Positions 1 through 64,000 of a stretch of 64,000 nt of DNA are shown piece by piece. The stretch is from Fimbriosthenelais zetlandica (Eukaryota), in NCBI GenBank assembly GCA_977030845.1, contig OZ365118.1, forward strand, positions 3,348,001 to 3,412,000. The letters run 5' to 3'. Within the stretch, counting starts at the first letter, position 1, and each line of letters starts with the position of its first letter. The position numbers and the translations under genes were made by a program. The notes under the pieces are model-generated. The model saw only the letters and a list, made by a program, of their open reading frames with translations. It was not told the DNA's origin and did no database searches.

Positions 1-670
1 AACCTCACAAATAAGATACCGATCATGACAGTAGCAACAATTGATCAAACAAATAATTTACACTGACAATTGGTCTCTGATCCACTGTACAAGTTGGTAA
101 AGGGTTTAAGTAAGTTTGGGGTATAATAATATACAGTAGAACCTCACAAATAAGATACCGATCATGACAGTAGCAACAATTGATCAAACAAATAATTTAC
201 ACTGACAATTGGTCTCTGATCCACTGTACAAGTTGGTAAAGGGTTTAAGTAAGTTTGGGGTATAATAATATACAGTAGAACCTCACAAATAAGATACCGA
301 TCATGACAGTAGCAACAATTGATCAAACAAATAATTTACACTGACAATTGGTCTCTGATCCACTGTACAAGTTGGTAAAGGGTTTAAGTAAGTTTGGGGT
401 ATAATAATATACAGTAGAACCTCACAAATAAGATACCGATTATGACAGTAGCAACAATTGATCAAACAAATAATTTACACTGACAATTGGTCTCTGATCC
501 ACTGTACAAGTTGGTAAAGGGTTTAAGTAAGTTTGAGGTATAATAATATATAGTAGAACCTCACAAATAAGATAACCGATCATGACAGTAGCAACAATTG
601 ATCAAATAATTTACACTGACAAGTGGTCTCTGATCCACTGTACAAGTTGGTAAAGGGTTTAAGTAAGTTG
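1..670. repeat. 139-bp tandem satellite, about 4.8 copies, probably continuing left of the window
   Basis: Unit AACCTCACAAATAAGATACC... restarts at 1, 140, 279, 418 and 557. The first three copies are identical; later copies carry substitutions and small indels. Confidence 0.95.
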
Positions 671-989
671 GAGAGTTTTATCAGTGATAGGTAACAGAGT
701 TCCTTGCCTGTCTTATAGTGTGGCTTCACTAGGAGCACTGAATGGCTTCCATCATTAGCTCACCTAGAGTAGATGATGAGCAGCTCGTGGAGCATCATAC
801 ACACCATACACGGCTGGCGGATTACACCTGAGGCTATAAAGCCGGGGGTCCACCGCCCAGCTCACATTAATCTTAATCTTCATCATATCAAAAGATGATT
901 ATCACTTTGGCGGGGTGGCTGTGTATTAAGAGAACATATATCGAGGATAGTGGTTGCTTACTGGGCACGGCTCAGCATTCTCACACTGA

Positions 990-1594
990 CTGAAAACTAT
1001 GTAATTTTGTCGATTTTTCAGTAGATTTATTTTCAGTTTCCAGAACAACTGCAGTAATTAGTATTTCAGCAATTTTTACATTCAATATTCAAAGAACGTC
1101 AACCACCTATGTCATGCATATATAATTAAAGACAATTGTATCGGTTAGTTTCCATGGTGATAAGGGCAAAAAGGAACATTCACATAACAGATAAACAGAG
1201 TGTGAGTATATGTAAAGGAGCGGGGCTAAGGAGCGCGGGCGGGGCTAAGGAGCGCGGGCAAGGCTAGGAAATGCATGCAAAGCATGGCTTAATGCATACA
1301 GATCAGAGCAGCGCAAGCGGGCCATAGCAGCGCAAGCGGGCCATAGCAGCGCAAGGTATTGACCTGACCAGAAAGAGGAAGGGTGCAGAGAGGAGGATGT
1401 GGATGTTGCATTTCGCCCTTATCACCATGGAAACTATCCAATACAATTGTCTTAAATTACATATGCATGACCTAGGTGGTTGACGTACCTTGAATATTGA
1501 ATTAAAAATTGCTGAAATACCAAATGCTGCAGTTGCTATGGAAGCTGAAAACATGTCTTTGCTGAAAAATCGACAAAAATTACAGAGTTTTCAG
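990..1594. mobile_element. Foldback / MITE-like element with about 190-bp inverted arms
   Basis: 990-1185 is an imperfect reverse complement of about 1400-1594 (e.g. GTTTCCATGGTGATAAGGGC vs GCCCTTATCACCATGGAAAC; TGTCGATTTTTCAG vs CTGAAAAATCGACA). The centre has short GC repeats (GGGGCTAAGGAGCGCGGGC x2, CAGCGCAAGCGGGCCATAG x2). No transposase ORF. Confidence 0.75.
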
Positions 1595-1825
1595 GTTGCC
1601 AAGATAACCAGTTAATCAGGATAATTTCGAACGCCCTCTGGGAATATATGAGGAATGACATGCCCATATGGATCTACAAATACAATATAACGGCTCTACA
1701 ATGTTTCTAGAAACTTCACTTCGAGGTTGTCCTCTGGCACCACCGTCAGCTATGTGTCGTCAGCTTTATTTCCACTTCCTGTTTCTGTAACACTTCACTT
1801 CGCCGGTAGATCACAATATTATTGT

Positions 1826-4800
1826 CTATTGTCCATAATTAATGATTTCAAAGTTCGCTTGAAAGCTTTTCGAAATGAAATGGATCATTTCGATAGTGGT
1901 CATTGAACGTTGGTGTTGTTGAAATGCTCGGTGGTTGCAGTCTCTTGTCAGCAGGCATGCGGCATACGCAGCACAGATGTTGGATCCTTGCGATTTTAAG
2001 ATGTAGCTGTAAAGAAGGAAAAAGTTCAATAAGTGATGGGATATTCGAAAGACATTTGGAAAAGTAAACAAGTAATTATTGCCGTAGTCTAATTAAGGTG
2101 TCTAAAATTGTCACGGCTCTACAATGTTACGTCTCTACAATATCACAGCTCTACAATATTATGGCTCTACATTTGGGAGAGGTGGACACTAAACTAGTAA
2201 TTATTGCCGTAGCCTAATTAAGGTTTCTATAATTGCTTCTCGGGTGGCTCTCCTTAATCTGCCTGTATGGATGTTAATGTAAACCTACCTCTCTGTCGTC
2301 TTGTTGGTGATGTAAGCCCAGTGCATGAATGTACCCATGGATCCGGACAGGAGATCGCCCTGTCCTCCACACCTCCGAGGGCTGCCCTCCACACTACATC
2401 TCACCACTGCCAACAAAGAAAAATACACCTGTTAATTAGATATTATATTTAATGCTGAAAAGGAGTAATAGTTAGATAATCTATAAAGTAAACAAGTAAA
2501 CAAGCAAATAAGCAATGAATAAGCACCATTCATAACTGGTTATGGTTCCCTTGTAGTGGAGATTCCTTTTGAAAGACTAATTTCTCTTTTGCGATAAATG
2601 AATGCAAAGATGGGTTTACGGTAAGGGTAGTGGAGGTTTTATGGTAAACACAAGCACACACCGGTGTGATATCTAAGGGATTTATATGAAGTTATATGAA
2701 TTTATAATGATTTCTGACATAACATAACTAATATACATATATGAGCGAATGGTTTAAAACAAGAAATAAAGTTTAATAAAAGATATTTACCATACGGGAA
2801 GGTATAATGCTAGAAGGTATAATTATGTAAAGGTGTGTTGGATATGGCATGTCGGGTTGGTGTGTGCGTGAGTGTATGGAGTGTGTCATGTGACTGGGCT
2901 ATTTATAACGTATTGCTATTTAGAAGTGAACTTATTTTAGATCTTACTATAGGAACTTAGAAATATAAGAAATTCGTATCAAATGGAATTGAAATATTAT
3001 CAGGAATTAAATTATTATAATAAAACAAATGTAACAGTTTTTGTATTTGTTAAGTTGTAATACATTTGATACGACTTAACAGTTGTAATTTCCTCTGCAA
3101 TAAGTGTTTATGGCAAAATTAATCTTTCAAAAGGAATCCCCACTACAAGGGAGCCATAACCTTAATATACAGTTAAGAATGGGCAAGGTTTTAAATATAA
3201 CTTTCTTATATTGTGATATCAAAATCTTAGATACACTGAGACACATAAGTGATTTCAATTTGATTTCACAGGGAACACAACTTACAATATCACAATACAA
3301 TATCAACATTAAACCTGAAAAGGAGAATATTAGCTAGATAATCTATTATTGGTCTGAATATAACATAATTATCATTTTGTCAAAACTTTTCCATGAGTCC
3401 CACGACATTCTCAGGACTTTGCAGTAGGCCTAATACATTGTTTTCATACAAGGTGCATGGTTCTAACAACAAATATTATAATTTTTGTCCTGGAAAGCAC
3501 TGGGGGTGGGGCGGGTTAGAGAGGTGGGGGGGGGGGGCAGTAAGAAGCCCTGTAGTCTCGGGGATACCAGTGATGTTTTCCCACCTTACACCAGAGGGTG
3601 TCTTTCCGGTATACATTGTTAATGACATGCTTTCCGTTATGTATAAGTTTTGCTGCTTCAGGCAGGAAACCTTTTGTTTAGACCTCCTGTCTCAAAGGTC
3701 AGAGTAATGTCAAAGAGAAGAGGGAATATAATATGGTTGTCAGGGCCCTACCCCTCACATCCACCTCAGCTACTGCCTTGTTATACTTAAATAATTACAA
3801 GACAGCAGGGTACAGAAGGGTAAAACCCAACATGGCCGTCAAAGATCAGGGCACAATATTGTGACACTTTTATCAGTCAGGGGAACAGCAGGGAATTTGG
3901 GAAAAATAGCTTAAATCTGGAGGGAAAATAAGAGAATTTGATGTGCCTATATTGGTGGGAGTTAGAAGGTACAATTCTTATATTTTGGAAGTTAACTGCA
4001 GTAATGGCGCTTCCTGGCTTGCACTGATGATCTGATGACCTTGGTTGTATAGGTGAGCGCCTGGGGCATCTCTATCCCTGCATGATCATGTATATCACAG
4101 ATTAAGTACTGAGGGCAAACTCTTAATGAAACCATGTAATTACCCACACATCACACATTACAGTACAAATGTGAAAAAAAAACTAACTAAATCTCCGGTA
4201 AAGCTGTCAATATCAAGAGGTTTTTCTTATAAGATTATAAAATGGTTACTTTTAAAATTAGACAATATCAGGGGGCATGAGGATAGTGACCAAGGGACGG
4301 ATTGAGAGCCAGGAGATCAGGGAATTTTAAACCCTAAACAAAGATGAAAGTAAGGAAATGATGAAGTAGTAATCCATGTCAGAGTTCAGCCCCCCGGCAT
4401 CCATCAGCTGGCTAGAGCCTTAAAGGCTTTGTTTAATAATTCACAGGGAGGAACAGGGAGGTAGTAGTTTTTGTATTATCCAGCTTTTATATTAATGATA
4501 ATGGGCGGTGAGTTTTCTTATTCACGGGGAATAATATGATCCATCTCCAGACCTCCACATCTGTGCCGGGAATAAGAAAGTCTCATCTTATCCTTAGTGT
4601 CACAATAAATTTTCCTCAAACTCAATTTGAGACCACCTCTTCATTTCCCATTAAAATTTAACTACTGTTTCTTATGTATAACGAGGCATAATATTGATGG
4701 TCTATCTGAGGAGGAATCTCAGGATTGTGGAGAGGCTTGAATGATAGCTCGACTGTCCGTTAAGGCTAAATGGTCACTGTAAGGGGTTGGTCTACTCTAT

Positions 4801-7800
4801 AAAAAAACAGGTTACTTCCGTCTGTGGGAGGGAAGTCTGTCCATGGGAGGGAAGTCTGTCCGTGGGAGGGAAGTCTGTCCATGGGAGGGAAGTCTGTCCG
4901 TGGGAGGGAAGTCTGTCCATGGGAGGGAAGTCCGTCTGTGGGAGGGAAGTCCGTCCTCGGGAGGGAAGTCTGTCACGTGATTACCGGCTCATTTATCCAC
5001 CAGACGTCGTCTACGTGATGAGCTGAGTCATGGTGTGACGTCACTAGACGTCAGATACAGGGCACGTCATCATACACCAGGTGGCGTGTTGATCTACTAT
5101 AAGTCGCCACCAGGGGCCGCCACTGGTCACAAGCTACCAGCACGCCCACATGTCAATGATACGATTAATCGATGACAACCATTCATCGATCCTCCTACAA
5201 ATCAATAGCTGATCTCAGGGGGGCGAGGGGAGCATGATATAGGCTGGTTCTCTCCCTCTCCTCTCTCATTCTCTCTCCCTTAAGTGTCCTGCGTGGACTG
5301 GCATCTCAAGAGATGGATTGTCCCGCAGGTATTATGGAGGTGTTGTGTGCCTACTGTAGACAGGAGGGAAGAGGAGAAGGGTGGTCTCTGTAAGCTGGTG
5401 GGTGGGATGAAGAGGAGAAGGGTGGGAGAAGAGGTGAAGGGTGGGAGAAGAGGTGAAGGGTGGTCTCTGTAAGGTGGTGGGTGGGATGAAGAGAAGAAGG
5501 GTGGAAGAAGAGGTGAGGGGTGGGATGAAGAGGAGAAGGGTGGTCTCTGTTAGCTGGTGGGTGGGATAAAGGGTGGGATGAAGAGAAGAAGGGTGGAAGA
5601 AGAGGTGAAGGGTGGGAGAAGAGGTGAAGGGTGGGAGAAGAGGTGAGGGGTGGAAAAAGAGGTGAGGGGTGGAAGAAGAGGTGAGGGGTGGGAGAAGAGG
5701 TATCAAGGAGGTTGGTAAAAGAGATGAGGGAAAGGGTGGTTGGGTAGGGAAAGAAAGCAAATTAGAGGCGAGGGGGAGGGGGAGAAAGAATAGGAAGAAA
5801 CTTAAATGAAAGGAAAAAGATTAAGTTGAGGATCAAGTACAGCAGAATAATTAGGAGGGATTGAATTGGTATTCCACATAAGAGTAGAGAGGGAGGGGTG
5901 GGGTGGGATGGGGTAGGGTGGGGGTAGTGTAGGGGGTGGGGGTAGGGTAGGGGGTAGGGTAGGGTAGGGGTGGGGATAGGATGGGGGTAGGGTAGGGGGT
6001 GGTGGGGGTAGGGTAGGGGGTGGGGGTAGTGTAGGGGGTGGGGGTAGTGTAGGGGGTGGGGATAGGGTAGGGGATAGGGTAGGGTAGGGGTGGGGATAGG
6101 GTGGGGGTAGGGTAGGGGGTGGTGGGGGTAGGGTAGGGGGTGGTGGGGGTAGGGTAGGGGGTGGTGGGGGTAGGGTAGGGTAGGGGTGGTGGGGGTAGTG
6201 TAGGGGGTGGGGGTAGTGTAGGGGGTGGGGATAGGGGGTGGTGGGGGTAGGGTAGGGTAGGGGTGGTGGGGGTAGGGTAGGGGGTGGGGGTAGGGTAGGG
6301 GGTGGGATGGGGTAGGGTAGGGGGTGGGATGGGGTAGGGTAGGGGGTGGTGGGGAGCATGTCAGTTTGACCGTGCTGGAGTCACTATGAGGAGGATGATA
6401 CCACTACTTGGCTATGACAGATCACATGCCTTACACCTCCCATGCAATCTGGGCATTACCCCAGTCTCCAGTGTGTGTAGATATAATGCTTCTCATCCCA
6501 TCCCCCGCCCCCGGGACCTGACGGGAGCGGGAGGAACTAATCACCTGAAAATGGCCAAGTGACAGACATGGGAAGAGAGGAATGGCCGGCAGATAGGAGC
6601 ATGATTTAACGAGGGGCTGTGTATAACAGATGTACGAGGAAATTACAATTAGTCCCTTAACAGAACGAGTTTCTCCTCTCACATTACAGTGGGAATAATG
6701 GCCTGTTTAGAAATCAATTGATTCTCTCAGGGAACTCACAAAAAGTGTGCGGGGATTTAGAGGGCATCTGGGAGAGCTGCCTCAGAGTGAAGGATGCTTT
6801 TCATTTATGATGGCCTTGAGAACAGATATTGGGGAACAGCAGATACGTGATCACCAAGTGACACGAAGTCCTACTACATCTAATAACAGAGTTTATCTGG
6901 TCATATAGTCACGGCTTATAGCGGGGTATTATATATGGACTCATTCATTATAGGTTTATATGGGAATGATATATTAACAGGGTTATGTATGATATATTAA
7001 CAGGGTTATGTATGATATATTCACAGGGTTATGTATGATATGTTTCCATAAGGAAGGACCATTAACACTAGGCTTGGTTTTCTCATCCATATTGCCTTCC
7101 CTCTCACACCAAAACAGGCCCCAATTTGCATGGGATTTATAAGAATTAATGGCACCGTTTTCTTTTCCAATTAATCAGATTCAACTGAGCTATTATTTAA
7201 GGCATGTCGTACTCATATCAGACAGGGTGCATTAGGGTCCCGTTTGAAAAGCCTCCTCCATCCTGCCCAAACCAGACATGTTTTCCGGCAGTGGTGGCCG
7301 ATAATTTTGTCCGAGGGGAAAAAACCTCTCCGCAAATGAGAAAATCACAGAGGAAATAATAAAAAGGGGATCAAAAAGATTGAAGGAAACTTGTTGTCCA
7401 GCGGCCATCTTGGGAGGCGAGACAGGGGTCTGATGATGTCAGGGCAATTGCTTTTTTTGTTTTTTTTTGTAGGGGAGTGGCGGGGGGGGTCTGATTGTAT
7501 TATTATTTCTTAGGGAATAGAGAATGAGGGCCTGAAAGACTGGGTCAGTACGATAAGGACTTGTCATGTGTAGGACAGCTTGATGGGGATCTGAAGGGTG
7601 CAGTATCCATAGAAACCTAGCATGAAAGAGGCCTGGGGGGACTCAGAAGTGAGCTATAAAATACCCTCTAACAGGCTCATTGGGGATCAAAACTGTATGA
7701 TGTCCCAACCATAAAAACAAACATAGCTAGCCCCGGGCTTTCACTGTCAAATGTATATCCAACATACAACTACAATATTGATAAGTACAAAGACATAAAG

Positions 7801-10800
7801 CAGTGCTGAAAAGATGGGCTTAGCATCATGCGCAAATGCCAAAAGGCTAGAAACTGACCCTGGGATAGGGTGGCATACAACAAGAACGCATCGAAAAATG
7901 AGAAATCAAATGATGAGTCATGTTTCAGCTTTAGGGTATTATTATAATAGAATGTATCTATAAACTCTAACATAAACTAACATAGCAGCAGCTGACCGGG
8001 GTCACGGGCCGTACACTGCCGGAGGGGGTTTACAGTAATAGCCGGGGTGGGAATTAACACAAATCCTACAAGAATCCAGATGCATCATCCTGATTAGCCG
8101 CACACACTCATTCCCCCATCACACTTAACCCACGAATCATGGTTATTAAGCATACCCATCTCCTGTGGGATTTACCCAAAATGGAGGTCAAACATGTTGT
8201 GATGATTGATGTTGTTGGGGGTAAATAAGCCCTCATTCAGTCTCTTATCTTCATATTTATATCACCAGATTCACCTCAAGGTGAATGACCGAACACCAAT
8301 GACATGTCATGATCCATATTAAAATGTTAAATATTTATTCTTCTTTAAAACTGAACTTAAACCAAGTGAAGTACCTCCCATAGAAACTCTGAATACATTA
8401 TTAAATATATAACAGGTTTCCACAACATTAAAAGTTAATATATTCAAATAAGAAATCTTCCCTTATTTTAATCAGGTGTGAAATTCTTATTAAGAAAATC
8501 TTCCGCAACTAAAAAGCCCGTTTAGTTTTTGAGTAACGCACAGGGAAGAGAAGCAAACTTCTAGACTGTCTGCTGGCGACAGGAATGATTCAACATGGAA
8601 ATCTTTTCAGTCGTAGAAAAAAGTGTGGAGCGGAGGTGGAGGAAAAATGTGCGCGTGAGAGGCAAACACGGGCCTATGTGGCTGGCATGCTGCGTTTTAA
8701 TCCGGGAGCCAGAGGCGCTTCACACTTTACTTTACTTGCTTTTCAATAGTCAGGGTTTTTAAGGCATGCAACTGGTTATACACATTGATGCATATTATAT
8801 ACACTCATATGTGTATTGATATAATGTATATATATCCAGCTGTAGCAGCTTCTGAGTAGAAATGGATATTTTTTTACTGAGAGAGGGAGAGAGGAGAGAG
8901 AGACAGAGAGAGACGTCAGAGAGAGACAGAGAGACAGAGACAGAGAGACAGAGGGATGGAGAGATGCGACTACTGCCAGGCATGTAGCATTAATCAGAAG
9001 TCGTGTCACACAGACTAAAATCATGTCAGAAAGAAAGTCTAAATCACTGTCAGAGAGGAGAGCTATACACGGGCTGAATGCCATCCGTTTCTGTTCTTTA
9101 TTTCAGGCCTGATCAATTGATCAATCAAAGGCTATAAGTCTCCTCTGTTGGAAGAAATATACACCAGTCTCCAATGTAGACAAGGGGCCTATTATTCAGT
9201 CTATATTATTGTCATTTACAACAAAAGTCCTAGTGATATATCTCCATGCAAATTATAGACTTTAACACATAACCATATCTCCTCTCCATATAAAGTACTT
9301 TAATTAAATCTATATCAAAACGTTTAACAGAACGTCTCTATACCCTACATGTGTCCCACTTGTGATTCAACTGAAATATTCTAAACGCTTCTATGAAAAC
9401 TAGTTCTAAAAGGCTGGTTGAAACGATCGCCTACCTAAAATATGAATGGCTGATAAAAGTAGAGATTGGATCTATCTGTTTGGCGTGTTGGACGGCAGGC
9501 AGATAGAGGCGCGCTACCTTGGGAATTACGGACACAATTAGCAGGAAAATAAATCGATAAGGATCATCAACAAAGTGCTTCAAAGACACCATGCCGTTTG
9601 TTGAGAAACAAAGTTTCTCTTCAAAGCGGTCTCAAGTCCCTCTCCAAATGGAAATTGGCAAATGTTTCATTTCACATCGTCCACGATGGTTTTCCATCCA
9701 ATTTACTCCTCAAACTAATCACAGAATTAGGGAAATCAAAAATCTGCTGAATGATTTCAGTCTTTCACAGATAATGTTTCCTCTGATCTCATTAAATTTG
9801 AGAGAAGACTATCTCAGCGTAGGACGGGATGAGTAACCCATCATCTAGTATTAAGGCATAATGGGCCCACTGCAGGTCCTACCTATTGATATTTTAATAT
9901 AACAAAAGTAAATAATACATTTCCAAATTACATTGAATTGATTAGTTCTAAGAGTAATATAAGTTGTTTCTTGTCATACTCAATGAATATATCTGCCCCA
10001 GACTATGTCACATTAGTCTCAGACAAATGCTACCAAAAAAAAGAAGGTGAAAAAAAAGAAAGAAATCTCAGCTAGTGAAAGGAGGAGAGACAAATTTACT
10101 TTAGAGGATTGCCATGCATACACCTATAGGTCATACGGTGATCGTTTTCAGCTCATCCATCTTAGTGAGTTTTGAGAGAGAAGAAGAGGAGGGGGGAGGA
10201 GAGCAGAGAGAGTGATGGATGGTTTTCCAGACCTATCTGCTATCATTCCATTTGTATTATGTAGGCTGGTCACGCAGCCCGCCCCCCCCCCACCCCCCCC
10301 CCCCTCCCACCATTCAAATATCAAATCCATCGATTATTTTTAATGATCCTCGCGCAGTTTCAATTTGTTCACCCGTGATCTGAGGGATTTCTCTTTGTAA
10401 ATATAACAAATATTCAGCCATGTTATTTCCGTCCATTCCCGTGATTCAATGTGAGCTTCTAAATGGGATCTATGACAGGGTGGATATAGGCGGCCTATGG
10501 GATGGGGGATGGGGTGGGGAAGGGGATGGGTTTGGTTGGGGGCAGGGGTAATTTTCTTCCCTTCACTGCCCCAACCCATGCAACAGAGGCAGGAAGCAGC
10601 CTACCGTGGCCCATAAGCACCAAGCGGGCAAAAACCATTAAATCGCTGCTGCCCAGCCGAGCGGCAATTGATTCCAATTACAATATATCACATTATTAAT
10701 CACAATATGCCAAAAGATGAGACCCACACATAGCGGGGTGAGTAGTTATAATGCCTGCCACTAGAGAGCAACATATGAAGCTTGTTCTCACTTAGTGACG

Positions 10801-13800
10801 GTGCCAAAACACTGTCACCTCGGTCATAAATTTAGATGGAGCGGGGATAAATTTGTCATGTGGGAATGGGTCTTCTACCACTGCCTGATGAATAAGTTTC
10901 ACATGGCACTAAATCTCATCTTAAATCCCCTAATGTTAATTCAACGGTGGCTTCCTGGACGGGGGATGTCTCAGCTGATTTGGTTGTACGAGGAAATGAT
11001 CATTGAAGGTTGATATTAGTAATAAGGGTGGTCTGTTATAGTGTGGGGGGGGGGGGAGGGGGAGAAATGACCTCTGATCGGCGGAGGGAGGGGGAAAGGG
11101 TGAATAAGGGGGAGGGTGATAGGGAGAGACGGGGGAGGGGGATGGGGAGAGACGGAAGGATGGAGAGTGGGGATGGAGAGATGGGGAGAGAAGGAGGGAG
11201 GGAGTGGTGGGTTGAGATGGGGAGATAGTAAGACATGGCGGTGGGATATGGGTTGAGGGTAGAGTGGGTGGAGTTATATGGGTTGAGGGTAGAGTCGGGT
11301 ATAGTAAGGCACTGATTTATTGATAGTAAGCATGATATAGGTCAGACATGTAGATTATGAGATCTGGTGGCCGTCAGATGGGACCCGTCTAAGTGATCTA
11401 TTAGTGGTGTAGGGTAGAGAGATGGGTGAGGAGAGATAGAGGGGAACACGGATGTTACAAGTACACAATCACATCTACTGTCACACAATATTGTTCTACT
11501 ATTGATGATGGGTGAGGGTGAGAGGAGGGCTGGTATGCTATAATCAAGACAGAGGCTGGTCCACCTAGCTCTCTCTCACACCTCTAACACATGCTAATAT
11601 AGATGATAACATCAACATCTTCTCCCATCTCATCCACATTGTCTCATTCACATTCAGGAAACTGCAAATGTGATGGTGGAACTGCGACTGTAGTTATTGC
11701 TCAACTCCAATGGATATTTTCACCATATTGATGGTTCATATAAAGTAAGCATCACCCAACTGGGGTAACCGATACATTAGAACCCATTGAGCTTCTCACT
11801 AGATTCATGATTGATATAAATTTGAGGTAATCTCAATCTAAAATACCCATGGTTTATGAGTTCAATTTCACCAGAAAATTGGAATTCCCAAGAAAATCAA
11901 TTCAGTGAATGAATATGTCTAATCAAGCGTCGAGGCAGGCAGAGGGAAAGAAAATGATATCTATAATAAATAGTCAGGTCAAGTATGTGTACCCAACTTA
12001 TCTATTAACTATAACAAAGATAATAGATAGTGGACCTCAGTTGTGTTTAAGCTTAATAAGCATAACTGGCATGTCCTACATGTAGGTAAGTATCGTATTG
12101 ACGATCTTACTGTAGCCTTATCAATAACCAGCGAGGATTACCTGACTTTGTGAAGGACCTCCCCATTCCCCCTGTCTCTCATTACTTTCACTATTCCCCT
12201 CAGTCAACATGAAGACGCTCAGTTATAGAGATGAGAGAGGTACAACATATAAAGGTCTGACATCTCTCTATCTGCCCTTTCTACTCTCCTTCATGTCCTT
12301 CTTAATGAATCTGTCTTTAAAGGTATTGATGTACTAAGCCGACTTACCACTCGACTACTATCAGGTCTATAATACGTCTATTGGGTGATGCTTAGTTCAC
12401 CGACTAAAGTTACTAAAAAATAAATATTAAAAACTGTTAAAATACAAAGCCTCAAATGAATACATGCAACTGAGAGGGGCAAATGAGAAACTATGAGTCC
12501 AGTAGTCATATATAGAAAATAGAAAGACAATATATAACGAAAAATTGAAAATAAGGCAAGGCAAACTTTCTGCATCTCCGACAGAAGAAAGATAAATGAC
12601 TCGGGGGAGTAAGACAAAGGCAGCGCCGAGTTTCGGTGCATCATCCAAAAGACTAGGCACAACCTGGACTTTATCTTATTTGTAGTCCTCCCAGGACTGA
12701 ACCTGCTTGTTCTAATAAGTCTCCCAGACACAAAGAAGACGAGAGAAAGTGGAAGTTTTAATTCCCCTGAGGTTTAAGACACAGTCGGAGTGTCGCGATA
12801 GTCATAGACTTGGCCACGTATCTACGTGTGTATATGTTTGACCCTGACAGATATGAAGGTCCAGGAGAAGGGAACAGCTGCTATCAATACATCACTAAAA
12901 GTTCTTATCATCACAAAACTGGTTTAACAAAATAGATGAAATGGGATGAAATTGCACAATGGCGTCATCAGATTCAATAACAGTAGTGACTGGAAATAAT
13001 TAATTGTTTCCTATAGTTGAATTCGACCTGGGAGATGATATGATTTGATTTTTTTCAGATACAATTACATGTAAGTTGTTTGGATATATGGGGACAATGT
13101 TATTGAGATTTAAGCAGGCCATAAGTATTAATGATCTGGTAACAGGACAGTCGGAGTGAATGTTCACCGACTAAAGGCCATGGGAGTTTTTTTTATTGGG
13201 ATCCTATGATTGGTCTGATAATTATCCACCAGATGGATCAATCAAATTCAATCAAATTTCAGCCTGGTGATGAAAACACTAACAGATTTTATCTGAGAGA
13301 AACACAGCGTTTCAAAGTCAGGAATGTTGTCTTTAAAAAAGAGGAGGAAATCAGATTGGACTGTTACCATCATGGAGATTGGAAAAGAAAACGGTGGTTG
13401 GATGGGGATGGGAGGGGGAGGATACGAGGATGGCCAGTTTTAATCCAGTTATGTCAGCAAAACCAAGCAACTTCACGTCCAACATGAAAATAGTCAGAAC
13501 AATTAAGAGGAAGACAGATTTTCTACCATTCCGCGCGATTGATCAATACAATATTAATGAACATGAGATGTGAATCAGGGATGTCCCTTACCCCGCCCGT
13601 CGTTAATGTTATTCATTGTTCCCTTTCCGCCCATCCATAACGCCTGTTTTAACGCCTTCTCATTATAGTTATGAAATATTTGCCGGGTCAGCATTTTTGG
13701 CGTGGGCCTCAAGCCAGGTGTAAAGGCTGTTAGGACTAGCTAACAAAACCTCGCCTCTCATCCCGTCACCGCCACCGGCACCAACAATCACCGTCATAAT

Positions 13801-16800
13801 GGTATTTCATTAAAGCTCGACTTTCCCAGACTCTCATCCCCCCCCCCCCCCCCCCCACCACCACCACCCATACAGGGGTGAGTGAGCACGGGCATGGCAT
13901 GATGGTTCTCATAGTCCGGACTACTAGTGTATCCGTGTTAATGGGAGATATAGATAGTCATGGTAGTCAGTATTACCATTAATCATGTCTACACAGGCTG
14001 GGTAAGAACAGTCAGAGCTTTACCTTAAACACTGTGGCTTTAAAATTATTTAAATTATTTTGACATTTAACACAAATGGAATGATAGGTCTTAGTTTTTT
14101 TTAGTGACCTAACAAATGTAGTCTCTGGGAAGATTTGTCTTATGAACATTACAAAGTTGAGGAAGATATTCCACACTCTTTTTCCTTCCAGAATTCCCAG
14201 GAATTCCAATTGTCAAGTTCTTGTCTAATTGTTAAGCATTGTCGGGCCTGAGGGAAGTTTAGCATGGGGAGAGATTAAAACACTTATTGCCAGTCTGGAG
14301 GCCGTCTACCAGCACGGGAGTAAACTCCAGCCTGGTCGACAAGCGATGACGGAAGAGCCCAATGTTCACAGAAATAATAATTTTGATTAAAACAGCTTGC
14401 CATGAATAATGCATTCTAGCAAATCGGAATTTCCGAATCTAATCTCTTCCCTGTCTCTTCTCTTGGCTTCCTATCTGAGTCGAGCTAAATATGGCGCAGG
14501 AAAATGAGAGAAGAATGGGTTTGAGTTAAAATCTGGAGTTTAAATTTCGATGGGTAATATTTTCGTGTGGAGGGCAGGGAGGAGGGAGTGAGTGAGGGAG
14601 TGAGGAATGTGGGACCGTAGACAATGGGACGGAGATGGATTGGGGTAAGGTAGGAGTACTTAAACCACCAGACCTGTCCCGGGCAGGAAATCCCTAATCC
14701 ATTTCACTTCTACACTTAATTCATTTATAGCTAAGCCACCTGAGAGAAAAAATAGAGAGGTGGGTCTGCACATGTGAACTGGTGAATTAATGGGCGATGC
14801 ACGTCTACAATGTGTGCAGTGGTGAGGTACCAGTAGTCCGTTAAAGATGGACTGACACAGGAATGCCATCATACAGATCTAACACAGCATCAGGTCTTAA
14901 TGCCATATGTACACTACTCACGAGTAGTATATGAAAATGGTACTTGTTGAATGGCTACAATACCTGACTGGACCTTAAAAAACAAATCATGCACTCAGTC
15001 TCCACTGGTCAGGTTAAGTTGGTCAGTTTAAGTTACCTGAAATCATATCTTCCAAGTATCAAATATGATCAAAAACTGATTTCCAAACTTCTAAACTTTG
15101 ACTCAGGCATATTTCATACATTCATGAACTTATATTGAGTGAACATCAATGATGAGGAGGCAGTATAAATGAAGACCGGAGCTAATTATCTGGGCGGTCA
15201 ATGCCGTATTTGAGATGGCAGGATTAGTGGAGGGTGTAGCAGGGTGAACGTGCTACATCCCCCATCTCTACAGACATCTCCACGCTATTAATCTGAGTGA
15301 AAACCTGATGGAAGACACGCGTGTTTAATGGAATACAGTAGACAGACATAGAATCCTCACAGCTCTCCCTGATACCGGGGTGTGCCGGGGCTGAGTTAGA
15401 ATAATCATCCCTCCCCCCGCCTGCCACCCACCACCATTTATTTCCTGCTATATTTGCTCATGTCCCCATGCCCAACATGACACCTGGTTTTTGGTTGAGA
15501 GTCGAGGGAAGTGAAATAGACAAATAGTCGCATTGTTCCCTGGAAATGTGAAGTAAACCAATCATCCATATAATATGTGGACTAATTATTACATGGAAAG
15601 ATAATAAAGCTCGTGTGAGTAGTATATAGAATACGGCCTATGACGCATTCATTACATGAGCATATTATGTTATTTCATTCAATCTCAGGAAATGTTTAAT
15701 GAGATTGAAGTAAATGAGACATAGAAGGCTGTGGTGCACCGGAGCCTGGGCTTGAAATGTCAGCCAGTGGCTCAGGGGGGAACTGACTTATTGGGATATA
15801 TATAGTCGCAGGCTTATATAAGTGAGTTGTTAGAAGTACATGGAAAGTTTCCGTATCACATGGCTCCATTTACCCACAAACTATAGGCAGAGACAAGAGA
15901 GAGGGGGGAGATGGAGGGAGAGAGATAGGGGAAGAGAGATGGGGGAGACAGGGGGGGAGAGGGAGAGGGGTAGGGGCTACACTCATGATTAAGACTGCTA
16001 CAAAATAAAGTAATCTTTAATAAGTTATCATTGTTTTCTTATGGTCTCCAAACTGCCCTCATAATGTTCCATTGGGAAGAACATCAGATGAGTAATTTTT
16101 TGGGAGATTTTCCACTGGGGGAGCATCGTTTTGACGCTGGATGAAGTGAAGTGGATGGGATGAATCGATTCATAAAGTCACCAGAGTCATATGACTGTCA
16201 GAGGAGGGAGACATAGCTTTAGTGTCTCTGGACGGTCAGCTATCGGAGGTAGCAGGTCTGGTGAGGGGGGATGTAGGGTGGGTTTGGGGCTGACCACTAT
16301 AAGGTCCTACTGATAAACTACTAACACATGGCGTGTCTAGGGAACTCTGAGCCTGGTCGGAGGAACTAGAAGAGAACCAGGCGTGGATGGAATTTACTGC
16401 CGACATCAGCTACTGCAAATATCCATCATTTAACTGAGAATCTCCACAAACATCCAAAGTACTTAACGAGGATGCTTAAAGGGCCTCACTGGTCTCTCTA
16501 AAAGCCATCACAAACTAAAGGGCTGTTGGTATTTGGTTACTTTTTAACACCACCATACCTGACTCATTCATTTGTAAAATGAATCCAATCTTTCAAACTC
16601 CGTAAACTAGTTTGAAAAGAATATGCATGAGTGAGAGGGCCAGACAATTCTTCCCTTAACACCTTGCGTCCCTAGGGAGGCTAGCCTTCTTTTCCCCACC
16701 TTGATTGCTTTCGTGCTCAATCCCAGTCGTTATATAGCAATTAGGAGGCTTTTCAGCGGGCGAGGCTGTGCTTGCCAGCTTTACTTTCTTATAGCACCAA

Positions 16801-19800
16801 AGCTCGTGTTTCACTGAGAAATAGAAAGATAATCTAGTCAGTATTGAACACGCAGCCAGGGTGACACTATCGCCACTGACCATGCGAGGGACAGATGGTT
16901 TGGCGTGTGACCTTAATGACCTTAAAAGGGCATGCTTATTGACCTTGCCATCAGATAGGCTTCAGGGACACATGCAAAACTTAACCATTGCCCTTCAGGA
17001 TCCAGTCTGAGATAGGTAAATGCCATGCGTTCATAGCTGCATATTCATCAAGATCAAACCATGGTCAAACTAGCTGGTAAAGTGTCTAAATAGAGAGATG
17101 TTGTGTGGGGAGGGAGAGTTTAAGAGAGTTTGAGTGGGGAGGGAGTTTAATCAGCGGACTGCGGTTGTATCATCAGCGAGCAATAGAAGGAGGTTTTTTT
17201 TAAAGCTGCAATGATGGGGAAAGCTGTGGATGGAAATATAAAAAGACAGGTGGGTGGGAAGCTGAGAATGAGAGCTCTAACTGTAGGCAATAATTATAGA
17301 CGATTAGAGAATAATGAGTGTGTAACAGGCAGGTTTACATAGCGATACTCCCACCTGCCAGCTCCCGATTACCACACACATCTCACCTACTCTTTTAACA
17401 ATGCTTTTCATCCCGCTCTCCCTCTCTTCAGCGGGATATCATAAAACGAGCCAGCCACAAACAGTTTTGTTTTTATGACTCTTTTTTCAGCTTAATACGT
17501 TTTTTTAGATGTGTCCCATCATGAGCAGAGTGACACGGGGTTAACTTGTCTGGGTGTGTTTCTAATAGCAGGTTATTATTGCCTACATGAGAGTGGTTGC
17601 TACCAATTACATACAGTTCAAGGTCCCATATACACAGGAGCAAATGTCATTTAGTGATTAAAAAAACTAACTAAATCCGATGGGATTTTTTAGCTGGACA
17701 GGAGGGGGGGGGGGGTCTTAGACATGAAACCTAAGCAAAAAGGTCAGGGAAATTGTCCTGCAATGGAAATATTGCACATTTTAAGCTTTATGCTTCAATT
17801 CCATGCATGCATGCACATATGATCTTGAGATTGACTGGGCGTAAACCTGCATGATTTTACATTAAGTTTTATTGCTGTAGAAAGCAGTTTGTTAGCTTTT
17901 ATCTAGAATTCAGCAGACTCAATCATGAAGCGTGGATGATTTTCATGACCTTTACAATGACAATAAACAAGGCCTGGTCATAAAGTAGACAAATCACCCG
18001 CTCCCCATTGACACAATGCAGTAACTGGCAAAGTCCAATGTTTTTAAACAAGCCAATGTGGTCTTGTCTATAATAGAAAGGTCCCACTGTGATGTCCTCT
18101 AAGCTCTCTTTATGGAGGAAGAATGGGCAGAGACTGAAGGAAATGGACAAAGATTAGAAGAATAGGAAAAGCTGGAATAAATCACAGACAGGCCAGAAGT
18201 GGTGGGGGTAGCATTAAAGTCATAGATAGCAGGTCCATGCGGACAGTGCCACCTCAATGATGGCTTACCTCCAACTCCACATTCATTTTATGTTGATTTT
18301 TTTATTACAAGAGTCGACATAAACGGTAAGCATGAGAGGAAAAGGGAATTTAGCAAAGTACTGACTTGGTCTCTTTTTATCAAGACCTTTCCTCAATGTC
18401 TTCTTCACATTTTATATCTCCCCTAGACATGACATGAGTCTTTTTCAGAAAGTGAAATATAACTGAATAACAGTAAGACTATTAACTACATGTATATATA
18501 AAAGATTATTATAAAAGGCCATTTCCCAGACAGATAACATCTGAAGTGACTGCACAGAATATAGTATGAATTCCTGTTAGTGTCAAATTACTCAATTTTA
18601 AGTGGATTTATCTCACTTTCTCATGAGACTATCCTCTCTGAAAAGGATACAAATATCATGAATTTCTATATTTTTGATCAGAGACTGTCTGTTCACAGAC
18701 TTATATGGTATTTATATGAGTATAGATTCCTCTCATCACATCTTACACAGCCTGACATGTCATGATTCCGGTCTGGAGTGTTCAATAAGACAATAATTGT
18801 AGAATGTCATCATCAGTGCTTCCCCTGCCTCTACACCCACCCCCTGTCAGACAGCCACAGATATCAATACATGAAACTAACGTTTTTATCCTCAATATTC
18901 TTTTTATCCTCTCTCACCACCGCTCCCTGCCATGTCTGTTTTTATCCAGGATAATATTCACTTCGGTTCATATATACCGAAGTACTCAGTCTTGGATAGT
19001 GATAAAAGAATAATGTAAAAACTGATTTATTTTTTTAATCAGATATATCTGGAGACGCTTGTATTTGTGCCAGGATTAATTTCTACATTGTATCTGGCAC
19101 GTTTCCATTTTTCTCACACTTCACCAGTATCTGTGGGGGCAGGGATGTCATGTCGTTCAATAAGACAATGATGACACGCTATGACTGGTCTATAAGGTGT
19201 GGTAGGCTATATGTAGGCACGTTAATCCACCAGACCTGTCTGGGGAATCAGAGATATGGATTAGTGGCTGGACACGATGATTAATGCCTGAGATAATCCG
19301 TGTAGAGTGGAGGATAATGAGATAAGGCTGAGGATGAGTGATAATCAATAGATAGGTAAAGGTAATCCCCGGTCATCACTCAATATCACGCTCTCTCTGT
19401 CTGGCTCTGCTCAAGCTTTAACTTTACAGTCAAAGCCATTGTTCAAAGTGCCAAGATTCTGAGGGGAAAAACCACAAGGCTTCAACACATTCTTGGCTCA
19501 ACAATTGGTTAGTTAATAGCAAGCCAATATCATAAGAAATATGACAAATATTTGTAAGAAAATGTGTTATAACCTCACTGGCTGAGTTGAATAAGCTCAT
19601 TGTTTTGGCCTTCTACAAAGAAGCCTAATAAGTAAAAACGTCTACATCATATAAGATCATAGATGAATCCATTAAGATGGGAACTATAAGGTAGTGAAAT
19701 AAAAATGAATATTAAGAGAATGGCAGTGAGATGGTGGTGACAATAAGAAGCTGTACATGCAGCTTGTCCTATGTGAAGGTGAAGTTTAGACGGGTACAGT

Positions 19801-22800
19801 TCCTATTATAGTCGGCCATTGTCCTGCCTTCATGGACTAATGGATGGAGACCCATTCCACGTAACAGTGTCAAGCTGGGGATAAAAGAAGCAGGCTTTAT
19901 GGCGAGGTAAGGCACTCCGGACATCTGGGTGCGACCCTAGTACAGGCAGGAAAAGAGAGGGAGGAGAGGGAGAGGGAGAAGTATATGTGAAAGTCTTAGA
20001 TGTCAGGCAACACATTCTCTACATAAAATGATACTAAACTAGGTCCGAGTGGTCAGGGGAATGGTCATCTATTACATGGTCAGGTGGGTATGACAATCAG
20101 ATGGTCAACAAGTGACCACGGTCAGCAAGTCTCCAGCCTGAAGGGCTCAATCTGACTCATCTTAAAAGCCAGGACTGACCCAATGGAATCTTCATGTCTG
20201 CTTTAAAACTGTCTTTTTCCACCAAATCATTAAATAATTTCTATCTACTGGATAGATTTCCTCTGAAATCCCAAATGATATTCTTGATCTTGGGATAATA
20301 ATAAGAATGCACTTTTCCCGTCGGTTGGACGAGACTTTGCCTTTGGTGGAGAATGCCCTTTAAGCCGTAGAAGGCTTGGTGCAGGGAGCACTGTGGTTGA
20401 GGCATCATAATCTTACATACAATACATAGATTAGTCTACCAGGCCTTGCATGTCTACAGGAATGTATCCTACATGCCATGGGTGATTCCCGGGCTTTGAT
20501 TACCATGTTTGTAAGCATGATAAGCTATATATTGCCTGGAGACTGTATGGGGCGATGGTGGAGATGGTAGATTGTTAATGAAATCCATGCCATCATCTCA
20601 CATGCACTAACCACAGTAAAAACTAAAGCTGATGCTTATAATGAAGACAGTAAACTTACCACTGGGTTTTATATCGCGTGCTAGTGAAGCATATAAATGA
20701 TCCAGAGGTAATTTGGTAATATTAATGGTTTTTATTTAAGGCTAAGTAAAGTAGGTTCAGCAGGATCAAATGCTGCGGTGGGAAAGATGGTCATAATCTT
20801 TAAGTCAGACTCAGAGAACATGAACATAGCCTCAAGATCCGATACAAATGCTTGCTCAGTTAAATTTTTCAACATGAAAGCATGAATATTCGTGGTCATT
20901 TCTTTAAGTAATTTTTCCACGAAATGATGGGGATGGACATATTCTAGTCATGCATATTTTAACTCCGGATTTATTAGTGATTTGAGTCAGTTTTAGATAG
21001 TTTCACTAAAGTATTTCGACCTTGAATCTAATGACTTAATTCCATCTTATTTATAACTGAGAAAAGCCACGGAGAAGGACAAATGAGATTAGCATGAAAA
21101 CTCTCCATAATTGTATTTGCTCAAATCCGGCTGATCGGCGGGGAGGATTGAGAGGCGGGGGGGCTGATGATGAATAATCCCAGTCGTCAGCCGTGAGGTG
21201 TAGGTCTAACTGACACAGGTCCTATACTTCCCCTCACACATCTCCATCTTTGATTCATGGATATGAAGGGGAATAAGGCACCGGGAGAAAGGCCAATGGT
21301 AGAGAGAGTAGATCTAATTAAAATTCCAATTGTAAGGTTGGAAATGGGGCGTGGTAAGGTACTCTGTCAAATCCGGACGAGGGTAGCCAAGGCGAAAAAA
21401 CTTTTGTATCAGAAACACAGATTCTGTTTTGCATTTTCCATTTCTGCACTTGATTCTATATCTTGAAATGTCTGGACTTCTGTTTCCACACTAAAATGCT
21501 TTGAAATTATATTATTAATATCGTAAGCCAGAAGAGGGAACATGGTATACACATTTTTAAAAAGCAGGGCAAAGTATGTCTAGTATATAAATATTCTGTC
21601 TCTATTTAAACCATAACATTGAGTGCTACAAACATCCGTTCAAACGAGATAAAATCTCCTGCCAAATCCTTTAGTGCATTCCATAAACAAAGTAGAAAAG
21701 CATGGTTTTATCATGGGAATCACAACCTGGGGGCAGGAGGAGAGGGTGGGAACGGGGGAAGGCAAGACTCCAGGTGTAGTGGGGTGTATATAATACCTGC
21801 CTCCAGGGGTGGGGTGGGGGGGGGGGGGTACAGGGAGGGGGCAGGGATAAACAGCCCTCGAGAGACCTTCATTTGGTGCTTGTCCAGGCTAATAGAGGGA
21901 CATATAACAGCCGGGCGGGCCCGCCTCTATACTGGAGGGCCATGATAGAGAAGCGGCATCTATTGAAGTAAATGGCAGTAATTCTATTGAAGTAAATGGC
22001 GGTTAATCTCGACCGACAGCTAATCTATTCCTATTAATTCCACTGGTAGATTAAGGGTATCAATCCAACCAGGTAAGGGTCTGATCCCATCAAATTAAGG
22101 GGAAATATCCAAAATATTTCCATTTTTATAAGAAGGCACGAGGAAATGTATTAATTTTCCCACAAGTGGCTTTACAAAGCAAACGATTGTACTTGTCATC
22201 TCGCAAGTCAATGAAGCCGATTAATCCTGGATGGGAACCGGGAAATGAATGTCAAGACAAATGCATTCCATATCGCCACTATGGAGATTAAATTAAGTAC
22301 AGGGAATGCTCGCGTTAGAAGCATATACATTGTCCACCTTTAATTAAGGGCGACATATGGTGTCAATGCTAATTGATAATACATCATACTCAGTCTGAGA
22401 CAGAAACCTCAACTCATTCTAAGTTTTTAAGAAAACGCCCGGAGCTTCGTCCATGTAAGACTTGTGGGACAATAAGGATTTATGTCCAGTTTTCTTGTGT
22501 ATAATAATATGACATTCAAGGCTCTACTAAAATAGATAATCACAGGCCGAGCCATGCCACAGATGAGCAATAACTCCTTGAGTTGCCCATCAATCCCTGG
22601 TAATAATTAACAAATAAATGAGGCTATTAGAAGTCTTTTTGATCAGTAATCATAGCCACCAATCAAAACGAGGCTGGTTGAATAGCCCGGGGGGAGTGGG
22701 CCCCCCGCCCGCTCCACCCAGCCCAGTACTTACAGGCCAACATTAGCATTTATATTGTACCAATTAAAAGGCGGTTATCCTTCAGCAATAAGCATGCATC

Positions 22801-25800
22801 TTTTTTATGCAACTTAAGATTAAATATTTACGCCATAGTGACCGACACTGAATCCGGTATCGTTCACTATTGCTGATAAAGCCACAAGGCCGCAGGCCGC
22901 GTGGCTTCGTCAGCAATAGTGAACGATACCGGATTCAGTGGAGGTCACTATTGCGTTTAGTACACGTCACACATTAGAATAGACAAGACTGATAAGTATT
23001 TTAACTTGTAATGAGTTAGAACTGATGACTTGTGACTATATTTGTCCCCTCTACACATTCGTAGCCACTCATCCACCTTTCCGCCTGCTTCACCCAACAT
23101 ACACACACTCATAGACCCCTGTGTCATACCAGAGACTTATATGGTCTCTGGTCATACACACACATCCTCCAGGGTCAGCACTGCGAAGGTCAAAAGGAGG
23201 TCAGTGCATGTCTTTTGGAAGAGTTTCTCCCATGTTGCCTGATTCGAGCTAGGTCATTTATTGAGGTCACTGCAGCCTAGTTAGCGTTGACTTCCATGAG
23301 ACAGCTGGGTCACTGTTATTGTCTTCCTTCATTTTTACATAGATTGGTTATAACTTATTGGGTCACTATTGTTAATTTGTATTCCAAGGATTCATTCCAT
23401 GCAATCATTTCATGACTTCAATGGGATTTGATTCCCTGTTTGTGGGATACATCTACATTAGAATTGTTTCGTTTCTTTATTTATCTCATTTATCCAGGAG
23501 GAACAACCAATTCTTACTAGAGTAATAAGGAGAGCCTGAAATAATCAGGCATAACATGTCATTCCCATTACAGCACCAACTCAATGGTGCACCCCACATA
23601 TAGACGAGAGCTTCTCCCTATCACCAGACTCACCCCACCTCCCCTCCTCCCTACCCCTCCTTCTCTGGATGAGTGGAAAGTAATAGTGCACGCTCTTTAT
23701 ACACATTGGACTTATGTTCTTCGACTCCTCTTCTATGCCAATTTCTACTTTCACCGAAATATTACCCTACATTTGGAAGTGAAAATGATACAACTAACTT
23801 TGATTACATAACCTTATACTTTAGGGTTTTCTCCTTGCAATATGTACAGTAGGAGGTTATAATAATGCACTCGCATTACAACCCTATAGGGTCAGTGGAG
23901 GAAGGATGAGGTATATCTGGGGTAAGAGAGTCAGTTGAAGGGTGGAGAAGGTTGGTGGGAGGTGGGTGGGCGTATAGGGGTCGTGCATTACGTCTCATGA
24001 GTAGGTAAGTAGTGAACTCCTTCACTCTACGACATATTTACACCATCCCACAGCCCCCTCAGTGCCATAATGTAGACTATAATGGTGACATAAGACATAT
24101 ATCCCATCCCACCATCGATGTGTGCATGACACAGAATGATTATAAAAAAGAAACTCAATGAGTAATTCTCCTTTTGATGAGTTACAAGTGATGGATTTAC
24201 ACCTCACTATAGGATGGTGGGACCAGGAGCAACAGGGGGAGGCTTGGTAGTAGACTGACCACTCGTTGGACTGACCTACTAACCACCCCCATGTGACTCC
24301 TAGGAGGTCGGTACATGAGGTCACTTGGCCACTCTCAAGATAAAACCCTCGTTTCCCACCCTCTATATCAGCGATCTCCATAGCTCAGTGGTAACGTGCC
24401 TGCTTCTGGCACAGGAGGAGAGGGTTCGAACCCTGGTGAAACGACTACAGTGCACCATCATCAATCTGGAGCGACTTCTGGTGCGTTCACTACGGGGAAA
24501 TATTGAACCTAGTATAGTGCATGAAAACGAGCTAGTAGTGTACTAAAGGAGGCGGGTAAGAAGGCGGGACACGGATCATTTATAATCTACAGCGCCGCCT
24601 AGTGGCATACACGGAATCCAATCACGCGCGACTTATAGGTATTTGTTTTTGTTTTGTTTAATAAAAGAGAGAGATTCCCCCCAGCTATGTCTGAAGACTG
24701 GCTGGTTATATGTATTTTATATACGGGTGTGGGATTAGACTGGTGTGGAATTACACCCCTATAATATAGCTAATGTATAGCGATAGTATTCAATCTCTAT
24801 GTCACTGATTAATCCAAAATGTCATTCAACACATATATTTAAAAAAAGAAAGAAAAAGAAAACCAATCGGGCATACAAAAAGCTATTAGTGAACAATTTT
24901 CTTGAGCAACTCAAGAAGGTATGTGTTTCACCATCGAGTCTTTATAAGAGTTCACTTTATCTGGACATCTTATATAACTGCCCAGCTCGTATTTCATGCC
25001 ATAATGAGAGAAAGTTGCCGATTTTTTTCCATGAAAACCCCATGGGAAACCTGAGACGGCAAGATGTCTCATGTCCCAACCAGAAACCCTATCACAGATA
25101 TCGAGTGTTTCCCAACTATTCTCCCATCTGCAAGTTTGAGGTCATTGGGTTCGTGGAAGGTGGAATTATTTTGTTCCCTATTAATAAATTCAAGAGTATA
25201 ACGAGAAACCTCTCAATATAGGCCTGATATAAATTATTGGGCGCTATTTTAAGCTTCACTTTCCTAATGTTTCTAGGATCTATATTAGTATAATACAATC
25301 AATGAGGGGTATATGGAATGAGCTCTTGAGCAAGTGGGGACTGACAGGAGGGGCTCAGGACGTTGAAGTCTTCGCCGCCCCCCCCCCCCCCCCGGAGCAG
25401 ATGTCACTGGAGGCAATCTCTCGCCCTCCTCCTCCCCACCCAGCCTCAGTGGAGTCATATATTATCAACTTATCACATTTTAATTTGTCATCGCAGACAC
25501 TGTCTCTCTCCCTCCGGGCATGGCATGGAAATCTGGTCCTAGAGAGCACACTATTAGAGTAGGGCATTGAAAGTATGGGAAGAACTCATGGGGGATTATT
25601 TTTCGTTGGAGGAGGAAAAAGCAAAGTCACTGTCAACCATGTACATTATATATGCTATATTTGGGAGGAGTTTGTTGTGGATGGGGAATAAAAGGGACTG
25701 GGAAAAATGAGGGAGTGCAAGCAGTGCATCTAAAATGTATTGATGCAATCCAAAGGTGAGAGCTAAGTCTGAGACCCTATGTGAAGGTCATTTCAAGGCA

Positions 25801-28800
25801 TAAGTTTTCAATGAATTGCCTACGTACTTGTTGCTCTTTGTAACGTAGCAAAATATTGTTTAATTAAATATATTTGCCAGAGGCTAGGATACGGGTTTAG
25901 TGATGAGACTGACCTTTAAATGTATCGAGCAATTTAATACCCATATCTCAATCTCCACTCAATTCCCCCACACAAAACAAAATAAAATCCAATAATATGA
26001 CTCTGACTATCATGCAATGTATGACGGGCTACACCACAACAAAGAGTTGATCACAAAGTCGGATGAGGCGGGATGTCAGCTACAAGCATCACTTCAGATC
26101 ACCATCTATCTTTGATAAGTACAGCTCTACATGTAGATGAGCATTTCCATCATTTTGTCAACATTTCATTATAATGAAGGTCAAGCTATATTTGTCTGAA
26201 TTATTAGTCGTATACATTTTTCACCCCCTATAGTAGCTTTTTTAGGTCATTTTAGGCCATGGGTACCCCAGTTTCATGCATGTAGAAAGAAAAAATTGGA
26301 TGAAAATCCAAAGAAAACGGGGTTTTATGCCTAAAAATATTAATAAAAACCCTTTCTCTGGGATTCACAAACCAAAAATGGAAACAAATATGTAACATTT
26401 CATCATGTTTTACATTTATAATTAACTATCATAGATTTAAGAGAAATACTATAGGGGAAATTCTACTCTGAATCAATTTAGATGAACTCTGGGAGGCAAA
26501 ATGCCTTGGGGCAGGTTTATGTCACCGTAAGGTGACGCTCAGGTTCTATGGGCATTAACAAATTGTATAAAGCTAAAGTAGCAAGAAATTACATTCTATA
26601 ATGATAGTTACCAAGCCAACACATCTACTGGAATGAAATATATGGGTGAGGATCTTCTTAATTTTTAGTTAGACATCATTATAGTGCCTTGGGGCAGTTT
26701 TGTCCCCGTAAGGTGACGGAAATGTTTATGCCCAGTATATGACCTTCCCATTGATTCATTTAAACTATTTTATATGAGCACTAAGCATGTCCTAGGACTA
26801 ATATTTTAACATATCAATGCAAGTTAATTAATGCCTCTGTAAGCAGCAAGGACAGGAAATGAATGTGTCACCGTAAGGTGACGCTATGTCACCGTAAGGT
26901 GACGCTAAGTCACCATTAGGTGACGCCACTTAAGGGATACATAAAAGCCTATATAGGCCAAGAAAAATGTACATATGGAAATTACGCCAATCCCCACATA
27001 GCTTATTGCCACAAACACACCAATATTATGTTCACTGGTATCCATGCTCTTCCTGCAAAGTTAGCCTAATTTAGCCTAATTATTTTCACAGGGCCTCCTA
27101 GCGCTACAAACTTTTTCTCCATTTCTGACCACTTCTGACTATGTCATATACCTATTATTCATACTTCTTGAAGCCCAATACTACTGAACATTCAGGAAAG
27201 ACAGCGCCACCTTAAATATAACTTAAAAACACCATAGAACCAAAATTAAACACACATTTTATGTGTTGGAAGGAGGAACAAAAATATGAAATAACCTAGG
27301 TTGGGAAAATTGTTGCCCCCTCCCCCCCACCGCCCTCTCCCACCCACGCCCCCGACCCCCGGCGTTTTCACCTCACAAAATAATGCCTGCCTCCCGCCCT
27401 GGGTGAATTTTGCATTTGTTCGACACTATTTTCTCAGAAATATCACTCCTACTTTTAAAATATTAGATAATATTTATTTTTATTGGTATAATCCTACGTT
27501 TTTGCATGCCGCTAGGGGGCCTATTTGACACTGCCCCACCTAAAATGGCTAAATGTCGACAAAATGATGGAAATGCTCAGGTATCATATAAGTACAAATG
27601 TCTGTCCGGATCCTCTGATATCTCTCTGACCTTGGATTCTACAGGTTTTATCTTTTTCCCATTCCCATTCATGTAAGCACAGTTTGTCATAGAGTGAGAA
27701 ACATGTCAAATGTCAAGGGGTGGGGTTCTGAAGGGAACAAAACAGTAAAATAAAAACTTTTCTGTGAGAAAAAGTTCACAATACAAACGGCAAAGATACA
27801 CATAACAGTAAAAATATTCAATGAAAATCCTTACCTTTGTCCCCCGTGGCGATGATGTCTTGAGGGCCTTTCCTCACGATGGTGACGTCATTCAGGGCTT
27901 TACTCAGCTGGATGGTTTCAGCTACTGGGTCCGTCATGGACGGCTTGTCTCCCATCTACAAAAAGATAATAGAGAAAACATAAGTATTAAAAAACTGAAA
28001 ATGACATGAAAAACTTGTCTAAATTATGTAACATACTGTACTTAACATGCTAAGGAGAATATCTGAGTTTTTGTGCTTCTCATCCATATTTAGTTCGAAT
28101 TCGAATTCGAATTATCATAAAAAGTAGTTAATATTCCACTACAACTTGAGTAGCATAACTGAATTAGTTCACTCAGAGTTTGCTTAAAAGAATTCTACGT
28201 TTTACGATGCTGGCACAGACAATGATATAACCGAGCATGAAACATCTCATTGGACGTCTGAGATGACATCAATGGTAAGATGGAGAATAATGCCATGAGA
28301 TCATCTAGAAAGTTTCTCTTATTAGCTGAGCTAACTCTGGCTGCATTAACAACATTGCATGTCGTGCAAGCTCACACGCAACAAGTACACACCATCTCTA
28401 CTCCCTCTTTCAAAGTACTGCGGGGGAATAACTTGCTATTCATATCAAATCATCTCTGATTATATGTCGACATTTTTCTTTGCAAAGCATAAGACCGATC
28501 TCTGTATATATCCTTGCCAGAAGTAAACATATTCCAGTATTTTTCTTCACAGAAAGTTCATCATGGATTTAGATATGCATAGCCATAGTTTATTCTTACT
28601 CATGAAATTGTATGGAATCAGATAGGAATAATTTGGCAATGGATGATCTTTGAATTAGTGGGATGGACATGTAATGGGAAATAGATGACCAATGACCAGC
28701 CATTCTGAATGCTCACAGATGATTATTGTAGAACATTAGACAGAGTGAGTATAGACAAGTATATTGTCAGACATGGTCGGAGAGAGGCAGACATGGGGGA

Positions 28801-31800
28801 AGGGTGTAAGGGGAGAAGTCAAGAGGAGACAGGGCATCTACTGGAGACAAGTCCATCAGTATTAACTGTCTCTAACCAAAGACTAGTCTTTACCCAGAAA
28901 GACTAGTCTTTACCCAGAAAGACTAGTCTTTACCCAGAAAGACTAGTCTCTAACCAGAGAGACTAGTATAAAAGGGACTTCTGTTAAGGCTAAATGAAAT
29001 AATTAAAAAAGCTCATGTACTTGATGCTTTCAATAAACGGATGGATAAAATACTGGCTCGAAAATATATCTGACTTGGCCTTACAGTTCATATACATGCA
29101 GAGGTAGGACAAGTTTTCAATGGAGCCTAATGGAAGCTTATGGTAAGATGGGATTGTTTGAAGGGATGAGTTGTGACCAGGATGCTAATATTAATCAACC
29201 AGGGAGTAGGTCCATGTAGGCTATTAGTGGTGGAGGTGGAGCTCTGTTCAAGTAAAGGACTCTTATAGATCGATGCTAGAATTTTGGATAGCGAAAAATA
29301 GAACTATATTTCATGATTCTGGATTAAATATATAACAGGAATTGGCTGATTAATATCCCAAAATATTGAAGATCATCAAATGGAAGAAGAATGAAATGAA
29401 GGCGTCACCTCAATCTAATTATGATGTCGTGAGATAGCACAGTTTGGTTAGCTTTAGCACAAACATTTGCCTTAAAAGTGCGGCCACTTTTTCCCCATTG
29501 TCATTCCCACTTGTTCAGGCTGCTTGGCCCAGCTGAGGCCCTTTTTCTGTCCCTTCTAACAGGGTAATTCTTTTTTCTCCTGTTTTTATTTCCCATTAAG
29601 GGACAATCTAGCGTGGCCCTGGCCTGGCTTCTGATAAAACCTCCATATAGACAGCATATTGCTTTTACCCGGGCGTACCATGCCTGGTAAAGCTACAATG
29701 AGAAACCCACTATTCTTGATGATTGGAGAAACTTAACTAATAGCACTTCAAATAGCAATAGCCCTTCAAAAAAACAGCACTTCAAAATACCAGGCCTGTG
29801 CGTGCTAACTGGTATTTTACGTACTGCCTCTTGTTCCACCTCCTGCTCCCAATTCTCATAAAAAATATTCTTCTTTTTAACAAACATTTTCTCTGATTAT
29901 ATCAGTGCAGCATCCAAGTATTTTGTGTACAAAAAAAAACTTGAAAACCAATCACAAAAACTGAGAGGAACTAGTCAATTAATTTACAAAATTATATTAA
30001 AAGAAGAAAGCATATATGTAGAAGTTTGGGATGAAAATTAGAATACAGAAAGTTGCTATGAGAGATTGGTGGAAATCCCGGATGTTTCATGGTCGCGCGG
30101 ATTAAATGATTAGGAGGCGGCTGTTTTTATCACAGTCTCCGTTATTCATTACATTCGCCACTGTTTCATTTAATTATGGATATTTTCTTCCACCATGTTT
30201 TGCGCTTCAATCAAAAAGCTTCAACAATACTTCGCCAAGGCTCAATACAGCCATAAATCACAACACAAGTTTTCAAAGTAGTTTCTCCGCCCAAAACGAA
30301 AATGATTACAAAATGTTATAGAAATACAAAAGCTTGCAGTGAAGCCAAAACAAGGGAAATTATCTAAGACGGTGCTGTAAAAGTAACCGAATTTTCAGTA
30401 ATTAATTTATGTCTGAGTAAAACATCTGGCAATGTAAAGATTGTGTCATTATTAAATGGATAAGCAGGAGAAACATTTACAGAAATGTTAACTGATTTTG
30501 AATATTCTAAATATAAGGTATATCGTAAATGCCTTGACAAATACATGTATAGAGCATCAACAATACGTACAAGAACAAATGCAAAATCCGAGTTCACTTT
30601 CTAAAAGTATTTAACTGAGAACATAATCTGACCAAATCTGCCATCGTTAATCAACTAAATCTGATTGAAGCATAATAATTTCTAAATGGGTTGGGACTGT
30701 AGTTTTGGAACGATTTGCAAGGATAAACATAACGGCTTTCTATATAAGGCGGTAGCTTCAGTGACAGCCTACACTGAGCCAGGTCCAGGACCCATGGCTG
30801 CCGCTTCTATAACGACCAGCTATTTACAGCTGAAATTTGTTCCATGCATATCAGATAGATAAACCCGGACCCTAGAAGGCAAGGCTGGATCCCCGGCAAT
30901 ACGAAGTGCTCACTTACTAGACTAGATCCCTCCTCTAAGGTTTCACACTCAACTCAACTTCAATATATGATTCTGAGAAAATAAGACTGGGTGGATCGAG
31001 TAGGTGCCTCTGAGACATCTATCTCCCATCCCTTCCTCAGTTTAAGCTATATTTATTATAGGAAATATATTATGAATTTAATGAAGTGAAGAAAAATATC
31101 TTGAGAATGTCAGGCTTTGGCAGGTCTATTGCCCTCCCATATATACCCGAATGACTAGCGCGCCCCAACCGGTAATGATGCTATTATGGGAAAATAGGCA
31201 ACAAATATAGAGTATGAAAATAGGCATTAATCATATTTACCTAATGATATAGGCCTAGTATACGACTGTACACAAGAATACCATCTTAGATATATATGTC
31301 CCCAGAAGCTAGGGTTGTCAAAAACATTTATAGCGAAACAGAACTAATCTATGGGCAGACGAGACCTGGGAAACTAACTAAAACTTTTATACAAATTAAT
31401 GGTTCAAATAATCAAATGAACCTATTCATTATTTTTGTTGTTTTTTTTTTGTAAAAAATAAGTCCCTCATCTACACTCCCTCTGACTGCAAATGGATTAA
31501 AATAGTCTGTATAAATCAAATAAGGAGCAAATGCACGATGCATTAGAGTGTTTTTATGTTGGGGAAGTTTGAGCTGAGGGAGTGATGCCTCATCCAGCTC
31601 GAGCCTGGTCATATTAATGTAGAGACGGGAGGTACAGATGTGCCAGTCACTCACCCATATATCCCATTAGTCACCAATTAAAGACTGGCTAATTTTAATG
31701 TGACGCCGGGGAGGAAGTAATGGCTTGATGAATGTATAAACCTCCAGATGTCTACAGGCCTATACATATACTCACGCTACTACACTAAATTTCGTGAAGC

Positions 31801-34800
31801 GAGAATTTTCACTAACTTAGTACAAAGACACCTATTTTAGTGGTATTCTCGTGAAAATACAAGGACAATATCTATCTATATTCTAAACTTAAATGTATCA
31901 TGGGGGCATTTATTTTAGATTTAATTATTTAAATTAAGTGTTGCACGAATATAATTTATTTTGAAGTAGTTCTAGCCACATCTGCGCGGGAACAGTTGAA
32001 ACATAAATCACAGATCACTGCCTCTACCCTCGACAATCTCAGTACAATTATGATTCTCTCTACTACTAAAATGAAAAATTCTTGTAGCATTGGATTGGAG
32101 GGGGGGGGGGAGAGCCAGAGGGAGAGTTAGAGGGAGGAGAGCGAAAGAGCAAAAGAGAAGGAGAGAGGAACTCTTACAAAACAATGTTCAGTTAGCAGTG
32201 GGATTTAAAGAGAACGAGTTTAAATTACCATTTTCAATTTCAACGGGCTTAGCCAGAGCTACACAAGTGATGCGAGTTGGGGGATTTTTGTTGGAATGAC
32301 TGGAACAAAGGCGACATTTCTTGCCTTTTCTGTGTTCAACTGAAACTGTCGCGTGAAAGAGAAGGTTGCAAATATTTGTATTGAGAGTGGGACGTGAAAT
32401 TAAAGCTGTGAGCATTGGGTTTGTATGGAGGCCTGCTCGCCTGACACGGAGATTGCTATCTCAGTATCTATGTAATGAAATCCATTGTTTTTCTGGGATT
32501 AAATCAGACAAGTTTCACGCCAGGCTGGGGTTACATATCACGCGCCTCAACTCGCACTGTGTGATTCAATATACATACTACACCGGTATATCTAATCTTG
32601 TATTGGTGGACCTACGACTGCTTGTACATTTAGAGAAATTTTCCAGGACATTTCCAGGAGATTTTGATGATAAAATTGGACCAATTTCTAATGCATTCCA
32701 ATTAATATACAAGCGTGATATTGGAATGAAAATACATTATTATTCTTCCATGACTTCCCTAGAAATATGACTAGTCTACCAAGAGAGGGAGGAGAGGAAA
32801 ACCATGCGAGGTATAATTGTAAGTTTAAAACCAATCAATCACTGCCTCCACTGATGGATCATTCATTAATTATTGATTAAAGTCTAGATGTATAATATCT
32901 CATGTGGCTACTGTGTCACATCAACAAATGGATCACAAACCATTCATCATCAACAACAAACAAGTGGCAATCACAGAACTAAAAGACATCCAGCAAATAT
33001 AGAACAACTTTTCATGAAGTTATCAAAAAACTCCGTAGAAATTAGATAATATGCAGAATAGTTACTGGCAAATGCAGCAAAAAATACACGAATTTGATGG
33101 AAAGAATACCTGTGGAAATTAGATAATTTAGAGAATGGATACAGTGGGATTATAGCAATGTTTGGTTATGTTATAATGAAATGCTGAGAAAAGCTCAGCA
33201 AGCATGAAAGGAGTTTGTGAGAGATTATGTCAAACTTGGCTTATCAGGGGGAGAGGGGGGGGGGGGGAGAGGGGAGAGAGAGGGGGGGGGGGAGCGGCTC
33301 GGGGGAGCAGCTCAAATAGAGCATCAGAGGCGGAGTCAGTGAGCGCGATAAGAACATGGGAGACATGTCCATCTCATTAAACATGACTACAACCCATGGG
33401 CAAATACAAATAATACTCAGCCCCCGTCTACTCCCTCTCTCTATCCCGCTAGCTACCGCCCCCCCCCCCAATCTCTCCCAACTCTCTCCCACTAACTCGT
33501 ATTGTCTCTCTCCTCGCCACTCTGTTAACATAAAACTTATTTAAATTTTATGAATATTTATCAAAGTCCCCAATTTCATATTTATTTCAGGAGGAAACTT
33601 TTGATTCAATATTACAATTAATTATGGCATTATGGATATAAGCCATGAAGTCTCATGCTCTATTTATTGACTAAAGTCTTTGTAAATACTGGACGAGGGC
33701 TAAAACAGTAGGATGATCAGACAGATAGGCTTCCTAATAATACCACACGTCATTGTTTTCTGTCAGAGTTAAAAAACCTCCACATCCACAAACAAAAACA
33801 CTCTCTTGACTTCCCTCTTTACTTCAACAAAATGGGTAAAAGCGGCGTGGACAAAGCCGGCATTTTACTGGGCAGGCGAGTCAAATTGCTTCAGAGCCTT
33901 TCAATAACTCGACCAGAGAGTTATTTCCTCAAGTTTTAATAGGAACCAAATGCAAAGAATTACCTCAAATCAAACACACGCTCTGTCGTGATAAGGCTTA
34001 GAATTCCAGTGCATTTATCATTGGACTCGGCTGATCATGATTCAGGGACGTTTTAACGTGGGATATATATTTCAAACAATATGGAGGCTGTGCAAGGATG
34101 AAAGCAATTTCAGCATAGTATTTTTGTGGCTATTTCCTGGTAGTATAAAAGGTATAACATTGACAGAAAAAAATCACTGCACGTTTCAAATAATGAGGAT
34201 GTTTTCAATAGTAAACTATATAACAGTGGCTAATCAAAGTCAGGTTTCCCATGTCCAGTAATATGAGGGGAATTTTCTGTTTCAATATTGGTTCAACTGC
34301 AGTCATTTATCAGCTATCTCAAGACGGGGAAACTCGCTGTCGGCACACAACGGACTACTCTTTCCAAACATAAGGAGGGGAAATCAACCTATCTTTTATG
34401 TAGTTCAGTTTCAATCATTTTTCTTGGCTACAAATTTGTGTTTGGATGTTATAAACATAATTTAATGAACCAGAGGCCCCCGGGGGAGGGGGACGCCCCC
34501 TGCCCACCCCCCGTGAAGCAGTAGTGTGGAGGAGGGAGGTGGAGAGATAAGACCCGGCTGTCAGTCACGCCTGTAATGTCCGTCATGCACCACCTCCCCC
34601 TCACCCCCTAACTCCCCCCCCCCCCTCCCCCTCACCCCCCATCACGGCACACCCAGGAGGAGGGTCAATCAGTGTGAGGGGGGGGGGGAGAACTAATGAC
34701 CATACCAGGTGTACTGGTCAACTCAACTTGACCACTAATATACACTACACCTTCTATAGCCTGTTATACAGACTAAACCTGGCCATATCTCACACAAAGC

Positions 34801-37800
34801 CAAATCTACGAGCAAAATTCCTCATAAAATATTGGAAATTATTCAACAGAATGTAAAAGGTACATGGGCCTACAACAGAATAATATTCCATGAACAATAA
34901 ATTCCAAAGACAGGAGTTCCAAAGACAAAAACAGTGACTAAATAAAAATATTTTAAAATTATACTGACACCAGATATGCTATATACTGAGTTTGCATTCA
35001 TAAAATGTCAAGAAAATTCCTTGGCGGAACAAGGACTATGGCCAATATGGCCTCAGGCCTCTGGTCACTCATGGAATTAATATGAATCACAAATACACAT
35101 GTATATCTAAGGGGCACTTCATTATAATATTTCAGTTAAGGAAGTACACTATAGGGGGCTCTCAGTAAGCCTGGGGGGTGGTGGGTACTAATCATACCGT
35201 ATCAGTATATATACCCCCTCCTCTATCCATCACCCCTGTCTATAGATCTGTCACATTGACGTATTTAATATTTTTGACACATCAATGGAATTGAAATCCT
35301 ATCATTTTCTACATTCCCACTTCCGCTGGGTGTTCAAGGGGAGCATATTGGACCCGTGACTACTTGTGCCACGCCAAGACTTAAATAGTTTATCTTGCTT
35401 CACAGTTTTCTTATTTTTATAGTTTAAAGTTTAGAAATCTGAAGAAACCATTGTGGGACAAAAACATATGAGAATCTTCACAATGTTAGAATGCAAAAAC
35501 ATTGAGAAACTCTTCAATGAATAACGTCCTTCACAAAAGTATAAGGAAAGTATCCAGGTGCATGAAGGTAATGCATTCAAGTTAAATCTATGGGAAAATA
35601 ATTTCAGTTTCCTGTCTTTCATCCACAGGAAACATTCTTGACAGTGGACGGTGCTGCCACCTAGGCCCGCCTTCAATGTGGCGTCACCAAGTGGCTGCTA
35701 AAGGCATTAAACTCTCTATTAGTTCCAGATCTTGTGGTTCTGGGGCATTCTAGTAGGAATAGTCTTTTCCAAGCCTTTTCATATGTTCAAATATTTTGAT
35801 TAATAGTTGTGCATAATTCTCCTGGAATATAAATTATCCGAGAAAGAAAATTATGCCCAAACCACTCAGTACCGTAACCCTTAAGGGATGCAAAGACTTC
35901 TATTGGTAGAGCGAAATGTCTATCCCAGAAACGCCACAAATAAATGAGCTAGTTAAGGGACTAGAGCTAGTCTAATCTGGGAGGAGCTGGTGTGAGCAGA
36001 TGTGAGTGGTTAGGTGGGGTAGAATTTACCTTGTTTCTCTATCAGTCACGCCTACCTGCCTCTACACCCCACTTACACATGGCGAATAAAGTAATAAACA
36101 TGTCTAATAAACATACATGGCAGGCGGCCATGGGTGAAAACTTGACAAATATTGAAACACTTGATAGTGACAGATATGATGGAAGTATATAGGCGGGGGA
36201 AGGAGTCACAGCAGGGAAAACCACAAAGATATAGAGAGGTAATGGAAACCACAGCCAAAGGTCCGCTTCCTCTTGAATTGGGGGGCAAGCCCCTCAAAAT
36301 TAAGATATCTACAAGTTCTAAACACCAATGTAAATATGGACAAAAACATCCAATATTTATGATATACACAACTAAAAAAATATTAAAACTCGCTTTGTTT
36401 CCCTCTGAATTTAGTAATAAAACTCTGGTAGTTTAAACTTGGTATTTCGTTAAAAAGAAAATAATATATCCCAGATGGTTGCACTTAAATTTGAAATCAA
36501 ACCAAAAGTTTGCTAAAATGATTTAGCAGAAGATGAGAGAGGTGGGGCGTATCTGTGGCTGTGGTAATTAATCATATGAGGAGAAAAATGATAAATGATA
36601 AACTGACCAGCGCTTGGTAGAGGCGGGTGAACTCCATGGCGTTAGGGGTGAGGGTGGCGCGTTTATAACCTTTGATGAGGTCCGGCTTCTCAGTGACAAG
36701 ATGAAGGCCGTCCTGGAGGCGAAAAATAATATTTATAACACATGATATTAAAATAAAATATAGAAATTAAAGTGAAATAGATAAAGGAAAGGAAAGAGAG
36801 GAGTAGATAAAGGGAGGAGGGGTAGATAAAGGAAGGAGGGGTGGAGAGAGGAGAAAAGAGAAAAGGGAGAGGAGAGTGACATGGGGGAAAACAAAGAGTG
36901 GAAGCGCAGGAGATAATCACATAAGAAAGAGTGAAATATTCTAATATAATTTCCCAGAAATGTACATTACAATATAATTGTTTCGGATAACTGAAACGCT
37001 GTCATAGAACCAAGCTTCTCACTATTAGAATTAGCGATAAAAACGTTTAATTTCATCCCAATTTGAAAGGACATTTGAAGATGAAGGAAGTTTTGAGAGC
37101 CTGATCTAAACATCATGTAAAACTATTAAAGTCAATTTCTGGTTGAATCACACTTATTTCTCTCAGGTTTCCGATCTCTTGATCTTGCCTGGTATCATAG
37201 AAGGTTGAATGAAGGCGCCATGAAGTGACATGAAGTGACAGTGACAGTTGAAATCATCTCAATATGTCAGCCTTCCCCCTGTCACGGTCAGTGATATTAG
37301 CTAAAGTCAATTATATAACAGAAAACACCCCGACCAAGGCTACCACATTATAATCATATCTAATATCCTAGCTCACACTTCATATCTACCTTCACTAAAA
37401 TGTACAAATCACAAGATTAGTTGTCAATACAAATCATGGCTTTTATGAGGTAAAGGTAAATGTGTATTGCGTCATTACTTACCGCATCGATGACAAGCGG
37501 AATGTGCATGCGTTTGGCTTTGGTTATGATGCCCTGAAACGCAAATCACAGAAATATAATCCATCTGTCCACAGAACACAAATCACAGAAATATATTTCA
37601 TTTGTCCATGAAGCGTAAATCACAGAATTATATTCCATTTCTCCACTAAATCTCCGTAATCCTATAGTATTTTGACCCGGGCGGGTGCCTGTTGACCGAC
37701 TAATGGAGGGGGTGACTGACGCACTGAGCTAATTATAGCTAGAGCATGTAGGTGCATGCAGGTGTGCCCCCCGCCCCCGCCCCCGCCCCCGCAAGTTGGA

Positions 37801-39791
37801 CCGATACCCATAGGTCACCCATACCTGCAGCTCTGAAATCACTCAACCGGAAAGGTGCGAGGTTTGTTACGTAACCATGAGAGAGGGTGTGGGGGAGGAC
37901 GGGCATAGACAATCTAAAATGATGACCCCCTCCCTCACACCCACACAGACGGTCAGATTTTGCCATGATATGATTATATTATGAATAGATTAATTAATAA
38001 TAAAAAAAACCTACCTCTACTGTAGCTAGATTGACGGCCTCCCGTCCTAAACCAGGCCCGATGACCAGCGCGTGGAGTCTTGGCAGCCATTTAGAGATTT
38101 CATCCACTCCATTAGGCGCGTCACTTAAAATGAAACGAACTCAAGTTAAAAAGTACAACAAATTTAATATTACATTTAGGATAATTACTATGTTTTCAAG
38201 ACATCATGGTTTCAATAGACTTTAGTACACGGCTGTGGGTTTTTGTTTACGTATAGACCAATTACTAAATGTTATAGAAATGTCTAGGGTCTGTATAGAG
38301 ACGGGCATCGATACAATTGGAAAGTTATATAATTCTAAAGGTCGTGTTTTATCGCCTACCGGTACATGTATTTTTCTCAAATATAGCAGAGAATATTTAA
38401 TGTTATATGAACTTACAGTAGAGGGTGGACTATTAACTCCGGACTGTAGGATTTGATGACGGGGCCAGCTCCACGAGTACAGAAGACATGAGAGAGATCA
38501 GCTCCCTGAAACAAGCCACATGTAAGGTGTCATCCTAAACATTAAACATTTAGTGTCAACCTTCTTGACAGGCTTCAGTGGTGTCAAACACCAATAGCTC
38601 ATTACACTGATATAAACTGACGACTGTAGGCTGCATGTATACTTACAACTTTTAAAGATGATATTGCCGCATAATATGGAGCACCAGTGTACCTGGATAA
38701 AGTAACGAAACGATGCCAAAATAAGTACAATGTATTAAACGATCTATAAATTATGTGCCAGGTATTCAATCATATCAATACAGCTTTTTCTTTAGGCCTA
38801 CTTTATTAAACAAAAATTATGGAAATATTCAAGAAGAAAAATTAATGATAAAAGTTAATCATTTGCACAGCCTAAAATCATTTCTGTTTTTCTCTATAGC
38901 AATTACAAAAACTTTAATTGACTTACGTTTCACAGCCACCCACTACGGCTATACGTCCAGCCTCCCCCTTGTGCTTGTCGTACGTTAGTTTAGGTATGGT
39001 TGATTTGACCACGTCCATCATGGTAGGATGATCCACGTCTGAGATAGTGGGACTCCTCGCTCCATCACTGCCTGCTGGACTGCTGGCATCGCTAGATAGC
39101 GGCTGGACAGACTCCATTATTACTGAAACAAAAAAGAGAAGTATTTATTAATATTTCCAGTGAAGAAAATAGGATAATTATTAATATTTTAACTAAATAT
39201 TTCCATCTCAATTGCGACTGGAAATAGCCTACCAAATGAATGGGAAAACCCCAGTGGATATATGCCATGACATTGAACTATTTAGGTCGACTAGGAGGTA
39301 GCCTACATTTTTCATCCTTTTATCAAACCCTTTTGAAATAGTCAAGCCTGACTCCAGGTCAACCGTATCATACTATCACCATTTAAAGTTATGCCAAACT
39401 ACCATAAAAATCATGACATTGAAATGTCTATGCATTGACATTGTAACACAGGGATGGGACAGGACATTCTAAACACACTACCTGGCACAGAGATAATTCT
39501 TATTGGCCTGAGATGCAATTATCTAATTTCTAAATAACAATCAGTTGCTCATTTGGTGTCTTCACAATCACTAGAGATCAAATCAAACAACCTCAGCCTC
39601 TTGGACTGGGGTGTGGCAGTGACAGTTGGGTTGGTTGCATTCAGTCACTAAATACACATTAAAATATGGAAGCATTATCAGTGCCAACCTTGCTTAATAT
39701 GGCAGAAAGAACTAATGAACTAACTCAACTCACCGGCACAGGTGTGTGGCCTGAGGTGTGGTAGTAAACACCTGAATCTTAGAGTGATCAT
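1826..39791 (-). CDS. NAXD: ATP-dependent (S)-NAD(P)H-hydrate dehydratase (NAXD/CARKD), 10 coding exons, 357 aa
   Basis: Exons: 39791-39734, 39122-38927, 38692-38647, 38505-38417, 38123-38015, 37533-37483, 36712-36608, 27955-27835, 2406-2289, 2006-1826. All introns are GT-AG, phases are consistent, total 1074 nt. Family motifs: [93 protein letters not shown]. Exon 1 is the least certain part. Confidence 0.95.
4817..4974. repeat. 19-bp minisatellite (GGGAGGGAAGTCTGTCCRT) x8
   Basis: GGGAGGGAAG recurs at 4826, 4845, 4864, 4883, 4902, 4921, 4940 and 4959. Confidence 0.95.
5370..5800 (+). repeat. Purine-rich compound repeat: 18-bp AAGAGGTGARGGGTGGGA units inside an approximately 80-bp higher-order unit
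   Basis: AAGGGTGGTCTCTGT recurs about every 80 bp (about 5377, 5456, 5536), with interspersed 18-mers. Confidence 0.85.
5881..6358 (+). repeat. G-rich low-complexity tract (GGGTA/GGGGGT units), G-quadruplex-prone
   Basis: Dozens of G3-G5 runs separated by 1-4 nt loops over about 480 bp. Confidence 0.9.
6966..7041. repeat. 23-bp tandem repeat, about 3.3 copies
   Basis: ATGATATATTAACAGGGTTATGT at 6966, 6989 and 7012. Confidence 0.9.
8879..8960. repeat. Imperfect GA/GACA microsatellite
   Basis: GAGAGAGGGAGAGAGGAGAGAGAGACAGAGAG... Confidence 0.85.
22831..22955. repeat. Near-perfect inverted repeat (small palindromic MITE-like hairpin)
   Basis: 22846-22876 is the exact reverse complement of 22910-22940 (31 bp). 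Further pairing occurs outside (ATAGTGACC/GGTCACTAT) and inside (AAGCCAC/GTGGCTT). Confidence 0.9.
24374..24446 (+). mobile_element. tRNA-like Pol III head, probably a tRNA-derived SINE or tRNA pseudogene
   Basis: A-box TAGCTCAGTGG (24381-24391) and B-box GGTTCGAACCC (24423-24433) at tRNA-like spacing. The acceptor and D stems do not pair properly. Confidence 0.5.
26500..26935. mobile_element. Probable non-autonomous DNA transposon remnant with repeated 16-bp palindromes
   Basis: GTCACC-GTAA-GGTGAC at 26521, 26867 and 26888, with variants at 26702 and 26909. GCCTTGGGGCAG is also duplicated. The segment ends near TTAAGGG. Confidence 0.45.
27956..36607 (-). other. NAXD intron 7, 8,652 bp
   Basis: Donor GTCAGT after ...RLYQAL and acceptor TTTTTGTAG before MGDKPS; phase 0 on both sides. 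Confidence 0.9.
28869..28957. repeat. 20-bp tandem repeat x4-5 carrying the palindrome AAAGACTAGTCTTT
   Basis: The palindrome occurs at 28878, 28898 and 28918. Confidence 0.9.
37537..37650. repeat. 37-bp degenerate tandem repeat x3 abutting the NAXD exon 6 acceptor
   Basis: AAATCACAGAA at 37543, 37580 and 37617. Confidence 0.8.
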
Positions 39792-40240
39792 TAGAGCGAT
39801 AGGTGGACGATAATAGGTGATAACACCGACACACGCTCACGACGCCCAGTGTCGATCAGCTGAACTAACACCAGGGTGAAAGTCTCGATCAACTTATTTC
39901 AAGTCGCTTTTGGGACATTAATACTGATTTAAACTCCACAAAACCGATGAAACTGGAAATAAGTGATGGGGAAGTAAGGTGGGTGTGGTTTTAATGTGTC
40001 TGTGAGGTATTTTATAGAAGTTATCAGAGAATCCCCTATTATCGCTCAGTGGCTGGGACAAGCTGATACATGTGGCTTGGATAGGGTTGACTGCACTGTT
40101 TCTTATTTCCACTGGAAATCAGTAATGACATTCTGCTAAGGGGATACTATCTTAATTGTGTTCTTTGTAATTCATCTTGGCTATAAATATTTTCTTTTTT
40201 TTCATTGTTTCAGAGTCACATTTATTCTGGATGCAGCTAA
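39792..40240. promoter_or_regulatory. Bidirectional promoter / 5' UTR region shared by NAXD and the ATP-grasp gene
   Basis: The two ATGs are divergent and 450 bp apart. There is a plus-strand candidate donor GTAAGG at 39974 and a strong acceptor TTTTTTTTCATTGTTTCAG ending at 40213. Confidence 0.65.
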
Positions 40241-41596
40241 ATGATCAGAAGGATGGAGGGAGTAGCTCAGATGGGCTCAGGTGAAAAGAGAGTGCTCATC
40301 ATCCCCCCAGTGGTGGAGAGAGACACTGATGCCCTCTTCTCAACCCTAGACGACTCATTCAGAGAACAATTCACCTTCTACACAGTCCGACCCATACCCA
40401 GAAAACCTAACCACATGGTGGACTTTGAACAGCTGACTGAAAAATGTAGAGAAATCATCCGAGATGAGGATATCACCATTTTGTACGCTAATAAACCCCT
40501 AGGGAGTTTATTAGCTGCTTTATTATCCGAGGAATTCCCACATATTAAAGGCCCATGTTCAGAGTCGATATTCTCATGTAATCATAAGTTCTACACTTCA
40601 TCTGTGATTGATTCAAGGATTAAGAAGCTGCCGTATGAAGTGGTTAAGTTAGATGGGGATCTATTTGACACAGCTTATGAGCTGCTCCATAAATGTCCGC
40701 TACCTGGGGTAGTCCGGGCGTGCATCGGCAGTGGCACATCAGTTTATTGTTACCACAATAGAGATCAACTCATCAAGGTGTTATTTCAAACCAAACGTGA
40801 TGTCCTCCACCTGTTGGAGCTCCAGGGCTGGTTGTTAAGTTGTATAGATGGGGATAAATACCCACTGGCGAGAGAACCAGTGTCTCTGATCAACCCCTAC
40901 CTGGACAGGTGTATGGCTGGTGAGGGGTGTAGCTGGTGGAGTATCTCAGTCGAGGCGTGTGTGTATCAGAGAGATGTCATACCCTGGGGTATATGTAATG
41001 TGGTGACATTACCATACGGTAAACGAGATGTCACACATGGTTTCTCAGGTTTTGAAATGCCCACTTCCCTCCCCGCAGATCTCCAGGAAACCACCTGGGA
41101 TGAATTCAGCAAAGATATCCATCGATTAATCGGGATTGGGTTTGATAATTCATTCGTCCATGCTGAGTATATGGTGTTTGAGAATGGCTATGTCCATTTA
41201 GTTTCAATTAATGGTCGGTTGAAAGCTAAGTGCACGAGTATGTATGTGAGGGCTATGGATAATGGAGATAATGTCAGAGCAGCTCTTGAAATTGCTCAAG
41301 ATGTTAGGCCTGAGAAGCCAGCACTGAATGGGAACTATGTGCTGACCTACTCCATGGTGGTGTTTGAGGTGGGGAAGGCTGACTCTGTTATAGACTTTGA
41401 CAAGGCTTTAGCTCATCCTGATGTCGACCTGTACTATAGACCAGGCCAGGATATCGTCATAGAGCCGGATAAGGACTTTGCTGTGTTAGGTACAGTCACT
41501 GTGATAAGTGAGGACTTTACTGAGGCTTTTGATAAAATTAAAGCATTAAGGCCTGAGATCCTCAAGGTACCCGCCATGGTGCCGCTTATATGCTGA
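40241..41596 (+). CDS. Intronless ATP-grasp-fold protein with a degenerate catalytic signature, 451 aa
   Basis: Single 1356-nt ORF. Motifs GPCSESIFSCNHKFYT, SVEACVYQRDVIPWGIC, FEMPTSLP and GFDNSFVHAEYMVFENGYVHLVSINGRL match the layout I recall for stand-alone ATP-grasp ligases (..HKYYSR..VEG....GI.D..PS.L..GF.N...EIN.R). Family recognised by eye. Confidence 0.8.
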   Translation: MIRRMEGVAQMGSGEKRVLIIPPVVERDTDALFSTLDDSFREQFTFYTVRPIPRKPNHMVDFEQLTEKCREIIRDEDITILYANKPLGSLLAALLSEEFPHIKGPCSESIFSCNHKFYTSSVIDSRIKKLPYEVVKLDGDLFDTAYELLHKCPLPGVVRACIGSGTSVYCYHNRDQLIKVLFQTKRDVLHLLELQGWLLSCIDGDKYPLAREPVSLINPYLDRCMAGEGCSWWSISVEACVYQRDVIPWGICNVVTLPYGKRDVTHGFSGFEMPTSLPADLQETTWDEFSKDIHRLIGIGFDNSFVHAEYMVFENGYVHLVSINGRLKAKCTSMYVRAMDNGDNVRAALEIAQDVRPEKPALNGNYVLTYSMVVFEVGKADSVIDFDKALAHPDVDLYYRPGQDIVIEPDKDFAVLGTVTVISEDFTEAFDKIKALRPEILKVPAMVPLIC

Positions 41597-42832
41597 CTCT
41601 GAGATCAATATTTTTCACTTGAATATTTTTATATAACTTGATGTATATTTAGTGATCAAACCTAACTGTTTATACGGATTTGTAATTGTTTACAGAACAT
41701 ATAACAATAGAAAATAATAGTTGTATGATCAGACGTATGTTACACCAGAAGTTTTTACTTTTTCATCCAAGTTAAAATTATACTCATGATATTTTTTCAT
41801 GACTTTATAAGCGAAGTGACCTTAGCCAAATTTATAAGGTGCTAGTGACAGTCCATCTTTGTAGGGAGGAACATGGTTCTGATCATATCAACCATGTCAT
41901 ATGCTGGCTCAAAAAAAACAACTTTCACAATCAAACAATTTATATTTTATTGATATTATTATCAAATTGTATACATTATATTTATTTTTGCTTTTCAATC
42001 AAGAAGCCCAGGCGTAATAGACTTGGACTTTTAAGTACACGTTTTATAAACGCTTAATATTATTGATATTGATTATTTATTCAGGACCTAATTTTATTTG
42101 CACGCATATTTTCTAGCTTCAAATCAATGGGCAGATTGAGACACTGCTAACTGCACGTGCCTTTGCGAGTGATTGGCTTTTACCACTAGTCACTTTTGCT
42201 CACTGCTGAGAATGTTAATGGCTCATATTGTTAGGTTTCTTGTTGATTTTGTTATTTTACGTTAAATTAATTTAAACTTTGTTATATTTGTATCTTACAC
42301 AGTTCAGCATACTGTATTTAACTGCTTTTTTCAAAGAAAATAAATTCCACTGTTACGTTTGCAAAGATCTTGTCTCTCTTCAATGTACTGAACTTATAAT
42401 CCACGTAACAGAAATGTGAATTCCAATCTAACAATCCATATCAATGGCCCTAACTTCCTCAGAGAACCTCATGCTCTCTATACAAGTTTCTGACACTTTT
42501 TCCCTAACTCCCAAATGCCTTATTTTTGTCCTCCTTATATCACATATTTAACATAGTGGCTGTGAGCATTCATCGATCAGAATAACTTAAAAGTACATTC
42601 AAATACCAACTGGCAACTCTTAAACAGAACTTCTTAACAGAACTTTTCAACTTCAACTCTTATCTTCTCTAGGCTCACCTTGCCACTGTCTATGGTAGTC
42701 TGTGATAGGGACAGATTGAGGCTGGGATGGGAGAGGCGCGGGGCAGGCGGCGGGTCTGTAGTCCGCGGGTCTGATGAAGAGTGCAGGATGCCAGCACTCT
42801 GATATCTCCTCCAGGCTCCAGCTGGGGCAGCC

Positions 42833-45800
42833 TCAGTCTTCAAGGAAGAAGTAGTTCCCAGATTTCTTCTGTTCTACGTCCTGAAAAACAAAGCAATATT
42901 GTTAAAATTTATATATGTGCATAGAAATATCAAAGCAATTAATAGTGTTTCTAAACTATGTGTATGTGAAAGACAAACCAATATACAAATACAATTTAAT
43001 TCAAGGTTTCTCAATTCGAAAAGAGTAATACATTTGAATAAGTACAAACCTTGACTGAGTTTCGTTTGTTGATCCGTGGTCGCAGGTTGTTTGGATCCCT
43101 CCTTATCGTAATCTCCATGGACTTTAAGAATTTGTTCATGCCGTGAAGCAGGTTAACAGGACTGGAAAAAAATAGACAAGATTTGGTCAAGAGATCTTTG
43201 CAATGGTACAACATAAAGCTAACTAAAAGTCTCATATAACAAAATGGAAATTTTTTTTAAATAAAGATTATTTAGTTCTCATAAGGGAAGTGACTGAAGC
43301 TCACCTATTAGCGGTAGCATGAAGTGACGGTGAACCTTCAAACACTATGACTTTATCAGCCAGGTAGGTGGCCATGATGAAGTCGTGCTCCACGACGAAG
43401 GCGGTCTTCTTGGCGTGTAGGATGAAGCGTTTGATGACCTTGGCGGCGTGGAGACGCTGCTCAGAGTCGAGGTAGGCGGACGGTTCATCTATGAGGTAAA
43501 CATCAGCTGGTTTACCCAGACACAAGGTGATGGCCAGACGCTGTAACTCTCCTCCCGACAGGTTCTGTACCTGTACAACAAAATATAATTATTTTAATTT
43601 TGTTTTACAGTATTAATCCGGCATCCATTTCAAAGTGTTTTTTTTTATTTATTACTAGAAAACCAATAATTTTGTAACAATTGTTTTCTCTTAAATCCAC
43701 AGTTAAAATGCAAATAAACAAACAAAAAAATGAATAAATTTTAACAAATATAGGAGCCCACCTGCTGGTCGTAGAGGGCCTGTAGTTGGAGGGGTTTGAT
43801 GACGTCACTGATGAACTGTGGGTTCATGTAAGCCTCACAGGTCTTAGCGTGAAGTAACTGACATACGGTACACTCAGTCTTAGGGCTCACCTTCTGAGGC
43901 TTGTAACTCACGTTCAGCCTCGGTACCTCACCCGCTGTTAAAAATTAAATTAGAAAATTGAAATATAATCTATTATGTCGAGAAATGCTGAGATCATTTC
44001 ATTAGTAGACTTTTATTCTCTTTTAGATTTCTTATTCTCATTTAGATTATCAAATCATAAAGTGTTGTTATGGTGTTTTAAGTTTTTTTCCACGACAATA
44101 TTTCACATTTATAAAGTTATGAATATAATTATGAACACTTACCGCCCTCGTCGGGCTGTAGGCGGCCCGCCAGCATTCTGATGAAGGTAGTTTTCCCGGT
44201 ACCGTTCTCACCCAACATAACGATGATCTCAGAGTCTGAGAATTCTCCTGATTCAACCTTCAAAGTGAAGTCACCTAAAAATAAATATACAAATACAAAT
44301 ATTATATCTAGTTATCTAGAGGTGCCCAAGTTTTTGATTCTTTAAATTTTATATTAGGGACGAGCGCTAGTCTACGTGCTATTTGGCAATGGTAATTTAA
44401 ACCAAGGTTAAATGTAAGGAAATTTGGGATGTAAAAGGAACCAGAAGTTGAGTAACTGACCTAGTGTTTTGACCATGGTGCTGTAGGTTTGATGGTGTTG
44501 TCGGTGGATCGTTTCGTCCTCAGCTCTCCGTGACACATCAAATGTGAGAGCATGGTCCCGGAACCGCATGTTAGCCGTGGGTATGTATCCATCCAGAAAA
44601 TGATTGATCCCTAGAAATTAAAATTTGATTGATTTAAAATAAATTTTAACAAATAACACTAGAGATTCTAGATAAATTCGAGTAAATTAGCAATAAGTCT
44701 CAATAACAGGCATGAAAAAGATCAGAAATTTTATATTGAATTCTTAAGTATTATAACGTACCTTCTCTGACGCCGGCGGGTTTGGTGACGATGCCGTATA
44801 CGCCTGGCATGCCGTAGAGACAGGAGATGAAGTCAGACAGGTAGTCTAGTATAGCCAGGTCATGTTCTACTATAACCACATACCTCTCATCATCCAACAA
44901 ACTCCTGATAGCCAGAGCCGCCTTCAACCGCTGCTTCACATCCAGGTACGACGACGGCTCGTCAAACATGTAGCTGAATAACAAACAGTTCATCTTTATT
45001 TTACTTTTATTTAACTAACAAGAGAAACCTTTTATTTTTAATCACAAAACAAGGTAAAAGTACAGAGCAATTTAACAGACCCACATCTTATGATTATTTT
45101 TCTTCCTTTTAATATAAAACAATTTATGTTTAAATCACAATATACTGAAGAATACTTTCCTCTGTAATTAAACAAGACAAATCTTTAAGTTTCAAACTAC
45201 GAATAAGTAAAATGTGGCATATTAATTTTTCACAATTTGAGCTTCAATACTTACATGTCAGCTTGTTGGATACACACCATAGCGATGGCGAACCTCTGTA
45301 ACTCTCCGCCTGACAGATCCTCCACCTTGTGATCCAACAGATGCTGCAGGTCTGAAAGTCAAATATAATAATAGATTTACATGGATTTGCCACATGGCAA
45401 AGCATTTGGTTTAGTATATGTTTGATATCCTGAGACTTACCTAGCATTTCACAAACTTCACGGAGGTTTCCACGCTCATTCTTTCTTTGTAAATGATCTC
45501 CTAATCGTCCCTGAAACAATACAAAGGTTATCATTTTAAGAAAACAGCTTAATAGAAATTTAACCATAAAAATAATAAAAGGAATATGCAATTGATGAGA
45601 GACAGCCTACCTGTACAGCGCGGGGGATCTGGTCCACATATTGAGGTTTGATCAGAGCTTTAAAGTTACCCATCGCCACCTTAGCGAAATAATTCTGTAA
45701 TCCCGACCCCCGGAAACTGGCCAGGATCTCCTTCCATTCTGGAGGCTCCTGTAATAAAGATATAATAGATTTCAAAATTTGATACATTTTATTTTCAATT

Positions 45801-46784
45801 CTTTTTAAATTCAGAAAATATACTTGATACAATATACATTTCATTGTATAATTTCCGGAAATTGGAAATTATTGACAGTAAATTATTTCTTAAGTTAAGT
45901 TGTTCTGAAAAAGATCTAAAGAAAATCAAAACTTACATTGAAATTTCCGAGGTTTTGTTTCAATTTTCCAGCTAAAACTTTCAAAGCTGTGCTTTTCCCG
46001 ATGCCATTGGTTCCTACAAGACCAAGTACACTCCCAGTCCTCGGTATAGGCAGTCTGAAAACAGAAGGGAACGTTATAAAAAAGTCTTCAATATGCAAAC
46101 AAACTGATTACATTTTTGTTTAATATTAATTTCCACCTACCTGTGTAATCTGAAGGAGTTAGGGCCGTATCTGTGTGTAATATCCTCATCTATCTCTCTA
46201 GGTAAGTTTATAATACTGATGGCCTTGAAGGGACATTCCTGGAAAAAAATGTACCACATGTTAAGTTTCCTTTAGCTAAAGAAATAATGCATGACTTTTG
46301 TTAGCGATGAATCTTAATAAATCCATAGAGATAAATCACTCTATATCTATGATAAATCTCAGGAAGATGGTATAAGAATAGATAGACGTACCCGGGAACA
46401 AATGCCACATCCAATACACAGATCCTCTGATATATAGGCTAGCTTATCACCACGGTTAACCTCAATACAGATCTTACCTGAAGTTAAAAATAGAATATAA
46501 CAATCATACATAGCAGTCAGAGAACAATATGGTCAGTGGATACTGCCTAGAATAACACCACTCTGTTATACTAGGTACAAGGTTTGGTTCCTCATTATGG
46601 CACTAGGTGTCGCCACAGTTACAGCTGAATCAAAGTTATTAAATCAGTTTTAGCAGAAGAATAAGTTAATGTACTCACCCATGCGAACCACCGGGCATGA
46701 TTTCTTGCACTCAAATGCACATTTGTTAGGTTTACATTTGTCAGAGTTGACAATAGCAATTCTTAATGGCTTATTCTGAGACAT
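42833..46784 (-). CDS. ABCE1: ABCE1/RLI1 divergent paralogue (copy A), 14 coding exons, 601 aa, intact
   Basis: Exons: 46784-46679, 46477-46392, 46238-46141, 46054-45937, 45748-45611, 45510-45441, 45351-45255, 44973-44762, 44610-44461, 44274-44143, 43934-43762, 43570-43305, 43161-43050, 42880-42833 (1806 nt). All FeS cysteines, [17 protein letters not shown] x2, [20 protein letters not shown] x2, GENGTGKTT and GNYFFLED* are present. No stops or frameshifts. Confidence 0.93.
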
Positions 46785-47031
46785 CTTCACAGAGTTCAAC
46801 TCCTGAAGGACTTCTGGTATACAAATATAAATATATAATAGGCAAGAGGCCTTCCTTCCTACACTTCTCCACGTACTAACTTCCATACATGAATTCTCTC
46901 TCTATATACATACATTCGAAGCTGATTAACATTCAGAATTGCACAATAATCGACCAATAAAATTTTCCCACTCTTGCACCACAGACATGAAAGAGTGACA
47001 TGAAGGAGCGTGTAGGTGGTAGTAGCCTACA

Positions 47032-47048
47032 GTGCTGCCACCTAGCGG
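47032..47048 (-). promoter_or_regulatory. Strong CTCF-like motif between the two ABCE1 copies, upstream of copy A
   Basis: The reverse strand reads CCGCTAGGTGGCAGCAC, close to the CCASYAGRKGGCRS consensus. Confidence 0.5.
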
Positions 47049-48924
47049 CTAGGTACAACACACTCAAAACATTCAGATATCAATCATACATCAGTACATT
47101 CAGCTTTTTGTTAATTTATACGATTATTTTACTTTAAATTAAGATTTATATATGTCACAAATTACTTTGGGACAATAACTGTACAATTATTTCTCATTTA
47201 ACCTTATTTTTGTTTAAACAATTGTGTATTTAATCAATTTACAATTCACCATCAGTCACATCACAAATACACACACATACATGTCGAATTACAAAAAAAA
47301 ATATGTTATATTTGGCATCACTTTATTCGAGTTGTCGTCATGGTCCAAATGGGAGTAAAAACTCCGATACAGACAAAAAATATGTAATATATTCCGAGCT
47401 TATATATACTTCCTGATCCCAAGATTCCAAAACTAGTCCCTTAAACACGATTTAACTTGAATGTATATACTGGTCTGAATAAATGTAGGGCCTCAGTCGA
47501 GAGGAAATTATATCCATCAACTCATTCAGCCATCCAACATTGGAAAACAATATTTACAATTAAAGTTGATAACAGAATAATAATTCACGCCGGAAACTCG
47601 GTACAAGACGGTCGATCATTGTGAGGACATGTCCATGTATGCGGTACATATTACAGTATTATCACACGGTGGTATATATCATGGTGGAATATTCCCTTCA
47701 CAGAGTAGCTCTTATCGGTCTCCATTACTTCATGTCAAATATAATACGTTACCAAAAACAAACTGGGCATTTTAACACCAGTTATTCCAATTCAATTATT
47801 TAAGTTTTTACATTTTTTTTTGTTTCTTAAAAAGTTTAAGCCCAGATAAACTATGCTTTAACTGAGTTTATACACATTTTTTGTTTTCAAAAATTCATAT
47901 TAGTTCCAGGTATGTTGATTATGCACCTATCAGCTGTTGATGACCAGGCATCACAGCGTGATTCACCGTATAGTTAACAATAGTTCATCTACACACCGCC
48001 TCCACTCAGGGCGCGTTCTACCTCCCCTAGACACCTGCCACGTGCCTTACCTCCATCATAATGACGGTCAAGCTCTAACTCTCAACTTAATCTTGGATAA
48101 ATGTCCATTTCAAAATATTCAATGATTTTTTTCAAAATTTCAAAATCTTATTATCTTTAAGCACCGGGAATAGCACTGGAAATATCGAATTTCCAGAACA
48201 AGATAATTTTGGTATGAACACATGATTTTATATCTAAATTTGGACAGTTTTAAGCGTACAAATCCAAGTGAAATTATATCAAATTTCGCTGAGCTTTTGA
48301 CCATCTGCTCACTCCGAGCAGCTGCCACCTGCTCCACATCTGCACCCTGTCTGTAGAAAGCGTTGTGCAGCAGGCCCCACGGCCATCCTCCATCATGGCT
48401 CCCTGTCTCTCTATCTGTCTCCCTGTCCCTACACAAGACAGTCACACCCAGCTCACCTGTCCTACGTCGATAGTTCTAATCGCCAACTCTTAAGCCGTAA
48501 CAACATGTGCTTCAAATGTGACCAGTATATATGTGGGACCCAAGGACCATTAGGACAAAACTAATAAAGTGATTATATGCCAATAAAGATACTCCAAGCT
48601 CAATTTAAATTTAATTCCTAAATATTTCAAGCAGAATATTTCAACCAATATATATTCAGCCAAGAGGCTTGGCTACAGGCCCCCTATTTCTTAGAGTTTA
48701 GCAAAGCTTGAATATGTTAAGCCGCTGAGAAAATTTTAAATTTTAAATTTAGGGGTCCTGGATCCCACATGTAGGTGGTAACGTTTGAGACACATAAAGA
48801 GTAGGCTGACCTGCCGGTGCTGTGTGATGGTTGTACGTTGTAGGTAGGGGTGGAGGGAGCAGTTCTCTCAGGACCAGGAGGAGCGGGGCCAGCACAAGCT
48901 CTGAGGTTCTCCGTTAAAACCTCT

Positions 48925-53083
<4,159 letters not shown>

Positions 53084-53979
53084 TCAGTGTTAGATTAGAA
53101 AGATGACTGATAACAGCAACGATGACCAAACGACGGCCACAACACTCTGATATCTTACAGAGGACAGGGAGAAGATTACTACGTGATAGGTGTACAGGGA
53201 TTGGACTATATTGTGTCTATAAAGCTGCCTATTGCCTGGCCCTGGGGTAAATCATCCTAGCAATCACATTAGACAATACATTTATAGCAACACCAGCATT
53301 AAATGCCCCAAGCTACAATCAATCAGAACTAAGGCAGTAACACACAATCTACTTAATGCTTATTCCCTGTGTTTTGATTTGGATGGTTCTGTTTACATGC
53401 AAGGGAATTAATCATTCCTCAATTTTGATTTTTTTTAACCACTTTTCTTATCCATTAAAATTTGAATTAAAGTAGTTAATTAACCTTTTCTGATTACTTC
53501 ATCTCAGTGTGATATCATTTCTCTTACATTATAATTACGTTATGAATTTATTAAATTATTAGGTGACAAATGTCTTCCTCAGTTTCTGTGATATTACATT
53601 GACTTTTCTTTTCATGAACTACATGTATGTTACGGTACTTTTAGATTTACTTTTGACATGACTTTCCCCCATATGGTGGTTGTCAAAGGGGGTGATCAAG
53701 GATCCAAAACAACTGTGACTTGACATATTAAACATCAAAGAGCAGCAAATATTGAACTAAACTTAACATAATGTATGTATGTAATGTCTTCAGGGTCGTG
53801 ACAAAATAACCATCCATAACAATATGTCAAGTAAGTCTGTTGCAACAGTCTGCCACAGCACACACAGACAGAGGCTCAGTCAATGAATGAGATCGAGTCA
53901 GCACCAAATATGGAGGTAGAAAAACAACATTTACAAGATTCCGAAACACTTCATATTTGACCCAAAGGGGGACAAGACT

Positions 53980-54320
53980 CTTACCTTTCTATCGGTGCCT
54001 CTTTGAGTAGATATAATCCCGTAGTTTTAGAGCAGACTGAAGAAACCGGGTCGTATTAAGTTTCAGCAATGTTGGCCAAAATGGCGCAGGGTGCACATGG
54101 AGGGGCCGGAAGTGCGCAGAACAGGATGCGCAGTGAATCTCACTTACCTCGAGTAACAGATGCTACTGATGGATGAAATATCAATAAATACAGAGAAAAA
54201 GGTCCAGAGATCAAACAAACACTTCAAGAGGATCAATTACATTTGATAAAGTGACAATACTGAAAATCAAACATGGCGGGAGTCTTTTACTTCTTGATGT
54301 TTGTATTTTCAAAAGTAGGT
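53980..54320. promoter_or_regulatory. Bidirectional housekeeping-type promoter shared by ABCE1-B and the TRIM-NHL gene
   Basis: YY1-like AAAATGGCG (54078-54086) and AAACATGGCGG (about 54269), ETS CCGGAAGT (54106-54113), TGCGCA x2. Minus-strand donors near 53985 and 54145, and a plus-strand donor near 54315. Confidence 0.65.
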
Positions 54321-55052
54321 CACCCAGCCAACCTATGTAGGTCAATACACAGATTCATGAATGACAGAAGGGAAGTTAGGGAGTTGACAAAATGAGCCTT
54401 TTCTACAGGATTTATCCACACGATCGTGAAAATCTCTCGTGTGCTTATAGATGAAGTACATTGGATTTGTAAAAGTGTGAGAAATAGAGCGATCCTGCAA
54501 TATTGAGTGAGTATGAAGGGGGGAAAGTGAGTGTATTGTGTGGTCTCCACTCTCTACTAGTCTAGTGTTGACATGACCAATAGGCAATAACAGTGGGGGT
54601 CTATCAGTTGGAGTCTGACTCATCCAAAACCAAGCGTCTACATTCCAACAGCTCCCAGTAAATCTTAAATTCATTCTTTTCTCATTCATAGAGACTCATA
54701 TTGTTACTTGTTAAAGGCTAGTGAAAACAGTCCTTTCTGTATTCTGAATAGGCTTTGGATCCTTATCTTAAAGATCATATATAATTTTTAAATATTTGTA
54801 CCCTACAATAACTACATTGTAACAATACATAGAATATTGAATATTGATATTTCCATTGATGTCATTATGAAAACAATTCCATGATCATTTATATAATAAC
54901 TTAGTTTTAAACTATCAGTAGAAATTCAATGACCAAATTGTTCATGCCATTTTGGCCTAACACTCCATAAAACAGTTCAAATAATTTCTCTGATCATTAC
55001 CAAGTACTGCATGTCAATTGATTTATAAATTAATATTTTTTTCTTGTAGATC

Positions 55053-57137
55053 ATGCCTCGTCAGCGACCAGTCATCAGTCAGGCAGCTGAGAACATCGCT
55101 GACCTGTTAAGCTGCCCTGTCTGTATGGAAACATTCGATGAGAGAGAACACCAGCCTAAACTCCTCCCCTGTCACCATTCCTTCTGTAAACTCTGCCTCC
55201 TGAGGCTTGTAAAGGGTAATAATAACACCATAGACTGCCCTACATGCCGCCAGCGTATCGCCCTCCCCCCTGACGGTATAGCCGCCCTCCAGACCAACTT
55301 CTACGTGGCTCACATGAGAGATTTAATAGGCGAATCAGGCAAGGTTAAAACTAAAGCCTGTAGAAAACATGGCAACCAGGAACTGAGCCACTTCTGTAAT
55401 ACATGTGAGGTGGCTATATGCCCCGACTGCTGCCTTAAAGATCATAAAGATGAGACTGGTCACAATACACAGCTGATGGGGCTAGCTCTACAGAACCAGT
55501 GTAAATTACTTAAAGTGGAGATCTCTGAGGCTCAGTCGAGTATTGCTGGTAATCAAGTGTTAGAGCAGCAGCTGATAGCTGAGCTGGGGAACCTGCTAGC
55601 AGCTAAAGACAGGGCTGTGAGGGATATTGACAGTACGTTTGATATGTACGTTGAAGCCATCAATGTGAGGAGAAAGCACTTGAAGGATAATGTGAATGAA
55701 ATCTACTGTAGTAAGAGACAGACCATCATGAGTCAGAAAGAGGAGCTGAATAAAGAAGATACCTCACTATCAGCCCTGGTAGAACAGTGTGATGACGCCA
55801 TACATAGCGGTAATATAGGAGACATACTGGCGTATAAAGCTAAAATGGCGGGTAAAAACTCACAGGTGCGACACCGTGGACCGCTACTTGAGACGGGTCA
55901 GAATTATATCCGATTTAATGAGGAAGAAAACAAAGCTCAGGTGATGAATCATATCCCTGAGATAGGATCACTCCAAGTGAAGGGTCCTCTACCGTCAGTC
56001 GTCAAGTTCAACAACTGTCAGAGATTCATCGCTGGTCTCTTCACCAATATGAGTTTATCTATTAAGAGCTGTAAGAATGAAGACCTGGGCAATTACCCGA
56101 TCACTGTAGAGATACAGGATCTGTATGATGATAATATACCATGCCTGGTGAAGCATACAGGTAACGGGCGATACGAGGTCACCTTCCGTCCACAGATCTC
56201 AGGACTTCACAGGGTCAAGGTGAAGTTCCTTGACCACATCATCCATGGAGGGGAGCTGTCTCTTAATGTCCAGAGTAACAACCCAGTGGCTAAGATTGGT
56301 AAGCAGGGGAGTGGACCGGGAGAGACGGAGTACCCACGAGCAGTGGCTGTGGATAGTAAGAACAACTCGTACGTTGTAGATACAGGGAATAACCGAATCC
56401 TCAAGTTTGACAAGTTGAATGTCTTGGTAGATACTATCATGTTATCATCAGAAGGTGATAGTATATCTAGCTGTGGTATCGCTATGGATTATAATAATGA
56501 TACCTTTCTCTGCCCTGAAGTGAGCATTCAAGATGCCGATCTGGCCCAGGCGCATGCCTTACTTATATACGGTATTGATGGTAAAATCTGTAACCGATTA
56601 GTCTTCCAGAACACGCTCCGTAGAGCATTATCTGTAGCCGTTAACAGCATTGGTCACATCATCATTGCTGATTTTGAACTCGATGCTATCTTTATATTTG
56701 ACCGGCGCGGTCGGCTTGTCCGCCGGTTTGGGGAGAGCGGGGCGGGGACGGGACAGTTCAACCACCCGACATTCGTCTGTGTGGACGATGATGATAATAT
56801 CATAGTCTCAGACGGTGATAATCATAGGATCCAGGTGTTTGATCGTAGTGGGAAGTTCCAGTACGAGTTTGGAGGGAGGGGGACGGCCAAGGGGAAGTTT
56901 AACATGCCGTTTGGCGTGGGTGCTGATCAGCATGGGAACATACTAGTGGTGGACGGGGGGAATAAACGGATACAGGTGTTCAAGGCGGGTGAGTTTGTGG
57001 CCTGTATTGAGTCACTAGCTGATAGGTTAAATGCACCGCGAGGTATAGCGGTTACTTCAGATGGGCATTTCTTAGTGGCAGACAGAGATAATCACTGTAT
57101 CAAGAAGTATAGGTATCTCTTATGTACTTCACTCTAA
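55053..57137 (+). CDS. TRIM-NHL E3 ubiquitin ligase (TRIM2/3/71-like: RING, B-box, coiled coil, filamin, six NHL repeats), intronless CDS, 694 aa
   Basis: RING CPVC..LPCHHSFCKLC..CPTC; B-box CRKH..FCNTCEVAICPDC..DH; filamin HTGNGRYEVTFRPQISGLHRVKV; NHL repeats such as FNHPTFVCVDDDDNIIVSDGDNHRIQVF. The acceptor TTGTAG lies 3 nt before the ATG. Confidence 0.95.
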   Translation: MPRQRPVISQAAENIADLLSCPVCMETFDEREHQPKLLPCHHSFCKLCLLRLVKGNNNTIDCPTCRQRIALPPDGIAALQTNFYVAHMRDLIGESGKVKTKACRKHGNQELSHFCNTCEVAICPDCCLKDHKDETGHNTQLMGLALQNQCKLLKVEISEAQSSIAGNQVLEQQLIAELGNLLAAKDRAVRDIDSTFDMYVEAINVRRKHLKDNVNEIYCSKRQTIMSQKEELNKEDTSLSALVEQCDDAIHSGNIGDILAYKAKMAGKNSQVRHRGPLLETGQNYIRFNEEENKAQVMNHIPEIGSLQVKGPLPSVVKFNNCQRFIAGLFTNMSLSIKSCKNEDLGNYPITVEIQDLYDDNIPCLVKHTGNGRYEVTFRPQISGLHRVKVKFLDHIIHGGELSLNVQSNNPVAKIGKQGSGPGETEYPRAVAVDSKNNSYVVDTGNNRILKFDKLNVLVDTIMLSSEGDSISSCGIAMDYNNDTFLCPEVSIQDADLAQAHALLIYGIDGKICNRLVFQNTLRRALSVAVNSIGHIIIADFELDAIFIFDRRGRLVRRFGESGAGTGQFNHPTFVCVDDDDNIIVSDGDNHRIQVFDRSGKFQYEFGGRGTAKGKFNMPFGVGADQHGNILVVDGGNKRIQVFKAGEFVACIESLADRLNAPRGIAVTSDGHFLVADRDNHCIKKYRYLLCTSL

Positions 57138-58523
57138 CTGAACACAACCAAAGCTTGCACCTGTACAGAGGGGTGCTTGATGCTCTCACCAAATATACTA
57201 AGTTTGATTATTTTATAATTTTGTTATAATTATTTCTTAATCATTTATTTATTAATTAATACTATATATTGTGATTTACTAATGGACCAAACCAAATTAT
57301 CTTATATTGATTAAAGTCAGCATTTATCCAAGTTTATATATATGTTTACGGAATTTTTAAGTATTATTTTGTACTTTCACTATTATATATTTTATATTTT
57401 TCCTGTAAGTTCATATAAACTCCAGGAATGATTATAACCAAAATAACTTCACTGCACATCCTTGTAAGAGATTTTATCAGAATTTCATATCAAATGGCTA
57501 TCGCCATATCTTAGTTCATTCCAATAATTAGAAATTATTTTAGGTAGCCTAGGATTCCGAGAGATTAATGTCCGGATTTAGTTGGATTTCTAAATATAAA
57601 CATTTAGTCATTTTGTCTATGACTGAAAACCTGTAATGGACAGTCGTAGCTCAAAGTTCAATAAATAAATAAATTTAGTTTTGAATGCGATATGATAGCC
57701 AAATAATTCTGTTCATATAACTGAAACAATATCAGTGATGATGTAATGAAAATAGCATTATGATGATTTAGCATTATGTAATGACTTAGGAAGTGAAATG
57801 AGATAGAGATGTACTGGTGTAAGCATGTAGTATGACAATGATAGTTATCAGTAGTAACCTGGTGCCTGCTTCAGGCCTCAAATACTGCACCAATCCATGC
57901 CTTAAGGTTAAATATCACCAGCTGATGCCAGACACATTATACCTTAATCAGTTATACTCTATAGACTGAAGGCCCAGGATATAGAGTTCAACATTGCAAA
58001 ATGTATTGGTGAAGAAAGCAATTATCTTATATATATATAAATCTATACTGTATCCAGTTATAGTGCCAACTCAATAGTATTCTATTGGAAGTTTTGCCTT
58101 ATCTTATCCCAACACTCATGGTTGATGAACATTACAATGATAGTTATAGATAAATAATACATTGTGCGGATTGAATTGAACAATATCAAATTATGTCTAT
58201 GATATGAAACAGGACTAACTCGTCCCCAAACCCCAATGTTAATAGGGCGACTATGTATGAACTGAGCACGGAATAATAAAACAGAATCACTGCAGTTTTC
58301 TTGTACGTCTTGTGTATTGGGTGATCTTTTTTTCGCATTTTATTCTTCACATTCATTTAATGTAATGATGTATATTCCCGATGAAGGCATATGAACACAT
58401 TCTTAATATTCACTAGTTCTTGGAACTAAACTTTCAAAAATGAATTATGTAACTAAACTCAAATGAAACGAAACAAAACTTAAAGTAAAAACGGAACAGA
58501 AATGATATAAAATTTGACTACCA

Positions 58524-59941
58524 TTAGAAATTCATGAAATCATAATCTCTCTTCATGCGGAGCGTCAGCTTGAGCGTCTCGGAGTTTCCGTCCCACTGAG
58601 CTTTAGCGTTTTTACTGTCGACGGTGTGAGGCAGGTGTAGGCCCAGCTTACTGCAAAACACAGGTTCTCTTAGTCATAGCTTACTTACATGGTATAAAAC
58701 AACTAATTCCTAAATGTATATTTAACTTTATACTCTTCATTTTAATGTTAACTATCATTATTTAAATGGGAACTGTAGCCTAAATCGTGATTAACGAAAT
58801 ATAAGTCACAGATGCCGATTTCACAAGACTGATATTTTTCCTCAAAACGATCATGATCGGAGAATATTTAACAAATGAAAATTACTTACTATTTTGGAGT
58901 TCTGCAATCAACGAACTTGTCCTTGCAATCGAGTTCAACATCTGCTAACTTGGTCTTCGGTAAGGTAACTTTTACCTGGAATGAAAATAAACAGATATAT
59001 GGTTACACTGAGTGCAAGAAATAATATTCAAATATATCAACTGTAGGAGCCAATTCAATGAGCCTTTATTCGCGGCAAAAACATTTATTTACTGTTACAT
59101 ATTTTAATATAATGGACTGAGGAAAGTTTGTTTTGCTTACCACCATTATTTCACAGCTGGACGTGGCCGGGGTTTTATTTCCCATCTGGAGGTACATGTC
59201 TTCTGTACTGATAGCTTGCTGGTACGTTATATCATAACTGAAAGACGAAATAATAATAATCAATTACAAAATAATAATAATCAATTACAAAAATACCCAT
59301 AACAATTCCATATCACATAGGACAAATATAGCTAGCCATAGCTGCCCCCTCGACTGGGACCCAATAAATATTGGATAGAAAACAGTGGATGAGCCTGTAG
59401 TAGAAAGGCCTACTTACTCTGGCTGAGGGCGGGGATCATGGATATCGTCATATTCAGAGCCTGTCGGCACCTCGTCTTCCTCCCAGATGTCTTTAGTTAC
59501 AGGTTTTGCTTTGTAAGCACCTTCAGAAAAAATGAAAGGGAGTTATAGTAAAATATATATTTGGTGAATGTTTTTAATTGTATGAACAAAATCGGATTAA
59601 AATCAATAGGCCTACTTACTTTTCGATTCCTTAGGCTTAGCAGCCTTTTTCGGTCCAACATCACCAGGACCCATTCCACCAAATCCAGATTTTGGCTGAA
59701 AGTAAAAATCATAAAATAGATTATAATGTTTAGCTATAAACAATATTTCATGAGGCTTTGGGGCAATGAGCATGCCTACTAATTTGTACGTCTACTAATC
59801 AATGAAGATTCGATGTAGGGTATAATTATAGACCATAGTCTTTACCTTGTAGTCTTCTCCATCGCTGTCTGAATTATTTTCTCCTGAACATTCCTGGAGC
59901 ATGTTCGCCAGGGCGGAGATTGAGGTCGGATCAAAACTCAT
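58524..59941 (-). CDS. DNAAF6: Dynein axonemal assembly factor 6 (PIH1D3/Twister), 6 coding exons, 194 aa
   Basis: Exons: 59941-59846, 59695-59620, 59520-59418, 59237-59141, 58975-58890, 58650-58524 (585 nt). Motifs DIWEEDEVPTGSEYDDIHDPRPQP, YQQAISTEDMYLQMGNKTPATSSCE, LHLPHTVDSKNAKAQWD..TLKLTLRMKRDYDFMNF*. Not detected by the ORF track because the exons are short. Confidence 0.9.
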
Positions 59942-60339
59942 TTTGATGATGCGCTTCTAAGAACAGTCGGATGGTCCGGACTTCAAACTCAAAGGCTCCT
60001 AAAATAAAGGAAAATTCAACATGTAACTCATTCAGTAATGCAAAATGATCTTCAAGGTCTATCGGGAGACCTGCCTAGACAAGGAGGGTGTCCTCAAACA
60101 GGCGTATTAGCCTTGATTTTGCCCGATGCACTTGCCTGGCTTGGCTTGGGCTAGACAAAATATTCGCCTCGGGTCCCATTCGGCATTCCCGCTACCAGAG
60201 ACTGGCAGAGTGGGGACAGCTATGCAGGCTAGGCTTGGGCTAAAATAGGCCTGGGCGATAATAAGGGATTTGCATTTAATTTCCTCCCAATATATCAAAA
60301 AGGTAAAAAGTACCCCAAGTATGCAAGGTGAATCATTCC

Positions 60340-60680
60340 TACCTCCAGAAATACAAATAAATTACAATCTAGACGATCCAGACGTGGTAAAACCTTCTAG
60401 GGAAATGTCTCGGTCTCTACAAATCGAGTTTGTTTACAGTGGCAACGCTATAAATCCCTTCCGCTTTTCTGCGGAATCCACACTTTACCACAAGTCAAAA
60501 GTAGGATTCTGTATGGAGGAGATGGCTGGCGGAGGGATTCCCCGCCTGACGTCACTGATTTTAGGGGTGTTTCCCCAAGTTTATGTGATCTCCGGATGTA
60601 CACAAACTAACGTGATTTTCATTGATTTTACCTCTCAGATTAATTTGATCTTCTACAGGGAGAATCTAATCGTAAGTAAG
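60340..60680. promoter_or_regulatory. Probable bidirectional promoter of DNAAF6 and the Kelch gene, with a central CRE palindrome
   Basis: The genes are divergent. TGACGTCA at 60547-60554, a candidate minus-strand donor near 60342 and a candidate plus-strand donor GTAAGT near 60672. Confidence 0.5.
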
Positions 60681-61273
60681 ATTTGTATTTCTACTTAGTA
60701 AGTTACAATTAGAGATTTTTTCTCTGTTTAACAGTGGGTAATTAGGTAGAAAATCTCCGATCAAGTCTGACACTGCCGCAGTGGAACTGGAAGGCCTCCG
60801 GCTGGGCCTGAGACGAGGCTACCGGTATATATTTTCAATGATTTGCCGTATTTCATGTGTATTGCCAGTGACCATGCAATCGATGTATGCCTATAGCCAA
60901 GCCTAGGCTAGCTTTCGCCCAGTTATTCGAAATAAATACACAGTGGCATTGACATATGACTGAATTTCCTTGGCATGGCTGTCCCAAGGACCCAAGAGAT
61001 CATAGGTTTATATTTCATAGGGATTAAGCATAGGCAGATTGGATGTTTAGGCCTTAGGCCTGTTTAATTAGCTATATAGGTCCTGGATCTAAGCTCTGAC
61101 CTACAGGCCTCTAGGCCTAAAAGGTTTAATATGATTTGTAAATCATGTCACAGGTCATGGAAAAGTGTGAGAGTGAATCCAAATGAATTCTATATTATAT
61201 ATATTAATAGCTAAAACAAATATTCTATTAAGTACCGGTATCATTTTCTATTCAGGTGTGAAATACAAGAGTC

Positions 61274-64000
61274 ATGTCTCAACCAAGGAGGAGACCCAGC
61301 AGAAAAAGGAAGTAAGTTCTTTGAAACATGAAACAGTAAAAATATCAAAGCTAGTTCAACAAATAATCTGGGGACAAAACCCCACTAAAGTCTCAGGAAT
61401 ATCTAAAGTGCATTAACAAGTGCTAGACCTAGCTTCCGAGGTTATTATTTATGAGTTAATTTGGATTTTTCTTCACCAGATTTGTGACCAAACCGACCAA
61501 AAATGGAATAACCATCAGCTGCTCCACACCACAGACCCTGCTCCACCTGAACGACTGGCGGGCAGAGGGGGTACTGTGTGATGTCAGAATCAAGGTGAAC
61601 AGTACAACACAATCAGTCAACTAAAGACACAATACGTACCACACAATTCATATCTGTGTGGGGAATAATTATGAGATCTAAAGATTATATTGTAAACGTG
61701 AATGTCAGAAACACCTGTCAATATTGTCTTAAAATAATTAGCCCCGTGTGTTTAGAATATGACAAATTAGCATCTCTACCGTATTCCCTGTCCCTACTGA
61801 CGGTATTATGGAGAAATTTGTGCAATTTTGATTTTTCAACTGATTGGTTATTTGAGGATGAATAATTATAGTCCCTCGACTCCCTGGCTACACTAGTATC
61901 AAATTTAAAGATTTAAAATATTGAGACTATTTATATTTTTACAGGTAGCTGATGGTATAATCTGCGCCCATCGTAACATCCTGGCTGTGAACAGTGAGTA
62001 CTTCCTCACTATGTTCATGTCAGGTATGAAGGAGAGCTGCTCAGATCTGATCACCATGGATACCGTGGATCTACACCTCATGAAGAAACTCATAGACTTC
62101 ATGTACACGGGCGAGATCGAAGGTAAACTAATATAAGATACCTCACATCTCATGTAGGACCGAATTGGTTTTGATATTACTAATATTATAATCTGTTTTA
62201 TCTCCTACTCGATTGGATTGTTTTAAAAATTAAAGGTTTTTTAAAAATTTTTCAGTGACGACTGATAATGCGCAGGAATTAGTCGTGCTGTCAGATATGC
62301 TCCAAATGGAGCACCTGAAAAAACAGTGTGAGCTCTACATGCATCGACACCTGGAGGCCAACAACTGCTTAGGTGAGTACGACTACCACTACTAGATCAG
62401 CCATAAAAATCTCTCTCCAGCTTGCCTTTTGTTTCTTTCATATTTTAACATTTTGCCTCACTAGATATGATCTTTTCCTGTCTTTGATATTTGTAATCTT
62501 CATCCTCACTAGGTATGATATTTGTAATCTTCATCTCACTAGGTATGATATTTGTAATCTTCATCCTCACTAGGTATGATATTTGTAATCTTCATCTCAC
62601 TAGGTATGATTGAGTTTGGTCGTAAGTTCAGCTGCCCGGACCTGGTCTGTAAGGCAGTGAGTTTAGTAAAGAAGCGCTTCTCAGCCATCGTCAACAGTGA
62701 GGAGCTGCTCGACCTATCTCACTCTACACTGAGGGAAATACTACTGTATGAAGACCTCTGTCTGGGTACGTGTTCAAATCAGATTCATACTGATACTGTT
62801 TAAAAATGCTGAATAAAAAAGGGGAAATAAGATGTCCTGTACTCAAAATTCATAGGCTATAGACCCTGATTTCCTTCTGAATTTACTCCGATATTTTCTG
62901 GATATTTGATATAATTCTGTGATTTTGTGACATTGTTAGGACCTCGCGGGGAGGATGTAGTATTGGAGGCAGCATTAAGATGGTTAGAACATGATAGTGA
63001 GGACAGAATGGCTCAGTTTGTGGACGTCCTCCCGCACATTAACTTGGCCGCCGTCACTCTCTCCTACATCCAGAAAGTCCTGGAGAAGGCCGTCATCAGA
63101 GAGGACTCGGGTAAATATAACTCAACATACATACTCCTACAGGATATTAGGCTGAATTTCCCACCCCATGTTGTTGTTGATGGGAGTGACATTTTAGGAT
63201 TCTTTCTTTCAGTCACCACAGGGCTTTTACAGAACGCTTCAAATCAACCCAATAAATGTCTGAGAGTGCCACAACAGTTCATCTATGCAATAGGTGGTTA
63301 TTTCCAATCTAGGACAGGGTAAGAAACTTATGTTAATATATAGCAGCATTGCTTCTAAGGATTTTTAACCTGTTTTCCAACTATAGTAACACTTATTTAT
63401 CATATTTCCTACAGACCTACGTGTCCGCGGACATCTAGTGTTGAGAGATTTAACGTACAGACCCGGGAGTGGAGCTCAGTGGCTCCTCTACCTATACTAC
63501 CCTCCCTCACATACGCCTTCAACATGCAGGTGGGTAAATCCTATACATATAATCAAATATTAGTCAAACTTCTGCTTTACGCGACTTCGCTTTGAACTGA
63601 GCTTTCTTGTTCTCTCTTCAACATTCCATGGGAAATGAACAACTACTTGTAGAGTTCATTCCATGGAACAGAGTGTTAGAATTCCATAATTCAGACACGA
63701 GATAACAAAACTTCTTTATAGTAGTAATGTTTATAATACACATTTCTATTTCTCTGTAACAGGGACGGTTGTTGGTGATCGCCTTTGACCATCACCTGTC
63801 TGACCCCACCACCAGCGGGTCCAGCAGTGATAACAGTAATGACCCAGCATTACGTAAAGGTCTCTTTGAGTATAACTACCTTGAGGATGAATGGATCAAC
63901 ATGACCAGCTCAGTCAGTGACCACATCTTTGATCTGCTCAGAGAAACTCTCCAGAGCTCAGGCTCCATCACTTTCTGCCCTAAACATAACTACATGTACC
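61274..64000 (+). CDS. Kelch-like BTB-BACK-Kelch protein, 3'-partial
   Basis: Exons: 61274-61311, 61480-61594, 61945-62122, 62256-62372, 62604-62765, 62940-63110, 63213-63318, 63415-63529, 63763->64000, with consistent phases. BTB LCDVRIKV..AHRNILAVNSEYFLTMFMSGMKES; BACK EDVVLEAALRWLEHD; Kelch IYAIGG..SVERFNVQTREWSSVAPLP. Confidence 0.92.
62489..62610 (+). repeat. 30/31-bp tandem repeat x4 spanning an intron-exon junction of the Kelch gene
   Basis: ATTTGTAATCTTCATC(C)TCACTAGGTATGAT at 62489 (31 bp), 62520 (30), 62550 (31) and 62581 (30). Confidence 0.95.

What the first reader, a model, noticed from the sequence alone, without database searches (positions are those of the whole stretch)
42833..46784. 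An intact, divergent second ABCE1 in an animal
Established: ABCE1 (ribosome recycling factor, RNase L inhibitor) is essential and usually single-copy in animals; multiple copies are known mainly from plants. Seen: copy A has a complete 601-aa ORF, canonical splice sites, and all FeS cysteines and NBD motifs. It alters normally invariant surface residues: KCRQEC->[21 protein letters not shown]->[15 protein letters not shown] (HLH), MPFSVREG->[14 protein letters not shown]->ANMRFR, the hinge-adjacent linker, and TFRRD->TIRRD. Inference: a neo- or sub-functionalised factor for a specialised ribosome pool (germline, dormancy, stress) or an antiviral decoy.
Basis: partly seen in the sequence, partly recalled or inferred. 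Interest (0 to 1): 0.75.

Follow-up and report, generated by a model that had tools for sequence, protein, structure and literature searches.

The report
Divergent second ABCE1 gene, kept intact
This invertebrate genome has two side-by-side genes for the ribosome-splitting ATPase ABCE1: a standard one and an intact, fast-evolving second copy that selection has clearly preserved, though no RNA data were available to show when or where it is used.

Summary
Copy A (42833-46784, minus strand) has 14 exons, all GT-AG, and encodes 601 aa. All eight Fe-S cysteines, both sets of ABC motifs and the hinge-2 arginine motif are present. A canonical copy B (48925-53062, 12 exons, 600 aa) lies 2.1 kb upstream. 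These are the only two ABCE genes in the 447-Mb assembly.

A and B are 74% identical overall, and 67% outside three gene-conversion tracts. Two tracts run into introns. Outside the tracts dN is 0.22 and silent sites are saturated. A's protein branch is at least 5-10 times longer than B's. A neutral simulation to the same protein divergence kept the frame open in 0.04% of runs. A is therefore a selected gene, not a pseudogene in waiting.

A keeps two ancestral introns that B has lost. A syntenic relative has a single ABCE1 between the same flanking genes, and no A-like sequence was found elsewhere. A nests among invertebrate ABCE1s, but the date of the duplication is unresolved.

A's changes are spread across all domains. 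They include published 40S-contact positions (HLH loop Glu, the FeS h44 face, hinge 1). Hinge 2 is nearly untouched. Expression could not be tested. Second ABCE genes are already reported in catfish, cod and mosquitoes. The scan's first stage had also noted the conversion tracts on this same stretch.

The parts
42833..46784 (-). ABCE1 copy A, the divergent paralogue: 14 coding exons, 601 aa. Exons: 46784-46679, 46477-46392, 46238-46141, 46054-45937, 45748-45611, 45510-45441, 45351-45255, 44973-44762, 44610-44461, 44274-44143, 43934-43762, 43570-43305, 43161-43050, 42880-42833.
   Evidence: Model built and translated; all introns are GT-AG. Pfam hits on the exon pieces. The HLH exon aligns to human ABCE1 residues 136-180 in PDB entries.
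48925..53062 (-). ABCE1 copy B, the canonical paralogue: 12 coding exons, 600 aa. Exons: 53062-52957, 52677-52494, 52301-52184, 52000-51793, 51672-51576, 51362-51151, 50955-50806, 50649-50518, 50280-50111, 49772-49507, 49259-49148, 48972-48925. It lacks the two introns that split A's exons 2/3 and 5/6.
   Evidence: B is about 84% identical to vertebrate ABCE1, against about 70% for A. It is 92% identical to the syntenic relative L016 outside the tracts.
44899..44970 (-). Gene-conversion tract 1 in A (NBD1 Walker B and D-loop, start of exon 8). The partner in B is 51288-51359.
   Evidence: 72 nt with 2 mismatches, against about 34% mismatch elsewhere.
44105..44236 (-). Gene-conversion tract 2 in A (NBD2 Walker A, 3' part of exon 10, plus about 38 nt of the following intron). 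The partner in B is 50480-50611.
   Evidence: A 75-nt perfect run in the exon, with near-identity continuing into the intron.
43356..43589 (-). Gene-conversion tract 3 in A (about 19 nt of intron 11, then the NBD2 signature, Walker B and H-loop in exon 12). The partner in B is 49558-49791. It spans the site of an intron that relatives have and that both A and B lack.
   Evidence: 215 coding nt with 2 mismatches, including a 155-nt perfect run; dS 0.05. The exon-12 intron is present in L008, L010 and L016.
55053..57137 (+). Intronless TRIM-NHL gene, head-to-head with copy B. Used as a synteny anchor.
   Evidence: Orthologues at 95%, 78% and 73% identity. Adjacent to the single ABCE1 in relative L014/L016.
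40241..41596 (+). Intronless 451-aa ATP-grasp-like gene, tail-to-tail with copy A. Used as a synteny anchor.
   Evidence: A 70%-identical orthologue lies tail-to-tail with the single ABCE1 in L016.

Best explanation
Copy A is a real, old tandem duplicate of the ribosome-recycling ATPase ABCE1 that has stayed a working protein-coding gene. It keeps what the ABCE engine needs: two 4Fe-4S sites, two complete ATP sites, and the hinge-2 arginine motif that anchors ABCE1 to the small ribosomal subunit. It has evolved at least 5-10 times faster than its canonical neighbour B, yet still under purifying selection (roughly dN/dS 0.1-0.2). Three stretches of its ATPase core have recently been overwritten by, or exchanged with, copy B through gene conversion.

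The most likely mechanism, which is inferred and not shown, is that A still binds ribosomes or 40S subunits as an Fe-S twin ATPase. Its secondary contacts would be re-tuned or weakened: the HLH loop and helix, the FeS-domain face that meets h44 after splitting, the NBD1 loop facing the h5-h15 junction, and hinge 1. That would make it a sub- or neo-functionalised recycling or anti-association factor. Its weaker codon bias hints at lower or restricted expression compared with the housekeeping copy B.
For: - Gene integrity: 601-aa frame, 13 GT-AG introns, all catalytic and cluster ligands present.
- Copy number: only two ABCE genes in the genome, both in this window. The third PF04068 hit is TSR3.
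- Selection: outside the tracts dN(A-B) is 0.22 while 4-fold sites are 35% identical (25% expected at saturation), giving a pairwise dN/dS of about 0.1 or less. dN(B-L016) is 0.05 against dN(A-L016) of 0.21, which puts about 0.19-0.21 on A's branch and 0.03-0.04 on B's.
- Neutral control: evolving the sequence neutrally to the observed 33% protein divergence gave a mean of 7.3 stop codons, with P(no stop) = 0.0004.
- Conversion is at the DNA level: the tracts have dS 0.05-0.3 and two of them extend into introns.
- Ancestral structure: A's exon lengths equal those of relatives L008 and L016. Its exon 11 is one codon longer, and it lacks their exon-12 intron. B has lost two introns.
- Contact sites hit: human-numbering E151G, R23A and K20N, M302K, and I312H, E321A and L323M correspond to archaeal and yeast residues shown to contact h15, h44 and the h5-h15 junction (PMC7196836; alignment). 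The hinge-2 motif RRDPNNxRPRINKxxS is unchanged, and hinge 2 has the fewest changes, 3 of 38 invariant sites.
- Codon bias: ENC 55.5 and GC3 0.56 for A, against 50.4 and 0.64 for B.
Against: - There is no expression evidence at all. No sequencing run was listed for A or for B.
- The substitutions are spread almost evenly over the domains. That fits plain relaxation of constraint as well as it fits directed remodelling.
- dS is saturated, so branch-specific dN/dS values are rough.
- No orthologue of A was found: not at the syntenic site of one relative, not in the 5.8-billion-protein collection, and not in JGI metagenomes. Recent constraint therefore cannot be separated from ancient constraint.
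- Conversion from B could mask decay within about 21% of the CDS.
Confidence: 0.6

Rival explanations
1. A is a redundant back-up or dosage copy. It performs the same recycling job as B under weaker constraint, has no new role, and is partly kept in shape by gene conversion from B.
For: Changes are diffuse and not clustered. The catalytic core and hinge 2 are conserved. Recent conversion tracts cover the ATP-site exons. Codon bias is weaker.
Against: Purely redundant copies are rarely kept until silent sites saturate. A has changed about 20% of the sites that are invariant in all sampled canonical animal ABCE1, including published ribosome-contact residues. A review notes that yeast is sensitive to ABCE1 overexpression (PMC11190730), which argues against a simple dosage benefit.
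Confidence: 0.2
2. A has left ribosome recycling. It would use the ABCE fold for another task, such as a regulator, a competitor of B on 40S subunits, or a stress or antiviral factor.
For: Loss of the HLH-loop Glu and of three acidic residues in the HLH helix shifts the HLH net charge from -4 to +1. Two basic residues on the FeS h44 face are lost. Three new cysteines lie around a conserved His in NBD2.
Against: The constant ribosome anchor (hinge 2), yeast-R7- and R148-equivalent arginines, both ATP sites and the Fe-S ligands are all retained. That is what a ribosome-bound ABCE needs. Nothing points to a specific alternative partner.
Confidence: 0.1
3. A is a pseudogene in waiting: an unexpressed duplicate whose frame has survived by chance and by conversion from B.
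For: No expression data exist. A has a long branch and weak codon bias. One syntenic relative lacks it.
Against: The 471 non-converted codons have saturated silent sites but a dN of only 0.22. There is no stop codon or frameshift, and all 26 splice dinucleotides are intact. Neutral simulation gives P = 0.0004 even at the minimum divergence needed.
Confidence: 0.07

Closest known systems
Canonical ABCE1 / Rli1 / Pixie (ribosome recycling factor, RNase L inhibitor)
   Same: The domain order is the same: FeS domain, NBD1 with an HLH insert, hinge 1, NBD2, hinge 2. All eight cluster cysteines, both ATP sites, the hinge-2 arginine motif and the C-terminal GNYFF are present. Intron positions match the neighbouring and related ABCE1 genes.
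   Different: A is about 70% identical to vertebrate ABCE1, where copy B is about 84%. About 63-66 sites fixed in all sampled canonical animal sequences are changed. These include the HLH-loop Glu, the FeS h44-face Arg and Lys, the NBD1 MPFS loop and hinge-1 residues. A has one extra residue after the NBD2 Walker A exon.
Arabidopsis ABCE1/ABCE2 and other plant ABCE paralogue pairs
   Same: A conserved housekeeping copy sits alongside a second copy. Tandem or local duplication is reported for some plants, and partial redundancy is discussed (PMC11190730).
   Different: The Arabidopsis pair shares 81% identity (PMC7839781 abstract). A and B share 67% outside the converted tracts. Here the ATP-site exons are homogenised by gene conversion, a feature I did not see in the passages I read of these papers.
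Second ABCE genes reported in animals (catfish, cod, Anopheles/Aedes/Culex mosquitoes)
   Same: These are animal genomes with two ABCE genes, as listed in reviews (PMC6088178, PMC11190730).
   Different: I could not retrieve those sequences, so their divergence, arrangement and any relation to copy A are unknown. Copy A nests among invertebrate, non-vertebrate ABCE1 sequences and sits in tandem with B, so it is an independent duplication.

Membership tests
ABCE (ABCE1/Rli1) subfamily of ABC ATPases | N-terminal FeS domain with eight cysteines for two 4Fe-4S clusters | tested here: met
   [15 protein letters not shown] and [12 protein letters not shown] are present in A. PF04068 Fer4_RLI scores 44.9 bits (cut-off 23) and PF00037 Fer4 scores 23.5 bits (cut-off 21.1). 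The genome scan also hit A's exon 1 at 48.4 bits.
ABCE (ABCE1/Rli1) subfamily of ABC ATPases | Two nucleotide-binding domains, each with Walker A, Q-loop, LSGGE signature, Walker B and H-loop | tested here: met
   In A: GTNGIGKST and [13 protein letters not shown] and [12 protein letters not shown] twice, [10 protein letters not shown] and [14 protein letters not shown] twice. PF00005 hits on exons 4, 10 and 12.
ABCE (ABCE1/Rli1) subfamily of ABC ATPases | ABCE-specific helix-loop-helix insertion in NBD1 | tested here: met
   Exon 5 aligns without gaps to human ABCE1 136-180 and yeast Rli1 136-180 in PDB chains (E 4e-15). R148 is kept. E151G and T157A/I159V/L160A/E161M/D162G/D163N/L164F are substitutions within the insertion.
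ABCE (ABCE1/Rli1) subfamily of ABC ATPases | Bipartite hinge with the conserved ribosome-anchoring arginines and serine, and aromatic C-terminal residues | tested here: met
   A has [16 protein letters not shown] and GNYFFLED. The spacing matches S. solfataricus R565/R566/R572/R574/K577/S580 as described in PMC7196836. The mapping is by motif spacing and is my inference. Only 3 of 38 invariant hinge-2 sites are changed.
ABCE (ABCE1/Rli1) subfamily of ABC ATPases | ATP-dependent splitting of 80S ribosomes with eRF1 or Pelota, and binding to 40S | not testable with these tools
   This needs biochemistry or genetics. No RNA or protein data were reachable for this genome.

The most novel reading that the evidence does not exclude
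Copy A is a long-lived specialised ABCE. Its ribosome-sensing surfaces (HLH, FeS h44 face, hinge 1) have been re-tuned for a different ribosome state, partner or cell type. Its ATP engine is kept matched to the housekeeping copy by recurrent gene conversion. It would then be a natural separation-of-function variant of one of the most conserved eukaryotic proteins.
Probability: 0.3. Interest if true: 0.65.

Novelty: new member of a known kind. Interest (0 to 1): 0.42.

Why it matters
ABCE1 is essential and among the most conserved proteins of eukaryotes and archaea. It is usually a single-copy gene, so natural variation at its ribosome-contact surfaces is scarce. Copy A has kept the Fe-S sites, both ATP sites and the hinge-2 anchor, yet it has changed about a fifth of the positions fixed in other sampled animals. 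Several of those positions have been shown by mutagenesis and cryo-EM to touch the 40S subunit. That makes A a ready-made test of which contacts are needed for splitting and which for post-splitting or initiation roles.

The locus is also a clear case of a mosaic paralogue pair. The pair is deeply diverged overall, with conversion tracts limited to the ATPase core. One tract spans a shared intron loss. If A proves to be merely a relaxed spare copy, the finding is ordinary gene-family turnover.

Tried and rejected
- **Expression.** The look-up of sequencing runs listed no run for A (kind rna) or for B (kind any) (two earlier tries hit a busy machine). Read laying was therefore never used and expression stays untested.
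- **Full-length searches with A or B.** A spliced protein has no reference and I did not type it in. I tried to build a profile from a full-length anchor plus exon pieces, but MAFFT piled the fragments on top of each other, so I dropped it.
- **Representative library.** Searching with one exon returned mostly fragments and odd gene models.
- **First word-index search.** Seeded from a deer protein, it returned only vertebrates. These served as outgroups only.
- **Search for an A orthologue.** The exon-8 search of 5.8 billion proteins gave nothing above 80% identity and no hit carrying A's derived residues. That search only sees proteins of 39-122 aa, so full-length transcript ORFs would be missed. 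The exon-9 scan of JGI metagenomes gave only an intronless protist- or fungus-like ABCE1 that is equally distant from A and B.
- **A third ABCE gene.** The extra PF04068 hit on contig 1 sits next to a Ribo_biogen_C domain, so it is TSR3.
- **An ancient, pre-metazoan paralogue.** The tree with distant outgroups put A outside all animals, but this is long-branch attraction. Without those outgroups A sits inside the invertebrate clade with 100/100 support.
- **Dating the duplication.** dS and shared derived residues were both uninformative. All silent sites are saturated, and informative sites number 0, 2 and 2 for the three possible groupings. AU tests give p = 0.16 or 0.025 for A+B as exclusive sisters, depending on the outgroup set, and p = 0.35 for A+B+L016.
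- **Own proteins in the collection.** The exact sequences of the neighbouring intronless genes are not in it.
- **Missing DNA.** The closest relative of B by exon sequence (P0289), and P0272, gave no DNA because the sample files are too large.
Full report
**What is there**

On the minus strand, 42833-46784 holds a 14-exon gene. Every intron is GT-AG (86-281 nt) and the product is a 601-aa ABCE protein. A second ABCE gene, copy B, lies 2.1 kb upstream on the same strand at 48925-53062. It has 12 exons and encodes 600 aa. Whole-assembly scans with the Fer4_RLI profile and with an NBD1 exon found only these two genes in the 447-Mb, 79-contig assembly. A third Fer4_RLI hit on contig 1 has no other ABCE similarity and sits next to a Ribo_biogen_C domain, so it is TSR3.

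Copy A has both cysteine clusters and both complete sets of ABC motifs. It also has the HLH insert, the hinge-2 motif [13 protein letters not shown] and the C-terminal GNYFFLED. Pfam recognises its exon pieces, and its HLH exon aligns without gaps to human and yeast ABCE1 residues 136-180 in solved ribosome complexes.

**How the two copies relate**

A and B are 74% identical in protein, but the similarity is a mosaic. There are three near-identical tracts:
- codons 239-263 (NBD1 Walker B and D-loop);
- codons 371-402 (NBD2 Walker A);
- codons 461-532 (NBD2 signature, Walker B and H-loop).

The tracts have dS 0.05-0.3 and include a 155-nt perfect run. Tract 2 continues about 38 nt into the downstream intron, and tract 3 begins about 19 nt inside the upstream intron. 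This is therefore DNA-level gene conversion, not codon-level selection.

In the other 471 codons, protein identity is 67% and dN is 0.22-0.25. Four-fold sites are only 34-35% identical, against about 25% expected at full saturation. B is about 84% identical to vertebrate ABCE1 and A about 70%.

**Relatives**

No sequencing run and no annotated protein of this species was reachable. I therefore pulled ABCE1 loci from unnamed public invertebrate assemblies, starting from exon-sized ORFs. Through the neighbouring intronless TRIM-NHL gene I also found a syntenic relative.

In that relative (L014/L016) the order is TRIM-NHL, one ABCE1, ATP-grasp gene, in the same orientations as in the window. Only one ABCE1, of the B type and with 15 exons, lies between the two anchors. 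The relative is itself distant. Its TRIM-NHL is 78% identical, its ATP-grasp 70%, its ABCE1 92% outside the tracts, and silent sites are saturated.

All relatives have introns at the positions of A's introns 2 and 5. Apart from one extra codon in A's exon 11, the exon lengths of L008 and L016 equal A's. A therefore keeps the ancestral gene structure, and B has lost two introns.

A further intron inside exon 12 is present in L008, L010 and L016 but missing from both A and B. Its site lies inside conversion tract 3. One scenario is that one copy lost the intron and passed the intron-less state to the other by conversion. Loss before the duplication is equally possible. Both are inferences.

**Selection**

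With L016 as a third taxon, dN(A-B) = 0.22, dN(A-L016) = 0.21 and dN(B-L016) = 0.05. This places about 0.19-0.21 on A's branch and 0.03-0.04 on B's. ML protein trees give A a terminal branch 10 to 50 times longer than B's.

Silent sites are saturated, so the pairwise dN/dS of about 0.1 is an upper-bound type of estimate, and A's own branch is probably near 0.1-0.2. I also simulated neutral evolution of the non-converted codons until they reached the observed 33% protein divergence. The mean was 7.3 stop codons, and the frame stayed open in 0.04% of 5000 runs, at only 0.19 substitutions per site. The real silent divergence is far larger.

A has therefore been under purifying selection for most of its history. 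Whether constraint still holds today cannot be shown without an A orthologue or population data.

**Age**

With distant eukaryotic and archaeal outgroups, A falls outside all animal sequences. That is a long-branch artefact. With only animal sequences, A sits inside the invertebrate clade (100/100) in an unresolved group with B, L016, L008, L010 and L012.

Exclusive A+B sisterhood is weakly disfavoured (p-AU 0.16 and 0.025 in the two data sets). A+B+L016 as a clade is not rejected (p = 0.35). Shared derived residues are too few to decide: 0, 2 and 2 for the three groupings.

The duplication is therefore old, since silent sites are saturated, and it is restricted to this invertebrate lineage. 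It either post-dates the split from L016's lineage, or it pre-dates that split and A was later lost there.

No A-like sequence turned up in the exon-level search of the 5.8-billion-protein collection or in JGI metagenomes. The exon-level search cannot see full-length transcript ORFs, and the species' close relatives seem poorly sampled.

The organism is probably a spiralian. The only named hit of the TRIM-NHL gene is from the annelid Owenia, at 44% identity. This is weak evidence.

**Where A has changed**

Of the columns invariant in 13-14 canonical animal sequences, A differs at 63-66, about 20% outside the tracts. The changes are spread over all domains:

| Region | Invariant sites changed in A |
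|---|---|
| FeS domain | 15% |
| Cantilever + NBD1 N-terminal part | 20% |
| HLH | 26% |
| Rest of NBD1 | 23% |
| Hinge 1 + linker | 31% |
| NBD2 | 22% |
| Hinge 2 | 8% (Fisher p = 0.05) |

Most of the changed positions vary in distant ABCE1 sequences. They are fixed in sampled animals rather than universally invariant.

Several changes coincide with residues that the 2.8-A archaeal post-splitting structure and yeast genetics identify as ribosome contacts (PMC7196836):
- The HLH-loop Glu (S. solfataricus E147, yeast and human E151), which contacts h15, is Gly in A. The neighbouring essential Arg (R148) is kept.
- The FeS-domain positions that meet h44 (S. solfataricus K15 and N17) fall on A's K20N and R23A. 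This mapping is by offset and is my inference.
- The NBD1 loop facing the h5-h15 junction (S. solfataricus K296 and S297) corresponds to MPFS>KPAG.
- Hinge 1 carries I312H, E321A and L323M, while the key Asn and Arg are kept.
- The HLH helix loses three acidic residues, shifting net charge from -4 to +1.

By contrast, the constant anchor (the hinge-2 Arg/Lys/Ser motif), the R7-equivalent Arg, both ATP sites and the cluster ligands are intact.

The picture is an ABCE that can still clamp onto the small subunit and cycle ATP, but whose state-sensing contacts are altered or loosened. Weaker codon bias (ENC 55.5 against 50.4; GC3 0.56 against 0.64) hints at lower expression than B.

**Comparison with what is known, and verdict**

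All sequence-level defining features of the ABCE subfamily are met. The activity itself cannot be tested here. Reviews state that most animals have a single ABCE gene but list catfish, cod and mosquitoes as exceptions, while plants often have several (PMC11190730, PMC6088178). A full-text search for ABCE surveys in annelids or molluscs found none.

The finding is a new, unusually divergent member of a known family. It is an independent duplication in an invertebrate, and its ATPase core is kept in step with the housekeeping copy by gene conversion. It is a real and selected gene. Its specialised role is plausible but unproven, and expression is wholly untested.

Noticed in passing
window 48925-53062 (copy B) compared with copy A and loci L008, L010, L012, L007, L013, L016: Copy B has lost the two introns that split exons 2/3 and 5/6 in copy A and in every relative examined. 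The sequence-conservative copy is therefore the structurally derived one. Intron loss through a reverse-transcribed mRNA would suit a gene that is highly expressed in the germline. That is an inference.
   Followed up: partly
window 43356-43589 (A) and 49558-49791 (B); L008:11596-11724, L016:13182-13684: An intron inside exon 12 is present in three relatives but absent from both A and B, and its site lies inside conversion tract 3. The intron-less state may have been copied from one paralogue to the other by gene conversion.
   Followed up: partly
window 43762-43934 (A exon 11): A has gained three cysteines around a conserved histidine in NBD2, reading [14 protein letters not shown] where canonical sequences read [14 protein letters not shown]. 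The pattern is C-x2-C-x3-H-x3-C, so it could be a new metal or disulfide site, or just Arg-to-Cys drift. A also has a His-rich linker (IHRQHHQ).
   Followed up: no
window 40241-41596 and 55053-57137; L016:1-533 and 17802-19145; L015:6382-8472 and 15838-17190: The intronless TRIM-NHL and ATP-grasp-like genes flank ABCE1 in the same order and orientation in relative L016. In relative L015 they lie 7 kb apart with no ABCE1 between them, so the neighbourhood has been rearranged in that lineage.
   Followed up: partly
P0375 (Logan contig of 2916 nt): A TRIM-NHL protein 95% identical to the window's exists in a public run assembly. Data from a very close relative, or a divergent strain, are therefore public. 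That data set would be the best place to look for an orthologue of copy A.
   Followed up: no
L007:9998-10327 (protein P0002): In one unnamed assembly the ABCE1 exon-8 ORF carries an internal tandem repeat of about 30 residues ([31 protein letters not shown] twice). It may be a real micro-duplication or an assembly error.
   Followed up: no
L012:5111-5323: In this relative, exons 3 and 4 of ABCE1 are contiguous, so the intron has been lost. Intron loss has therefore happened independently in ABCE1 of several lineages.
   Followed up: no
G000 contig 1, 8923012-8924255: The only other Fer4_RLI-domain locus in the genome is followed by a Ribo_biogen_C domain. It is the TSR3 gene, not an ABCE gene.
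   Followed up: yes
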